Assembly (NCBI GenBank): GCA_963770895.1
Contig: CAVYRF010000002.1
Location: forward strand, 2,336,001-2,400,000
Direction: 5' to 3'
DNA from: an uncultured Acidobacteriota bacterium
GTDB lineage: Bacteria > Acidobacteriota > Thermoanaerobaculia > Multivoradales > UBA5704
Length of the DNA stretch: 64,000 nucleotides
The notes beneath the pieces are model-generated. The model searched no databases. It worked only from the letters and a program-made list of their open reading frames with translations, and was not told the DNA's origin. This document shows, one piece after another, positions 1 through 64,000 of this stretch. Within the stretch, counting starts at the first letter, position 1, and each line of letters begins with the position of its first letter. The translations under genes and the position numbers were made by a program.

Positions 1-534
1 TTTTCATCGACGAAAGCGGACTCAGCGAACGACCCCACCGGTGTCGAACCTGGGCGCCCCGCGGCCACACCCCGGTCCTCCAGTTCCACTTCAACTGGAA
101 AACCCTCTCGGCGATCGCGGGGATAACCTGGTGGAACTTCTACTTTCGGCTCTATCCAGGCTCGATCCGTGGCCCCCAGGTGATCGACTTTCTGGGTCGC
201 CTCTTGCGACAGCTGCCGGGGCCGCTGCTGGTCGTTTGGGATGGCTTGCCAGTTCATCGGAGCCGGAAGGTCGCCGACTTCATCAGCCGGCACCGTGACC
301 GGCTCCAGGTCGAACGCCTTCCGGCTTACGCTCCAGAGCTCAATCCGGTCGAGTACCTGTGGGGTTACCTCAAACATCACGCGATTCCGAATCTGTGTCC
401 GAAAAACCTCGGCGAGCTCAGTTCGCTCGCCCGCCGCGCTCTTGGGCGAATCCGGCGCCAACCACGGTTGATCACCGCTTTCTGGAATCAAGCTGAACTC
501 TTCTAGTTGTCACTATATTATGCGACACTCAATA
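1..534 (+). mobile_element. IS630-family insertion sequence, 3' part (runs off the window start)
   Basis: Contains an IS630-type DDE transposase. After its stop comes an AT-rich end TGTCACTATATTATGCGACACTCAATA finishing in TA (533-534), which fits the IS630 terminal repeat plus TA target. The left end is outside the window, so the IR cannot be confirmed. Confidence 0.8.
3..506 (+). CDS. IS630-family transposase, DDE domain (5'-partial)
   Basis: Frame open from nt 3: FIDESGL..RTWAPRGHTP..VVWDGLPVH..LPAYAPELNPVEYLWGYLK, the D..D..E motifs of DDE_3/IS630. Confidence 0.92.
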   Translation, partial: FIDESGLSERPHRCRTWAPRGHTPVLQFHFNWKTLSAIAGITWWNFYFRLYPGSIRGPQVIDFLGRLLRQLPGPLLVVWDGLPVHRSRKVADFISRHRDRLQVERLPAYAPELNPVEYLWGYLKHHAIPNLCPKNLGELSSLARRALGRIRRQPRLITAFWNQAELF

Positions 535-2094
535 GTGCCTGGGCTAACGCGGACGGACTTCAAGCTTTTCGTGGACGGCCAGCAGGTCGAGGCCACGAAT
601 TTCTCGGCCCCCCAGCTTGGCCAGGTGACTCGACCTGCACCTCAGCCGTCGTCCGGGACTGCCTCTGTGGCTCCAGGCGAGGGCGTATCTCCGCCGCAAC
701 GCCTCAAACTCGTGGTCTTCGTCGACAATGCGAATATGCTGCCCGTCGACCGCAACCGGCTCCTCAAGCAACTTCGCTCGTTCCTCCAGAAGACCTTGCG
801 GTCTGAAGACCAAGTACTTCTTGTTACCCACGACCCCGGGCTTCACGTCCGCCATCAATTCAAGGAAAACCTTGCCTCTCTTGCCCCCACCCTCGCTCAG
901 CTGGAAAAAGAATCCGCCGTCGGTCTTAACCGCGACATCGCTGCGCGCCAGCAACTGGACATGATGCAGGATGTCCTCAAGAGCAGCGGCTGCGGCGGGG
1001 CGCTCAGCGAGGCGACGGGTCTGGCGCGAACGCAGGCGGAATCTGCTTTCGCCGACGAACGGGAGACATATGCGAGTCTCCATCACCTCCTGAGATCGCT
1101 CGGGGGACTCGATGGGCACAAAGCTGTGCTCTACGTCGGCGATGGCATGGCCACTCACGCAGGCACAGACGTCTTCGGAATGCTCCAAGATCGCTGCCCT
1201 GCCGCGCACCTGGCTTTTGAGCCGCTCGACGCGACGGCGCCAATGGGTCAAGTCATCGCGGATGCCAACGCCAGCCTGATTACCCTGTACACGCTGGAGG
1301 CGCGGGGCCTCGACGCCTATGTCTCGGCGGAGCATCCCGGCAAGCCGTTGCTCTCCTTCGAGACGGCACGACAAGTCGCGCTCGACCGTCAGGATTCGTT
1401 GATCAACCTCGCCCGCGAGACAGGTGGGCGGTCAGCGATCAATGGCAACGACTTCAGCCACGATCTGGAGGAGATCGCCACCGAGTTGAGCGGCTCCTAC
1501 TCGCTCGGTTTCACCCCCGCCCATGCCGGCGAGGGCAAGACGCACCAAGTTCATATCGAAGTCAACCAATCCGGCGCCCACGCCAGCTACCGCACCAGCT
1601 ACCGAGATCGCACCATGCAGGAGCGACTGGAAAGCCTGGTCGAAGGGGCGCTGCTCCACGGCCAGGCCGACAACCCTCTCTCCGCTTCACTGACCATCGG
1701 CGCGGCGGTGCCTGCCGAGCATGGCCACATCATGCTCCCGGTGCAGATCCGTGTGCCGTTCGCAAAGCTGGCCTTTCTGCCTCGTGAAGACGGCCGCCAT
1801 GGTCGGGTCAACATCGTGTTCGGAAATGTCGATGCGCAGGGTGGAATGGCACCCCTCCAGCGCATGCAGCTGCCGCTGCGGATCCCGGAAGCTGACGCCA
1901 TCAGGATCCTTGGCAGCCACCTTGGCTATGACGCAAAACTGCTTCTCGCGCCCGGCCACCAGCGCCTCGCTTTCGTTGTCCGGGACGACTTGGCGCGCAT
2001 CTCATCCTGCGTCATCCAGGACTTGGACCTCGACAAGGGAGGAAAGGTCAGCCTGGTCGCCATGGCCGTCGGTCCTCAACCCGCTACGCCCTGA
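520..2094 (+). CDS. VWA-domain protein (VWFA-related acidobacterial type), N-terminally truncated by the IS630 insertion
   Basis: VPGLTRTDFKLFVDGQ, VVFVD, KAVLYVGDG, LARETGG, YSLGFTP motifs. No signal peptide or first strand. The ATG lies inside the IS end. Confidence 0.75.
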   Translation: MRHSIVPGLTRTDFKLFVDGQQVEATNFSAPQLGQVTRPAPQPSSGTASVAPGEGVSPPQRLKLVVFVDNANMLPVDRNRLLKQLRSFLQKTLRSEDQVLLVTHDPGLHVRHQFKENLASLAPTLAQLEKESAVGLNRDIAARQQLDMMQDVLKSSGCGGALSEATGLARTQAESAFADERETYASLHHLLRSLGGLDGHKAVLYVGDGMATHAGTDVFGMLQDRCPAAHLAFEPLDATAPMGQVIADANASLITLYTLEARGLDAYVSAEHPGKPLLSFETARQVALDRQDSLINLARETGGRSAINGNDFSHDLEEIATELSGSYSLGFTPAHAGEGKTHQVHIEVNQSGAHASYRTSYRDRTMQERLESLVEGALLHGQADNPLSASLTIGAAVPAEHGHIMLPVQIRVPFAKLAFLPREDGRHGRVNIVFGNVDAQGGMAPLQRMQLPLRIPEADAIRILGSHLGYDAKLLLAPGHQRLAFVVRDDLARISSCVIQDLDLDKGGKVSLVAMAVGPQPATP

Positions 2095-2124
2095 CCGTCG
2101 CGGCTTGGCCTTGATCGGGGCGGC

Positions 2125-2811
2125 TCAGGCGCGGCGGTGGCGCCGGCGGGCCAGGTAGAGGGTGTGGCGGGGGCCGCCGCGGCCGGGGCGGTGTCGCTCC
2201 CAGGCGAAGCCGGCCTGGCCCAGGCGCTTTTCGAAGGCGGCGTCGGGGTCTTCGGACCAGACCGCGAAGACCCCGGCGGGTTGCAGCGCCGCGCCGGCCG
2301 CGGTCAGCGCCGCCAGCCCGTAGAGCGGATCGTCGCGCCGCTGGGTCGCCGCGTGCGGCCCCTCGTACAGGTCCAGCAGGATCGCGTCGAAGCCGCCGGC
2401 GGGATCGGTGGCGGCGCCGGCGATGACCGCCGCCACGTCGGCGATCTCGACCCGCACCCGCCGGTCCGCCAGGGCGCCCTGCGTCAGGGCGGCGAGCGGG
2501 CCACGGCACCACTCGACGATCGCCGGATCGATTTCGGCCACCAGCACGCTGGCCCGCGCCGGCAGCGCCTGGAGCGCCGCGCGCAGCGTGTAGCCCAGGC
2601 CCAGGCCGCCGATCAGCACGCGCGGGCGCGGCAACCTGGCGACGGCGCGGCAGGCCAGCTCGGCCAGCGCCGCCTCGGTCAGGTGGGCGGCGCCGTTCAT
2701 CAGCACCCGCCCTCCCAGGGTGATCACCACCTCGTCGTCGCCGCGCCGCCGCAGCTCCAGCCGCCCTTCGGCTCGCTCGGCCGAAGCCAGGGTCTGCCAC
2801 GGTCGCGTCAC
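2125..2811 (-). CDS. Spermidine-synthase-like SAM-dependent methyltransferase
   Basis: VLIGGLGLGYT SAM-binding loop, VAEID, FDAILLD..GP, GVFAVWS. Confidence 0.8.
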   Translation of the reverse strand: MTRPWQTLASAERAEGRLELRRRGDDEVVITLGGRVLMNGAAHLTEAALAELACRAVARLPRPRVLIGGLGLGYTLRAALQALPARASVLVAEIDPAIVEWCRGPLAALTQGALADRRVRVEIADVAAVIAGAATDPAGGFDAILLDLYEGPHAATQRRDDPLYGLAALTAAGAALQPAGVFAVWSEDPDAAFEKRLGQAGFAWERHRPGRGGPRHTLYLARRRHRRA

Positions 2812-3440
2812 GCGCCGCGCCCGTCACGCTCGGCCGCGCCGCCGAGAAGGCTGCCGGCCACCGCCCCGCTCATGGCGCCGCTGGCCCGCGCGGCGCCATG
2901 GTCCGCATCGCCACCGGCCTGCGCGTCGCAGTGGCCCCCGTCGCCCCCATCGCCGTGGCCGGCGGGGGAGTGCCGCACCTGGATCTCCATGATAGGCAGC
3001 AAGCGCGGCTGGCCTTCGACCTGGCCGCGCCGCTCGCCGATGCGCCGCGCCCCCATGTGGAGGTAGAAGGGCTCGGCGTGCGGCTCCGCGTCGAACGCAA
3101 GATGGCCGGCGCCGGCCGCCGCGGCGGTTGCCATGGCGTGCTCGAACAGGACACGGCCAAGGCCGCGGCCGATCCAATCGGGCCGCACCCACAGGTGATC
3201 GAGCCGGGCGCGCGGCTCGCTGGCAGCCATCACCAGGGCGTAGAAGGCCACAGGCTCACCGTCGTGGAGCGCGGTGTAACAGGGCTGGGTCGCCAGGTAC
3301 TCGGCGGTGATCGTCAGATCAGCCGTCCACGCCTCCAGCCAGCGCTCGGGATAGCCCCAGTGGCGCTTGGCGGCCAGCGCGATGGCGGTCAGGGTGGGCG
3401 CCTGGTCGGCGGTGGCGCGGGCGACGGTGGGGAACGGCAA
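2808..3440 (-). CDS. GNAT-family N-acetyltransferase
   Basis: AKRHWGYPERW, LDHLWVRPDWIGRGLGR (motif A), AEPFYLHMG. Start moved to the TTG at 3440, just after the upstream stop; the track ORF's N-terminal part is a shadow frame. Confidence 0.8.
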   Translation of the reverse strand: MPFPTVARATADQAPTLTAIALAAKRHWGYPERWLEAWTADLTITAEYLATQPCYTALHDGEPVAFYALVMAASEPRARLDHLWVRPDWIGRGLGRVLFEHAMATAAAAGAGHLAFDAEPHAEPFYLHMGARRIGERRGQVEGQPRLLPIMEIQVRHSPAGHGDGGDGGHCDAQAGGDADHGAARASGAMSGAVAGSLLGGAAERDGRGA

Positions 3441-3445
3441 GCGCT

Positions 3446-4555
3446 TCAGCCTTCGGCGTCGCCGATGGGTTCTTCGGAGGCGCGGCGCAGCAGCAGGGCG
3501 CGGCGCCGCTCGATGGCCTGCAGCCACAGGGGCAGGAAGGCGCTCAGGTCCTGCAGGCTCTTGTCCACCTTGGCCAGCAGGCCGACGATGCGGTGGCTGA
3601 TCGCGGCGTGGCAGGCCAGCAGGTCGCGCACGTTTTGGGTGCGGTCGGAGTCGCTTTCGGGCCGCGTCGCCTGCATCGCGGCGACCGCCGAGGTGCCGGC
3701 GTCGTGCAGCTCCAGCAGCAGGCGGCAGTAGACCGGGATCTCGCCGGCGTAGCGGTCCAGGCTCTCCATTTCGTAAAAGCGCACGCCGCGCAGCGCCAGC
3801 ACCTCTTTGAGCTTGGGCGTCAGGCCGTTGATCAACACTTCCAGCAGCAGCGCGGTGTTTTCCCAGGCCTGGCGGCTGGGGAGCTGCTCGTCGCCGCGCA
3901 TCTGCTCGGCGGTGGCGGCCAGGTGGGTGGGGCGCAGCTGCTCCAGCCGCTCCAGGTAGTCGCGCAGGCGGCTGACCGTGGAGTGCAGCCACTCCGCCTC
4001 CTCGATGTCCTGCGGGAAGCGGCGGGACAGGAAATAGTCGGAGTCGTGCACGCTGCGCGGGTCCTTGGCCATGAACTCGCCGAAGGTGTCCTGCAGGAAG
4101 GCGTGCAGCTGGCCGATCGAGACGCACAGCAGCTTGCGCACTTCGCCCAGGTGGTCGGGCGCGATGTTGGCGGGGAAGCGCGCCAGCGGGTCGAGGACCT
4201 GACCGCTGAGCAGCCGCAGCGAAATCTCGGCGCTCTGCCGCGCCTCTTCCAGCGAGGGGATGCGCGAGCGGCCGCGCAGCAGCGGCGCGATGCGGTTGCG
4301 GATGAGGTCGGCCACCTGGCGCACCTTGCTCCAGATGTCGAGCAGCCGTTCGGGCGAGCAGTGGAGAAGCGAGTAGTTGCTTTCCAGCACCCCTTCCAGC
4401 AGGCGGATGCAACCCAGGAAGGCGCGGATGCGCGGGTTTTGCCAATGCACCCGTTCCAGCGCCCAGTCCGGCGCCGTAACCCCTTCAGGGAGAGCGATCT
4501 GGTGATTGCCCACCTGGATCAGCTGGCGGGGTTTTCTGGGTAGCTGCGACTTCAT
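3446..4555 (-). CDS. Hypothetical all-helical cytoplasmic protein (369 aa)
   Basis: Typical codon bias, GGGGGAG RBS before the ATG at 4555 (MKSQLPRK), normal amino-acid composition. No family recognised. Confidence 0.75.
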   Translation of the reverse strand: MKSQLPRKPRQLIQVGNHQIALPEGVTAPDWALERVHWQNPRIRAFLGCIRLLEGVLESNYSLLHCSPERLLDIWSKVRQVADLIRNRIAPLLRGRSRIPSLEEARQSAEISLRLLSGQVLDPLARFPANIAPDHLGEVRKLLCVSIGQLHAFLQDTFGEFMAKDPRSVHDSDYFLSRRFPQDIEEAEWLHSTVSRLRDYLERLEQLRPTHLAATAEQMRGDEQLPSRQAWENTALLLEVLINGLTPKLKEVLALRGVRFYEMESLDRYAGEIPVYCRLLLELHDAGTSAVAAMQATRPESDSDRTQNVRDLLACHAAISHRIVGLLAKVDKSLQDLSAFLPLWLQAIERRRALLLRRASEEPIGDAEG

Positions 4556-4652
4556 TGGACTCCCCCCGAAGAGGCGTTCCGTGCCGCGGGGAGAAGGGGC
4601 CGCGCCGCCCCCCTTGCCGGTCCGATCATATCCGCACCGGGAGCGACCCGCA

Positions 4653-5276
4653 TCAGACGCCGCACAGCGACCGGGCCGCCGCCGCGTCCAGCCCCAACGC
4701 ATCGGCCAGGCCGGGCAGGGCCAGGCGCCGCCACATCGCGGCGATCTCCTCGGCCGTGTAGGGCAGATCGTGATCGAGCCACTGTGTCATCAGCGTCAGC
4801 AGCGAGCTTGTCAGGTAGTGCGCCGCGATGTCGAGCGGCACCGCCGCCGGTTGCGCCGCGAGGGCCAGCTCGCCCAGCTGCTGGCGCAGGATGGCGGTCA
4901 GCGTCACGTGGGCGCGCCGCACGATCGCGTGGCCGCCCTGGCGGCCGAGCAGCGCCTTGAGCAGCGGGCGGGCTTGCGCGACGTGACGGAAGAGGGCCAG
5001 GCTGAAAGCCCGCAGGCCGCCATCGCTCCAGGCGCCGGCCGGCAGGGCCTGGGCGTGTTGCTCGAAGATGGCCAGGAAGCTGTGGAAGCCGGAGAGCATC
5101 AGCTCGTCCTTGTTGCGGAAGTGGGCGTAAAAGGTGGAGCGGCCCAGGTTGGCGCGGTCCAGGATGTCCTGCACGGTGATCGATTCGTAGCCGCGTTCCA
5201 GGGTGAGCGCGGTCAAAGCTTCGCGCAGCAATTGCCGTGTGCGTTGGACCCGCCGGTCGACGGCGCCTGGTTTCAT
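4653..5276 (-). CDS. TetR/AcrR-family transcriptional regulator
   Basis: DRRVQRTRQLL..GYESITVQDILDRANLGRSTFYAHFRNK HTH. ATG at 5276 with a GGGAG RBS. Confidence 0.92.
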   Translation of the reverse strand: MKPGAVDRRVQRTRQLLREALTALTLERGYESITVQDILDRANLGRSTFYAHFRNKDELMLSGFHSFLAIFEQHAQALPAGAWSDGGLRAFSLALFRHVAQARPLLKALLGRQGGHAIVRRAHVTLTAILRQQLGELALAAQPAAVPLDIAAHYLTSSLLTLMTQWLDHDLPYTAEEIAAMWRRLALPGLADALGLDAAAARSLCGV

Positions 5277-5434
5277 GATCGCTCCCGATGCCTCCCGGCG
5301 GAGATCCGTCGCACCGCCCGCGGCACGGCACGACAGGGCGCGGCGGCGGACAAAATGCTGCCTTTGTTCGTTAGCGCACATCCGGCGCGCATTGGTTGTT
5401 GACCTCACCGCCGGGCCGCGCCAAAAATCGAAAC

Positions 5435-5449
5435 CGAACACGATGTTCG
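5435..5449. promoter_or_regulatory. Palindrome CGAACA-CGA-TGTTCG, candidate TetR operator
   Basis: Perfect 6-3-6 inverted repeat in the AT-rich divergent tetR/ABC intergenic region. Related half-sites lie nearby (CGAACTATTGTGCG at 5454-5467; CGGACAAA..TTTGTTCG at 5347-5370). Confidence 0.5.
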
Positions 5450-5529
5450 ATAACGAACTATTGTGCGAGCGGCCGCTGAACCTTGTCAATCCGACCCCGG
5501 CCGCCCGCTGCCAAGGGAGAGAAGAGAGC

Positions 5530-6278
<749 letters not shown>

Positions 6279-6285
<7 letters not shown>

Positions 6286-8732
6286 GGCCGCGCTGGCGCA
6301 AGCTCCTGCGGGACGCGACGGCCCTGCGCGGGCGCACGGCGATGATGGTCGCCGGGATCGCGATCAGCCTCTTCGGCGTCGGCACGGCGCTGACCGCCTA
6401 CAGCATCCTGGCGCGCGAGCTGCGCCGCAGCTACCTGGATACCCGGCCGGCGTCGGCGACGCTGCTGCTGGACGGCGCCGACGGCCGCCTTGCCGAGCAG
6501 GCGGCGCGGCGTCCGGGCATTGCGGCCGCCGAGGCGCGCGCCACGCTGGTCGCGCGCGTGCAGGTCGGCGCGGGTCGCTGGAAGCCGCTGCTGCTGTTCG
6601 TCGTCGACGACTTCGACCGCCTGCGCGTCGGCACCTTCCGCCGCGAGCGCGGCGCCTGGCCGCCGCCCGCCGCCACCCTGCTGATCGAACGGGCCGCCCT
6701 TCAGGTGCTGCACACGGACGTCGGCGCACCGCTGCTGGTCCGCCTGCCCGATGGGCGGCAGCGCACCCTCGCGGTGAGCGGCGTGGTCCACGATCCCGGC
6801 CTGGCGCCGGCCTGGCAGGAGGGAGGCGGCTACGGCTACATCACCGCCGCCACCCGCAACTGGCTCGACGGCCGCACGCCGCCGCTCGACGAGCTGCGCG
6901 TCGTGGTGGCGGACAGCTCGGCCGACACCGCCGGGATCACGGCGACCGCCGAAGAGCTGGCGGCATGGCTGGGGCGCGGCGGCCACCCGGTGCGGCGGAT
7001 CGAGGTGCCGCCGCCCGGCCGCCACCCCCACCAGGGCCAGATGGTGGCGCTGCTCAGCATCCTGATGGGTTTCAGCCTGATGGGGTTGGTGTTGAGCGGC
7101 CTGCTGGTCGCCACGATGATGGCGGCCCTGCTGGCGCGGGAGATCCGCCAGATCGGGGTGATGAAGGCGGTGGGGGCGACGACCGGCCAGCTGGCGCGGC
7201 TGTACGTCGTGCTGGTCGCGGCGTTGGGCGCCGCGGCGTTCGTGCTGGGGGTCGCGCCGGCGCTTGCCGCCGGGCGCGCCTATGCGGCGAAGGCGGCGGG
7301 CATGTTGAACTTCGACCTGGCGACGACGGCGGTGCCGTGGTGGGTCTTCGCGGTCCAGGCCGCCGCCGGCATCGGCGTGCCGCTCGTCCTGGCGGCGGTG
7401 CCCATCGCCCGCGGCTGCCGCATCACCGTGCGCAAGGCGCTGGCCGACCACGGTGTGCGCCGCGAGCGGTTTGCGCCGTCGCGCCTGGATGCCTGGCTGG
7501 GCCGGCGCGGCGGCAGCGGCCCGCTGGCGGCGTGGAACCGCACGCTGCTGCTGGCGCTGCGCAATTCCTATCGGCGGCGCGCGCGGATGCTTTTGACGCT
7601 CAGCCTGCTGGCCGCCGCGGGCGCCCTGTTCATCACCAGCTGGAACGTGCGCGAGGCGTGGAAGCGCACCCTGACCGACGGCTTCGGCGCGCGCCGTTAC
7701 GACCTGGAGGTGCGCCTGACGCGCACCGTGCCCGCGGCGCCCATCCTGCAGGCGGTGCGGGCGGTCCCCGGCGTGGCGGCGGCGGAAGCGTGGGGAGTGG
7801 CGCCCGCCTCCTTCGGCAAGCCGGGGCGCTTCGAGGTCGCGCACGTCTACCCCGACGGCGGACACGGCAGCCTCAGCATCGTCGCGCCGCCGGCGGCGAC
7901 CCGGATGGTGCGGTTCCCGCTGCTCGCCGGCCGCTGGCTGCGCGCCGGCGACACCGCCGCGGTGGTCCTCAATCCCAACGCGCGGTTGGCGGCGCCGGCC
8001 GGCGTCCGGGTCGGCGACTGGCTCGACGTGGGCATCGGCGCCGGGCCGGGCACGCCGCGCGCCGCCGGCCGCTATCGCGTCGTCGGCCTGGTCCGCGAGG
8101 TGGGGGCGGCGGGCGCCGTCTACATGACCGACGCCGCCCTGGCCGGCGCCATCGGCCGGCCGGGCACCGCGCGCACTCTGCGGCTGGTCCTGCGCGATCA
8201 CGATCCGGCGTCGCGCCAGGCGGTCGCCGCCGCGGTCGAGTCGGCGCTCGCCGGCGCGGGCGCGGCTCCCTATTCCGTGACTCCGGTCCCGGCCTATAGC
8301 GCCGCGCTCGGCGATCACATCCTCATCCTCATCCAGGCGCTCGCCTGGGTCGCGGGGTTGATGGGAGTGGTCGGCGCGCTGGGGCTGGCCGCCGCGATGA
8401 GCGTCAACGTCCTGGAGCGCACCCGCGAGCTGGGCATCCTGCAGGCCATCGGCGCCACGCCGCGCGTCATCCTGTGGATCGTCGTCGGCGAGGGGGTGGC
8501 GATCGGCCTTGCCAGCTGGGTGGCGGCGCTCGCTGGCGCGCTGCCGCTGACGATGTGGATCGACAGCACCATGGGGCGGATCTTCTTCGCCGTTCCCCTG
8601 ACCCCCGCCGCCGCGCCGGCAGCCATGGCCGGCTGGCTGGCGCTGGTTGCCGTCACCGCGGCGGCGGCGAGCTTCCTCCCTGCCTGGCGGGCCTCCCGCC
8701 TGGTGATCGCCACGGCGCTTCAGTATGATTAG
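6279..8732 (+). CDS. ABC transporter permease, duplicated FtsX/MacB type
   Basis: Two halves each ending in a FtsX motif (REIRQIGVMKAVGAT; ERTRELGILQAIGATP); terminal PAWRASRL..ALQYD. The ATG overlaps the ATPase 3' end. Confidence 0.88.
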
Positions 8733-8810
8733 CCATTACGATAAATTTGTGGCGCAGCCGTACCAACACCTGGCGCGCCGGCGCGGCGGCCGGCAAAAAG
8801 GGGGAAGGCG

Positions 8811-10301
8811 ATGCGTTCGCACCAGCCGTGGAGCGTCACGCGAGGAAGCGGCAGTTTCCAACTGACCGTGCTGCTGGCAGCCGGTGCCCTCATGGCCGGC
8901 GGCGCGGCCGCCGCCCTGGCCGCACCGGTGGCCGCCACGTTTTCCCCCGCGCCGCCGGCAACGACGGCGCCCGGCTCGGCGGCGTCGCCTGGCTCGGCGG
9001 GCGCGCCGCCGGCGGTGCGGACCGCTTCGCCTGGACCGTCAACCGCTGCGCCCGCGGCCGGCGAGCCGGCCGCGGCCTCCAACGTCGTGCCGGCGGCCGG
9101 CGCCGCACCGTCGTCCTCGCCGGCCGGCGGCGGTGGCGCGCCCGCCAGTGCCTCCGGCGCCGCGTCTTCCAGCGCCGCGATGCCGGCCATCCGCCGCATC
9201 CTGGTCGGCACTGCCACGGACCTCGGGGTGGAATCGGATCAGCAGCCGGCGCACCTGGGGTCGTGGCTCACCCTCGAGGTTTCAGGCCTGGACGCGCTGG
9301 TCGACAGGGCGCGGGCGCAAAAGAAGGATCTGGTGCTGTACATCAACGGCATGCCGCTCACCGGCGTGCCGCCGGTCTACCTGATGAGTCAGGGCCAGAT
9401 CGCCGACGTCCGCTTCGCGCTGCGCCGCACGGATGAATCCAAGCAGACCTGGGAAGCCCTGCTCGGCAAGCCGCGCGCCGAACGCCGCGACGTCGCGGTC
9501 AGCGTCGGCGTCGGCGGCTGCGCCGACGGCTGCTCCGACATCACCGACGCCGTGCCGCTGCCCCTGGTGGTCATGCGCCCCGTCTGGCTGGCCAGCTTCC
9601 TGCTGGGGCTGGGCGCCGTCCTATGGACGATGTGGCAGCTGGCACGGCGCACCCCCATGCTGCGCGACGGCAACATGGGCTCGCCCTGGAGCCTGGGCCG
9701 CATCCAGATGGCGTGGTGGACGCTGATCGTGGTGGCCAGCTTCGTCTTCATCTGGATGGTGACCGGCGGCTACGGCAGCCTGACCAACTCGGTTCTGGCG
9801 CTGATCGGCATCAGCTCGGCCACCGGCCTGGCCGGCGCCGTCATCGACGACAACAAGCAGGCGCAGGTCAAGCAGCGCCAGGCGCTGCAAGCGGCGGCGC
9901 AGAAGGCCGCGGCCGCCGCACCGGGCGCGGTCCCGCCGGCCGCGGGCGCAGCCGGGGGCCCGGCTTCCCCGGCGGTCGCGGCAGCGGCGGCGCCCAGCCT
10001 TGCAACCATGGCCGCCGCCCCGCTCGCCGGGGAGCTCGCCGCCCAGATGGAGCGCCTCCCCGTCGCCAAGGTGAGCCAGAGCCTGCTGCTCGACATCCTG
10101 TCCGACGAGAACGGCGTCAGCTTCCACCGCCTGCAGGTGGTGATCTGGACCCTGGTGATGACGCTGATCTTCGTGGTGAGCGTCTACACCCACCTGGACA
10201 TGCCGGACTTCGACACCCAGCTGCTGGCCCTGATGGGGATCAGCAACGGCACCTACATCGGCTTCAAGCTGCCCGAAAAGCAGGTTGCGGCGCCCAGCTG
10301 A
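8811..10301 (+). CDS. Hypothetical membrane protein with Ala/Pro-rich N-terminus and internally duplicated TM module
   Basis: Signal-like segment, low-complexity linker, extracytoplasmic domain and several TM helices. SLGRIQMAWWT..LALIGIS recurs as SFHRLQVVIWT..LALMGIS. Start uncertain. Confidence 0.75.
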   Translation: MRSHQPWSVTRGSGSFQLTVLLAAGALMAGGAAAALAAPVAATFSPAPPATTAPGSAASPGSAGAPPAVRTASPGPSTAAPAAGEPAAASNVVPAAGAAPSSSPAGGGGAPASASGAASSSAAMPAIRRILVGTATDLGVESDQQPAHLGSWLTLEVSGLDALVDRARAQKKDLVLYINGMPLTGVPPVYLMSQGQIADVRFALRRTDESKQTWEALLGKPRAERRDVAVSVGVGGCADGCSDITDAVPLPLVVMRPVWLASFLLGLGAVLWTMWQLARRTPMLRDGNMGSPWSLGRIQMAWWTLIVVASFVFIWMVTGGYGSLTNSVLALIGISSATGLAGAVIDDNKQAQVKQRQALQAAAQKAAAAAPGAVPPAAGAAGGPASPAVAAAAAPSLATMAAAPLAGELAAQMERLPVAKVSQSLLLDILSDENGVSFHRLQVVIWTLVMTLIFVVSVYTHLDMPDFDTQLLALMGISNGTYIGFKLPEKQVAAPS

Positions 10302-10338
10302 AGCCGCCGCGACGCCGCCACCGCGCCGCGGCCGCCGG

Positions 10339-12357
10339 TCACTGCACCGTGTAGGTGTAGATGCCGTTTTCGATCGTGCCGGCGTAGATCGCGGCGGGCT
10401 GGCGCGGGCTGAGCGTCAGCGTGCCGGTCAGGTTGCCGAACGACGACAGGGCGAACTGCGGCAGACCGCCGACGATCGGGTACCAGGATTTGCCGCCGTT
10501 GGTGGTGCGATAGACGCCGAAGCCGCCGCCGGCGTACATCGTCGCCGGCGCCTGCGGATCGATCGCCAGGAGGGTCGGCGAGCTCAGGAAGATCGTGCCC
10601 TTGATCGGCAGCTTGCCGTCCGCCTCGGTCCAGGTCGCGCCGCCGTTGGTGGTGAGGAAGACGCCCTGCTGCTCGCTCAGCAGCACCCGGTTGCCGTCCG
10701 CCGGGTCGATCGCCAGGGTGACGAAACCCATGCTGCGGCCGCCGGTGGTGTGCAGCCCGGCGTCGATCTGCTGCCAGCTGGCGCCGCCGTCGGTGCTCCG
10801 GAAGAGGTCGCCCAGCTGCCTGCCGTGCGGGCTGGAGAAGGTGGCGAACGCGTACAACACGCCGGGACCGACAAACAGTGCCTCGATCGACGTGTTGCCG
10901 AGCGTGAGACAGCTCCAGGTGTTGCCGCCGTCGGCGCTCTTGAACGCCGGGCAGCCGGCGAAGCATCCGGAAAGGAACCCGGCCGAGGCCACCACGTAGA
11001 CGTCGTCCGTATGGCTGGGGTCGATCCCCAGCTGGCTCACGCCGATGCAGGCGCCGTGGCCGCTCCCCGCCAGCACGCTCCAGGTGTTGCCGCCGTCGGT
11101 CGTCTTGATCAGCCCTTGCGGCGATCCGGCGTAGAGCGTCGTCGGCGTCACCGGATCGATCGCCAGGGTCCCCAGGTAGTCCGCCACGAAGGCCGGTCCC
11201 ACCAGGTGCCACTGCTGGCCGGAGCTGCCGCTCTTGAGCAGGCCGGGGCCGGCGGCGGCGTCACCCACCACCGCGTACAAGTTGCGCGGGTGCACCGGGT
11301 CGATGACCAGCGCCAGCGTATTGGTGGCGTTGATGCCGCTGCTGGCCTGCTGCCACGTCGCCGCCGCGTCCTGGCTGGACCAGACGCCGCGCAGCGTCGT
11401 GCCGGCGTACACCGCGGTCGCCGAACCGGGCGGCGCCGCCAGCACCAGCGGCTGGCCCGGCGCGACATTGGTCGCGGTCCAGCTGTTGCCGCCGTCGGTG
11501 CTGCGGGTCGCTCCGGCGTAGACCACCCCCAGACCCACCGCCAGCGGATAGCCGCCGGGTGCGACAGCCTGCCAGCTGGCGCCGGCGTCGGCGCTGCGAT
11601 AGGTCTGCGGCTGGCTGTCGGATGTGTAGGCGACGTAGACGATCCCCGGCTTGGTGCGCGGATCGATGGCGATCAGGAGCGGCGTCGAAGCGTCGGCGCT
11701 GCCGATCGGCAGCCCCTGGTCCGCGACCGACCAGCTGGCGCCGCCATCGGACGTGCGCAGCAGCTGCTTGTTGAGCTGGTCGTATCCGTAGACCGTCGCG
11801 GCAGCGCCGGGGTCGATGGCGAGCGCCGTGACGCGGCCGTGCGCCGCCGCCGGCAGCTCCGTCCAGGTGGCGCCCCGGTCGCCGCTCTTGTAGATGCCCG
11901 GCTGGGAACCGGCGTACAGGGTCGCGGGGTCCGACGGATCGACCGCCAGCGCATAGAAAACGGCAAATTGGCTCGGTGACGCCAGCGATTGCCAGCTGGC
12001 GCCGGAGTTGGTGCTGACGGCCGCCTGCGCCTCGCCCATCACGTACACCGTGGCCGGGTCCTGGGGGTCGGCGACGATCGACGTCACCGCCGCACCCGGC
12101 AGACCCCGGCTGGTCCGCACCCAGCTGGTGCCGCCGTCCTGGCTGCGGTACACCCCGGCGCCGTCGCTGCCCGCCCACAGCAGCCCCGCCTGCGCCGGCG
12201 ACGCCGCCAGCGCATTGATCGGCCCACCGTTCGGCCCCAGCGGCGTCCACACGTTGATCCCCGCCGCCGCCGGTCGCCCGCCGCCCAAAACCATCAGCCC
12301 AGCCAACACCCCCAACCCCAAACGACGAACCACAACCCAACGAGTCGCCACTTGCAT
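10339..12357 (-). CDS. Secreted BNR/Asp-box repeat beta-propeller protein (VPS10/Ycf48-like)
   Basis: Signal peptide ending PAAA; many S/T-x-D/N-G-G-x-S/T-W boxes alternating with LAIDP..P.T.YAG. Alternative start at 12384. Confidence 0.85.
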   Translation of the reverse strand: MQVATRWVVVRRLGLGVLAGLMVLGGGRPAAAGINVWTPLGPNGGPINALAASPAQAGLLWAGSDGAGVYRSQDGGTSWVRTSRGLPGAAVTSIVADPQDPATVYVMGEAQAAVSTNSGASWQSLASPSQFAVFYALAVDPSDPATLYAGSQPGIYKSGDRGATWTELPAAAHGRVTALAIDPGAAATVYGYDQLNKQLLRTSDGGASWSVADQGLPIGSADASTPLLIAIDPRTKPGIVYVAYTSDSQPQTYRSADAGASWQAVAPGGYPLAVGLGVVYAGATRSTDGGNSWTATNVAPGQPLVLAAPPGSATAVYAGTTLRGVWSSQDAAATWQQASSGINATNTLALVIDPVHPRNLYAVVGDAAAGPGLLKSGSSGQQWHLVGPAFVADYLGTLAIDPVTPTTLYAGSPQGLIKTTDGGNTWSVLAGSGHGACIGVSQLGIDPSHTDDVYVVASAGFLSGCFAGCPAFKSADGGNTWSCLTLGNTSIEALFVGPGVLYAFATFSSPHGRQLGDLFRSTDGGASWQQIDAGLHTTGGRSMGFVTLAIDPADGNRVLLSEQQGVFLTTNGGATWTEADGKLPIKGTIFLSSPTLLAIDPQAPATMYAGGGFGVYRTTNGGKSWYPIVGGLPQFALSSFGNLTGTLTLSPRQPAAIYAGTIENGIYTYTVQ

Positions 12358-12403
12358 CGCATATTCCCCATTTACCAACTCCATTGTAGCGTCCCCATGC
12401 CCC

Positions 12404-13807
12404 TCAGTTGCAGGCGAAGGCGCTGGTGTCCTGGATGGGGAGGAAGGCGGCGTTGGGCGGGTTGACGTAGCGGCGGGCGGCGCCGGTGGCGGTGTCGGTG
12501 ACGGTGATGACGACCTGGACGTCGGTCAGGCCGCCGGCGAAGACCCAGAAGTGGCCGCCGATGGTGCAGGCGTTGAGGACCTTGACCAGCAGCTCGATGT
12601 TGGTGGCGGCGAAAAACCAGAAGGCGCCGGTGTCGGCGGTGATGGGCAGGGTGGTGCCGGCGCCGGCGGTGGTGTCGGGCAGGAGCCATTCGGTCTGGAC
12701 GATGAAGCGGGCGTTGTCCAGGCACATGCGGTTGGCGGCCGGCGAGCAGGCGGGCGGCGGGGTGGGGCCCTTCCAGCCCAGCTGCACGACGTCGAAGTCG
12801 GCGGCGGACAGGTTGCCAAAGGCGGGGTTGAGCACGTCGTTATCCCAGCGGGTGTCGTAGGTGCCCTGGATGTACATGTCGCTGCCGTTGTCGGCCAGGA
12901 TCAGGCCGTAGGTCTTCATCGCCTGGAAGATCTTCTGCACGTAGGCGGGGTAGCCCGAGATGTCCTTGGCGGCCTTGAGGCGCAGGCGGGCGCCCATCGG
13001 CGGCGCGGCGGGGTTGGAGCCGGCGTCGTGCGAGGCGGGCCAGACGTGGCCGTTACTGTCGTGCACGGTGAAGCGGAAGGCGTGGCCGATGGGGTTGGGG
13101 CCGAACACTTCGTCGTAGCGGATCAGGCCGGGCAGGATGGCCAGGCCGGCGGCGTCGGCGCTGGTCCAGCCCTCGGGGCGCCGGGCGTCGGAGTCGAGCG
13201 GGAAGACGGCGCCGGAGCCCGCTTCCCAATGGTCGCTGTTCCAGTGCGCCTGGTAGAGCTCGAAGAGCACCCGGTGATCGCGGTCGACCAGCAGCATGTG
13301 GCAGTCGTCGGTGGTACAGCCGCCCGGATAGCCGCCCTCGATCCACTTGGGCTGGGTGCGCGCTGCCACCGGGATGGGGTAGCCGGGCGGCCGGCCGGGA
13401 GCGCCGGCATCGCTTTCATCGCCGTAGAGGACGAACTTGACCTGTTCGAGCGGCTGGCTGCCGGGCACCACGATGTAGGGAAACCCGTAGATGGAGTAGG
13501 AGGTGCTGGGGTCGTCGCCGCCAAAATCCGGGTGCAGAGGCGTGCCGGTGCCGCCGATGAAGTCGATGAGCGAGGCGCTGGAGGGGTCGACCGGCACGGC
13601 GCTGATGTCTTCGTTCCACCAGTTGTCGGGCGGAAACAGCGGCAGCGGCGGCGGCAGCGTGCCGCCCAGCTGCTGGGGCGCCGCAGCCGCCGCGGGCGCG
13701 CTGGCGGCGCCGGCGACGGGGCCGGACGTGGCGAGCGCCAGCGTCACCGCCGCCGCCAGCGCTGCCAGCCGGGGTCTTGGGGTCGCCGCTGTCGCCGCCG
13801 GTTTCAA
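12404..13807 (-). CDS. Secreted protein: uncharacterised N-terminal domain plus C-terminal ~110-aa repeat-family domain
   Basis: Signal peptide; conserved-looking motifs FPPDNWWN, LHPDFG, YGDESD, WTSADAAGL, ADNGSD. The C-terminal CLDNARF..TGAFWFF..NIELLVKVL..FWVFAGGLTDV..IQDTSAF domain is shared with the gene at 55784-57691. Confidence 0.8.
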   Translation of the reverse strand: MKPAATAATPRPRLAALAAAVTLALATSGPVAGAASAPAAAAAPQQLGGTLPPPLPLFPPDNWWNEDISAVPVDPSSASLIDFIGGTGTPLHPDFGGDDPSTSYSIYGFPYIVVPGSQPLEQVKFVLYGDESDAGAPGRPPGYPIPVAARTQPKWIEGGYPGGCTTDDCHMLLVDRDHRVLFELYQAHWNSDHWEAGSGAVFPLDSDARRPEGWTSADAAGLAILPGLIRYDEVFGPNPIGHAFRFTVHDSNGHVWPASHDAGSNPAAPPMGARLRLKAAKDISGYPAYVQKIFQAMKTYGLILADNGSDMYIQGTYDTRWDNDVLNPAFGNLSAADFDVVQLGWKGPTPPPACSPAANRMCLDNARFIVQTEWLLPDTTAGAGTTLPITADTGAFWFFAATNIELLVKVLNACTIGGHFWVFAGGLTDVQVVITVTDTATGAARRYVNPPNAAFLPIQDTSAFACN

Positions 13808-15435
13808 TGGTTGGCGGGGTTGGTGACGTTGGAGTTGGTGGTGATGAAGCGGGCGATGTTGTCCTTCAGGGCTTCGCGGTCGGCGCGGCGGATGTACATC
13901 ATGTGACCAGCATTGTAGTACATCATCGATATGCGGTCCGCGTAGGTGGCGTCGAAGCCGATGTGGTTGAAGGTGTACTGGGTGGCGAAGAACGGCGTCG
14001 CCAGGTCGTAGTAGCCGTTGTTGACCAGGACCTTCAGGTTGGGGTTGATGGCCATGGCGAAGCGCAGGTCTTCGGCGACGTTGACGTACTGGTTGTCGTA
14101 GGGCCGGTAGTTCCAGGGGCGCACCTTGTCGGTGAGCAGCTCGTAGTTGAGCTCGCTCTTGAAGCCCAGCTCGCGCTCGATGTAGTCGTTGAACACCGCC
14201 GCGAAGGGTCCCGAAAATGCGGCGTTCGCCGGGTCGAATTCAAAGCGGTCGGCCGAGGCGGTGCGGTCGACGCCCTTGAAGCGGGTGTCCAGGCGGCCGA
14301 CGGTCAGGCGCTCGGAGCGCAGCAGCTCCTTGACGAACTCGAAGATGGGCGGCCGCAGGTTTTCGGACTCCAGGAAGCCCTGGGACAGGCCGGTGTAGCG
14401 CGCCAGCTTCTGGGCGACCTGGTGGCGCTCGTCGGCCGAGAGGGTGTTGCCGCGCATCAGGGCCAGGGTGTATTCGCCCGCCGCAAAGCGCTCCGCTTCG
14501 GCCAGCGCCTTTTGCAGGTCGCCCTGCTGCAGGTCGGCGGGGAGCTTCTTGTGGTACCAGGCGGTGGCGGTGTAGGTGGGCAGGAAGAGCGGGTAGGGCA
14601 GGTCGTTGCCGACGTCGAAGCGCGCCGTGCCGAAGTTGAGGATCGACGACACCAGCACGATGCCGTTGAGGTAGATGTTGAGCTTTTCCTGCAGATAGCG
14701 CGACAGGCCGGCCGAACGGGTGGTGCCGTAGCTCTCGCCGGCCAGGAACTTGGGGCTGGACCAGCGCTCGTAGCGCGCGATGTACTCACGGATGAAGTCG
14801 CCCACCGACTCGATGTCCTCGCGCACGCCGTGGAAGCTGGCGGCGTCTTCGCCCGGCGCCGGCCGGCTGAAGCCGGTGCTCACCGGGTCGATGAAGACCA
14901 GGTCGGTGACGTCCAGCAGCGACTCGTTGTTGTCGGCGATCTGGTAGGGCGGCGGCGGCGCCCAGCCTTCGTCGTCGAGCACCACCCGGCGCGGACCGAA
15001 GGCGCCCATGTGCAGCCAGGCCGAGGCGGATCCCGGTCCGCCGTTGTAGGCGAAGGTGATCGGGCGCCGCCCCATCTCCAGGAAACCGTCGCGGGTGTAG
15101 GCGGTGAAATAGATCGTCGCCCGCACCTTGCCGTCGTCGTTCTTGAGCAGCATGGTGCCGGTGGTGGCGGTGTAGGCGACGTCGTGGCCGCCGATGCGCG
15201 CCCGGTGATGGGTGGTGATCAGCTTCTCTTCCGGCGTCCGGCCGTGCTCGGAGCGCCCGGCGGCGTCTTCGTGCCGCGCCGCGGCGCCGTCGGGCGTCCG
15301 CCCTTCCGGTCGGGACGCCTCCTCGCGCGGCGCGGGAGCGTCCGGCGGACGTTGAGCGACGGCGGGAGCGGCCGCCGCCAGCAGGGCCGCGGCGGCGGAC
15401 GCGACGATCCAGGTGGTGCAAATGCGCTGTGACAT
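13804..15435 (-). CDS. Serine carboxypeptidase, peptidase S10 family, secreted
   Basis: NGGPGSAS, DLVFIDPVSTGFS, GESYG (nucleophile), GYYDLATP, AGHMMY; signal peptide. Confidence 0.92.
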   Translation of the reverse strand: MSQRICTTWIVASAAAALLAAAAPAVAQRPPDAPAPREEASRPEGRTPDGAAARHEDAAGRSEHGRTPEEKLITTHHRARIGGHDVAYTATTGTMLLKNDDGKVRATIYFTAYTRDGFLEMGRRPITFAYNGGPGSASAWLHMGAFGPRRVVLDDEGWAPPPPYQIADNNESLLDVTDLVFIDPVSTGFSRPAPGEDAASFHGVREDIESVGDFIREYIARYERWSSPKFLAGESYGTTRSAGLSRYLQEKLNIYLNGIVLVSSILNFGTARFDVGNDLPYPLFLPTYTATAWYHKKLPADLQQGDLQKALAEAERFAAGEYTLALMRGNTLSADERHQVAQKLARYTGLSQGFLESENLRPPIFEFVKELLRSERLTVGRLDTRFKGVDRTASADRFEFDPANAAFSGPFAAVFNDYIERELGFKSELNYELLTDKVRPWNYRPYDNQYVNVAEDLRFAMAINPNLKVLVNNGYYDLATPFFATQYTFNHIGFDATYADRISMMYYNAGHMMYIRRADREALKDNIARFITTNSNVTNPANH

Positions 15436-15522
15436 CGACGGACCCCCCTCGAAAGCAATTGCAGTTCAACCTGTTCAGTACGCCTCGGGGAAGTGCGGGT
15501 TCCCAGCCGTGCGACGCAGCGG

Positions 15523-17058
15523 TCAGTAGCGCGGCACCGTGGGGTCCACCTGGACGCTCCAGGCTTCGATGCCGCCGGCGAGGTTGCGGGCCGCGGCAAT
15601 GCCGTGGCCGCGCATGAACTCGACGGCCTGGGCGGAGCGCATGCCGCTGTGGCAGTGCACCACGTAGCGCGCCGCCGGGTCGAGCTGGCCGATCTCGCCC
15701 GGCAGCTCCTGGAGCGGCAGCAGGCGCGAGCCTTCGATGCGACAGATCGCGTATTCCTGGGGCGAGCGCACGTCGAGCAGGGTGAAGTCGCGCCCCTCGG
15801 TGCGCCAGCGGCTGAGCTCCTGGACGGAGATGTCGAAGTCGTCGCCCTCCGCCGCGGCGTCCGCCGCGTGGTCGTCGCCGGCGGCGTGGCCGGATGCCGT
15901 GGCGGCTGCGGCCGCGGCGCGGGCCGGCGGCGCGATGCCGCAGAACTGGTCGTAGTCGATCAGCCCGTGCTGCGTCGGGTGGGCGGAGCAGATCGGACAG
16001 TTGGGGTCCTTGCGCAGCTTGAGCTCGCGGAACTTCATCTTGAGCGCGTCGAACAGCAGCAGGCGGCCGATCATCGGTTCGCCGGCGCCGACGATGAGCT
16101 TGATGACCTCGTTGGCCTGCAGCGCGCCGATGATGCCGGGCAGCACGCCCAAAACGCCGCCTTCGGCGCACGATGGCACCAGGCCGGGCGGCGGCGGCTC
16201 GGGGAAGAGGCAGCGGTAGCAGGGGCCGCGCGCGCCCCAGAAGATCGAGACCTGACCCTCGAAGCGGAAGATCGAGCCGTAGACGTTGGGCTTGCCGGTC
16301 AACACGCAGGCGTCGTTGACCAGGTAGCGGGTCTGGAAGTTGTCGGTGCCGTCGACGACGATGTCGTAGCCGGCAAACAGCTCCAGGGCGTTGCTGGCAT
16401 CGAGGCGCAGGGCGTGCGGCACCAGGTCGATGTGGGGATTGATGCCGCGCAGCCGGGCGATCGCCGCGTCCAGCTTCGGCCGGCCGACGTCGGCGTGGCT
16501 GAACAGCACCTGGCGGTGCAGATTGCTTTCGTCCACCACGTCGAATTCCACCAGCCCCAAGGTGCCGACCCCGGCCGCCGCCAGGTAGAGCCCGAGCGGC
16601 GATCCCAGGCCGCCGGTGCCGATGGCGAGCACGCGGGCGGCCTTGAGCAGGCGCTGCCCCTCCATCCCCACCTCCGGCATGATCAGGTGGCGGCTGTACT
16701 GGCGGATCTCCGCGGCGTCGAGCGACGGCAGCGCCGCTGCCGCGCCGCCGGCCGTGGCCGCGCCGGGATCGCCGGCGTCGCCGGTGCCGCCGGCGATCGA
16801 CGGGATGATGGTCAGCGTGTCGCCGGCGGCGATGGGCGTGGCGCCGCGCTCGAGGTGGCGCACGTCGTCTTCGTTGAGAAAGATGTTGACGAAGCTGCGC
16901 AGCGTGCCGTCGGCGGTGTACAGGTGGGGCTTGAGCCCGGGATGCTGGCGCACCAGGTCGGCCAGCGCCTGATCCACCGTGGTGCCGGCGACGTCCACGT
17001 CGGCGGTTTCGCCGGTGAACCGTCGCAGGGGGGTCGGAATCTGAATCGTCACAGCCAT
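15523..17058 (-). CDS. moeB: Fusion of a ubiquitin-like sulfur carrier (CysO/MoaD/ThiS) with a MoeB/MoeZ E1-like adenylyltransferase and rhodanese
   Basis: N-terminal IPTPLRRFTG..FVNIFLN..IIPSIAGG (Ubl); YSRHL, GTGGLG, SNLHRQ, CYRC, PSCAEGG, CPIC (E1); LLDVR..HCHSGMRS..LAGGIEAW (rhodanese). Confidence 0.92.
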   Translation of the reverse strand: MAVTIQIPTPLRRFTGETADVDVAGTTVDQALADLVRQHPGLKPHLYTADGTLRSFVNIFLNEDDVRHLERGATPIAAGDTLTIIPSIAGGTGDAGDPGAATAGGAAAALPSLDAAEIRQYSRHLIMPEVGMEGQRLLKAARVLAIGTGGLGSPLGLYLAAAGVGTLGLVEFDVVDESNLHRQVLFSHADVGRPKLDAAIARLRGINPHIDLVPHALRLDASNALELFAGYDIVVDGTDNFQTRYLVNDACVLTGKPNVYGSIFRFEGQVSIFWGARGPCYRCLFPEPPPPGLVPSCAEGGVLGVLPGIIGALQANEVIKLIVGAGEPMIGRLLLFDALKMKFRELKLRKDPNCPICSAHPTQHGLIDYDQFCGIAPPARAAAAAATASGHAAGDDHAADAAAEGDDFDISVQELSRWRTEGRDFTLLDVRSPQEYAICRIEGSRLLPLQELPGEIGQLDPAARYVVHCHSGMRSAQAVEFMRGHGIAAARNLAGGIEAWSVQVDPTVPRY

Positions 17059-17085
17059 GGGACCGTCTCCTTGTGTCGCCGGCCG

Positions 17086-17577
17086 TCAGCCGGCGCCGGC
17101 CAAGATCTCTTCTTCTTCGAAGCGCTCCCGGTCGTCGCGCAAGCGCCAGCTGCGGGCCGTGCCGGCTTGGCCCTGGCGCACCGCCACGATCAGGTACGAC
17201 AGGCCCGGCCAGGCGTGCTCGCGATCGAACTCGCTGGGTTCGGCCGGGTGGTCGGGATGGGAGTGGTAGTAGCCGACGACCGACAGGCCCGCGGCGCGCG
17301 CCTCCTTGTGCGCCGCGAGCACGGTTTCAGGGCTGATCACGAAGCGGTTGTGGCGGCTGTCCTGGCGCTCGTTGCTGGCCGGCACCAGGCGCTCCACGCG
17401 GGTGGCGCCGCCGGCGGCGGTGCCGAGCAGGAAGCCGCAGCACTCCTCGGGGTAGGTGCGCTCGCCGTGGCGGGCGATGGCCGCCAGGTCCGTGCCGGCC
17501 AGGGTGAGCGACGGCGGGCGCCCGGCGGAAGTGGCGGCGGTGGCGGCAGCGCCGCCGGCGGTCGGGTCCTGAGTCAT
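17086..17577 (-). CDS. JAB/MPN+ (JAMM, M67) metalloprotease, Mec-like
   Basis: YPEECCG and YHSHPDHPAEPSEFD = E..HxH-x7-S-x2-D JAMM motif. The ATG overlaps the cysM stop. Confidence 0.92.
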   Translation of the reverse strand: MTQDPTAGGAAATAATSAGRPPSLTLAGTDLAAIARHGERTYPEECCGFLLGTAAGGATRVERLVPASNERQDSRHNRFVISPETVLAAHKEARAAGLSVVGYYHSHPDHPAEPSEFDREHAWPGLSYLIVAVRQGQAGTARSWRLRDDRERFEEEEILAGAG

Positions 17578-18587
17578 GCGGAGACTTCCTCCCAAAACGG
17601 GTCCGACAGGTACTTGTCGGCGCCGTCGCACAGCACGGTGACGACGTTGGCGGCGGCGCCCGGCGGCACTTCGGCGGCGACTTCGAGCGCCGCCGCGACG
17701 TTGGCGCCCGACGAGATGCCCACCCGCAGCCCCAGCTGGCGCGCCAGCCGGCGCACCATGGCATAGGCGCTCTCGGTCGCAATCTCGCGCGCCGCGTCGG
17801 CCAGGGCCGGATCGTAGATGGGGGGCACCAGCGCCGACTCCATGTGCTTCATCCCCTCCAGGCCGTGGAAGGGCGAGTCGGGCTCGACCGAGATCAAGCG
17901 CACCCGCGGCAGCTGCGCGCGCAGGTAGCGCCCGACCCCCATGAAGGTGCCGCTGGTGCCCAGGCCGGTGACGAAATGGGTAATCTGGCCGGCGCATTGG
18001 GCGACGATCTCGGGGCCGGTGGTGCGGTAGTGCGCCTGCCAGTTTTCGGGGTTGCCGTACTGGTCCAGGTACGCGTAGCGGTCCGCATGGGCGGCGGCCA
18101 GGCGGCGCGCCTCCAGGATGGCGCCGTCGCTGCCCGCGAGCGGATCGGTCAGCACCACCTCGGCGCCGTAGGCGGCCAGGATCTGGCGCCGCTCGCGGCT
18201 GGCGTTTTCGGGCATGCAGAGGGTCACCGGGATGCGCCGCGCCGCGCCGATCATGGCAAACGCGATGCCGGTGTTGCCGGAGGTGGCGTCGAGCAGGCGC
18301 CGGCCGGCCGCCCCCGCTCCCGCCGCCAGCAGCCCGCGGCGCTCCGCGTCCAGCACCATCGCCAGCGCCGGGCGGTCCTTGACCGAGCCGCCGGGGTTGG
18401 CCAGCTCGGCCTTGGCGAACAGGCGCACCTGGGGCCGGCCGGTCAGCTCGGACAGGTCGATCAGCGGCGTATTGCCGATCAGCTCCAGCACGCGCCGAGG
18501 CCCCCCGGCGGCGGCGATACCGGTGCCGGCGCCGGTGCCGGCGGCAGGCTGGAGCCCGGCGCGGGATAGCGAGGTGGTGTCCGGCAT
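17574..18587 (-). CDS. cysM: PLP-dependent cysteine synthase (CysM-like)
   Basis: IGNTPL, NPGGSVKDR (PLP Lys), TSGNTG, GTSGT, CDGADKYLS. Confidence 0.88.
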   Translation of the reverse strand: MPDTTSLSRAGLQPAAGTGAGTGIAAAGGPRRVLELIGNTPLIDLSELTGRPQVRLFAKAELANPGGSVKDRPALAMVLDAERRGLLAAGAGAAGRRLLDATSGNTGIAFAMIGAARRIPVTLCMPENASRERRQILAAYGAEVVLTDPLAGSDGAILEARRLAAAHADRYAYLDQYGNPENWQAHYRTTGPEIVAQCAGQITHFVTGLGTSGTFMGVGRYLRAQLPRVRLISVEPDSPFHGLEGMKHMESALVPPIYDPALADAAREIATESAYAMVRRLARQLGLRVGISSGANVAAALEVAAEVPPGAAANVVTVLCDGADKYLSDPFWEEVSA

Positions 18588-18780
18588 CCTTTGCAAACCG
18601 ATCGAGCGGTGGTCCCCCCTGGAACCCATAAATATCACTGGTGCGGTCACGAATTCCGGCCGGGGCGCCAGGCGGCGGCCGGGCCTGGCCGCGAGGTGGC
18701 GGTGCCGGCAGGCGCCTGGGGATGTCGTGGTCCGCCGGCGAACGACGCGCCGGCGGGGGCCGGCGGCCGCGGCGGCCGCT

Positions 18781-19689
18781 CTACCGCGGCTGGAGCGCTT
18801 GCAGGATCTCGGGCGGCAGCGGCACCACCAGCGAAGCGGCGATCGACGCCGCGGTCAGCACCAGGCAGAGCAGCGCCGCGGCCTGGTGGTTGCCGCGCTC
18901 CGGCCGCAGCGGATCGAGCAGCCGCGCCACCAGGTAGCCGCCGATGAAGCCGCCGATGTGGGCGAAATTGTCCACGCCGCGCATGAGGAACCCGAAGATC
19001 GCCACGCTGATGGCGAAGCTCCATGCCTGCTGGCGGATGGCGCTGCTGCCGCTGCGCCGGCCGTAATACACCAGGGCGCCGATCAGGCCCAGGATGGGCG
19101 CCGAGGCGCCGACCGTCACCACCGCCCCGCCGCGGCCGATCAGGGCGATGACGGGGCCGAGCAGGCAACCGGTCTGCATGTGCTGCAGCAGCGCCATCGA
19201 GCTGCTGAGCAGGAAACCCGTCACCGACGACGCCGTGTAGAGGATGACCAGGCGGCTGGGGCCGTAGTATTCCGCGACCGCCGGCGCCAGCAGCCGCACC
19301 CAGTAGAGATTGAAGCCGATGTGCAGCAGCCCCGCGTGCAGCCAGCCGGCCGAAAGCGGTGTCCACCAGCGGTGCAACCCGTAGAGCGGCAGCGCGCCGC
19401 TGGCGCCAAATCGCAGCAGGCTCAGGTTGCTGGGCCCCAGGAAGTTGAACAGGCCCTGGGCCTGGATGCCGCTCGGATCGACCACCAGCATCAGCAGGTA
19501 CAGAAGGATGCACCCGGCCAGGATCGCGTCGACAAAACCCAGGTCGCGGCCCAGGCGCGCCAGCCAGGGCGTCAGCCCCCACATCCCCGGATTGCGCCGC
19601 CCGCAATAGAGGCACTCCTGCTGGCTGACTCCCACCAGGCGCCCGCAGCTGGGGCAAAGGACCGATCCGGTGCGCTGACGCCCAAACAT
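18781..19689 (-). CDS. Rhomboid intramembrane serine protease with N-terminal zinc-ribbon
   Basis: CPSC..CLYC; WLHAGLLHIGFN; GASAP (GxS); DNFAHIGGFIGG. Confidence 0.9.
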   Translation of the reverse strand: MFGRQRTGSVLCPSCGRLVGVSQQECLYCGRRNPGMWGLTPWLARLGRDLGFVDAILAGCILLYLLMLVVDPSGIQAQGLFNFLGPSNLSLLRFGASGALPLYGLHRWWTPLSAGWLHAGLLHIGFNLYWVRLLAPAVAEYYGPSRLVILYTASSVTGFLLSSSMALLQHMQTGCLLGPVIALIGRGGAVVTVGASAPILGLIGALVYYGRRSGSSAIRQQAWSFAISVAIFGFLMRGVDNFAHIGGFIGGYLVARLLDPLRPERGNHQAAALLCLVLTAASIAASLVVPLPPEILQALQPR

Positions 19690-19782
19690 GGCGCGTACTC
19701 TATCGTCTCCTGGAGGTGCGGGCGAGGCGGCGCATCCTCCCGCCGCCAAACCGGCGGCCGCCGCTCGGCCGCGGGCGCCGGT

Positions 19783-20667
19783 TCAGGGTTCGTCGGCGTC
19801 CAGATCGGGGACGGCGGCCAGGGGCGGTTGCGACCAGGCGCGCGCCAGGATCTGGGCGGCGCGCGGTGCGTCGGACTGGCGGACCTCCAGCCGGTTCCAG
19901 GCGACCACGTTGGTGGACAGCAGGTTGACGGCCGGCAGGCGCTCTTCCAGCACGCACGAGCGCACGCCTTCCGATTCCAGCAGGGTGCTGGCCAGGTGGG
20001 CCTCCCAGGGGGTGTGGAAGCGGGCGACCGTGGTCAGGGGCGCGTCTTCGGGTGTGGCCGGGATGGGCGCCGCGGGGTCGGGGCTGCCGGCCGGGAACCG
20101 CGGCGGGACGGCGCGTCCCCGGATTGCGCCGGCATCGCCGGCGCGGTCGGGGGTGCGGGCGGCGGCGGCGACCTCTTCGGTCTTCCACAGCACGCCGCAG
20201 TCGCCGCAGCGGTAGCCCTTGCGCCCCACCGGCAGGACGCCCAGCATCATGCGCGACGAGCGCTCCAGCTGGAGGTCGGCGCTGCCGCAGGCGGGACAGC
20301 GCGGTTCGGCGGGTGCCTGATGGACAGCGCCGGGGCCATCGATGGCAGCGACCGCGTCGGTGGCACCGGGCGCATCGGCATCGGCGGCGGGCTCCTGGGC
20401 CAGCAGGTAGATTTCTGGCAGCGGCGCCAGGCGCCGCAGCGCTTCGGCCGCTGCCGCGGCGTCCTGCTCGCGCACCTTCAGCTGGATGCCGCCGATGGCG
20501 TTGGACAGCGCCACCATGCGGATGACGTGCTCGTCGGCAATCATTGCCACGATCCCTTCGGCGCCCAGCCGCGCCTGCGCGACCTGCGCCTCCCAGGGGG
20601 TGCTGAAGGTGGCGACCGTGACCAGCCGTTGCAGCTCGTAGTGCGGATCGAGATCGCCGCCGCTCAC
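19783..20667 (-). CDS. Tandem DUF2007 (putative signal-transducing) domains flanking a zinc ribbon
   Basis: LVTVATF..WEAQVAQARLGAEGI and LTTVARF..WEAHLASTLLESEGV; central CPAC..CGDC. Confidence 0.75.
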   Translation of the reverse strand: MSGGDLDPHYELQRLVTVATFSTPWEAQVAQARLGAEGIVAMIADEHVIRMVALSNAIGGIQLKVREQDAAAAAEALRRLAPLPEIYLLAQEPAADADAPGATDAVAAIDGPGAVHQAPAEPRCPACGSADLQLERSSRMMLGVLPVGRKGYRCGDCGVLWKTEEVAAAARTPDRAGDAGAIRGRAVPPRFPAGSPDPAAPIPATPEDAPLTTVARFHTPWEAHLASTLLESEGVRSCVLEERLPAVNLLSTNVVAWNRLEVRQSDAPRAAQILARAWSQPPLAAVPDLDADEP

Positions 20668-20849
20668 CGGAGCACCCCGCCGCTGCGCAGCAGCGCCATC
20701 ACGCCCACGGCCAGGGCGACGAAAAAGATCGCCGTCACCAGTGCCGCGACCAGCCCCGCGCGCCGGCTGCGTTGGTGGGCGGTGATGAAATAGGCGCCCA
20801 GCGAGGCAAGCACGGCGAACAGCAGGAAGAGCACGACGCTCAGCAGCAT
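20664..20849 (-). CDS. Small two-TM membrane protein
   Basis: Two hydrophobic helices separated by HQRSRR. The stop overlaps the next start (GTGA). Confidence 0.65.
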   Translation of the reverse strand: MLLSVVLFLLFAVLASLGAYFITAHQRSRRAGLVAALVTAIFFVALAVGVMALLRSGGVLR

Positions 20850-21054
20850 GGTGTCGTCGTCATAGGCAGGGCAAGGCAGGACAGTCGGGAGCGGCGGCCG
20901 CCGGCCGGTCGCTCGCCGCTGCCCGGCGGCAGGATCTTATCCCGGCGTGTCCGGCGTTGCGAGCAGGGCGAGCGTGGCGAGCGCAAGCTGCCCCAGCCGC
21001 GCGGCGTTCCGTGGGCGTGTGTCGCGGTCGAGGGCGCGGCCGGAGATTTTGTCT

Positions 21055-22662
21055 TCAGGGCGCGCCGCGGTGACCGAGCAGGACGGCGACGTCGTCCTGG
21101 TGGACGCGGGTCCAGTTGCCGGTGGCTTGCAGCTGCAGCGCCAGCGCGCCGTTGTCGGCCGCGGCGCGCGGCCACAGCACCCAGTCGGCGCCGGAGCCTT
21201 CCAGCACCTGCTGCCAGCCGGGCTCCAGATTCTGCACCTGGCTGTAGGCGCGCTCGGTGGCGGCGTCGAACAGCGTTTCGGCGCGCGGATCGATGTAGAC
21301 CTGCAGGCGGCCGTCGGTGCGCCAGTCCACGTAGCCGCCCCACGGATAGAAGGCGAACAGCTTGCCCCGCAAGTGGTGCGCCGCGGCGAAATCGAGCGCC
21401 GCGGCGGGCAGCAGGTCGCTGCGCGTGGTGGCGGCAAAGGCGCCGGACGCCGGCCGCGCCGCGAGCAGCAGGATGCATCCCACCGCGATGCCCGCGGCGG
21501 GCGGCACGGCGGCAAGCCACCACCGCCCCGCGCCGTCGCCGTCGCGCCGCGGGGCCGCGCCGTGGGCGCCTGCCGTGCCGCGTGCGGCCGCCATGCGGCG
21601 CGCCACCTCGCCGATCGCCAGCGCCAGGACCAGGCTCGCCGCAAGGGCGAAGAGTGGGATGAAACGGCGGCTGGCGCACGCCATGGCCAGGGTCACCGCC
21701 GCGGCGACGGCCGCCGCGCAGCTTTCGCGCCGGCGCCGGCGCCAGCCGCCGGCGGCGAAGAGGATCAGCGCCGCGATCGCCAGGACTCCGATCGCCCAGG
21801 GGAAGAGCGGCGCGCTCTGGCCGCGCGGCACGAAAGGCGACAGCCATTCGACCAGCAGCTGACGCGAGGCGCTGCCGGCCGCCAGCAGCCCCAGCGGGTA
21901 GGTCAGCGCGGCGGTGCCGTAGGGGTTGGCGAGCGTCGCGAACAGGCAGGCCAGCGCCGTGGCGGCCAGGTCGCGGAGCTGGCGGTGGCGGGCGGCAGAC
22001 CCCGGCTCGCCGGCCGGGAAGCAGCCGTCCACCGCCAGCAGCGCCCACAGCAGGGCCAGGCCGAAGACGACGCCCGCGTGCAGATTGGCCCACAGCGCGA
22101 AGAGGACCGGCAGCAGCCGGAGCGACCCCTGGCGCAGCACGGTGACCTGCAACACGACGACGGTGAACAGCAACGAATACAGGTGGGGACGGATCTCGAA
22201 AAACACCATCGCCACGTGCAGGGTGAACAGCAGCACCGCGAAGGCGCCCGGCCAGGGCGCGCCGAGCCGGCGCAGCAGACGGAACAGCAGCAGGAACGTG
22301 GCCAGCAGCAGCAGCCACTTCCACACCATCAGCGACGCCAGTCCGAAGCTCTCCGCCCAGCCTTGGAAAATGACCTGCGCCAGCCACTCATGGTCGTGCC
22401 ACGGTTGCCCCGCGGCGGTATAGGACCACGTATCCACCGCCGGCAACGCTTCGTGCTCCAGCATCCACCGCCCGGCCGCCAGGTGGAACCAGAGGTCGCC
22501 GTTGAACACCACGCCGAACCCCGCCGCGACGATGACCAGCGCCGCGGCCAGGCACCAGAGCCAGGCCACCCAGCGGCGCCGGCCAGGCACCGCTGCGCCG
22601 CCGTCGTCGCCGCCTTCGGCGGCCGGCGAGGGCGCTGCCGCGGCGCGCCGGGTGCGGGTCAC
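21055..22662 (-). CDS. Polytopic membrane protein, GT-C glycosyltransferase-like
   Basis: GDLWFHLAAGRW, W.DHEWLAQV, IRPHL, LWANLHAG, NPYG, EW.SP, WGGY..W, VYIDPR. Start placed at GTG 22662, just after xseB. Confidence 0.7.
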   Translation of the reverse strand: MTRTRRAAAAPSPAAEGGDDGGAAVPGRRRWVAWLWCLAAALVIVAAGFGVVFNGDLWFHLAAGRWMLEHEALPAVDTWSYTAAGQPWHDHEWLAQVIFQGWAESFGLASLMVWKWLLLLATFLLLFRLLRRLGAPWPGAFAVLLFTLHVAMVFFEIRPHLYSLLFTVVVLQVTVLRQGSLRLLPVLFALWANLHAGVVFGLALLWALLAVDGCFPAGEPGSAARHRQLRDLAATALACLFATLANPYGTAALTYPLGLLAAGSASRQLLVEWLSPFVPRGQSAPLFPWAIGVLAIAALILFAAGGWRRRRRESCAAAVAAAVTLAMACASRRFIPLFALAASLVLALAIGEVARRMAAARGTAGAHGAAPRRDGDGAGRWWLAAVPPAAGIAVGCILLLAARPASGAFAATTRSDLLPAAALDFAAAHHLRGKLFAFYPWGGYVDWRTDGRLQVYIDPRAETLFDAATERAYSQVQNLEPGWQQVLEGSGADWVLWPRAAADNGALALQLQATGNWTRVHQDDVAVLLGHRGAP

Positions 22663-22672
22663 TCGTGATGAG

Positions 22673-22987
22673 TCACTGCGAAGTGGTGTCGCGGTCGCCC
22701 TCTTCGAGGGCCTGGACGATTTGGGTGACTTCGACTTCCGCTTTGCGGATCTTGCCACGGCAGAGGTCGAGCAGCTGGGCGGCGCGGCGCAGCTCGCGGG
22801 CCAGCTGGTCGATGTCGATCTGGTCGCCCTCGATTCGTTCGAGGATGCCTTCCAGCTCTTCCATGGCCTGGCGAAAGCCCAGGTGCGCCGTTTCGGCGGG
22901 CGCCGCCGTCGCGGCTGCGTCGGCGCCTGCGGCAGGCGGTGCGTCCGCCGCCGGCGCCGGGTCGTGGTGATCGTCAGCCTGGCTCAT
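22673..22987 (-). CDS. xseB: Exodeoxyribonuclease VII small subunit
   Basis: FRQAMEELEGILERIE..IDIDQL..LLDLCRGKIRKAE; follows xseA. Confidence 0.9.
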   Translation of the reverse strand: MSQADDHHDPAPAADAPPAAGADAAATAAPAETAHLGFRQAMEELEGILERIEGDQIDIDQLARELRRAAQLLDLCRGKIRKAEVEVTQIVQALEEGDRDTTSQ

Positions 22988-23021
22988 CGGGTCCCCTTGT
23001 CGGCGTGCGGCAGGTGCCGGC

Positions 23022-24512
23022 TCATCGGGCTGCCTCGTCGGGAGGAGCCGCATGGAAGTCCAAAGCGATCTGTGCGCCGGCGGCCGGCGCCCTGGTGTTC
23101 GCCGCCGCCGCTGGCGTGGCCGCCGCCGGCCGTGCCGCCGCCGCCACCACGCGGCTGCGCAGCATGCCGCCGGCGAGCTGGCTGGTGAGCAGGGCGCCTT
23201 CAGGCACCCGGCCAGGTTCGCGCAGCAGCTGGCCGGCGGCGTCGCGGGTGATGCTGAAGCCGCGCTCCAGGGTGCGCTGGGGATCGAGCTGGAGCGCCAG
23301 GCGCTCCAGCCCCTGCAGGGTGGCGCGAGCGGTGCGCAGGTGGCCGCGGGCGGTCGCGGCGGCGCGCTCGCCGTGGCGCCGGCGCTCGCGCTCGCTGCGC
23401 TCGACCAGGCGCGGCGCGGCGGCGATCAGGCGCAGCTTTGCGCTGTCGCCGCGCCGGCCGGCGGCACGCAGGGCGCTGCCGCCCAACCGGGCGAGGCTGC
23501 GGGTGTGCTCGGCCAGGTGGGCGCTGGCGCCGGCCAGCCGCACGCGCGCCAGGCTGACGCCGCGCTGCGCCCGGCCCAGCGCTTCGCGCGCCCGCGCCGC
23601 CGGCCGCGGCGCCTGGCGCAGCAGCGCCCGCTGCAGTTCCAGGACGGCGAGATCGACGCGGGCGATCCGTTCGATCAGGAACTCCGCCGCCATCGTCGGC
23701 GTCTTCAAGGAGGTGTGCGCGACCAGGTCGGCGATCGAGCGGTCGATCTCATGCCCCAGGCCGGTGATCACCGGGAACGGCGCGCGGGCGATCGCTTCGG
23801 CGATCACCCGGCTGTCGAACGCCGCCAGGTCGGTGCGCGCGCCGCCGCCGCGGATGAGCACCGCGCAATCGATCGCGCGGGCGCCGGGCGCCGCCAGCAG
23901 GGCGAGCGCCGACGCCACCTGCCGCTCGGCGTCGCGCCCCTGCACCGCGGCGTGCACGAACAGGACGCGAAACCCGTAGCCGCTGGCCCGCAAGCCCGAC
24001 AGGAAATCGTGGTAGGCGGCGCTCCCCTCGGAAGTGATCAGTGCCACGGTCAGCGGCAGGTCGGCCAGCGCCAGGGCGCGGTTGCGCTCCATCAGGCCGG
24101 CCGCCGTCAGCGCCGCCAGCGTTTCGCGGCGCCGCAGCTCCAGCAGGCCCAGGGTGAACGTCGGGTCGATCTCGCGCACGGTCAGCTGCACGCGGCCGCT
24201 GGGGCCGTAGAAGTCGAGGCTGCCGCGGCAGCGGATCTGCACGCCGTCGGTCAGGCGCTGGTCGGTCGCGGCGAGCACGCGTTTGACCCGCTGGTGATCG
24301 GTCGCCCACATCACCGCATCCAGCTTGCCGACGACGCCGTCGTCGTCGCCTTTTTCGATCAGCTCGAAATAGACGTGGCCGCGCGGCGACTGCTTGACGC
24401 GCTGCACTTCGCCGATCACCCAGACGCCGGAGAACGCTTCGCTGAGCAGCTCCCGGATCTCGCCGCACAGCTGCGAGACGCTGTAGGTGGGTTCCAGCAG
24501 GGGCAGGCTCAA
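23022..24512 (-). CDS. xseA: Exodeoxyribonuclease VII large subunit
   Basis: YSVSQL, VWVIGEV, GHVYFEL, AVQG, IRGGG, VITGLGHEID, TPTMAAE, LERGFSI. TTG start with GGAG RBS. Confidence 0.92.
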   Translation of the reverse strand: MSLPLLEPTYSVSQLCGEIRELLSEAFSGVWVIGEVQRVKQSPRGHVYFELIEKGDDDGVVGKLDAVMWATDHQRVKRVLAATDQRLTDGVQIRCRGSLDFYGPSGRVQLTVREIDPTFTLGLLELRRRETLAALTAAGLMERNRALALADLPLTVALITSEGSAAYHDFLSGLRASGYGFRVLFVHAAVQGRDAERQVASALALLAAPGARAIDCAVLIRGGGARTDLAAFDSRVIAEAIARAPFPVITGLGHEIDRSIADLVAHTSLKTPTMAAEFLIERIARVDLAVLELQRALLRQAPRPAARAREALGRAQRGVSLARVRLAGASAHLAEHTRSLARLGGSALRAAGRRGDSAKLRLIAAAPRLVERSERERRRHGERAAATARGHLRTARATLQGLERLALQLDPQRTLERGFSITRDAAGQLLREPGRVPEGALLTSQLAGGMLRSRVVAAAARPAAATPAAAANTRAPAAGAQIALDFHAAPPDEAAR

Positions 24513-24583
24513 AAGCGAATCTCCGTCAGACGGGAGCAGCTGTGGCGCGGGACGAGACAGGGGGCGCCGGCGTGGCGGCCCGG

Positions 24584-25132
24584 TCAATGATAGGACTTGA
24601 GCTCCTTGGACGACGTGAGCGGAATGGCTTCGGCCCATTCGATGGCTTTCTTGTCGCCCGCGGTCAGCTTGCCAAGGAAATCGACCGCTTCGTCCCGCTC
24701 GTGGAACAGCCGCCATATAAAGGTGTGGCCGGCGGGGGCGGTGAAGTAGGTGTAGTGCTTGGCGCCGTTGGAAAGGTCGAAGCCGAGGTTGGTTTCGCCG
24801 TTGACGCCGACGCAGGCAAGGGCGATGGCGCGGCAGGCCAGGGCCAGGGCCTTGATGGCGTCTTCGTAGTCGCTCAGCTCTTCGCGCGACAGCGGCGAGT
24901 GATAGAGCGAGATGCGGGTGCAGTCTTCTTCCGCCAGCAGGTTGTAAGGAATGTCGTTGCGGTCCATCGCATCCTTGGTCTCACCGGTGGTGACGAACAC
25001 GTCGTCGGTGCCGGTCACCTTGTAGGTGATGGCGTACACGTCCTTTTCAAGCTGCGAGAAGGCCTCGGCCAGGATGCTCTCATCTTCGATGGTGAAGTAG
25101 TACAGCCGGTTCATCAAGCGTCGCGCTGCCAT
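24584..25132 (-). CDS. Hypothetical acidic cytoplasmic protein (~180 aa)
   Basis: Strong codon bias, RBS GGAG before the ATG at 25132 (alternative 25114). No family recognised. Confidence 0.75.
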   Translation of the reverse strand: MAARRLMNRLYYFTIEDESILAEAFSQLEKDVYAITYKVTGTDDVFVTTGETKDAMDRNDIPYNLLAEEDCTRISLYHSPLSREELSDYEDAIKALALACRAIALACVGVNGETNLGFDLSNGAKHYTYFTAPAGHTFIWRLFHERDEAVDFLGKLTAGDKKAIEWAEAIPLTSSKELKSYH

Positions 25133-25154
25133 AAACTCCGCTCCCCCACTGGCT

Positions 25155-25197
25155 GAAGTTGGCGCTTTCGCGCCACTCCGAATGCGCCAGTCTAGCA
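25155..25197 (-). promoter_or_regulatory. Extended -10 (TGcTAGACT) followed by a 5'-UTR stem-loop with GAAA tetraloop
   Basis: Minus strand: TGCTAGACT at 25197-25189, then GGAGTGGCGC-GAAA-GCGCCA(A)CTTC at 25179-25155, just upstream of the RBS. Confidence 0.5.
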
Positions 25198-25456
25198 CAC
25201 GGCCGCCAGCCGCCCGAGCCCCAGGCGCCGCCCGCCAAGCGGTTCGGTAGCATGGCAGTACTGCGGTGCCGCAGAGACCGCGCAAGCGGCGGTGCGCGAT
25301 GACCGCGCAATCACTCACGCCTTATTTGCGCCATCGCCGTCCACTCCCGCCTCGGGGGGAGGCAGCCACAAGGCGGGAACGCCACCCCAGGGGCTGCTGC
25401 GTGGGCGAGGCGCGTTGCGCGTGATACTCTTCCAACTCCCGCCGGCCCCATGAGCC

Positions 25457-27172
25457 ATGCTCACCAAATTGAAGATCCGCAACTTCAAGCTATTCGATGA
25501 GGTCGAGCTTGAGCTGGGCGATCGCGTCGTTCTGATTGGTCCCAACAACTCCGGCAAGACCTCGGCTCTCCAAGCCTTGGCCCTCTGGGACATCGGGGTC
25601 AAACGTTGGAGCGAGAAACGGGGCGCGGGTAGCGTCCCGGAAAAACGGCCCGGGGTCACCATCAATCGGCGCGACCTTATTACCGTGCCCGTGCCGGCCG
25701 CCAATCTGCTGTGGAAGGATCTGCACACCCAGGAAGCGAGCCACGAAAATGGCGGCACGCGCAAGGTGAACATCGAGGTCACCGTCGAAGGTATAGCTGA
25801 CGGCGCAACCTGGAGCTTCGGCCTTGAGTTCTATTACGCCAACGAAGAATCCTTCTACTGCCGCCCCTTGCGAACGGGGAGCGGCGAACGTATGGATTTG
25901 TCAAGGGCCGCCACCGAAGTTCGGGTGGCCTACCTGCCGCCGATGTCGGGGCTCGCAACCAGCGAGAACCGGCTGGACGAAGGCGCGGTGAATGTGGCCC
26001 TAGGCGAAGGTCGCACGGCCGAAGTCCTGCGCAACCTCTGCTACCGCGTATTGCAAGGGCCGAACGGCGAAAGCCAATGGCAGCAACTCGTTGACAGCAT
26101 GGGTTCGCTTTTTGGAATCACCCTGGAAAAGCCCATGTACATTCCTGAGCGCGGCGAGATCGTCATGGCTTACCGCGCTCGCCAGGGGGTTCGCCTTGAC
26201 ATCTCGGCCAGCGGCCGGGGCCAGCAGCAAACCCTGCTGCTGCTCGCCCACATGATCGTCAACCCGGGCGCCGTTCTGATGCTTGATGAACCGGACGCAC
26301 ACCTGGAAATCCTGCGTCAACGGCAAATTTACCAGATCCTGACAAGGGCTGCCGTCGCTACCGGCAGTCAGATTCTTGCCGCGAGTCATTCCGAAGTGCT
26401 GCTCAACGAAGCGGCGGGCCTCGACGTCGTCATTGCGTTCGTGGGGAAGCCGCACCGGATCGATGATCGCGGCAGCCAGCTGTTAAAGGCCCTCAAGGAT
26501 ATTGGCTTTGACCACTACTACCAGGCCGAGGAAACAGGTTGGGTGCTCTACTTGGAAGGCTCCTCGGACCTGGCGATCCTGAATGCCTTCGCCCACCGGC
26601 TGGACCACTCGGCGAAGCACTGGCTGCAGCGCCCTTTCGTGCAGTACGTGGCAAACCAGCCGCGGAAAGCGCAGGAGCATTTCCACGGCCTGCGAGAGGC
26701 CAAGCACGACCTGGTGGGCGTGGCTTTATATGATCGCCTGAGCCAGGGCCTCCCGAGGGATTCACATCTGCAACAGCTGATGTGGAGCCGGCGCGAGATC
26801 GAGAATTACCTTTGCCAGCGCGAAACGCTGATCGCCTTCGCTGAATCGGAGGGTCGGGCACAGACGGGAGGCGAGCTGTTCGCCGTTCCCTGGCGCGGCG
26901 CAATGGAGGAGGCGATCAGGGACATTGAGGCTGCCCTTGCGACGCTCGACTTGCCCTCTCCCTGGGGCCCTGACATCAAGGCGAGCGAGGACTTCCTCGA
27001 CCGGCTATTTGCTCGCTTTTACGCCAATCTTCGTCTACCGAACGTCAAACAGAAGTCCGACTACCATTTGTTGGTGTCATACGTGCCCCTTGAGTCGATC
27101 GACGCTGAAATACGCGACAAGCTCGACGCCATAGCATCCGTGGCGGCTGGCGCCCGACCCAGGCGATCGTGA
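25457..27172 (+). CDS. ABC-type (AAA_15/AAA_21-like) ATPase fused to a TOPRIM-like nuclease domain; OLD-family / fused AriAB-like candidate defence protein
   Basis: LKIRNFK, GPNNSGKT (Walker A), SGRGQQQ, LMLDEPDAHL (Walker B), ASHS, YLEGSSD, REIENYL. Codon usage is atypical for the window. Confidence 0.8.
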   Translation: MLTKLKIRNFKLFDEVELELGDRVVLIGPNNSGKTSALQALALWDIGVKRWSEKRGAGSVPEKRPGVTINRRDLITVPVPAANLLWKDLHTQEASHENGGTRKVNIEVTVEGIADGATWSFGLEFYYANEESFYCRPLRTGSGERMDLSRAATEVRVAYLPPMSGLATSENRLDEGAVNVALGEGRTAEVLRNLCYRVLQGPNGESQWQQLVDSMGSLFGITLEKPMYIPERGEIVMAYRARQGVRLDISASGRGQQQTLLLLAHMIVNPGAVLMLDEPDAHLEILRQRQIYQILTRAAVATGSQILAASHSEVLLNEAAGLDVVIAFVGKPHRIDDRGSQLLKALKDIGFDHYYQAEETGWVLYLEGSSDLAILNAFAHRLDHSAKHWLQRPFVQYVANQPRKAQEHFHGLREAKHDLVGVALYDRLSQGLPRDSHLQQLMWSRREIENYLCQRETLIAFAESEGRAQTGGELFAVPWRGAMEEAIRDIEAALATLDLPSPWGPDIKASEDFLDRLFARFYANLRLPNVKQKSDYHLLVSYVPLESIDAEIRDKLDAIASVAAGARPRRS

Positions 27173-27255
27173 CTGCGCCGCGCAAGGTATCGGCGCTGTG
27201 CCGGCGCCGTTCGGCCTCGGATACGCGTTGCCCTCGATCTAACTAAGACTGAGGG

Positions 27256-29988
27256 CTAGGGGTAATATCCGCGCGCCGTGCGGGCCTTGAGGCCCGGCTT
27301 GAGCATCTTGACGTCGATCTGCCGGAAACCGGAGCTGCCCGCCGTCACGTTGGATTGGAACGCCAGCAGGTAGCGGCTGCGCAGCTCGCGTTCGATCTCG
27401 CCGTAGATGCCCGCCAGCTCCTCCGCCTTGCTGACGAAGAAGACGCGGCCGCCGGTCGAGTCGGTGAGGCGCTTGAGCTTGCCGCGGATGCCGACGTAGC
27501 GCACCGGGATGTTGAGGCCGATGACGTAGATCGCGACGCCGCTGCGTTCGGCGAACTCGAAGGCCTCTTCGAAGCTCAGCTGGCTGCTGGTGTCGTCGCC
27601 GTCGGAGAGCAGCACCAGGGCGCGCTGGCCGTGGGTGCCGCGGTAGTAGAACAGGCTGTGCACCAGCGCGTCGTGGATCGAGGTGGCGCCGTCGGCCTGC
27701 AGGCGGGAGATCGACTCGGCCGCGGCGCGGGGATCGTCGGTGAGCGGCATGCGCAGGATCGGCGTGTCGGAAAACGTGAGCGTAAAGCACCGGTCGCCCC
27801 GCCGCACCATGCGCTCCAGGAAGCTGCCGGCGGCGCGCTGCGCCTCGCCCAGCGACGACGCCATCGAGCCCGAGGTATCGATCAGGATGCCCAGGGTCAG
27901 CGGCAGGTTCTCGACCAGCTGGAACTTTTGCAGCTTCTGCGGCTGGCCGCCTTCGAGCACCTGGAAATCGTCGGCGGTGAGGCCGTAGACCAGCTTGCCC
28001 GCGCCGTCCGTGACGGTGGTGTAGAGCTCCACCAGGCTGACCGCCATCTCTTCGACGAACTGCGGCGAACGCAGGAAGCGCACGTCTTCCGCCCGGCTGC
28101 CGTCGTCCAGCTGCGCCGACACCGTGAGGTACAGGGTGTCGCCCTCCTTCGGCAGCTCGACGTTCGTTTCCCAGGGCGGCTGGGTGAGCTTTGCCACCAC
28201 CGTGTCGTTGAGCCGGAATTCCACCTGCTCGACGCGCTTTTCGGATGGCACGGTGACGTCGGCCACCGCCCGCACGCGGCCGGGGGCCGGCCGCGTGCCG
28301 CGCGCCGGGGAGGTGATCGCCACCGCCAGGCTGCCGTGCGGCTGGTTGACGACGATCTCGTCCGACTGCACCAGCTTGCCGCCGGCGTCGAAGCCGTCCA
28401 CGCGCACCACCTGCTCGGCCGGCAGCCGGTTGAGCCGCAGCTCGACGGAGTAGGGCGGGCTGGCGCGCGAGTACTGGACCTTGCCGTCGACCAGAAACGC
28501 CACTCGGACGATGCGCTTGCCGGTGATCAGCGCCTCGGCGCGCCACAGGCCGAACACCACGTCGTCGGGAGGCAGGATCTTGATCGAATCCTTGTCCACC
28601 GCTTCGGGCGCCGGCAGGGGCTGACGCTTCGCCGCCGCCCCGGTGGGCAGCGCCGGCGCCAGGCTCTGCGCCAGCTGCGACAGGCCCAGCGAGGTCGGCT
28701 CTCCCGGCACGATGAAGCCGCGCGCCACCAGTACTTCGGCGCCGCTGCCTTCGTCGTGGATCTTCAAGCGCATGACGAAGGGGCGGTGCGGGCGCAGCTC
28801 GCGGTCGATGTCGAGCGCCACCGGCTGCCCCGCCGCGGGAGCCGGCAGCCGGAAGCGCAACCGGAAGCTCTCGAAAATCTGGCCGCTGTTTTCGATCGCA
28901 CCTTCGACCGTGAGGCTGACCACCTGCGGCTTGCCGGCACTGCCCGCCGCGGCCGCCGGATTGGCCGCCGGCGCGGTGTGGCTGCCCGCGGCCGCCGGCG
29001 CGGCGGCGGCGCCGGGGGAGTCGCTGGCGCCGGCATCCTGGTCGGCATCGACCCTGCCGGTGGGCACGACCAGCACGATGGCGCGGGCCACCAGGCGCAG
29101 CCCGGACCGTTCGGGAAACGCCAGCTCGACGCGCGGCTCGGCGAGCGCCGGCGGCCCTGCCGGCAGCGTCGTCGCCGCCGCCTTGCGGGCCCACTGCGCG
29201 AGGTCGGCAGGCGGATCCAACAGCCCCTCGCCCTGGCCGTCGGGGCGCATGCCATAGTCGCGGTGCGCCGTCTGCATCGCTTCCTTCTCTTTGCGCCGCT
29301 TGCCGCTCAGCCCGCTGATGCCGGTGACCTGGTCCACCAGCCGCGCCTCCTTGCACAGCCGCAGGTCCAGGCGCCCGCCGTCCAACTGCTCGAGCCAGTA
29401 CTGCATCTCGGAGCTGTACAGGTCGCGCTTGTCGTCGGACTCGGTCCAGGCGCGGTACGGCTCGCCCTCGCTGGGCCGATACAGCACCAGGCTGCCGCGC
29501 CGCTCATCGGCCGCGGCGCCGGCGCCGTAGCTCCACACCTCCAGCGGTTTGAACGTCGTGCCGCAGTCGAGGATGGTGCGCTTGACCGGCGCCCCGTTGA
29601 GGAACAGCAGCTGCGCCCGCACGTCCTCGGGCGACACGAACTGCTGGTTTGCCAGCCGCAGGCGCCGTGCGATGCCCTCCTTGAGGTTCGCCGTGCTGTC
29701 GCCGTTGGGCGCGCGCGCCAGAAATTCGTCGATCCAGCGCTGCCGCGCGCCGACGTCCATGTGGGAGAGCGCCGTGCGCTGCTCGTCGCCGAGCAGCAGC
29801 TGCGGCCCATCCTGAAAGAAGGCGCGTTGCGGCTCGGGCCACTGCACCGGGTCGTCCTGCGCCGCCGGTGCCGGCGGCACCGCGGCCTCCGCCAGGGCGG
29901 CGGAGCGGGCCGACCGGACGGCAGGGCTGGCAGGCAGACAGAAGATCAGGGATGCGAGGAGCGGCAAACAGATTGCGGAATTTTTCAC
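27256..29988 (-). CDS. Secreted protein with degenerate GWxTD-like domain, Ig-like region and C-terminal VWA domain
   Basis: Signal peptide; LIDTSGSM MIDAS motif, LSDGDDT, STGG, LRSRYLLAF, ARGYYP. Start uncertain (GTG 29988 or 30021). Confidence 0.82.
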   Translation of the reverse strand: MKNSAICLPLLASLIFCLPASPAVRSARSAALAEAAVPPAPAAQDDPVQWPEPQRAFFQDGPQLLLGDEQRTALSHMDVGARQRWIDEFLARAPNGDSTANLKEGIARRLRLANQQFVSPEDVRAQLLFLNGAPVKRTILDCGTTFKPLEVWSYGAGAAADERRGSLVLYRPSEGEPYRAWTESDDKRDLYSSEMQYWLEQLDGGRLDLRLCKEARLVDQVTGISGLSGKRRKEKEAMQTAHRDYGMRPDGQGEGLLDPPADLAQWARKAAATTLPAGPPALAEPRVELAFPERSGLRLVARAIVLVVPTGRVDADQDAGASDSPGAAAAPAAAGSHTAPAANPAAAAGSAGKPQVVSLTVEGAIENSGQIFESFRLRFRLPAPAAGQPVALDIDRELRPHRPFVMRLKIHDEGSGAEVLVARGFIVPGEPTSLGLSQLAQSLAPALPTGAAAKRQPLPAPEAVDKDSIKILPPDDVVFGLWRAEALITGKRIVRVAFLVDGKVQYSRASPPYSVELRLNRLPAEQVVRVDGFDAGGKLVQSDEIVVNQPHGSLAVAITSPARGTRPAPGRVRAVADVTVPSEKRVEQVEFRLNDTVVAKLTQPPWETNVELPKEGDTLYLTVSAQLDDGSRAEDVRFLRSPQFVEEMAVSLVELYTTVTDGAGKLVYGLTADDFQVLEGGQPQKLQKFQLVENLPLTLGILIDTSGSMASSLGEAQRAAGSFLERMVRRGDRCFTLTFSDTPILRMPLTDDPRAAAESISRLQADGATSIHDALVHSLFYYRGTHGQRALVLLSDGDDTSSQLSFEEAFEFAERSGVAIYVIGLNIPVRYVGIRGKLKRLTDSTGGRVFFVSKAEELAGIYGEIERELRSRYLLAFQSNVTAGSSGFRQIDVKMLKPGLKARTARGYYP

Positions 29989-30077
29989 GTCAGCCAGTAT
30001 CGCACGCCTGCCCGGCTGCACGGTAGAGGGTAGGCCGATCCTCTGCCGCGTCAGAATTGCCGCCTCTGGACGCCAGG

Positions 30078-30100
30078 GGGGCGCCGCCGGGCGGCGCCCC
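30078..30100. terminator. GC-rich hairpin downstream of the Cys-rich peptide gene
   Basis: GGGGCGCCGC-CGG-GCGGCGCCCC perfect stem. No clear U-tract after it on the minus strand. Confidence 0.4.
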
Positions 30101-30133
30101 TGCCAAAACAGCGTCAGGCTCTGGCCAGGCTGG

Positions 30134-30340
30134 TCAGCCTGCGCAGGCTTTGAGGCAGTTGGTCTCGATGGCGTCGCAGTTCTGGATGCAGGTCTGGTTG
30201 CCCTTGCACGCGGTTATGCAGGTGCCCGCCTGAAACCAGCAGTTGTCGATGCACATGGTTGCCGCCTTGGCCTGGCTGCGGCCTGCCAGTGCGATCAGCA
30301 CCACCATCAAACCCAGAAGCAGCCTACGAAGTTTCCTCAT
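30134..30340 (-). CDS. Small secreted Cys-rich peptide with four CxxxC motifs
   Basis: GGAGGAG RBS; MRKLRRLLLGLMVVLIALAGRSQAKA signal; mature region C-x3-C-x6-C-x3-C-x5-C-x3-C-x6-C-x3-C. Confidence 0.8.
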   Translation of the reverse strand: MRKLRRLLLGLMVVLIALAGRSQAKAATMCIDNCWFQAGTCITACKGNQTCIQNCDAIETNCLKACAG

Positions 30341-30454
30341 CACTCCTCCAGTCTTATGAAACCTGCGCGGCGCATTGTATGCGCAATGAGTCTGTGCGCA
30401 ATGACAGGGAAGCGACGCTGCGGGAGGCTGCGGATTGTCTCGCCGCGGGTAGCA

Positions 30455-31861
30455 CTAGCGGGGGTCGGGGCTCGCCGGCGTCGCGAAGCCGCGCCGGCGC
30501 AGCAGGGCGACGACGCGCGGCGAGCCGATCGTCTCGGGCGCTTCCCCCCAGCGGTTGATCGACTCTGCCCGCCGTGCGCCGGCGTCGAGCAGCAGCTCGA
30601 CCACCGTGCAGTAGTCGTCGTCCGCCTTGCGGCAGTGCCTGGACCCGTGCACCGCCCAGGCCAGCGGCGAGCTGCCGAAGGCGCTGTCGCGCGGATCGAG
30701 CGGGGCGCCCAGCTCCACCAGGACCCGCACCGTGTCCGGCCTGCCCATCCAGGCGGCGGCGTGCAGCGGCGTGCCGCTGCCCCGCCGCTCCGTCGCCAGG
30801 TCGAAGCGCAGCGCCGCCATCAGGCGCACGGCGTCGGCGCGCCCCTGCTCGGCGGCCAGCGTCACGACCGATCGATCCTCGGCATCGAGCTCGGCGAGCA
30901 GCGCGGGATCGCGCTCCAGGAGCGCGCGCGCCGCGGCTTCGTCGGCGCGCAGGCAGGCGCCCAGCAGCTGGTCGCGCGGGGTCAGCCGGGTGGTGTCGGC
31001 GCCGCGCGCGGCCAGCACGTCGGCGATCGCGAAGCTGCCGCAGCGCACGGCCAGGACGTAGGCGGTGCGGCCGTCGGCACGCGGCTGGTCGATCCTGGCG
31101 CCGTAATCGAGCAGCATCCTGGCCGCCTGCCGCGAGCGGCCGCCCCTGGCGAAGGCGTGCAGCGGCGTCTCGTCGCCGGCGCCGCTCGCGACGTTGGGGT
31201 CGGCGCCGTGCGTCAGCAGCCACCGCATGCCGCGCGTCGCCGCGGCGCAGCCGGCATGGGGCTCCTTGTAGCCGGCCAGGAAATACAGCGGCGTGTTGTC
31301 GTACGGCGCCTGCCGGCTGCTGACGTCGGCGCCGTGATCGAGCAGGGCCTGCAGGCAGTCCCGATGATCGAGCTGGGCCGCGTGGTAGACCGATTCGCAG
31401 TCGTCGGGTTGCGCGCCATGTTCGAGCAGCGTGCGCACCACGGCGGCGTTGCCCGCCCAGCAGGCGCGAAACAGCGCCGGCAGCTTGCACGGCGTGCCGC
31501 CGTCGTCCTCAAACGTGTGGGTATTGGCATCCGCTCCGGCCGCGAGCAGCATGTCGACGCAGCGGCGGATGTCGCGCGCTGCCGCGGCGCCCAGGCGATG
31601 CAGCGGCGAAGCGCAGGCGTAGAGGATCGGTTGCCAGCCGTCGTCGGCATGCGCCGCCGTGGCCGCGGCCGGGTCCGCGGCCAGGATCTCGCCCAGGCGC
31701 CGCGGGCGTCCGGCGGCGCAAACGCTCCACACGTCGACCTCCGCGGCGGCCGGCCAGCGCTGGACGATGCGCTCCGCCAGGCGCCGATCGCCCGCGCGCA
31801 CCGCCGCCAGCAGGCGCTCGCCGTGGAAGGCGGGCGGCTGGCGATCTTCGATCCTTGTCAT
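30455..31861 (-). CDS. Ankyrin-repeat protein
   Basis: Repeats LLAAGADAN, LLEHGAQPD, LLDHGADVS, TPLH..LLDYGARID, GTPLHAAAW..G. Confidence 0.88.
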   Translation of the reverse strand: MTRIEDRQPPAFHGERLLAAVRAGDRRLAERIVQRWPAAAEVDVWSVCAAGRPRRLGEILAADPAAATAAHADDGWQPILYACASPLHRLGAAAARDIRRCVDMLLAAGADANTHTFEDDGGTPCKLPALFRACWAGNAAVVRTLLEHGAQPDDCESVYHAAQLDHRDCLQALLDHGADVSSRQAPYDNTPLYFLAGYKEPHAGCAAATRGMRWLLTHGADPNVASGAGDETPLHAFARGGRSRQAARMLLDYGARIDQPRADGRTAYVLAVRCGSFAIADVLAARGADTTRLTPRDQLLGACLRADEAAARALLERDPALLAELDAEDRSVVTLAAEQGRADAVRLMAALRFDLATERRGSGTPLHAAAWMGRPDTVRVLVELGAPLDPRDSAFGSSPLAWAVHGSRHCRKADDDYCTVVELLLDAGARRAESINRWGEAPETIGSPRVVALLRRRGFATPASPDPR

Positions 31862-31941
31862 CAGGTTTCATCCGGCTTGCCGCGAATCGGCGCCGGTATT
31901 TGGCGGCGGAGCGGCGAGCGATTAGACTGTGGGCTCGCATT

Positions 31942-33057
31942 ATGCCGCGACATCTGCGCAATACGCCGATACACGACTGGGAAGCTGGGGACGCGGTGCA
32001 GGGCTACGCGCTGCTCACCAAGAAGGAGCTGCGCCAGGACCGCAACGGCAAGAGCTATCTGGACATGGAGCTGGCCGACTCCAGCGGTTCGATCGTCGCC
32101 AAGGTGTGGGCGGACAGCCCGGCGCTGCACGGCCAGTTCGAGCTGCACCGGTTCATCGCCTTCAAGGGCACGGTCAAGAGTTACCGCGAGCAGCTGCAGC
32201 TGACCATCGACGACTGCCGCGAAGCGGTCGAAGACGACCGGCGGCTGGGCTTCGACGAAGCGCTGCTGGTGCCTTCGACGCGCGAAAACATCGACGACCT
32301 GTGGCTGCGCTTGACGACGCTGCTGGAGGTGGAGGTGGACCGCCCGGTGCTGCGGCGTCTGGCGGCGGAAACGCTGGCGCTGTTCGGCCCCGAGCTGCGC
32401 GAGCATCCCGCCGCCAAGTCGATGCATCACGCCTACCGCGGCGGCCTGCTCGAGCACGTGGTGTCGATGGCGGAGCTGGCGGTCGCGGTGTGCCGCCATT
32501 ATCGCGACCTGGACCGCGACCTGATTCTGCTGGGCGTGCTGTTCCACGACCTGGGCAAGCTGCGCGAGCTGGGCGCCATGCCGGTCAACGACTACACCCT
32601 GGAGGGGCGCCTGATCGGCCACGTGGTCCTGGGGCGCGATCTGCTGCGCGAGCGCTGCGCCGCGATCGCCGACTTCCCCGACGACCTGCGCCTGCTGCTG
32701 GAGCACCTGGTGCTGTCGCACCAGGGCAAGAAGGAATTCAGCTCGCCGGTGGAACCGATGACGCTGGAAGCGGTGACGCTGCACTTCATCGACGACCTGG
32801 ACGCCAAGCTCAACCAGCTGCGCATCGCCCGCGAAAGCTCGCCGGGAATGCTGTACCACCGAGGTCTGGCGCGCTTCGTCTACCTGCCTTCGCCCGACCG
32901 CGAGAGCCCGCCGCCTCCCGATCCGGGCGACGCCGCCGCCGATGGCGCCCCGGCGCCGACCCAGACCGCGCTGTTCAGCGAGGGCGCCGCCGCGGCGCCG
33001 TCGCCGTTACCAGCGGACCTGGTACAGCATCCAGTAAACGACCACACCCGTCACTGA
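31942..33057 (+). CDS. yhaM: 3'-5' exoribonuclease YhaM/Cbf1 (OB fold + HD domain)
   Basis: GKSYL..LADSSGSI (OB fold); PAAKSMHHAYRGGLLEH, FHDLGK, GRLIGH, SHQG, HFIDDLDAK. Confidence 0.9.
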   Translation: MPRHLRNTPIHDWEAGDAVQGYALLTKKELRQDRNGKSYLDMELADSSGSIVAKVWADSPALHGQFELHRFIAFKGTVKSYREQLQLTIDDCREAVEDDRRLGFDEALLVPSTRENIDDLWLRLTTLLEVEVDRPVLRRLAAETLALFGPELREHPAAKSMHHAYRGGLLEHVVSMAELAVAVCRHYRDLDRDLILLGVLFHDLGKLRELGAMPVNDYTLEGRLIGHVVLGRDLLRERCAAIADFPDDLRLLLEHLVLSHQGKKEFSSPVEPMTLEAVTLHFIDDLDAKLNQLRIARESSPGMLYHRGLARFVYLPSPDRESPPPPDPGDAAADGAPAPTQTALFSEGAAAAPSPLPADLVQHPVNDHTRH

Positions 33058-33429
33058 CACGTACATCCAGATCGGCAGCGTCCAGCGGGCGATCCGCCGG
33101 TGCTGGTCGAAGCGCTGGCGCAGCGCGCGGCTGAGGGTGATCAGCGCCAGCACCGGCACCGTCGCGGCCAGCAGCGTGTGGCTGATCAGCACCGTGAAGT
33201 ACAGGGTGCGCCAGCCGCCGGTGCCGGGAAAGTGCACCGACCCCACCTGTGCGTGGTAGATCAGGTACGAGGTCAGAAAGATCGTCGAACAGACCAGCGC
33301 CGCGATCATCACGTTGCGGTGGGCGATCCGGCGACGGTTGCGGATCAGCAGGAAGCCGGTGGCGAGCAGGACGGCGGCGATGGCGTTGAGCGTGGCGTTG
33401 AGCGCCGGCAGATCGTGCAGGTGGAGCAT
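33007..33429 (-). CDS. DUF420 membrane protein (CtaM/YozB-like, oxidase assembly)
   Basis: LPALNATLN, H..VM, LISHTLLA, HRRIARWTLPIWMYVSVTGVVVYWMLY; adjacent to SCO and cyoE. Confidence 0.9.
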   Translation of the reverse strand: MLHLHDLPALNATLNAIAAVLLATGFLLIRNRRRIAHRNVMIAALVCSTIFLTSYLIYHAQVGSVHFPGTGGWRTLYFTVLISHTLLAATVPVLALITLSRALRQRFDQHRRIARWTLPIWMYVSVTGVVVYWMLYQVRW

Positions 33430-33493
33430 GGCTGGTTTCGGCGGGTGCCTTTTCGCTGGTCTGGGATCGGTGGCGTCGGGGCCGGCGCCTTGC

Positions 33494-34177
33494 TCAGGCC
33501 GGCGGCGGCGCTGTGGCGGCGAGCGCCTGCGCGTCGGCGGTCAGGCGGGCGAGCGATGGCGCATCGAGCCCTTGATAGTAGCCGCGGACGATGCCCCCGG
33601 CATCCACCAGCACGAAGCGGGTGCTGTGCAGGACGGCTTCCGCGGGCGCCGCCATGCCGCCGCCACCGCCGGGCTCCAGGGCCAGCTTGAATCCATCGCG
33701 CGACAGGCTCTGCATCGTCCGCGGCGGTCCGGTCAGAAAGAGCCAGCGCGGGCTGGCGCCAAAGGACCGCGCATAGGCGGCCAGCACCGGCGCCGTGTCG
33801 TAGGCCGGATCGACGCTGAACGACACCAGGCGGATGCCTGGCTTTGCCTGGCTTGCCGGTTGCGCCGTGCCGGCCGCCGCCGCCGGCAGCGCGCGGTCCA
33901 GGCGCGCCATCTGGGCGCTGAGCAGCGGGCACGACGAGCCGCAGCGGGTGAAGACAAAATCGGCGATCCAGGGCGCCCCGGCCAGGTCGGCCAAGCGAAC
34001 CGTGGTGCCGTCGCGGTTGGTCAGCGCGAAATCCGGCACGCGCCCCAGCCGGGGCAGCGCCGCCGCCGCAGCGCCCGCGTCGCGCGCGCGCTGTTGGTAG
34101 ACCGCGGCGACGCCCACGCCGGCGAGCACCGCCAGCAGCAGGCCCCACAGCGCAAGCCGCAGCCAGCCGCGCGACAC
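33494..34177 (-). CDS. SCO1/SenC copper chaperone
   Basis: N-terminal TM; FVFTRCGSSCP (CxxxC), SVDPAYDT, HSTRFVLVD. Confidence 0.92.
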   Translation of the reverse strand: MSRGWLRLALWGLLLAVLAGVGVAAVYQQRARDAGAAAAALPRLGRVPDFALTNRDGTTVRLADLAGAPWIADFVFTRCGSSCPLLSAQMARLDRALPAAAAGTAQPASQAKPGIRLVSFSVDPAYDTAPVLAAYARSFGASPRWLFLTGPPRTMQSLSRDGFKLALEPGGGGGMAAPAEAVLHSTRFVLVDAGGIVRGYYQGLDAPSLARLTADAQALAATAPPPA

Positions 34178-34181
34178 CGGC

Positions 34182-35165
34182 TTATCCCACCAGGCGCTCG
34201 ACCAGCATGACGCCCAGCAGCGCCGGCAGGTAGAGCAGCGAGGCGAGCATCAGGCGCCGGGCGCGCACCGTCGAGCGCTGGCGGGCGAAGGCCAGGGCAA
34301 AGCCCAGGTAGGCCACCCCGAGCGCCAGGGCGCCGGCGAAATAGATGCGCCCGGTCAGGTTGAGCAGCGACGGCAGCAGGCTCACCGGCACCAGGGCGGC
34401 GCCGTAGAGCACGCTCTGCCGCCCGGTCCAGGTGCCGTCCGGATCGACCACCGGCAGCATGGGGAAGCCGCCGCGCGCGTAGTCTTCCCGGCACAGCCAG
34501 GCGATCGCCAGGAAGTGCGGCATCTGCCAGAAGAACAGGATGCCGAAAAGCGCCCAGGCACCCAGGTCCACCTGCCCGCGCACCGCGCACCAGCCCATCA
34601 TCGGCGGCAGCGCGCCCGGCACCGCGCCCACCACGGTCGCCAGCGAGCTGATCTTTTTGAGCGGCGTGTACACGAAGACGTAGCCGGCGAGCGCCACGGC
34701 GCCCAGCGCCGCGGTGAGCGCGTTGACCGCCAGGCTCAGCTCGACCAGGCCGGCGACCGCCACCACGACGCCCGCGAGCAGCGCCAGGTCGGCGTCGATG
34801 CGCCCCGCCGGCAGCGGCCGCGCCGCGGTGCGGCGCATGCGCGCGTCCGATTCGCGCTCCCAATACTGGTTGAGCATGGAAGCGCCCGAGGCCACCAGGC
34901 TGATGCCGACCAGGGTGGCGACCAGCTGCCAGGACAGCAGCTTGCCGCCGGCCAGCAGGAAGCCCAGCGCGCCGGTCAGCGCCACCATCAGGGTGATCTC
35001 CGGCTTGGCCATCTCCACCAGGTCGGCGAGCGCCAGCGGGCGGCCGGTCGCCGCCAGGGCCAGGCCCGGCGAGGTCATGGCCGGCATCACCGGCGTCGCC
35101 TGGGCTGCCGCGCCCGCCGCCGGCGAATGGGCGCCTGGCGCACGAGTTGCTTGTGGCTCCACCAT
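34182..35165 (-). CDS. cyoE: Protoheme IX farnesyltransferase (heme O synthase)
   Basis: NQYWERESDARMRRTAARPLP, YVFVYTPLK, GAVPGALPP, WQMPHF, EDYARGG. Confidence 0.95.
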   Translation of the reverse strand: MVEPQATRAPGAHSPAAGAAAQATPVMPAMTSPGLALAATGRPLALADLVEMAKPEITLMVALTGALGFLLAGGKLLSWQLVATLVGISLVASGASMLNQYWERESDARMRRTAARPLPAGRIDADLALLAGVVVAVAGLVELSLAVNALTAALGAVALAGYVFVYTPLKKISSLATVVGAVPGALPPMMGWCAVRGQVDLGAWALFGILFFWQMPHFLAIAWLCREDYARGGFPMLPVVDPDGTWTGRQSVLYGAALVPVSLLPSLLNLTGRIYFAGALALGVAYLGFALAFARQRSTVRARRLMLASLLYLPALLGVMLVERLVG

Positions 35166-35236
35166 GACGTCCGCGAGTCTAACACCAGCCCGGCGCGGGG
35201 CGGCGGGGCCGGTACAAAAGAGGAGTTGTCGACCGC

Positions 35237-35265
35237 TTGCGCCGGCTCGCGACGCCTGTTAGCAT
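35237..35265 (+). promoter_or_regulatory. Sigma70-type promoter for the act-cox operon
   Basis: TTGCGC-17 nt-TAGCAT with TG at the extended -10 position. Confidence 0.55.
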
Positions 35266-35272
35266 CCGGCGC

Positions 35273-35290
35273 TTGTGACGAGTTTCACAA
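35273..35290. promoter_or_regulatory. Rex-type (or CRP/FNR-type) operator TTGTGACGAGTTTCACAA
   Basis: One mismatch to the Rex consensus TTGTGAA-n4-TTCACAA; also matches TGTGA-N6-TCACA. Lies at the predicted +1. Confidence 0.7.
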
Positions 35291-35407
35291 ACTCCCGGCG
35301 GCGGGGCTTACCCGCGGGCGGAGCGGGCGCGTGTGCGCCGCAGCGCCCGACCGGCCAGTTCGGCCGTTAACCGCCTTTACGGTCAGGTCCACAGGGTCAT
35401 CGGAGCC

Positions 35408-36064
35408 ATGCAGACCTTCCACCATAGCGCCAACTCGATCGCCAAGCTCAGCATCGTCGTCGTGGCCGCCGTGGTGGCCGTCCTGGGCTGGCTCGGCCTG
35501 GAGCTGTTCCGCGCGCCCTACACCACGCGTGAGGGCGAGGTTCAGGAGCAGCCGGTGGTGTTCAGCCACGAGCACCACGTCGCCGGGCTGGGCATCGACT
35601 GCCGCTACTGCCACACCTCGGTCGAAAAATCCAACTTCGCCGGGCTGCCGCCGTCGGCCACCTGCATGAACTGCCACCGCCAGATCTGGACCAACGCCGA
35701 TCTGCTGGCGCCGGTGCGCGAGAGCTACGCCACCAACAAGCCGCTGCGCTGGGCGCGCCTCAACGACCTGCCCGATTACGTCTACTTCAATCACAGCATT
35801 CACATCGCCAAGGGCATGGGCTGCGTTTCCTGCCACGGCGAGGTGGACAAGATGCCGTTGATGTACGCCAACGCGCCGCTGACCATGGAGTGGTGCCTGG
35901 ACTGCCACCGCAATCCGGCCAAGAACGTGCGTCCTCGCTCCGAGGTCTTCAATCTGCACTGGCAGCCGCCGGCAGACGGACAACGTGCCGCGGCGCTGCG
36001 TGCCGCGTTGGTCAAGGAGTACAAGATCCAATCTCTCACCAGCTGCTCGACCTGCCACCGCTAG
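35408..36064 (+). CDS. actA: Alternative complex III pentaheme cytochrome c subunit
   Basis: N-terminal TM; five CxxCH motifs (CRYCH, CMNCH, CVSCH, CLDCH, CSTCH); QPVVFSHEHH. Confidence 0.93.
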   Translation: MQTFHHSANSIAKLSIVVVAAVVAVLGWLGLELFRAPYTTREGEVQEQPVVFSHEHHVAGLGIDCRYCHTSVEKSNFAGLPPSATCMNCHRQIWTNADLLAPVRESYATNKPLRWARLNDLPDYVYFNHSIHIAKGMGCVSCHGEVDKMPLMYANAPLTMEWCLDCHRNPAKNVRPRSEVFNLHWQPPADGQRAAALRAALVKEYKIQSLTSCSTCHR

Positions 36065-36106
36065 CACGGCCGGCCGACAGCACGGGCTTTCCAGAAAGCG
36101 AGAACG

Positions 36107-39100
36107 ATGGACAGCGCCAAAGGTCCTGAAGCGAAATGCGGCGCCGAGCCCTCCCGCCGCGTCGAGGCTGCCAGCCTCGATCTCGCGGCGGTGCGAAGCC
36201 GGCTGCAGGAGGCGCGCGGGCCGCAGTTCTGGCGGAGCCTTGACGAGCTCGCCGGCACGCCGGAGTTCCAGGAGGTGTTGCACCGCGAGTTCCCGCGCCA
36301 GGCGTCGGAGTGGGTGAACACCCCCGGCGTCGATCCGTCGGTGTCGCGGCGCGCCTTCCTGCAGCTTTCCGGCGCCTCGCTGGCGCTCGCCGGGCTGACC
36401 GCCTGCACGCGCCAGCCGGTCGAGCGCATCGTGCCCTACGTCGAGCAGCCAGAACAGGTGATTCCGGGCCGGCCGCTGTTTTTCGCCACCACCCTGACCC
36501 ACGGCGGCTACGGCATGGGCGTGCTGGCGGAGAGCCACGAAGGGCGGCCCACCAAGCTGGAGGGCAACGTCGCCCATCCGGCCAGCCTCGGCGCCACCGA
36601 CACCTTCACCCAGGCCTCGGTGCTCACCCTGTACGACCCGGCGCGCTCGCAGGCGGCGCTGCGCAACGGCGGCGCGGCGATGATCAGCACGTTCCTGGTG
36701 GAAGTCGCCCAGCTGCTGCGCGCCAAGCAGGCCTCCGGCGGCGCCGGCGTGCGGCTGCTGTCGGGGGCGGTCACCTCGCCCACCTTCGCGGCGCAGATCA
36801 AGGAGTTCAGCTCCCGCTACCCCAACGCCCGCTGGCACCGCTGGGAGGCGGCCGGGCCGCTGCAGGCGCGCGCCGCGGCGCAGAAGAGCTTCGGCCGGCC
36901 GGTCGACGCGCGCTACGACCTGACCCACGCCGACGTCATCGTCACCTTCGACTGCGACCTGCTGGCCGCCGGTCCGGGCGCGGTGCCCTGCGCCCGCCAG
37001 TTCGCCGACCGCCGCCGGCTGCGCGAATCGCGCCCCGACCTGGCGCAGACGATGAACCGGCTGTATGCGATCGAAACCTCGCCGTCGAGCACCGGCAGCA
37101 TCGCCGACCACCGCCTGCCGCTCGCGCCGGCGGAGCTGGAAGCGCTGCTGCTGGCCCTGGCGGCCGAGCTTGGCGTGGCGGTCACCGCCGCGCCCAACGG
37201 CCTGGGGGCCAAGGCGAGCGCCTGGCTGCCGGTGCTGGCCGCCGACCTCAAGGCCCACCCCGGCGCATCGCTGGTGGTGGCCGGCGAAACCACCTCGCCC
37301 GCGGCGCAGGTGCTGGCCGCCGCCATCAACGAAAAGCTGGGCAACGCCGGCAAGACGGTGATCTATACCGAGCCGGTGGAGCTCGACGCGGTGGACAACC
37401 TGCAGTCGATCAAGGACCTGGTCGGCGACATGCGCGCCGGACAGGTCGACGTGCTGATCATCCTGGACGGCGTCAACCCGGTGTACACGGCGCCGGTGGA
37501 TCTCGACTTCGCCGCCGCCCTCAAGCAGGTCAAGACGACGATCCATCACGGCCTGTATCTGGACGAAACCGCCGAGTACTGCCACTGGCACCTGCCGGGC
37601 ACCCACGCGCTGGAAGCGTGGGGCGACGCGCGCGCCTTCGACGGCACCGCCAGCCTGACCCAGCCGCTGATCGAGCCGCTGTACGGCGGCAAGAGCGCGA
37701 TCGAAGTGATGGCGATCCTGCTCGGCCACGGCGAGGCGACCGGCTACGACCTGGTGCGCGCCACCTGGAACGGCAAGCTTCCCGGCGGCGGCGACCCCGA
37801 AGTGGCCTGGCGCAAGGCGCTGCACGACGGCGTCATCCCCGGCACCGAGCAGCCGCCGCTGGGCGGCGTCACGGTGGCCGCGGCGGCCGTCTCCGAAGCC
37901 GCCGCCCAGATCACCGCGGCACGCGCCGCCGCCGCCGCCGGCCAGCTCGCCCTGGTCCTGGTGCCCGACTCGACGATCGGCGACGGCAGCTGGGCGCCCA
38001 ACGCGTGGCTCCAGGAGCTGCCCAAGCCGGTGACCAAGCTGACCTGGGACAACGCCGTGCTGATGTCGCCCGCCACCCACCAGCGCCTCAAGCTCGATTG
38101 GGAAGAGCGGGTGCGCGTCAGCTTCGGCGGCCGCACGGTGGACGCCGCGGTGTGGGTGCTGCCGGGGCAGGCGGACGACACGCTGACCCTGTCGCTGGGC
38201 TACGGCCGGCGGCGCGCCGGCGAAGTCGGCACCGGGCTGGGCTTCAACGCCTACCCGCTGCGCACCGCGGCCGGCCTGTGGGGCGGCGCCGGGGCGACGA
38301 TCAAGGGGCTGGGCGAGCGCTACACCTTTGCCTGCACCCAGAACCACCACGCCATGGACCAGGAGCAGGGCATCGACGAAGACCAGCTGGCGGGCGAAAA
38401 GGCGGTGGTGCGGCACGCCATCCGCACCGGCACCGTCGCGGTGTTCCAGGCCGATCCCGACTACGTGCACCGCGACGCCGAAGCGCCGGAGCGCGGCAAC
38501 ACCTTGTACCCCAACAAGAATTACGAAGGGCACGCCTGGGGCATGGCGATCGATCTCAACGTCTGCACCGGCTGCAGCTCGTGCGTCATCGCGTGCCAGG
38601 CGGAGAACAACATCCCCACCGTCGGCAAGGACCAGGTGACGCGGCGCCGCGAAATGCACTGGATCCGCATCGACCGCTACTTCACCGGCGACATGGACGA
38701 TCCGCAGCTGCACAACCAGCCGGTGCCTTGCCAGCAGTGCGAAAACGCCCCTTGCGAGGTGGTCTGCCCGGTCGGCGCCACCAGCCACAGCGACGAAGGG
38801 CTCAACGACATGGTGTACAACCGCTGCGTCGGCACCCGCTACTGCTCCAACAACTGCCCCTACAAGGTCCGCCGCTTCAACTTCCTGCGCTACAGCGACA
38901 ACAAGAGCCCGCTGGCGGCGATGCTGTACAACCCCGACGTGACGGTGCGCATGCGCGGCGTCATGGAAAAGTGCACCTACTGCGTGCAGCGCATCGAGCA
39001 CGCCAAGATCGACTCCAAGGTGAGCGGCCAGCCGATCGCCGAGGAGCGGCTCAAGACCGCCTGCCAGCAGGCGTGCCCGACGCAGGCGATCGTCTTCGGC

Positions 39101-39277
39101 GACCTGAACGCCGAAAAGTCGGGCGGCCCGGCCTGGCAGGTGTCGAGCGTCAAGGCCAGCCCGCTCAACTACGGCCTGCTGGAGGACCTCAATACCCGGC
39201 CGCGCACCACCTACCTGGCGCGCGTCACCAATCCGAACCCGCAGCTGGCAGCAGCGCCTGGCGAGAAGAGGACCTAG
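36107..39277 (+). CDS. actB: Alternative complex III ActB (Tat-exported molybdopterin-oxidoreductase-like domain + Fe-S domain)
   Basis: FWRSLDE, SRRAFL Tat motif and LTAC lipobox, GRPTKLEGN..HP; CTGCSSCVIAC, CQQCENAPC, CVGTRYCSNNCPY, KCTYC..CQQACP. Confidence 0.93.
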   Translation: MDSAKGPEAKCGAEPSRRVEAASLDLAAVRSRLQEARGPQFWRSLDELAGTPEFQEVLHREFPRQASEWVNTPGVDPSVSRRAFLQLSGASLALAGLTACTRQPVERIVPYVEQPEQVIPGRPLFFATTLTHGGYGMGVLAESHEGRPTKLEGNVAHPASLGATDTFTQASVLTLYDPARSQAALRNGGAAMISTFLVEVAQLLRAKQASGGAGVRLLSGAVTSPTFAAQIKEFSSRYPNARWHRWEAAGPLQARAAAQKSFGRPVDARYDLTHADVIVTFDCDLLAAGPGAVPCARQFADRRRLRESRPDLAQTMNRLYAIETSPSSTGSIADHRLPLAPAELEALLLALAAELGVAVTAAPNGLGAKASAWLPVLAADLKAHPGASLVVAGETTSPAAQVLAAAINEKLGNAGKTVIYTEPVELDAVDNLQSIKDLVGDMRAGQVDVLIILDGVNPVYTAPVDLDFAAALKQVKTTIHHGLYLDETAEYCHWHLPGTHALEAWGDARAFDGTASLTQPLIEPLYGGKSAIEVMAILLGHGEATGYDLVRATWNGKLPGGGDPEVAWRKALHDGVIPGTEQPPLGGVTVAAAAVSEAAAQITAARAAAAAGQLALVLVPDSTIGDGSWAPNAWLQELPKPVTKLTWDNAVLMSPATHQRLKLDWEERVRVSFGGRTVDAAVWVLPGQADDTLTLSLGYGRRRAGEVGTGLGFNAYPLRTAAGLWGGAGATIKGLGERYTFACTQNHHAMDQEQGIDEDQLAGEKAVVRHAIRTGTVAVFQADPDYVHRDAEAPERGNTLYPNKNYEGHAWGMAIDLNVCTGCSSCVIACQAENNIPTVGKDQVTRRREMHWIRIDRYFTGDMDDPQLHNQPVPCQQCENAPCEVVCPVGATSHSDEGLNDMVYNRCVGTRYCSNNCPYKVRRFNFLRYSDNKSPLAAMLYNPDVTVRMRGVMEKCTYCVQRIEHAKIDSKVSGQPIAEERLKTACQQACPTQAIVFGDLNAEKSGGPAWQVSSVKASPLNYGLLEDLNTRPRTTYLARVTNPNPQLAAAPGEKRT

Positions 39278-39278
39278 C

Positions 39279-40682
39279 ATGGCCACCCTTGACGTAGACC
39301 GGCGCACCGGGCTCGCGCTGCCACCGCAAAAGGAGGTGGTGATCGATCCGGACTACACCGCCGGCAAGATCACCGACAAGATCACCTCGATCATCACCGG
39401 CGCCACGCCGCGCTGGTGGTATGCCGCCTTCGGCCTGTCGTTCCTGGTTTTGATGATGTTCATGGGCGCCGTCACCTGGCTGTTCTGGAAGGGCGTCGGC
39501 ATCTGGGGCATCAACATCCCCAACGGCTGGGGCTTCGCCATCATCAACTTCGTCTGGTGGATCGGCATCGGCCACGCCGGCACGCTGATCTCGGCGATCC
39601 TGCTGCTGCTGCGCCAGGACTGGCGCACCTCGATCAACCGCTTTGCCGAAGCGATGACCCTGGGCGCCGTGGCCTGCGCCGGCATGTTCCCGATCCTTCA
39701 CCTGGGGCGGCCGTGGCTCGCCTATTGGCTGATGCCCTACCCCAACACCATGGGGCTGTGGCCGCAGTTCCGCAGCCCGCTCATCTGGGACGTGTTCGCG
39801 GTGTCGACCTACGCCACGGTGTCGCTGCTGTTCTGGTACACCGGCCTGGTCCCCGACCTGGGGACCATGCGCGACCGCGCCAAGACCAGGGTGTCGCGCG
39901 TCGTCTACGGCGCCCTGTCGCTGGGCTGGCGCGGCTCGGTCCGGCACTGGAACAACTATGAGAGCGCCTACCTGCTGCTGGCCGGCCTGGCGACGCCGCT
40001 GGTGCTGTCGGTGCACACGGTGGTCAGCTTCGACTTCGCGATCGGCATCATCCCCGGCTGGCACTCGACGATCTTCCCGCCCTACTTCGTCGCCGGCGCG
40101 ATCTTCGACGGCTTCGCCATGGTGTTGACGCTGGTGCTGCCGCTGCGCGCCGCCTTCGGCCTGCACGGCCTGATCACCGAGCGCCACCTGCATGCGATGG
40201 GCAAGGTCATGCTGGCCACCGGCTGGATCGTGTTCTACGGCTACATGATCGAAATCTTCTACGCCTGGTACAGCGCCAACGATTCCGAGTGGTTCATGAT
40301 GAAGAACCGCATGTTCGGGCCCTACCGGTTCTTCTGGATGGCGCTCATCTTCTGCAACGGCCTGGTGCCGCAGCTGCTGTGGAAAAAGAGCGTGCGCTCG
40401 TCGCCGGTCATGCTGTGGTGCATCTCGATGGTCATCAACGCCGGCATGTGGCTGGAGCGCTTCGTCATCGTCATCACCAGCCTGCATCGCGACTTCCTGC
40501 CCTCTTCGTGGGGCATGTATCGCGGCACGGTGTGGGACTGGGCGACCTTCATCGGCACCCTCGGCCTGTTCATGACCCTGATGATGCTGTTCATCCGCTA
40601 CCTGCCGATGATCGCCATGTCGGAGATGCGGACGATGACGCCGGGCGCCAGCGGCACCGGCAAACCGGAGGAGGCATCGTGA
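39279..40682 (+). CDS. actC: Alternative complex III quinol-binding subunit (NrfD/PsrC family)
   Basis: NFVWWIGIGHAGTLISA, RFAEAMT, HLGRPW, SPLIWD, PGWHSTIFPPYF, GMWLERF. Confidence 0.93.
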   Translation: MATLDVDRRTGLALPPQKEVVIDPDYTAGKITDKITSIITGATPRWWYAAFGLSFLVLMMFMGAVTWLFWKGVGIWGINIPNGWGFAIINFVWWIGIGHAGTLISAILLLLRQDWRTSINRFAEAMTLGAVACAGMFPILHLGRPWLAYWLMPYPNTMGLWPQFRSPLIWDVFAVSTYATVSLLFWYTGLVPDLGTMRDRAKTRVSRVVYGALSLGWRGSVRHWNNYESAYLLLAGLATPLVLSVHTVVSFDFAIGIIPGWHSTIFPPYFVAGAIFDGFAMVLTLVLPLRAAFGLHGLITERHLHAMGKVMLATGWIVFYGYMIEIFYAWYSANDSEWFMMKNRMFGPYRFFWMALIFCNGLVPQLLWKKSVRSSPVMLWCISMVINAGMWLERFVIVITSLHRDFLPSSWGMYRGTVWDWATFIGTLGLFMTLMMLFIRYLPMIAMSEMRTMTPGASGTGKPEEAS

Positions 40683-41236
40683 GCTCGCAAGCAAGCGCCA
40701 ACGCTCCGGACGGGGTGTACGGCATGATGGCTGAGTTCGCCACCGCCGACGAGCTGGTGGCGGCGGCGCACGCCGTGCACCATGCCGGTTACCGCAAGGT
40801 GGACGCCTACACGCCCTATCCGATGGAAGCGGTGATGGAAGCGCTGGAGCTGCCGCGCTCCAAGATGCCGCTCATCGTGCTGATCGGCGGCATCATCGGC
40901 GGTCTGACCGGCTTTTTCCTGCAGTACACCACGCAGGTGTTCATCTACCCGTGGAACATCGGCGGCCGCCCCTACAACAGCTGGCCGGCCTTCATCGTGC
41001 CGACGTTTGAATGCACCATCCTGTTTGCCGCCCTGTCGGCGGTGGTCGGCATGATCCTGCTCAACGGTCTGCCGCAGCCGTACCATCCGGTGTGGAACGT
41101 GCCGGCATTCGATCGCGCTTCGGACGACCGCTTCTTCCTGGTGATCGAGGCGACCGACCCCAAGTTCGACCAGGACGAGGCGCGGCGCTTCCTCACCGGC
41201 TTGAATCCCAGCGAGGTGACCGCCGTTGCGCCCTGA
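40679..41236 (+). CDS. actD: Alternative complex III subunit D (DUF3341)
   Basis: MAEF, DAYTPYP, NIGGRP..SWPAFIVPTFE, DDRFFLVI. The GTG overlaps the actC stop. Confidence 0.9.
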   Translation: MSSQASANAPDGVYGMMAEFATADELVAAAHAVHHAGYRKVDAYTPYPMEAVMEALELPRSKMPLIVLIGGIIGGLTGFFLQYTTQVFIYPWNIGGRPYNSWPAFIVPTFECTILFAALSAVVGMILLNGLPQPYHPVWNVPAFDRASDDRFFLVIEATDPKFDQDEARRFLTGLNPSEVTAVAP

Positions 41237-41918
41237 CCGCTCGCTTCTCCCGCGCTCGCCGTTGGTGCTGGGCTTGGCGCTGGCGCTGCTGCCGCTCGGC
41301 GCCTGCCGCAACAACATGCACAACCAGAACAAGGTGCGCCCGCTGCGCGAAAGCACCTTCTTTGCCGACGGCGCTTCGGCGCGGCCGCTGCCGGCGCACA
41401 CCGTGACCGCCGGCGGTCCGGGCCAGGACGACGTCTTTTCGAGCGGCGTGCAGGATCGCCAGCCGGTGGCGGCGGTGCCCTTCCCGGTGACCCGCGACGT
41501 GCTGCTGCGCGGCGAGCAGCGCTTCAACATCTTCTGCTCGCCCTGCCACGGCCGGCTGGGCGACGGCAACGGCATGATCGTGACGCGCGGCTACAAGCAG
41601 CCGACCTCGTTCCACGACGACCGCCTGCGCAACGCCCAGGTGGGATACTTCTTCAACGTCATGACGCAGGGGTTCGGCATCATGCCGAGCTATGCCAGCC
41701 AGATCCCGGCGGCCGACCGCTGGGCGATCGCGTCCTACATCCGCGCCCTGCAGCTCAGCCAGAACGCCCACCTGGCGGATCTGCCCGAGGCAGTGCAGAA
41801 GACGGTGGCAAACGACCTGGCGCAGCCGCCGTCGTCGCCGTCGCCCCCGCCGGCGCAACCATCGCAACCGCTGCCGTCATCGCAGCCACCGGCGCAGAAG
41901 CCGAGCGAGGTCCCATGA
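41226..41918 (+). CDS. actE: Alternative complex III monoheme cytochrome c lipoprotein
   Basis: LGAC lipobox, FNIFCSPCHG, MPSYA, DRWAIASYIRALQ. Confidence 0.92.
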   Translation: MRPDRSLLPRSPLVLGLALALLPLGACRNNMHNQNKVRPLRESTFFADGASARPLPAHTVTAGGPGQDDVFSSGVQDRQPVAAVPFPVTRDVLLRGEQRFNIFCSPCHGRLGDGNGMIVTRGYKQPTSFHDDRLRNAQVGYFFNVMTQGFGIMPSYASQIPAADRWAIASYIRALQLSQNAHLADLPEAVQKTVANDLAQPPSSPSPPPAQPSQPLPSSQPPAQKPSEVP

Positions 41919-43150
41919 GCGGCAGTTCATCCCACGGCATCCCGATCGTCGCCCGTCTGGACGTGCAGGCGTTCACGCCCGCGCCCCAGGCGGTGGCGGC
42001 GCTGCAACGGCTCGGCGTCATCCTGTGCGCGCTGGGCGTCGCCGGCAGCGTGGCCGCCATCCTGGTGAGCCCCGAATACTTCTTCCGCGCCTACCTGGTG
42101 GGCTGGGTGTTCTGCGTCGGCATCGCCTTCGGCTGCACCGCGCTGACCATGCTCAACCACCTGGTCGGCGGCGGCTTCCTGCTGGTGGTGCGACGGGTGC
42201 TTGAAGCCGGCACCCGCACCATCCCGGTCCTGGCGCTGGCGGCGGTGCCGCTGCTGTTCAACCTGGAGCGCATCTACCCCTGGGCCGACCCGGCCAAGGT
42301 GAAGGTCGACGCGGTGCTGCGCTGGAAGGCGCCGTACCTGAACAGCGGCTTCTTCTTCGGCCGCATGGTCGTCTACTTCGCCATCGTCGGCACGCTGGCG
42401 TTCGTGCTCAACCGCATGTCGCTCGAGCAGGACCGCACCGGCAATCCCGATCTGGCGCGCCGCATGCGCATGGTGTCGGGTCCGGGCATCATCCTGTACT
42501 GCCTGGTGGCGACCTTCGCCTCCGTCGACTGGCTGATGTCGATCGAAACCCACTGGTCGTCGACGATGTACGGTTTCTACCTGATCGTCAGCCAGGCGCT
42601 GGCGGCGCTCACCTTCACCATCGTCATCGCCTTCTTCCTGCTGGCGCGCACCGAGCCGATGGCGCCGCTGATGCGCAAGAAGCACTTCCACGACTACGGC
42701 AAGCTGTTCCTGGCGCTGACCATGTTGTGGACGTACCTGTGCTTCTCGCAGTTCCTGATCATCTGGGCCGGCAACCTGCCCGAAGAGATCGCCTGGTACC
42801 GGCATCGCATCCTGAGCGGCTGGGGCCTGGTGGCGGCGGTGGTGATCTACTTCCACTTCGCCTTCCCGTTCGCCATCCTGCTGTCGCGCGACTTCAAGGA
42901 GAAGCCGCGCTGGCTCGCCAGGCTGGCCGTCTGGGTGCTGCTGATGCGCCTGGTGGACATCTTCTGGCAGGTGGAGCCGGGCTTCAAAGTCGAGCAGGCG
43001 GCGCTCTACTGGGCGTACCTGGCGGTGCCGGCGGCGCTGTTCGGCGGCTGGCTGTGGCTGTTCGGCCGCCAGCTCAAGCAGCGGTCGCTGCTGCCGGTGC
43101 ACGACCCGCAGGTGTCCGAGGTGGCCCGCAAGGAGGTGGTTGTCGCATGA
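41915..43150 (+). CDS. actF: Alternative complex III subunit F
   Basis: Polytopic; YPWAD, K.PYLN, DWLMS..HWSSTMYG, HDYGK, FSQFLIIWAGNLPEE..WY. Confidence 0.92.
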   Translation: MSGSSSHGIPIVARLDVQAFTPAPQAVAALQRLGVILCALGVAGSVAAILVSPEYFFRAYLVGWVFCVGIAFGCTALTMLNHLVGGGFLLVVRRVLEAGTRTIPVLALAAVPLLFNLERIYPWADPAKVKVDAVLRWKAPYLNSGFFFGRMVVYFAIVGTLAFVLNRMSLEQDRTGNPDLARRMRMVSGPGIILYCLVATFASVDWLMSIETHWSSTMYGFYLIVSQALAALTFTIVIAFFLLARTEPMAPLMRKKHFHDYGKLFLALTMLWTYLCFSQFLIIWAGNLPEEIAWYRHRILSGWGLVAAVVIYFHFAFPFAILLSRDFKEKPRWLARLAVWVLLMRLVDIFWQVEPGFKVEQAALYWAYLAVPAALFGGWLWLFGRQLKQRSLLPVHDPQVSEVARKEVVVA

Positions 43151-43836
43151 CCAACGTCCACGCCAGTGCGGGCGAGCCCGCCGTCGACCACCCGACGTCC
43201 TCCGAGCAGTTCGACCGCGAGCTCGACATCCGCCGCATCCTGTGGGTGAGCGGCGGAGTTGCGGCCATCACCCTGGTTTCCGTCGTCCTGATGTGGGCCC
43301 TGCTGGCCGGCTTCAACGCCTTCGACAACCGGCACGCGCCGGCGCCGCCGCCGATGCCCGCGGCGGCACAGGAGGTGCCGCCGACGGAGCCGCGGCTGCA
43401 GCCTTCACCGCCGGCGGACATGGACGCCATGCGCGTCTCCGAAGACCAGGTCCTGCAGCACGCGGCATGGATCGACCGCGCCAAGGGCACGGTGCGCCTG
43501 CCGATCGACGTGGCGATCGACGTGATCGCCGCCGGTGGGATGCCGACCGTCACCACGCCGTCGCTCTCCACCATGACGGCGCAGGGCTCGATGTCGAGCA
43601 ACGGCCGGCCGCCGACCGACCAGCCCAGCCCCGGCACGTTGCTGCCGGCGCCGGGCATGGGCATCGGCAGCATCGGTCCGCCCTCGGCCGGTGCCGGCCA
43701 GGTGCGCGGCGCGGCCATGCCGGACAGCCCCGCCGCGGCTCCCGCGACGGCGGCTCCGGCTCCGACAACGCCGGCCACGCCGCCGGCGCATCCGCTGGTG
43801 ATGCCGCCGCCGCCCCCGCCGGGAGGCATGCCCTGA
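43147..43836 (+). CDS. ActG-like single-TM subunit with Pro/Met-rich tail
   Basis: One TM; PPTEPRLQ and WID..KGTVRLPIDVAI motifs; located between actF and SCO with overlapping start/stop. Confidence 0.7.
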   Translation: MTNVHASAGEPAVDHPTSSEQFDRELDIRRILWVSGGVAAITLVSVVLMWALLAGFNAFDNRHAPAPPPMPAAAQEVPPTEPRLQPSPPADMDAMRVSEDQVLQHAAWIDRAKGTVRLPIDVAIDVIAAGGMPTVTTPSLSTMTAQGSMSSNGRPPTDQPSPGTLLPAPGMGIGSIGPPSAGAGQVRGAAMPDSPAAAPATAAPAPTTPATPPAHPLVMPPPPPPGGMP

Positions 43837-44750
43837 TGCGTCGTCGCTCGACAGGCGCTGGCGCCACTGCCGCAACTGCCGCCACCGCGGCGATCATCGC
43901 CGGCCTTGCCGGCCTGTGGCTGCTCGCGGCCGCCGCCGGCGCCGGTGCGCAATCGGTGGCGCCGCTGCAGTACGCTCCCAATTCGGGCGAGGCGGCGTTG
44001 CCGGGCGGCATGCCGACGCCGTTCCAACGCCTGGGCTTCGACCAGCGCGTGGGGCAGAAGGTGCCGGCAGACCTGGCTTTCCGCGACGAGACCGGACGGC
44101 AGGTTGCGATCGGCGACTACTACGGCAAGCGGCCGCTGGTGCTGGCGCTGGTGTACTTCCGCTGCCCGATGCTCTGTCCGCTGACGCTCAACGGTCTGAC
44201 CCGCAGCCTCAAGGGCATGAACTTCGACGTCGGGCGCGAATACGACGTGCTGGTGGTCAGCTTCGATCCCCACGACACCGCGGCCCAGGCGGCCACCGCC
44301 AAGCGCGAGGCCGTGGCCCGCTACGGCCGTCCCGAAACCGCCGACGGCTGGCATTTCCTGACCGGCGGCCAGGAGCCCATCCGCCGCCTCACCCAGGCGG
44401 TCGGGTTCCGCTATTTCTACGACGAGCACGCGGGCCAGTTCGCGCACGCCGCGGGCATCGTGCTGCTGACGCCGCAGGGGGCGGCCTCGCGCTACCTCTA
44501 CGGCATCGAATTCCCGCCGCGCAACGTGCGGCTGGGCCTGGTCGAAGCGTCCAACAATCGCATCGGCACGCCGGTCGACCAGGTGCTGCTCTACTGCTTC
44601 CACTACGACCCGGTTGCGGGTCGCTACAGCCGCGTGACCCTCAACATCGTCCGCCTCAGCGCGCTTCTGTGCGTGGTGGGCCTGGGCCTGATGATCGTGC
44701 TGTTCAAACGGCGCGAGCACCAAGACCACAACCCCTTAGGAACCGTCTGA
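43836..44750 (+). CDS. SCO-family protein of the ACIII-oxidase operon
   Basis: YFRCPMLC (CxxxC), VSFDPHDT, WHFLTG, FAHAAG, YLYG, LLYCFHYDP, C-terminal TM. Confidence 0.9.
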   Translation: MRRRSTGAGATAATAATAAIIAGLAGLWLLAAAAGAGAQSVAPLQYAPNSGEAALPGGMPTPFQRLGFDQRVGQKVPADLAFRDETGRQVAIGDYYGKRPLVLALVYFRCPMLCPLTLNGLTRSLKGMNFDVGREYDVLVVSFDPHDTAAQAATAKREAVARYGRPETADGWHFLTGGQEPIRRLTQAVGFRYFYDEHAGQFAHAAGIVLLTPQGAASRYLYGIEFPPRNVRLGLVEASNNRIGTPVDQVLLYCFHYDPVAGRYSRVTLNIVRLSALLCVVGLGLMIVLFKRREHQDHNPLGTV

Positions 44751-44751
44751 T

Positions 44752-45795
44752 ATGCGGTCGTTCACCGTCCCGTTTTTCCCTGAGGAGGCCACCCGCGCGG
44801 CCCGCGAGGTGGACGCGATGTTCGGGGTGTGGCTGGCGATCAGCCTGTTCTTCACCGTCCTGATCGCGGCCCTGGTGGTGGTCTTCATGGTGCGCTACCG
44901 CCGCCGCTCCCCCGACGAGGTGGGCAAGAGCGAACACGCCGGTCCCTGGCTGGAGATCATCTGGTCGGCGGTGCCGCTGTTCATCATGCTGGGGATGTTC
45001 GCCTGGGGCGCCCGCCTCTTCTTCGTGCAGCACCGCGCCCCCCAGGACGCGGTGGAGTACTGGGCGACCGGCAAGCAGTGGATGTGGAAGTTCCAGCATC
45101 CCAACGGCAACCGCGAGGTCAACCACCTGCACCTGCCGGTCGGCCAGACCGTCAAGCTGACCATGACGTCGGAAGACGTGATCCACAGCTTCGGCGTGCC
45201 GGCGTTCCGCCTCAAGCAGGACGTCAACCCCGGCGCTTACACCTCGATGTGGTTCAAGCCCGACCGGGTGGGCACCTACCACCTGTTCTGCGACCAGTAC
45301 TGCGGCGTCGAGCATTCGCGCATGGTGGGCAGCGTCATCGTCATGTCGCCCGAAGACTACGCCGCCTGGCTGGCCGGCGGCCCGGCGCCCGGGCAGTCGC
45401 CGGCGGCGGCCGGGGCGCAGCTGTTCCAAAGCTTTGCCTGCTACACCTGCCACGAATCGGGGCCGGGTTGGATGGCGCGCGGGCCGAGCCTGCAGGGGGT
45501 CTACGGCCACCAGGTGCCGCTCGACAGCGGCAGCACCGTGCTGGCCGACGAAGGCTATCTGCGCGAGTCGATCCTGCTGCCGGCGGCAAAGGTGGTCAAG
45601 GGATGGCAGCCGATCATGCCGACCTACCAGGGGCAGGTCAGTGAAGAGCAGCTCATCGACCTGATCGCCTACATCAAGTCGCTGGGAACCGCGCCCGCGA
45701 TGGGCACCGGCGCGGTCAACCCGCCAGGGACGTCGAGCCCGCAGAACGGCGGTCCGGCCGGCTCCATGCCTGCCACCGCGGGATCGACCAAGTGA
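44752..45795 (+). CDS. coxB: Cytochrome c oxidase subunit II with fused cytochrome c (caa3 type)
   Basis: [18 protein letters not shown] (CuA site), C-terminal CYTCH..MP. Confidence 0.95.
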
Positions 45796-45802
45796 AAGGC
45801 GC

Positions 45803-47444
<1,642 letters not shown>

Positions 47445-47452
<8 letters not shown>

Positions 47453-48113
47453 CAGTCACGCGATGCTCCAGCATCACTTCGACGACCTCGATCAGCAGCG
47501 CGAGGCGTCGACGCTCGGCATGTGGGTGTTCCTGTGCACCGAGGTCCTGTTCTTCGGCGGGTTGTTCACCACCTACGTGGTGTACCGCACCCGCTTTCAC
47601 GGCGTCTTCGCGCAGGCCAGCCACCACCTCAACGTGACGCTGGGCGCGACCAACACGCTGGTGCTGATCTGCAGCAGCTTGACCATGGCGATGGCGATCT
47701 GGTCGTCGCACATCAACAAGCGCAAGATGATCGTGTTCTTCCTGATCCTGACGATGCTTTTGGGATCGACGTTCCTGGTGATCAAGTACTTCGAGTACGC
47801 CGAAAAGTTCCACCACCACCTGGTGCCGGGTCCCAACTTCCACTACGTCTGCCCGGCGGGCGAAGAGTGCCACCCGCAGGAAGCGTCGATCTACTTCGCG
47901 CTGTACTTCTGCATGACAGGGTTGCACGCGCTGCACATGATCGTCGGCCTGGGGCTGTTGACCTATCTGCTGGTGCCGTCGTGGCAGGGGAAGTTCACCG
48001 CCGAATGGCACAACCCCCTGGAGTGCGTCGGCCTGTACTGGCACTTCGTGGACATCGTGTGGATCTTTCTGTTCCCGTTGCTCTACCTGATCGGGGCCCA
48101 CGGTCCCGCCTGA
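47445..48113 (+). CDS. Cytochrome c oxidase subunit III
   Basis: [39 protein letters not shown]. Confidence 0.95.
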
Positions 48114-48159
48114 CGGGGACCGCGACGGAACCTGGCGGACCTTGGCGGAGATAGCTGAC

Positions 48160-48504
48160 ATGTCGCAGACCGAATACAACGGCGGACACGAAGACGGGGA
48201 GCAGCACCATGCTCCGTCCAGGAAGCCCTACTTCCTCACCTTCGGCTTCCTGATCGTCATGACTCTGATCACGGTGGTGGTGGCCAAGTTCGAGCTGGGG
48301 CCGCTCAACGACATCGTGGCCATGGCGATCGCGGTCGCCAAGGGGACCGCGGTCATCCTCTTCTTCATGCACGTCCGCCACAGCTCAACCCTGACCAAGC
48401 TGACGGTCGCCTCGGGTTTCGTGTGGCTGGCGATCATGATCTTCGTCACCATGTCGGACTATTGGACGCGCGGCTGGCTGGATACCTTCGCGTCCAACCG
48501 GTAG
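48160..48504 (+). CDS. Cytochrome c oxidase subunit IV (caa3 type)
   Basis: Three TM; AVAKG..VILFFMHV, SDY.TR; GGAG RBS before the ATG at 48160. Confidence 0.9.
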   Translation: MSQTEYNGGHEDGEQHHAPSRKPYFLTFGFLIVMTLITVVVAKFELGPLNDIVAMAIAVAKGTAVILFFMHVRHSSTLTKLTVASGFVWLAIMIFVTMSDYWTRGWLDTFASNR

Positions 48505-48508
48505 CGGT

Positions 48509-49066
48509 TTGCGCCCCAACCAAAACCTGCTGGAAGTTTTCCTCGAACTGCAGGTCCTGGACCGCATCCCGCGCAGCGGCTACGTGCTGCGCGGGGTCGC
48601 CGATCCCGAGAGCATCACCGAGCACTGCTGGCACGTCCTGTTCATGGTGTGGACCCTGGGCGCCCAGGTGCCGGGCCTGGACGTGACGCGGGCGGTGGAG
48701 ATCGCCCTGGTCCACGACCTGGCCGAGGTGCGGGTGGGCGACCTGCCGCGCACCGCCAGCCGCTATTTCCCCGCCGGCGCCAAGCAGGCCGCCGAATCGG
48801 CGGTGCTGGCGGAGGTGCTGGCGCCCCTGCCGGCGCGGACGCTCGACCTGCACGCCGAATACAGCCGCGGCGAAAGCCTGGAGGCGCGCCTGGTCAAGGC
48901 GTGCGACAAGCTGCAGCTGATGCTCAAGGTGGCGGTGTACGAAAGCTGGGGCAGCGGCAACCTGGCCGAGTTCTGGGACAACCCCGACAACTTCCCCGCC
49001 TCGGGGATCGCGCCGGTCGACGAGCTGTTCGCCGCGCTGCGCGCGCGCCGCATCAACAAATCTTAA
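48509..49066 (+). CDS. HD-domain hydrolase (YfbR-like 5'-deoxynucleotidase)
   Basis: IPRSGY..ESITEH, LVHDLAE..GD, EARLVK.CDKL. Confidence 0.85.
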   Translation: MRPNQNLLEVFLELQVLDRIPRSGYVLRGVADPESITEHCWHVLFMVWTLGAQVPGLDVTRAVEIALVHDLAEVRVGDLPRTASRYFPAGAKQAAESAVLAEVLAPLPARTLDLHAEYSRGESLEARLVKACDKLQLMLKVAVYESWGSGNLAEFWDNPDNFPASGIAPVDELFAALRARRINKS

Positions 49067-49239
49067 TCAGGCTTGCAAAGTCCTGCGCCGGCGCAGATGC
49101 TATGTGCATCGCGTGACGGAAGAGCCCTGCGCCGGGCTTTGGCAGCATGTGACGCCGCGGCGGCAGACTTGTTACAGCAAGGTGGCGCGGTCGGGTGGTT
49201 TAACAATCGCCGATCGTCCGATCGCTGAAAGGGAGCGGC

Positions 49240-50412
49240 ATGTTGCAGCGGAAACCGAAGCCGGGCAGGCATCCGGCGGCCATTGCGCCGATTGAAATGA
49301 TGGCGCTGGCCGCGGCGATCGGGTTGATGGCGGCGCTCGCCGGCGGCTGCGGCGGCGCCGGCAAGAGCGACGCGGACGGCGAAGCGGCGCCGGCCTTCCA
49401 GCGCCGCCAAGGCAACATCGTCTTCGTGCCGGCGACGTCGCCGCTGCGGGCGCAGCTGCGCACCGAACCGGTGCGGGCGGAAACGGCGCGGCGGACGCTC
49501 ACCACGCCGGCGGTGGTGGAGGCGGTGCCCGGCCTGACCGCGCGCATCTTCCCGCCGGTTTCAGGCCACCTGGTCAACCTGTCGGCGCAGCTGGGCGACC
49601 GCGTCCAGCGCGGCACGGTGCTGGCCACCATCAGCTCGCCCGACTACATGTCGGCACAGAGCGATTACGTGCGCGCCAAGAGCGCTCTCGACCTGACCGA
49701 ACGCGCCCTGCGGCGGGAAAAAGAGCTGCTCGACGCCAAGATCGCGGCGCGGCGCGAAGTCGAGCAGGCGCAAAACGATTACGACTCGGCCAAGAGCTCG
49801 CTGGTGGCCGCCGAAGGCAGGCTGCGCACCTACGGCATCGACCCTCAGCGCGACAAGCCCGGCGACCCGCTGGTGCTGCGTTCGCCGGTGTCGGGACGGG
49901 TGATCGACGTCGCCGCGGGCGTCGGCGAGTTCCGCAGCGACACCACGGCGCCGCTGATGACCATCGCCGACCTGTCGACCGTCTGGCTGACCGCCAGCGT
50001 CCAGGAAAAAGACATTCGCTTCGTCAACAAGGGCCAGGAGGTCAAGGCGGTGCTGGCGGCATTTCCCGGTGAAGAGGTCACCGGCCGGGTGATGGCGGTG
50101 GGCGAGATCCTCGATCCCGACACCCGTTCGACCAAGGCGCGCATCGCGCTGGCCAATCCCGACGGCCGTTACCGGCCCGGCATGTACGCCACCGTAACCT
50201 TTTTCGGCTTTCCTGAAACCCGCGTCTCGGTGCCGACGTCCGCCCTGGTGCAGATCGGCGCCTCGGCCTTTGTCTTTTGCCAGATCGCGCCGGACACCTA
50301 TCAGCCGGTGGCGGTCGAGCCGGGCTCGCAGAGCGGCGGCCGCACCGAGATCCACAGCGGTCTGGCGCCGGGCACGGTGATCATCGCCGCCAACGGAGTG
50401 CTGCTGCAGTGA
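49240..50412 (+). CDS. RND efflux periplasmic adaptor (CzcB-like), probable lipoprotein
   Basis: AGGC lipobox-like motif; LGDRVQRG, LRSPVSG, IADLSTVW, DPDTRS, RPGMY. Confidence 0.9.
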   Translation: MLQRKPKPGRHPAAIAPIEMMALAAAIGLMAALAGGCGGAGKSDADGEAAPAFQRRQGNIVFVPATSPLRAQLRTEPVRAETARRTLTTPAVVEAVPGLTARIFPPVSGHLVNLSAQLGDRVQRGTVLATISSPDYMSAQSDYVRAKSALDLTERALRREKELLDAKIAARREVEQAQNDYDSAKSSLVAAEGRLRTYGIDPQRDKPGDPLVLRSPVSGRVIDVAAGVGEFRSDTTAPLMTIADLSTVWLTASVQEKDIRFVNKGQEVKAVLAAFPGEEVTGRVMAVGEILDPDTRSTKARIALANPDGRYRPGMYATVTFFGFPETRVSVPTSALVQIGASAFVFCQIAPDTYQPVAVEPGSQSGGRTEIHSGLAPGTVIIAANGVLLQ

Positions 50413-53400
50413 TCGGCCGCGCCGTCGCCTTCTGCCTGCAGCGCCGCTGGCTGGTGCTGGCGGTGCTGGTCGCCATCGCGGCGTTCGGCCTGTATTCGGT
50501 GCGCAGCCTGGACGTGGACGCCTATCCCGACATCGGCGACGTGACCGCGCAGGTGATCACGCAATATCCCGGACACGCCGCCGAAGAGGTCGAGCAGCAG
50601 ATCACGATCCCGCTGGAGCGCGAGCTCAACGGCACGCCCGGGCTGCACGTCATGCGTTCCAAGAGCACCTTCGGCCTGTCGTTGATCACCCTGGTGTTCG
50701 AAGACGGCACCGAAGATTATTTTGAGCGCCAGCGCATCCTGGAACGGATCGGCAACGTCACCCTGCCGCCCAACGTGCAGGCCGGCCTGGACTCCGTGAC
50801 GTCGCCCACCGGCGAGATCTATCGCTACACGGTCGTCTCCCACCTGCGCGACGCGCGGGCGCTGCGCGACATCGAAAACTGGACCATCATCCCGCAGCTC
50901 AAGCAGGTGCCGGGGGTGGTGGACGTCAATCCGTTCGGCGGCGAAAACTACCAGTTTCAGGTCTACGTCGATCCCGAGCGCCTGGTCAAGTACGGCCTCA
51001 GCCTGACTCAGGTCACCGACGCCATCGCCGCCAACAACGTCAACGCCGGCGGCAGCCTGATCGTGCGCGGCCAGCAGAGCATCGTGGTGCGGGGCCTGGG
51101 TGCGATCGCCAAGCTGGGCGACCTGGAGACCATCGTCATCGCGCAGAAGGGCGGCACGCCGGTGTTCGTGCGCGACATCGGGCGCGTCGAGCTGGGCGCC
51201 CTGGAGCGCCAGGGCATCCTGGGCAAGGACGACAACGACGACGCGGTGTCGGGCATCGTCCTGCTGCTGCGCGGCGTCAACCCCTCGCGGGTGCTCGACG
51301 GCATTCACCGCAAGGTGCGCGAGCTCAACACCAAGGTGCTGCCGTCCGACGTCAAGGTGGTGCCCTACCTGGATCGCACGCAACTGGTGCAGACCACGCT
51401 GAACACGGTCTCCCGGACGCTCGCCGAAGGCATGATCCTGGTGGTGCTGGTGCTGATCTTCTTTTTGGGCAACTGGCGCGGCGCGCTGCTGGTGGCGCTG
51501 ACCATCCCGTTCGCGCTGCTGTTCGCCTTCATGTTGATGCACTTCACCAACGTGCCGGCCAACCTGCTGTCGTTGGGCGCCATCGACTTCGGCATCATCG
51601 TCGACGGCGCGATCGTGCTGATGGAGGTGATCCTGCGGCGGCGCGAAAAGCACTCCGAGCGGCCGCTGCGCGAAGCCGAGGCGCGCGATGCGGCGCTGGA
51701 GGTGGCCAAGCCGATCTTCTTTGCCACGTTGATCATCATCACCGCCTACCTGCCGCTGTTCGCCTTCGAGCGGGTGGAACGCAAGCTGTTCACGCCGATG
51801 GCGTTCACCATCGGCTACGCGCTCATCGGCGCCCTGCTCTTCGCGCTGGCCGCGGTGCCGGCGCTGGCCTACCTGGCGTACCGCAAGCCGGGCAAGGGCT
51901 TCCGCAACCCGGCGATCGAATGGCTGGGCCGCCACTACGACAGCTATCTGCAGCACGTGGTCCGCCACCCGCGCCGCATCCTGATCGCGGCAGGGGCGGT
52001 CGGCGTGCTGACGGTGGTGCTGGCGCTGTCGGTGGGGCGGGAGTTTCTGCCCTACCTGGACGAAGGGTCGATCTGGATGCAGATCGACCTGCCGCCCGGC
52101 ATCTCGATCGCCAAGGCCACGGAGATGGCGCGCAGCTATCGCAAGGTCATGGGCAGCTTCAAGGAGGTGTCCTACGTCGTGACCCAGACCGGGCGCAACG
52201 ACGAGGCGACCGATCCGTGGACCTTTTCGCACATCGAAAGCTCCGTCGGCCTCAAACCCTACAAGCAGTGGGGGGGCGACAAGCAGGCGCTGATCGACCG
52301 CATGACCCGGAAGCTGCACGCGGTGCTGCCCGGCATGGAGTTCGGCTTCTCGCAGCCGATGATCGACGGCGTCAACGACAAGATCGCCGGCGCCCACTCG
52401 GAGATCGTCATCAAGGTCTACGGCGACGACTTCGCCGAGGCGCGGCGCATCAGCACCGCCATCGCCGGCGTGGTGTCCGGCATCCAGGGCGCGGTGGACG
52501 TCGCCATCGACCAGGAGCCGCCGCTGCCGCAGCTGCAGATCAAGATCAACCGCCAGGCCGCGGCGCGCTTCGGCATCAACGTCGCCGACATCGCCAACCT
52601 GATCGAAACGGCGATCGGCGGCAAGGCGGTGACCAGCGTCTACCTGGGCGAGCGCAGCTACAACGTCGGCGTGCGCTTCATCGAATCGGTGCGCGGCAAT
52701 CCCGAGGCGATCGCCAACCTGACCGTGCCGTCGTCGACCGGCGCGCGCATCCCGCTGTCGCAGGTCTCCGACATCCAGATCGGCGCCGGCGAAAGCACCA
52801 TCACGCGCGAGATGGGGCGCCGCCACATGACCGTCAAGGTCGACCTGCGCGGGCGCGACCTGGCGTCGTTCATCGCCGAGGCGCAGCGCAAGATCGATCA
52901 GACCGTGCACTACGATCACGAAAAATACGAGATCGGCTGGGGCGGCCAGTTCGAGAACCAGCAGCGCGCCCAGGGGCGCCTGCTGGTGATCGTCCCCGGC
53001 GCCCTGGCGCTCATCTTCCTGCTGCTCTATGCCGGCTTCGGCGACGTGCGCCACGCGGCGCTGATCCTGCTGGTCGTGCCGCTGGCGCTGTTCGGCGGTC
53101 TGTCGGCGCTGCTGCTGCGCGGCATGACGCTCAACGTGTCCAGCGCCGTGGGTTTCATCGCGCTCTTCGGCGTGGCGGTGCAGAACGGCGTCATCATGGT
53201 CGCCAACCTCAACCAGCGGCGGAGCACCGGCGGCTCGCTCGAAGAGTCGCTGCGGCGGGGCGCCGGCGTGCGGCTGCGCCCGGTGCTGATGACGGCGACG
53301 GTGGCGATCCTGGGGCTGCTGCCGGCCGCCACCAAGCACGGCGTCGGCAGCGACGTCCAGCGGCCCCTGGCGACGGTCATCGTCGGCGGCCTGATCGGCG

Positions 53401-53516
53401 CCACCGTGCTGACCCTGCTCATCCTGCCCGCCGCCTATTACACCCTGGAGCGCTGGACCGAAGCCCGGGCGGCGCGTGCCGCCGCCCGCCACGCGGCGGC
53501 GCCGGAGCACTCGTGA
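50409..53516 (+). CDS. czcA: Heavy-metal efflux RND transporter (CzcA/CusA family)
   Basis: DAYPD, EEVEQQITIPLE, ANLLSLGAIDFGIIVDG, EFLPYLDEG, GFIALFGVAVQNG, RLRPVLMTA, QRPLATVIVGG. Confidence 0.93.
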   Translation: MIGRAVAFCLQRRWLVLAVLVAIAAFGLYSVRSLDVDAYPDIGDVTAQVITQYPGHAAEEVEQQITIPLERELNGTPGLHVMRSKSTFGLSLITLVFEDGTEDYFERQRILERIGNVTLPPNVQAGLDSVTSPTGEIYRYTVVSHLRDARALRDIENWTIIPQLKQVPGVVDVNPFGGENYQFQVYVDPERLVKYGLSLTQVTDAIAANNVNAGGSLIVRGQQSIVVRGLGAIAKLGDLETIVIAQKGGTPVFVRDIGRVELGALERQGILGKDDNDDAVSGIVLLLRGVNPSRVLDGIHRKVRELNTKVLPSDVKVVPYLDRTQLVQTTLNTVSRTLAEGMILVVLVLIFFLGNWRGALLVALTIPFALLFAFMLMHFTNVPANLLSLGAIDFGIIVDGAIVLMEVILRRREKHSERPLREAEARDAALEVAKPIFFATLIIITAYLPLFAFERVERKLFTPMAFTIGYALIGALLFALAAVPALAYLAYRKPGKGFRNPAIEWLGRHYDSYLQHVVRHPRRILIAAGAVGVLTVVLALSVGREFLPYLDEGSIWMQIDLPPGISIAKATEMARSYRKVMGSFKEVSYVVTQTGRNDEATDPWTFSHIESSVGLKPYKQWGGDKQALIDRMTRKLHAVLPGMEFGFSQPMIDGVNDKIAGAHSEIVIKVYGDDFAEARRISTAIAGVVSGIQGAVDVAIDQEPPLPQLQIKINRQAAARFGINVADIANLIETAIGGKAVTSVYLGERSYNVGVRFIESVRGNPEAIANLTVPSSTGARIPLSQVSDIQIGAGESTITREMGRRHMTVKVDLRGRDLASFIAEAQRKIDQTVHYDHEKYEIGWGGQFENQQRAQGRLLVIVPGALALIFLLLYAGFGDVRHAALILLVVPLALFGGLSALLLRGMTLNVSSAVGFIALFGVAVQNGVIMVANLNQRRSTGGSLEESLRRGAGVRLRPVLMTATVAILGLLPAATKHGVGSDVQRPLATVIVGGLIGATVLTLLILPAAYYTLERWTEARAARAAARHAAAPEHS

Positions 53517-53539
53517 CCGGACCTTCGAAGGGGGCGCGC

Positions 53540-54910
53540 ATGGATTTTGCCAAGCTGCTTTCCGCGCCGGTCCGGCTGCTGCTCGTCGGCGCCTGCTGCG
53601 CCCTGCCGGTCGTCGCCGCGGTGGCGCAGACCGCGCCGCCGGCGTCGGCGGCGGCCCCGGCCGGCAAGCAGGCCCTGGCGGCGGTCGCGGTGGCGGGGCC
53701 CGACGAACCGATCACGTTCCGGGCGTTCCTGGCCGAGGTGGCGGCTTCCAACCTGGACTACGCCGCCGCGCGCTACAACGTTTCGATCGCCCAGGCGCAG
53801 GTGCTGGCGGCGCAGGTTTCGCCCAACCCGTCGGTGACCGCCGGCAGGTCGGGGCAGGACGTCACCGACCAGGGCGACCAGCGGGAGCCGGCCAACAACG
53901 ATCTCAGCCTGTCGCAGACCATCGAGCTGGGCGGCAAGCGCGGCAAGCGGGTGGCGGTCGCCAAGGCCAACCTGGCGCAGGCCGCCGCCACCGCCGAAGA
54001 TTTTTTCCGCACCCTGCGCGGCAACGCCGCGACCGCCTACATTGATGCCTTGACCAAGCGCCGCGAAGCCGCAGAAAAGCAGCGCTCCGCCGGCAGTCTG
54101 GACGAGCTGGTGGCGGCCAACCGCAAGCGCCTTGAGGTGGGCGACATCGGCGAGATCGACCTGACCCAATCGCGCGTCGACGCCCTGCAGGCGCGCGGCG
54201 ACTACCTCGCCGCCGAGTCCGACGCCAGGGTGGCGGTCATCGGCCTGGAGCAGCTGCTGGGCCGCAAGCGCCCGCTGGGCGTCCTGGTGCCGGCGGGCAT
54301 CCTGGACGGGCCGCCGCGCACCTTCGACCAGGACGCCCTGCTGGCAGCCGCCCTGGAGCACCGGCCCGACGTCATCGCCGCCCGCCACGCCCTCGCCTCG
54401 GCGCGTGCCAACGTCGAAGTCGCGCGGGCGATGGCCATCCCCGACGTCACCGTCGACCTCACCTACCAGGACAACGAAGCCTCGATGAACCGCGTCGCTC
54501 CGGCCCCCGCCTTTTCTTCCATCGGTCTGTCGCTGTCGCTGCCGCTGCCGATCTTCAACCGCTACCGCGGCGAGCTGGAATCGGCTCGCCAGACCGCCGA
54601 GCAGAGCGAAACCACCCTGCGCTCGACCGAGCTGGGCGCCCGGGTCGCCGTCATGCAAGCCCTGGCCCGCTACCAGCTGGCCAACGCGCGCGCCGAGCAG
54701 TACCGCGGCGGCGCCATCGACGACGCCGCCGCCGTCCTCAAGGCGAAGCTCTTCAGCTACGCCCACGGCGCCTCCACCCTGCTCGACGTCCTCAACGCCC
54801 AGACCGCCGAAAACCAGGTCCGCCTGGCCTACCTCGACGCCCTCGACGAACGCGCCAAAGCACTGGTCGGCCTGGAAGAAGCCGCCGGCATCTGGGACGT
54901 CGATTTCTAG
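53540..54910 (+). CDS. TolC-family outer-membrane efflux protein (CzcC-like)
   Basis: PNPSV, SQTIELGGKR, RPDV, LPLPIFNR..G, STLLDVLNAQ. Alternative GTG start at 53513. Confidence 0.9.
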   Translation: MDFAKLLSAPVRLLLVGACCALPVVAAVAQTAPPASAAAPAGKQALAAVAVAGPDEPITFRAFLAEVAASNLDYAAARYNVSIAQAQVLAAQVSPNPSVTAGRSGQDVTDQGDQREPANNDLSLSQTIELGGKRGKRVAVAKANLAQAAATAEDFFRTLRGNAATAYIDALTKRREAAEKQRSAGSLDELVAANRKRLEVGDIGEIDLTQSRVDALQARGDYLAAESDARVAVIGLEQLLGRKRPLGVLVPAGILDGPPRTFDQDALLAAALEHRPDVIAARHALASARANVEVARAMAIPDVTVDLTYQDNEASMNRVAPAPAFSSIGLSLSLPLPIFNRYRGELESARQTAEQSETTLRSTELGARVAVMQALARYQLANARAEQYRGGAIDDAAAVLKAKLFSYAHGASTLLDVLNAQTAENQVRLAYLDALDERAKALVGLEEAAGIWDVDF

Positions 54911-54922
54911 GGCTGGCCGCGC

Positions 54923-55768
54923 TCAGACGTGGCGGCGGAGCCAGGTCTGAGTGGCGTTCAGGGCCTGGATGAGCGCGGGGGTGGGGCCGGCGAAGGGGTG
55001 GCGGGCGCCGAAGGTGTGGTTACCGCCGGTGACCAGCAGCAGGTCGTGGGGACCGGTGGCGTGTTGGGCAAGGGTGGCGGCTTCGGCCGGCGGCACGGTT
55101 TCATCGTCGGCGCCGTGGACGATCAGCCAGGGGGCGGTGACGCGCGCGGCGGCGGCCGGGATGTTCAGGCTGGTGCCGGCGTTGCGCTCGACGTCGGCAA
55201 AGTATTGCGGGCCCAGGGCCAGCCGCTGGCCGGTGCGGGTGTTGACGACCGGCAGCTCGCCGCTGTCGCGGGCGCGGCGCTTGTCGTCGGCGCTGTAGCG
55301 CTCGACGGTCGAGATCGCGGCCCAGGTGACCAGGGCGCGGCAGCGGCTGCGCCAGGGCTCCACGGCGGCGGCCAGGACGGCGGCGGCGCCGCCGCGGCTG
55401 TGGCCCACCAGGGCAAGGCGCTCGCGGTCCACGCGGTCGGGCGCGACCTCGGTGCCGGCGGCGGCCAGCACGCGCAGCAGGTCGCCCAGCTCGGCGCTGT
55501 GGGTATTGGCCCTGAACGCCTGCGGGTCGGTCACCCGCTCGTCGCCCGGCTGCATGCCGGTGCCCGACAGGTTGAAGCGGATCGCGACAAACCCGCGCTC
55601 GGCCAGCAGCGACGCCAGCGACGGAAAGAACGCCCACTCCATGAAGCCTTTGAATCCATGGCAGATCACCACCGCCGGCCGCTGCCCCGGCGCGTCGGGC
55701 AAATCCACCAGGCCGTGCAGCACGCCGCCTTCCGGCCGCGTCAAGGTGAAAGGCTGAGGCGCGCTCAC
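54923..55768 (-). CDS. Alpha/beta hydrolase (S9/esterase-like)
   Basis: CHGFKGF, GHSRGG (nucleophile elbow), HGADDETV, GNHTF. Confidence 0.88.
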   Translation of the reverse strand: MSAPQPFTLTRPEGGVLHGLVDLPDAPGQRPAVVICHGFKGFMEWAFFPSLASLLAERGFVAIRFNLSGTGMQPGDERVTDPQAFRANTHSAELGDLLRVLAAAGTEVAPDRVDRERLALVGHSRGGAAAVLAAAVEPWRSRCRALVTWAAISTVERYSADDKRRARDSGELPVVNTRTGQRLALGPQYFADVERNAGTSLNIPAAAARVTAPWLIVHGADDETVPPAEAATLAQHATGPHDLLLVTGGNHTFGARHPFAGPTPALIQALNATQTWLRRHV

Positions 55769-55783
55769 GGCGGTGATTTTAGA

Positions 55784-57691
55784 CTAGTGCTTCGCGTTCG
55801 CGGCGCACATGCGCGACGTCCCGAACGTCCCGAACGTCGCGGCGCGCCGGCGGGTCGCGTCGATGCCGGCCGGTGGCTTGGGAGCGAAGAAGGCGATCCA
55901 CGTGCCGGTGGCCGGATAGCCGTCGACGCCGGGCCACGTCCAGGTCACGCTGCCGTTGACGATGCTGTAACCATCGGCGGACAGCTGGCCTGTATAGACC
56001 GCCGTCATGCCCGCCGAGGTGCTGTCGGAAGTGTCCGTGCGGTGCAGCACCACCGACTGTGGCGTAAACGTCTGCACCGTCAGCTCCGCGGCGGCGCCGT
56101 TGTCCCACTCGGCTTCGTACTGGCCTTCATTCAAGATCCAGGTGCCGGAAAAAGGGCCTTCTATTTCTTTGATCTCGAACGGCAAGCCAAGGCTGCACAA
56201 TCCCGTGGAGGAGTTGCAGGTGCTCCCGGACTCCAGCGCGCAGGGTGCGACCTGGCACTTGGGGGTCGAGGTCGGTAACGTGTTCAGAATCGAGGCGACG
56301 GAGCAGATGAAGCAGTCGCTAGTCGTTTCGCATTGATCTTCCAGGGCCTCTGGAAGAACCTGGGCACAGGTCGTGAACAGCGGCCCGTCGCAGGGCGTTG
56401 CCCGGGAGCTCGGATCGAAGTAGCAACCATTTGGCACGCAGTTGGTCAGGTAGCAGCTGTCGTGCGCTGCGCAGGCCGCGTTGAGCTCGGCGCTTGGAAT
56501 GAGTAAGGACAGGTATCCATGCTGGCCGTCGCAGCTATTGCCCGGGCCGCAGTACTGGCAGCCCGGTCCCGCCGACCGCGGCGCAGACTGCGGCGCCGAA
56601 GAGCCGGCAAGGCTGCAGCCTTCCAGGGCCATGAAACGATTCATCAGCAGGTTGAAGTCCGCGCCGAAAGGATCGGTCAGTCCCTGGGCGCTGGTCTGGG
56701 TCGCCTGCTTCACCTGTTGCACCGTGAGACTCTTGGAATCACAGGAGGGCAGGCAGGCGGCCAGGGCGGAGGTATCCTGCAGCGGCGCAAAGGCCGTGTT
56801 CTGGGGATTCCTGTAGGTGCGGGTGAGCCCGGTGATCGCGTCCGTGACCTCCAGGCTCACCGCGACGTTGGTCAACCCCGCGGCAAAGACCCAGAATTGC
56901 TGGTTGACGCCGCAGCCGTCCAGCACCTTTACCACCACCTCGACGCTGCTGGCGTCGAAGAACCAGAAATAGCCGGTGTCGGACGTGATCGACACCGCCT
57001 GGCCCGCGCCGCTGCTGCCGGTCGGCGTTTCCCACAGCGCCCGCACGCTGAAGCGGTCGGCGTTCAGGCACAGCGTCGTGCCATCGCTGGGATCGCAGGC
57101 GGAAGGAGCGCCGGCGGCCCTGGCCGCGGCTCGCTCATGTTTCCATTCCCGCGGGGCGCCGGCGCCGGCGGCAGGCGCCGCGCCTGCCGGCGTCGCATCT
57201 GCTGCCGTCCGATGCGGGGCCGCGCCGCATGCAAAGGCGGTGGTGTCCTGGACGGGAGCAAAGGGGTTTCCCTGGCGATTCCTGTAGCTGACCAGCGCCC
57301 CAGTCGCCGTATCCGTCACCGTGAGCACGACTTGCACGTTGGTAAGGCCGGCGGCAAAAACCCAATAGTGTCCATTGACGCTGCATCCATCGACGACCTT
57401 GGCGACGGCTTCGACGTTGGTCGAATCGAAAAACCAGAAATACCCCGTATCGTCGGTCAGCCCGACCGCCTGGCCGCCGCCGCTGCTCGGCGCCGTGGTC
57501 GTCCAAACCGCGCTCACCCGAAACCGCGATCCGTCCAGGCACAGGTGGGTTTCATCCGCGACGCAAGGAGCCGTGGCTTGGGCACCGCCCAGGCTGGTCG
57601 CGGGGCCGGCCACACCTGCCGGTCCGAGCTCCGCGGCCACGGCACCGGACGACATCAGCACCACGCAGGCAAGAATCGACGCAATCCTCAT
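55784..57691 (-). CDS. Secreted protein: two copies of the ~110-aa repeat-family domain + Cys-rich phospholipase A2-like domain + C-terminal beta domain
   Basis: Signal MRIASILACVVLMSSGAVAA with GGAGGGG RBS; tandem TGYFWFF..VKV.DGC..WVFAAGLTNV..QDT.A domains; YCGPG..NAACAAHDSCY..CDGPLF. Confidence 0.8.
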   Translation of the reverse strand: MRIASILACVVLMSSGAVAAELGPAGVAGPATSLGGAQATAPCVADETHLCLDGSRFRVSAVWTTTAPSSGGGQAVGLTDDTGYFWFFDSTNVEAVAKVVDGCSVNGHYWVFAAGLTNVQVVLTVTDTATGALVSYRNRQGNPFAPVQDTTAFACGAAPHRTAADATPAGAAPAAGAGAPREWKHERAAARAAGAPSACDPSDGTTLCLNADRFSVRALWETPTGSSGAGQAVSITSDTGYFWFFDASSVEVVVKVLDGCGVNQQFWVFAAGLTNVAVSLEVTDAITGLTRTYRNPQNTAFAPLQDTSALAACLPSCDSKSLTVQQVKQATQTSAQGLTDPFGADFNLLMNRFMALEGCSLAGSSAPQSAPRSAGPGCQYCGPGNSCDGQHGYLSLLIPSAELNAACAAHDSCYLTNCVPNGCYFDPSSRATPCDGPLFTTCAQVLPEALEDQCETTSDCFICSVASILNTLPTSTPKCQVAPCALESGSTCNSSTGLCSLGLPFEIKEIEGPFSGTWILNEGQYEAEWDNGAAAELTVQTFTPQSVVLHRTDTSDSTSAGMTAVYTGQLSADGYSIVNGSVTWTWPGVDGYPATGTWIAFFAPKPPAGIDATRRRAATFGTFGTSRMCAANAKH

Positions 57692-57860
57692 CAAGATCCC
57701 CTCCACTCCACAGAAAGCTTCCAGCCCCAGCCAAACTGGCGCTGCGCTGCCCAGGCCAGGCTGAGAAAGTTCGGGTTGCAGCCAAATCAGCGCCGCCCAG
57801 GCAAGACTGAGCCGGAGCCTCGCCAGGGATAGACCCGCCGCCTCAGAAACAAGGTGAGTC

Positions 57861-58150
57861 GCCCGCCCGCGCCCTTTGCCGCCCCTCCCGCCCACCCCTC
57901 TCATCCCTTCATCCCTCCGCCTCTCCTTTCGCCTCGACTCCTCCGCCCCCTCGACCCTTCCACCCTTTGCCCTCCTGCGCCTCGCACCTCGCACCTCGCC
58001 GACTCCGCCCCCCTGACCCTGCCCCCCTCCCGGCCCCTCGCCTTTCGCCCATCCGCCCCTCTTACCCTTCCCGCCCCCGCTTTCCGCTCCTCCCGCTGCC
58101 GCCCTCCCTGCCCCCCGGCCCCTCCCGCCTCCTCGCACCCCACTTGTCCC
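57861..58150. other. Intergenic polypyrimidine (+)/polypurine (-) low-complexity tract
   Basis: About 290 nt dominated by C and T with many C3-C6 runs, between divergent genes. Confidence 0.8.
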
Positions 58151-58169
58151 GCCACGGTAGACTGTGGGT

Positions 58170-59375
58170 ATGGACGGATCGACGAGCAGCAAGGTGATAG
58201 CGGCGGAGGTGCGGGGGCTCAGGGAGGGGTGCGGGCTGGTGGAGCGGAGCTGGGTCGAGTGCCTGGAGCTTCGCGGCGCCGACCGCCAGCGGTTTCTGAA
58301 TGCGTACGTGACCTGCGACGTCAAGGGGCTGAAGGCGGGGGAGGGGGTGTATGGGTTCCTGACCAATCCGCAGGGTCGGGTGCTCGCGGACCTGGAGGTG
58401 CTGGCTGCCGCGGATTGGCTTTGGGCCGTCCTGCCGGCAGGGCAGGTGCAGGCGGTGAACGAGCACCTGCGGCGGTACGTGATCGCGGATCGCGTCGAGT
58501 TTGTCCGCCGCGACCCCGCCGCAGCGGCGGCCGATGCGGCGGCGCCTTTGGTGGCGCTGACGCTGGCCGGACCGCGGGCGGACGCGGCGATGGCGGAGCT
58601 GGCGCCGGGAGTGGCGCTGCCGGTGGCGGTGTGGCATCACGTAGGTGCCACGGTGGCGGACGTCCAGGTGGTGGTGGAGCGGACCGGGCGGCTGGGGGTG
58701 CCGGCGGTGACGCTGTGGACGCCTGGCCCGGAGGCGGCGCGGCTGCGGGATGCCCTGCTGGCGTGCCAGGGCGTCTCGCCGGTGAGCCGCGAAGCGTGCG
58801 AGGTGGTCAGGGTCGAAGCGGGGATCGCCCGGTTCGGTCAGGACTTTGGGCCGCAGAACTTCCCGCAGGAGACCGGTGCCGCAGACGCGGTGAGCTACAC
58901 CAAGGGGTGCTACCTGGGGCAGGAGGTGGTGGCCCGCATCCACTACCGGGGCGGCGTGCAAAAGATGCTATGCGGCCTGCTCTTCGACGAGACCCCGCGG
59001 GGTGGGGACGCCAGTGGCGCGCCGGCCAGCCCATCGGCCAACCTGGAAGGCGGGACACCGGAACATGGCACTCCGCTGCTGTACGAGGGGCGGGAGGCGG
59101 GGCGGGTTGGCACCGCGGTGCGCTCGCCGGCTTCGGGCAGGTCGATCGGCCTTGCCATCCTGCACCGCCGCGCGGCCGAGCCGGGGACTCGCCTGGACGT
59201 GGCTGTGGCGGTCCCCGCCGGTGGCGGTGAGGTGGCAGCCGCGGCGGCCGTGACGGGCGAAGGAGCTGCGCCCGCCGCCGCTGGCGGCCAGACTGCACCC
59301 GGCGGCGAGCCACCTGCCGGCCACGGTTGGCGCGGCAGCGCCCAGGTGTGTGCGCTGCCGTTTGGCCCTGCCTGA
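58170..59375 (+). CDS. ygfZ: YgfZ/GcvT-family folate-binding Fe-S maturation protein
   Basis: GAD..RFL...VTCDV, RVEAG, SYTKGCYLGQEVVARIHYRG signature. The ATG is 6 nt after TAGACT (leaderless-like). Confidence 0.9.
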   Translation: MDGSTSSKVIAAEVRGLREGCGLVERSWVECLELRGADRQRFLNAYVTCDVKGLKAGEGVYGFLTNPQGRVLADLEVLAAADWLWAVLPAGQVQAVNEHLRRYVIADRVEFVRRDPAAAAADAAAPLVALTLAGPRADAAMAELAPGVALPVAVWHHVGATVADVQVVVERTGRLGVPAVTLWTPGPEAARLRDALLACQGVSPVSREACEVVRVEAGIARFGQDFGPQNFPQETGAADAVSYTKGCYLGQEVVARIHYRGGVQKMLCGLLFDETPRGGDASGAPASPSANLEGGTPEHGTPLLYEGREAGRVGTAVRSPASGRSIGLAILHRRAAEPGTRLDVAVAVPAGGGEVAAAAAVTGEGAAPAAAGGQTAPGGEPPAGHGWRGSAQVCALPFGPA

Positions 59376-59397
59376 GACGGTTCTAGAGGACGGGGAC

Positions 59398-59434
59398 AAA
59401 AACCAAGCGGCCCGCTTGCCGAGCGGACCGCTTG
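59398..59434 (-). terminator. Rho-independent terminator for the iscA transcript
   Basis: Minus strand CAAGCGGTCCGCT-CGGCA-AGCGGGCCGCTTG followed by GTTTTT. Confidence 0.75.
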
Positions 59435-59507
59435 TCAGCCTGGTGCGTGAGGCCGCGTTGGTCACCAGATTGCGCCGGATTGCTCCCGGCGGCGTGGTGG
59501 TCGCGGG

Positions 59508-59900
59508 TCAGACCGCGAACGAAGAGCCGCAGCCGCAGGTGCCGGTGGCGCGCGGATTGTTGAACTTGAAGCCCGCGCCGCTCATGCCGAGCACGTAGTC
59601 GACGGTGGTGCCTTCGAGGTACCGGGCGCTCACCGGGTCCACGAAGAGCGTGAGCCCGTGCTGCTGGTAGACGTAGTCGTTTTCCCGCGGCTCGCTCTCG
59701 AAGTCGAGCGCGTATTCAAAGCCGCTACAGCCACCGCCGCGCACCGCCACGCGCAGACCGTGGCTGGGATCGATACTCTCTTGATCGCGGGTGATCTTCA
59801 CCATATCGACCGCCTTGGCGGTCATGAGCACCGGCGTGTCCTCAAGCTCCGAGGACGGCCCAGGCGCTTCCGGCGCCGGCTGATTCTGTAGGGATTCCAT
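59508..59900 (-). CDS. iscA: A-type Fe-S carrier (IscA/HesB/ErpA family)
   Basis: LRVAVRGGGCSGFEY, FKFNNP..TGTCGCGSSF; GGAAGGAG RBS. Confidence 0.93.
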   Translation of the reverse strand: MESLQNQPAPEAPGPSSELEDTPVLMTAKAVDMVKITRDQESIDPSHGLRVAVRGGGCSGFEYALDFESEPRENDYVYQQHGLTLFVDPVSARYLEGTTVDYVLGMSGAGFKFNNPRATGTCGCGSSFAV

Positions 59901-59975
59901 GCGGTTCTCCTTCCCTTCGCGGTTTCCAAGATAGCCCTCCACCCCTCCAATGTCAAACAGCTGCCGGCCTGCGAT

Positions 59976-60458
59976 TTATGCCTGCGGCGGCGGGATTGGG
60001 GTGGTGGTGACCTTTTCGCTGTTGATTCCAACCTTGACGAACTTGCCGATCGACGGCACCCGGAAGATGTACTGCGGCTCCTCGGTGGCAGGGTGCGTGA
60101 CCTGCCAGCGCACGGTCGTCGCGGTGATGTCGCCGATGTAGCCGGCCTGGTTCTTGATCGCTGCCGCACGGATGATGCCGAAACGCAGCGGCAGCGGGAT
60201 CGGATCTGACTCCAGGAAGATGTCGTGCACCAGCTGCGGAGCGGTGAATTGAAAGTTCTTGCTGTACAGGAACACGGTTTCGGCCCGCCGCGGCGGGTCC
60301 GCCGGGATGCCGTACACCAGCCGCCAGTCGTAGGTGTCCGCGCCCTGCACCCAGGGCGAGTCGGCCTCCAGAAACACCGCGCTGGGATAGGCACCTTGGA
60401 CGATGCGGGTGCCGTTGTTGAGCACCACGAAAAACGGATCGACGATCTGCTCGCTCAT
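59976..60458 (-). CDS. Hypothetical beta-rich protein (160 aa)
   Basis: Non-shadow composition, C/G-ending codons, AAGGA upstream. No family recognised. Confidence 0.7.
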   Translation of the reverse strand: MSEQIVDPFFVVLNNGTRIVQGAYPSAVFLEADSPWVQGADTYDWRLVYGIPADPPRRAETVFLYSKNFQFTAPQLVHDIFLESDPIPLPLRFGIIRAAAIKNQAGYIGDITATTVRWQVTHPATEEPQYIFRVPSIGKFVKVGINSEKVTTTPIPPPQA

Positions 60459-60482
60459 CCTTGCCAGTTCCTTCTGCCGGCA

Positions 60483-60506
60483 GGGCGCCCCTCCGTGGGG
60501 ACGCCT
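60483..60506 (-). other. Stem-loop between the precursor peptide gene and the 160-aa gene
   Basis: Minus strand GGCGTCCC-CACGGA-GGGGCGCC (one G-U pair), a few nt after the peptide stop. Confidence 0.55.
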
Positions 60507-60512
60507 CGCTTG

Positions 60513-60671
60513 CTAGCGTTTGGGTGCAACCGGCGGCGCGCACTCGGGGCAGGTGTAAAACGCCGGCACCGAGAAATGGCCTCCCAGGACGTTGCCCAGG
60601 CTGCCATCCTGGAGCGCGGCGATCGTTTCAGCGTGCAGCGAAAGCTTCAGGTACGAGGCGTTCTTTTTCAT
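60513..60671 (-). CDS. Putative RiPP precursor peptide with double-glycine leader (52 aa; not in ORF track)
   Basis: Hand translation MKKNASYLKLSLHAETIAALQDGSLGNVLGG|HFSVPAFYTCPECAPPVAPKR*; strong RBS GAAAGGGAG 8 nt upstream of the ATG. Confidence 0.75.
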   Translation of the reverse strand: MKKNASYLKLSLHAETIAALQDGSLGNVLGGHFSVPAFYTCPECAPPVAPKR

Positions 60672-60824
60672 GAGTTGTTCTCCCTTTCAGGCTTGTCCTA
60701 CAAGAGAAGGTGTGGGCCGAACCCGAAGGCGGGACCCCGCCAAGCCGAGACCGGACCTTGCGGATGAGACGCTGGCGGGGCTGGGGGCGGCCAGGGGGCT
60801 TGGGGTTGGCGGTATGATGCGCCG

Positions 60825-61517
60825 GTGATCCGGGCGATCCTGTTTGACTTCAACGGCATCCTGGTCGACGACGAGCCCATCCATCTGGAGATGTTTCAGC
60901 GAGTGCTGGCGGAGGAGGGGATCGAGCTGACGGCCGCGGCATATTACGAGCGGTACCTGGGATTCGACGACCGGGGCTGTTTTGCGGCGGTGCTGGAAGG
61001 TGCTGGCGAGGTGCCTTCGGTGCCGCGGTTGATGCGGCTGAGCGCGCGCAAGGCGGCTTACTACCAGGAGCGCATTCGCGGCGGCGGATACCCGCTGTTT
61101 CCCGGCGCTTTCGAGCTGGTGCGGGCGGCGGCCGGCGCCGGGCTGATGCTGGGGGTGGTGAGCGGCGCGCTGCGTGAAGAGGTGGAGGGGGCCCTGCGCC
61201 AGGCGGGGGTGGCGGACTTCTTCAAGGCGCTGGTCACGGCGGACGACGTGGAGCGGGGCAAGCCCGACCCCGAAGGGTACCGGCGGGCTCTCGAAGCGCT
61301 CAACGGACTGCCGCCGCTGCCGGAACGGCTGCTGCATCCGCACGAAGTGGTGGCGATCGAGGACAGCCCCGCCGGGCTGGCGGCGGCGGCGGAGGTCGGC
61401 CTGACAACGCTGGGCATCGCCCATACCTACCCGGTGGCCACGCTCAGCAGCGCCGATGCCGTGGTCGAGAGCCTGCAGGGGCTCGATCTGGCGGGGCTTG
61501 CGGCGCTGTTCGGCTGA
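60825..61517 (+). CDS. HAD-family phosphatase
   Basis: ILFDFNGILVD (motif I variant), VVSG, GKPDPEGY, IEDSPAG. Confidence 0.9.
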   Translation: MIRAILFDFNGILVDDEPIHLEMFQRVLAEEGIELTAAAYYERYLGFDDRGCFAAVLEGAGEVPSVPRLMRLSARKAAYYQERIRGGGYPLFPGAFELVRAAAGAGLMLGVVSGALREEVEGALRQAGVADFFKALVTADDVERGKPDPEGYRRALEALNGLPPLPERLLHPHEVVAIEDSPAGLAAAAEVGLTTLGIAHTYPVATLSSADAVVESLQGLDLAGLAALFG

Positions 61518-61545
61518 TCCGCCCCTCAGCTCATCGTGCAGCTCA

Positions 61546-61905
61546 TCAATTGATGGGGATGCGGCCGCCGAAGCCTTCTTCGTAGGTGTGAAAGAAGGCG
61601 ACGGTCTCTTCGGGAAAGCGCCAGCAGTAGTAGCCGTCGCCGCTGTCCCAATCCACCAGCCACAGGCCCTTGACGTGGCAGCCGACGGAGGTGATCTCCC
61701 GCGCCCAGGCGCGCACGATCTCTTCGCAGGCGGCTTCCAGCTCCTGCCGCCGGGATTCCATCTCTTCGCGGCTGGCCAGGGAGGTCATCACCGCTTCGAC
61801 GCGGCGCACCGCCGACGCCGTAAGGTCGCGGACGGCGGGAAAGGTGGCCAGCGCCTCGTCGTAGGAGAAGACGCGACCGCCCTGACGCTGGCGGGGTTCG
61901 CTCAT
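61546..61905 (-). CDS. DUF2203-family protein
   Basis: FSYDEA..FP, GCHVKGLWLVDW, YYCWRFPE..FFH..EEGFGGRIPI. Confidence 0.85.
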   Translation of the reverse strand: MSEPRQRQGGRVFSYDEALATFPAVRDLTASAVRRVEAVMTSLASREEMESRRQELEAACEEIVRAWAREITSVGCHVKGLWLVDWDSGDGYYCWRFPEETVAFFHTYEEGFGGRIPIN

Positions 61906-61972
61906 CGCCGCCAACGATATCAGAGCGCGCCGGCGCGGGTTTTGGCGCGGTGGCAGGGGGCTTGGCGCGCGA

Positions 61973-62419
61973 TCAGAACGCTTTGCCGGTGGCGCCGGGA
62001 AACGGGATGGGCTGGTTGCCGGCGTCGACGTGCACGTAGACCACTTCTGCTTCGGTGACCTTGACCCTGCCGCTGCCGCGATTGCCGCGGGCGGCCTCGA
62101 CGCCGCGGTCCGCGGCGACCGTGACCTTGACGGTGACCGAGGTCCGGCCCAGCCGCAGGGTTTCGGTATAGAAGCTGACCAGGTCGCCGACGAAGACGGG
62201 CGCATGAAACACCACTTCGCGCATGGCGACGGTCACCAGTCGTCCGGCGCCATGGCGATGTCCCTCCACCGCCCCCGCCTGGTCGATGTAGGACAGGATG
62301 ATGCCGCCGAAGATGGTGCCCAGGGCATTGGTGTCCTTGGGCATGAGGATCACCCGGATGGCGGGCTGCAGCGGACCGCTGCCGTGCGGCGTCGGATTGG
62401 ACACGTCGGTTGCGGCCAT
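61973..62419 (-). CDS. Acyl-CoA thioesterase (hotdog fold, YciA-like)
   Basis: [43 protein letters not shown]. Confidence 0.92.
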
Positions 62420-62514
62420 CGATGGGCGCCCCTTTCGGCGGCAGGCATTTGCGGCGGCCCGAGGGTGGCGGCCGTCATGGTATCGTGGCGAAAAATCGTC
62501 CCCAGATCGCGGGA

Positions 62515-63126
62515 ATGGATCCTACCTCATCTCAGACCGCCCCCTGGGCGCAGCTGTCCGACGCGGCCCTGCTGCGGCACATCGGCGAGCGGCAGCCGGA
62601 AGCCCTCGACCAGCTGTACGACCGCTTCGCGCCCACCCTGCTGGCGCTCATCAACCGCATCCTGCGCGGCAGCGCCGACGCCGAGGACGTGCTGCAGGAG
62701 GTGTTCGTCCAGGTGTGGAACCGCGGCGGCCTCTACGATCCGGCGCGCTCTTCGGTCGGCACCTGGCTGGTGCTGATCGCCCGCAGCCGCGCCATCGACC
62801 GTTTGCGCAGCCGCAAGGTGATCGAACGGGTGCATGACGCCACCGCCCAATCCCAGGGGTCGCTGGCAGGCGTTGGGCCGTATACATCCTCCGAGGCAGT
62901 GGAGAACGTATTGATCCAGGAACGTCGTGAGCGGGTGCGGCGTGAACTGGAGGAGTTGCCCGAAGAGCAGCGCCAGGTATTGGAAATGGCATTCTATCAA
63001 GGACTTACGCAGAGCGAGATCGCTTCGACGACGGGCCTGCCGCTGGGCACGGTCAAGACCCGCACCCTGCTCGCCATGCGCAAGCTGCGCAACGGTCTGC
63101 GCGCCGAGATCCGCGAGCTGCTATGA
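62515..63126 (+). CDS. ECF RNA polymerase sigma factor (SigK-like)
   Basis: [48 protein letters not shown]. Confidence 0.92.
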
Positions 63127-64000
63127 ACGTCTCCGCCACCTCGGAAGAGCAGGCGCTGCTGGCGGTGCTGACCGCTCTCGAAGCAGCCGAAGGGAGCGAC
63201 GTGCGGCTCGCCGCCCTGCCGGCCAGCCTGGCCGGTGCCGCCGCCGCCGCCGAGCAGGCCGGCGACGCGACGACCGAAACGTTGACGCGCCTGTTCCAGG
63301 AGCTGCTGGGGTTGGTGCCGTTCGCCTTGCCGCCGCTCTCTCCCAGCCCCAAGGTGAAGCGCCGCCTGCTGGCGGCCATCGCGCAGACGGAAGTCGCGGC
63401 GCTGCCGGTGCAGGCCGCGTCAGCGGCGCCGGACATGGCCGCCGCGGCGGTGGCGCCAGGGGGGCCGGCTGGTTCGGCGCCCGTGGCGCAGCTGGCGCCC
63501 CCGGCAGGCCCCGCAGCCGCGGCGCCCCCGGCGGTCCAGAAGACCGCGGCGACCGCGGCGACGATCCTGGCGACCCCTACGACCCCGCGGACCCCGCCCC
63601 CGGCGACCCCGGAAATCGGCGTGGCGCCCATCGCCGCCCAGGCCCCACTCGCGTTTCCCGCCGCTGCCGCGCGCTCTCCCCGCCGATGGAACCCGCCGCT
63701 GGCAATGGCCGCGGGGCTCATCCTGGCGCTGCTGGGCGCCTGCGCCTGGCTCTACCACGGCCTGCAGACCCAGGGTGAGACCATCGCGCGCCTGAACGCC
63801 GAGCGCAATCAGGCGCTCCAGCACCTGGACCAGATGGAGTCCCGCATGTCGCGCTTGACCACCGAGGTCAGCGACATGCGCTCCAACTTCTCGGTGGTCA
63901 CCTCGCCCGCGGTGGAGGTCTGCTCGATGCGTCCGGTCGCCCAGGGCATGGGCGACGTGCACGGCATCCTGTTCGTCGCCGCCGACCACCAGCACTGGTA
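63123..64000 (+). CDS. Anti-sigma factor (RskA-like), 3'-partial; not in ORF track
   Basis: The ATG overlaps the sigma stop (ATGA). Frame is open to the window end: PSPKVKRRLLAAI, Ala/Pro linker, RRWNPPLAMAAGLILALLG TM, coiled coil, periplasmic domain start. Confidence 0.82.
   Translation, partial: MNVSATSEEQALLAVLTALEAAEGSDVRLAALPASLAGAAAAAEQAGDATTETLTRLFQELLGLVPFALPPLSPSPKVKRRLLAAIAQTEVAALPVQAASAAPDMAAAAVAPGGPAGSAPVAQLAPPAGPAAAAPPAVQKTAATAATILATPTTPRTPPPATPEIGVAPIAAQAPLAFPAAAARSPRRWNPPLAMAAGLILALLGACAWLYHGLQTQGETIARLNAERNQALQHLDQMESRMSRLTTEVSDMRSNFSVVTSPAVEVCSMRPVAQGMGDVHGILFVAADHQHW

What the first reader, a model, noticed from the sequence alone, without database searches (positions are those of the whole stretch)
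60513..60671. Unannotated double-glycine RiPP-like precursor with a CxxC core and no modifying enzymes in the window
Seen: a 52-codon minus-strand ORF below the track cut-off, with a strong RBS (GAAAGGGAG-8 nt-ATG), encoding MKKNASYLKLSLHAETIAALQDGSLGNVLGG|HFSVPAFYTCPECAPPVAPKR, followed at once by a stem-loop. Established: a KLxLxxET(I/L)xxL segment plus L-x-x-V-x-GG is a common leader architecture of lanthipeptide-like and other RiPP precursors cut by C39 peptidase transporters; hairpins after precursor genes stabilise the precursor mRNA. Inference: the 21-aa core (S, T, two Cys as CPEC, aromatic F/Y/H, Pro-rich tail) may be modified in trans, because no LanB/LanM, YcaO, radical-SAM or PCAT gene is in the window. 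It could mark an undescribed orphan RiPP or metal-binding peptide system.
Basis: partly seen in the sequence, partly recalled or inferred. Interest (0 to 1): 0.78.

Follow-up and report, generated by a model that had tools for sequence, protein, structure and literature searches.

The report
Stand-alone lanthipeptide-type precursor peptide gene
This small gene is real and conserved, and it encodes a leader-plus-core peptide of a known lanthipeptide precursor family that lies far from the enzymes likely to modify it, so it is ordinary in kind and unusual only in its genomic arrangement.

Summary
The 52-codon minus-strand ORF at 60513-60671, its RBS and the hairpin after it are all present as described. 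The gene is real. Four of 9 same-genus genomes carry orthologues. Over 12 distinct coding sequences, dN/dS is 0.41 in the leader and 0.03 in the first 16 core codons.

The leader passes NCBIfam NF038153, "class I lanthipeptide" (28.6 bits, cut-off 22). NCBI already gives that name to two relatives, one of them in a cluster at 90% identity with an orthologue.

The gene is not a lone oddity. This 8.16-Mb Thermoanaerobaculia genome holds 90 reading frames with the same leader type, against 0 in a reversed-sequence control. It holds only one full-length LanB, paired with a LanC. That LanB is found in 10 of 10 genomes of the genus. In one congener the pair has a precursor with this leader type close by.

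The core belongs to a soil-metagenome family with a conserved (S/T)CPEC motif, and its Ser+Thr count tracks its Cys count. No member I examined lies next to a modifying enzyme.

My best reading is a class I lanthipeptide precursor modified in trans. This is inferred and not shown. It is a new member of a known kind.

The parts
60513..60671 (-). Precursor peptide gene, 52 aa plus stop. Leader is residues 1-31 and ends in Gly-Gly. Core is residues 32-52, HFSVPAFYTCPECAPPVAPKR.
   Evidence: ORF and translation. NF038153 match over residues 1-31 at 28.6 bits, cut-off 22. Orthologues in 4 of 9 congeners. dN/dS 0.41 in the leader and 0.11 in the core.
60606..60647 (-). Leader recognition segment K-L-S-L-H-A-E-T-I-A-A-L-Q-D (residues 9-22). 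It is of the LxLx(K/R)x5L type, but Ala stands at the K/R position.
   Evidence: K9, L10, S11, L12, E15, T16, L20 and Q21 are invariant in the 5-sequence alignment. The motif is described in PMC7268733.
60531..60578 (-). Conserved core block H-F-S-V-P-A-F-Y-T-C-P-E-C-A-P-P. The proposed rings are Ser34 to Cys41 and Thr40 to Cys44 (core positions 3 to 10 and 9 to 13).
   Evidence: H32, S34, P36, A37, F38, T40, C41, P42, E43, C44, A45 and P46 are invariant. dN/dS is 0.03 at pS 0.515. The ring assignment is inference from the Ser/Thr and Cys counts.
60672..60745 (-). 5' leader region with the RBS (GGGAG, 8 nt before the ATG) and a pyrimidine tract (CTTCTCTT). About 70 nt here travel with the gene in orthologues that lie at other genomic sites.
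   Evidence: Alignments. A possible stem pairing the pyrimidine tract with the RBS is weak: -3.83 kcal/mol, 2 of 9 pairs with changes on both sides.
60475..60500 (-). G+C-rich hairpin between the precursor gene and the next ORF.
   Evidence: z = -1.88, 9 of 200 shuffles as good, no T run. Not called by the terminator scan.
59976..60458 (-). 160-aa ORF of unknown family directly downstream. It is probably part of the same insertion between the ErpA-like and HAD genes. It is not a conserved partner of the peptide.
   Evidence: No Pfam or NCBIfam family. Found in 0 of 9 congeners and in 1 of 40 relatives, at 41% identity. Not found in any of the 35 loci that hold related peptides. The atlas search was uninformative.

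Best explanation
The ORF encodes a class I lanthipeptide-type precursor (LanA) that stands alone in the genome. The 31-residue leader (MKK..KLSLHAETIAAL..LGG) would be bound by the genome's single full-length LanB dehydratase. LanB would dehydrate Ser34 and Thr40. A LanC-type cyclase would then add Cys41 and Cys44 to give two overlapping thioether rings (core 3 to 10 and 9 to 13). A C39 peptidase-ABC exporter encoded elsewhere would cut after Gly-Gly and export a 21-residue product with a proline-rich tail.

Shown here: the gene is real and its core is under strong purifying selection. The leader belongs to the NF038153 family. The genome has 90 frames with this leader type and one complete LanB/LanC pair. 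That pair has a precursor with this leader type close by in a congener.

Inferred: that LanB and LanC act on this peptide, the ring pattern, the cleavage site, export, and any activity of the product.
For: 1. The leader matches NF038153 'class I lanthipeptide' above its cut-off (28.6 bits against 22). NCBI gives that name to HLX06237.1, which shares a 90%-identity cluster with the G003 orthologue P0002, and to the more distant (S/T)CPEC relative HEY0781594.1 (P0009).

2. Orthologues occur in 4 of 9 congeners, with H32, S34, P36-F38 and T40-P46 invariant. Over 12 distinct coding sequences dN/dS is 0.41 in the leader, 0.11 in the core and 0.03 in the first 16 core codons, at pS 0.515.

3. A leader HMM built from this genome finds 90 frames at E <= 1e-3 among 108,811 frames. 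A reversed-sequence control gives 0 (best E 0.3). Of the 90, 87 have at least 2 Cys in a tail of median 23 residues.

4. There is one full-length LanB (1177 aa; Lant_dehydr_N 550 bits and Lant_dehydr_C 236 bits), transcribed divergently from a LanC-like gene. A LanB scoring at least 498 bits is present in 9 of the 10 genomes of the genus.

5. In congener G002 the syntenic locus reads AroC, precursor, RNase II-like, LanC, LanB. Its precursor carries the same leader type (52.9 bits to my HMM; 29.7 bits to NF038153).

6. Five frames with this leader type lie within 320 bp of stand-alone LanC-like genes, yet none of the 90 lies within 10 kb of a LanB. If those five are lanthipeptide precursors, the dehydratase already has to work in trans.

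7. In 45 distinct cores of the wider (S/T)CPEC family, the residue before CPEC is Ser or Thr in 45 of 45. Up to the end of CPEC, Ser+Thr equals Cys in 36 of 45 and is at least equal in 44 of 45. Sub-families with 2, 3 and 4 Cys have 2, 3 and 4 Ser/Thr.

8. An LxLxKx5L leader ending in Gly-Gly, with C39 proteases in the clusters, is described for class I LanAs (PMC7268733, passages).
Against: - Nothing here shows expression, dehydration or cyclisation. No RNA run was available.
- No member of the (S/T)CPEC family lies next to a LanB, LanC or C39 gene in 35 loci (294,661 bases), nor among 10 neighbouring ORFs scanned with Pfam. The link to LanB/LanC therefore rests on the leader alone.
- G002 has the LanB/LanC pair but gave no match at all to this peptide, so the pair does not predict the peptide.
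- The genome also holds 4 large LanM-length proteins with LanC-like domains and 9 stand-alone LanC-like genes, any of which might be the true partner.
- Ala stands at the K/R position of the leader motif.
- The proposed Ser34 to Cys41 ring spans 8 residues, which is large.
- The Ser/Thr = Cys count comes from related sequences, so the 45 cores are not independent. My split of leader from core was by pattern and went wrong for at least 1 of the 45.
Confidence: 0.6

Rival explanations
1. The peptide is exported after double-glycine cleavage with no enzymatic modification, like a class II bacteriocin or a signalling peptide. The CPEC pair would form a disulfide or bind a metal, perhaps together with the His at core position 1.
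For: No modifying enzyme lies beside any family member in 35 loci or among 10 neighbouring ORFs. The CxxC spacing resembles a metal or redox knuckle (recalled, not tested). His32 is invariant in the 5 close orthologues. C39-type genes are present in the genome.
Against: The leader meets a model specific to class I lanthipeptides. Ser/Thr directly before CPEC is invariant (45 of 45), and the Ser+Thr count follows the Cys count; a disulfide or metal site would not require either. The His is not kept in the wider family: cores begin FS, FAS, NFS or RNT.
Confidence: 0.15
2. It is a RiPP precursor, but it is matured by another enzyme class that recognises the same leader type. Candidates are one of the LanM-length proteins, a radical-SAM/SPASM enzyme, or an oxidoreductase of the kind reported for Thermoanaerobaculia.
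For: The genome has 4 LanC-domain proteins in frames of 1029-1129 aa, 5 SPASM genes and 1 YcaO gene. A GMC-family oxidoreductase that makes thiazoles in lanthipeptide-type precursors was reported from Thermoanaerobaculia (PMC13083261, section 9 read). One metagenome locus (L088) carries the same core behind a different leader, so the core is not tied to one recognition system.
Against: The window peptide matched only NF038153 at E <= 1 in NCBIfam. By comparing the SPASM coordinates by eye with the frames listed, I found only about 2 of the 90 frames within 10 kb of a SPASM gene; no script counted this. The reported thiazole reaction was at a Gly-Cys motif, which this core lacks.
Confidence: 0.17
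3. The gene is a relic: a relocated precursor copy that is no longer expressed or processed.
For: It lies in a lineage-specific insertion between the ErpA-like and HAD genes.
Against: The start codon, RBS and frame are intact. About 70 nt of upstream sequence are conserved with orthologues at other sites. The core is under strong purifying selection.
Confidence: 0.03

Closest known systems
Class I lanthipeptide precursors with LxLxKx5L / Gly-Gly leaders (NCBIfam NF038153 lant_leader_L1a; Bacteroidetes family I 17, which includes pinensin, per PMC7268733)
   Same: Same leader architecture, scoring above the model's cut-off. The leader ends in Gly-Gly and is followed by a short core holding Ser, Thr and Cys. 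C39 peptidase genes are present in the genome.
   Different: The gene is 2.1 Mb from LanB and 311 kb from any LanC-like gene. Ala stands at the K/R position. The organism is an acidobacterium (Thermoanaerobaculia, per record titles), not a Bacteroidetes. The link of pinensin to this leader is taken from the paper's passages and was not tested here.
Prochlorosins (class II; one ProcM with many Nif11-leader precursors, many encoded far from the enzyme)
   Same: Many precursors with a conserved leader and varied cores are scattered over the genome: 90 frames, with 0 within 10 kb of LanB. That prochlorosin genes lie far from their LanM is stated in PMC7268733.
   Different: The enzymes here would be class I (separate LanB and LanC) rather than a LanM. 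The leader is short and not of the Nif11 type. There are 9 further stand-alone LanC-like genes. Promiscuity of the LanB is not shown.
Nisin-type lipid II-binding motif SxxxCTP(G/S)C of class I precursors (as quoted in PMC7268733)
   Same: An N-terminal Ser followed by a Thr/Cys/Pro/x/Cys block, giving two rings near the N-terminus.
   Different: The order is T-C-P-E-C and not C-T-P-G-C. The rings would therefore overlap rather than follow one another, and the Ser to Cys span is 8 residues rather than 5. This is a resemblance only; no binding was tested.
Class II bacteriocin or signalling peptides with double-glycine leaders
   Same: A Gly-Gly site and a short cationic C-terminal end. No modifying enzyme lies beside the gene.
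   Different: The leader meets a lanthipeptide-specific model. Ser/Thr and Cys counts co-vary.

Membership tests
NF038153 lant_leader_L1a (class I lanthipeptide leader) | Score at or above the curated cut-off of 22 bits over the 32-position leader model | tested here: met
   28.6 bits, E 1.2e-6, residues 1-31 on model positions 1-32. The six-frame search of the genome gave 28.5 bits.
Class I lanthipeptide precursor (LanA) | Core contains Ser/Thr and Cys in numbers and spacing that allow (methyl)lanthionine rings | tested here: met
   The core has Ser, Thr and 2 Cys. In the family Ser+Thr equals Cys in 36 of 45 cores and is at least equal in 44 of 45.
Class I lanthipeptide precursor (LanA) | Full-length LanB dehydratase and LanC cyclase encoded in the same genome | tested here: met
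   LanB of 1177 aa with both domains, and an adjacent LanC-like gene of 536 aa.
Class I lanthipeptide precursor (LanA) | Precursor gene lies in one cluster with lanB and lanC | tested here: not met
   2.1 Mb from LanB and 311 kb from the nearest LanC-like gene. No LanB or LanC in 35 loci holding relatives. A different precursor with this leader type does lie close to LanB/LanC in G002.
Class I lanthipeptide precursor (LanA) | Dehydration and thioether rings are shown in the product | not testable with these tools
   Needs mass spectrometry after co-expression or from a culture.
LxLxKx5L / Gly-Gly leader type (PMC7268733) | L-x-L-x-K-x5-L motif and a Gly-Gly end | tested here: inconclusive
   The sequence is L10-S-L12-H-A14-ETIAA-L20, with Ala where K/R is expected, and it ends in G30-G31. 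Most paralogues have Arg at that position.
Double-glycine peptides cut by C39 peptidase-ABC exporters | A Gly-Gly (or Gly-Ala) site after the leader and a C39 transporter in the genome | tested here: met
   GG at residues 30-31 is invariant in 5 orthologues. There are 9 C39 hits, the best at 121 bits in a 788-aa frame. None lies within 10 kb of any of the 90 frames; only the top 3 of the 9 C39 hits were used for that count. Cleavage is not shown.

The most novel reading that the evidence does not exclude
This genus runs a class I counterpart of the prochlorosin system. One conserved LanB, with a set of LanC cyclases, would mature some 90 dispersed precursors that share a leader. Within that pool, the (S/T)CPEC(A/N/P)P peptides form a separate family conserved across Acidobacteriota, always encoded away from enzymes and with a fixed two-ring pharmacophore. 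The core is strongly conserved (dN/dS 0.03) and occurs behind two different leader types, which points to one specific molecular target rather than a diversified library.
Probability: 0.35. Interest if true: 0.65.

Novelty: new member of a known kind. Interest (0 to 1): 0.42.

Why it matters
Taken alone, the gene is a precursor that a standard pipeline would name "class I lanthipeptide".

The setting is the useful part. About 90 frames share the leader while the genome has one complete LanB. A core family conserved in soil metagenomes is never seen beside an enzyme. Cluster-based mining tools look only near lanB or lanC, so they would miss nearly all of these precursors.

If the LanB really serves them in trans, it would be a broad-substrate class I dehydratase of interest for peptide engineering. 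The strongly conserved TCPEC core would then be a candidate for a defined bioactivity.

Tried and rejected
- Expression: the search for sequencing runs listed 6 holders, none on record as RNA. I did not lay reads. No RNA holder listed.

- The 160-aa ORF as a partner or immunity gene: rejected as a conserved partner. It is in 0 of 9 congeners, and in 1 of 40 relatives with no leader peptide upstream. It is absent from 35 loci holding related peptides. It has no Pfam or NCBIfam family, and the atlas search gave only unnamed clusters.

- Mobile-element signature around the insertion: no convincing flanking direct or inverted repeats.

- Hairpin as a terminator or attenuator: present, but z is only -1.88, there is no T run, and the scan did not call it.

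- RBS-sequestering stem in the conserved 5' region: the consensus fold is weak, at -3.83 kcal/mol with little covariation. I keep it as a lead only.

- L069 (a Rhodobacterales record): a chance 16-residue match opposite the start of another gene. L090-L092 hold the words inside a longer frame with no leader. None of these four counts as family, though all four were among the 35 loci.

- Literature: no held paper has TCPEC, YTCPEC, TCPECAPP, NF038153 or lant_leader_L1a in a RiPP context (the 13 listed hits are unrelated by title). Searches for Thermoanaerobaculia with lanthipeptide (1 paper), Angelobacter with lanthipeptide (1 review, listing only) and Acidobacteria with dispersed or orphan precursors (listings only) found no description of this family. 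Supplements were closed and may hold precursor lists.

- I did not run a complex prediction of LanB with the leader, because the tool's own guidance rates enzyme-substrate pairs as rarely informative.

Full report
**The observation**

GAAAGGGAG lies 8 nt before the ATG. Twelve nucleotides after the stop codon there is an 8-bp G+C-rich stem with a 6-nt loop. The 66-nt intergenic stretch folds at -27.7 kcal/mol, but z is only -1.88 and 9 of 200 shuffles fold at least as well. There is no T run, and the terminator scan did not call it. So the hairpin exists but carries little weight.

The window is G000:C2:2336001-2400000 of an 8.16-Mb assembly in 3 contigs with 70.7% G+C. Whole-genome searches place every hit to LanB-N (2), LanC-like (14), C39 (9), SPASM (5) and YcaO (1) outside the window. 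I did not search for generic radical-SAM domains.

**Is it a real gene?**

The peptide query found full-length matches in 4 of 9 same-genus genomes, at 59-71% identity. In the other 31 relatives it found only weak matches to the leader. The 5-sequence alignment keeps M1-K3, K9-L12, E15, T16, L20, Q21, L25, G30, G31 and almost the whole core: H32, S34, P36-F38 and T40-P46.

With 7 further distinct orthologous coding sequences from soil metagenomes there are 12 in all. Pooled pairwise Nei-Gojobori values are:

| Region | dN/dS |
|---|---|
| Leader | 0.41 |
| Core | 0.11 |
| First 16 core codons | 0.03 (synonymous difference 0.515) |

The pairs are not independent, and one row began at an upstream Val. 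The frame is therefore under purifying selection, strongest in the core.

About 70 nt upstream of the ATG are also conserved between orthologues.

**Location**

The orthologues are not syntenic. In the 5 congeners I checked, the ErpA-like and HAD genes that flank the window's peptide lie 257-563 bp apart with no peptide between them. The same aligned end-points are 965 bp apart in the window.

In those genomes the peptide lies elsewhere. In G003 it sits upstream of an NRPS gene. In G009 it sits between an S1-domain gene and an M28 peptidase gene.

In the window the peptide gene therefore sits in a lineage-specific insertion, together with a 160-aa ORF of no known family. That ORF is found in 0 of 9 congeners and in 1 of 40 relatives, where no leader peptide precedes it. 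No flanking repeats mark a mobile element.

**What family?**

In NCBIfam the peptide matches only NF038153, lant_leader_L1a "class I lanthipeptide", at 28.6 bits against a cut-off of 22. Pfam gives nothing.

NCBI names two relatives "class I lanthipeptide": HLX06237.1, which is in the 90%-identity cluster of the G003 orthologue, and HEY0781594.1, a more distant (S/T)CPEC relative. A further relative, in Candidatus Angelobacter, is named hypothetical. Record titles place the genus in Thermoanaerobaculia, Acidobacteriota.

Walker et al. 2020 (PMC7268733, passages read) describe class I precursors of Bacteroidetes with an LxLxKx5L leader that often ends in Gly-Gly, with C39 proteases in their clusters. 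The window's leader fits, except that Ala stands at the K/R position.

**The genome-wide picture**

NF038153 gave 43 six-frame matches at E <= 10 in this genome, 3 of them above the cut-off. I built an HMM from 37 of these, dropping the 6 weakest rows. I searched all 108,811 stop-to-stop frames of at least 30 aa.

- 90 frames reach E <= 1e-3. All 37 seeds are among them, by construction; 53 are new.
- Reversed sequences give 0 at that level, with a best E of 0.3.
- 87 of the 90 have at least 2 Cys in a tail of median 23 residues.
- 0 lie within 10 kb of either LanB hit.
- 7 lie within 10 kb of a LanC-like gene.
- 0 lie within 10 kb of the three best C39 hits.

The genome has one full-length LanB of 1177 aa with both domains, transcribed divergently from a 536-aa LanC-like gene and set among housekeeping genes. 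A second protein has only the LanB N-domain and lies beside an NRPS gene.

All 10 genomes of the genus have a Lant_dehydr_N match, and 9 of them have one of at least 498 bits. They carry 1-22 NF038153 matches each at E <= 0.1.

In G002 the syntenic locus reads AroC, precursor, RNase II-like, LanC, LanB. Its precursor has the same leader type.

In this genome, five frames with this leader type lie directly beside stand-alone LanC-like genes with no LanB near. One such locus has two LanC genes, a MacB-type permease and an integrase.

**The core family**

A profile of the 5 orthologues found 40 proteins at E <= 1e-3 among 1.84 billion representatives. Of the 28 I fetched, 14 carry CPEC.

A metagenome scan returned 24 loci. 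Many hold tandem arrays of 2-4 such genes. One locus (L088) has the same core behind a different leader. L090-L092 are unrelated.

In 45 distinct cores:

- the residue before CPEC is Ser or Thr in all 45;
- up to the end of CPEC, Ser+Thr equals Cys in 36;
- Ser+Thr is at least equal to Cys in 44;
- sub-families with 2, 3 and 4 Cys have 2, 3 and 4 Ser/Thr.

My pattern-based split of leader from core failed on 2 peptides and mis-split 1. This pairing is what thioether rings would need.

No relative of this genome's LanB, LanB-N, five LanC-like, two LanM-length or two C39 proteins was found by tblastn (E <= 1e-4) in 35 loci totalling 294,661 bases. Ten neighbouring ORFs scanned with Pfam were all unrelated to RiPP maturation. 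Many of these loci are short.

**Mechanism**

My best reading (0.6) is a class I precursor modified in trans. LanB would dehydrate Ser34 and Thr40. A LanC would close Ser34-Cys41 and Thr40-Cys44. A C39 exporter would cut after Gly31. All these steps are inferred.

The rivals are:

- an unmodified double-glycine peptide with a disulfide or metal site (0.15);
- maturation by another enzyme class (0.17), for which the thiazole-forming oxidoreductase of Thermoanaerobaculia is a published precedent at Gly-Cys motifs (PMC13083261, section 9);
- a silent relic (0.03).

**Novelty**

The gene is a new member of a known kind. I found no paper on the (S/T)CPEC core or on this scale of dispersed class I precursors (mostly listings; supplements closed).

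It is probably one of the 90 frames, but I did not check that.

Noticed in passing
G000:C2:4508468-4510498 (L064:8411-11188, + strand): A 925-aa protein has only the LanB N-terminal (glutamylation) domain and no elimination domain. It is transcribed divergently from a large NRPS gene. From memory, this build resembles the small LanB-like peptide aminoacyl-tRNA ligases.
   Followed up: partly
G000:C2:2709098-2709298, C1:1579909-1580106, C2:5020190-5020498, C1:652844-653143: A sub-family of the leader (MKKQ..KKLRI.xETLLPL) carries cores with few or no Cys. Two of these genes lie within 150 bp of stand-alone LanC-like genes. It is unclear what a cyclase would do with a Cys-free core.
   Followed up: partly
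L088:1005-1510 (metagenome locus): Two tandem peptides carry the same FSCPP(K/R)YTCPECA(P/S)P core behind a quite different leader (..L.D(L/V)RVESFATT..). The core motif is thus shared between two leader types.
   Followed up: no
window 60672-60745 (- strand) and orthologous loci: About 70 nt upstream of the ATG are conserved among orthologues that lie at different genomic sites. The stretch includes a CUCUCUCUU tract that could pair with the AGGAGA ribosome-binding site. The consensus fold is weak.
   Followed up: partly
L045/L068 (G009:C49, about 60 nt downstream of the orthologue): A second frame ends ..EVLGGRWSFPVHFSCPECPAP with no recognisable start codon or full leader. It may be a decayed tandem copy.
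   Followed up: no
L101 (G000:C2:3314000-3329000): Precursor, two LanC-like genes and a MacB/FtsX-type permease lie next to a phage-type integrase, in DNA of lower G+C (66.8% against 70.7%). This looks like an acquired island.
   Followed up: partly
window 59976-60458 (- strand): A 160-aa ORF of no known family is inserted together with the peptide gene between the ErpA-like and HAD genes. Its one distant relative is in G013, at 41% identity with an in-frame TAG.
   Followed up: partly
L086:4012-4980 and L087:2435-3403: An alpha/beta-hydrolase with weak S33/S9 peptidase-family matches lies directly after a four-gene array of (S/T)CPEC precursors in two related metagenome contigs. It could be a processing peptidase or a coincidence.
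   Followed up: no
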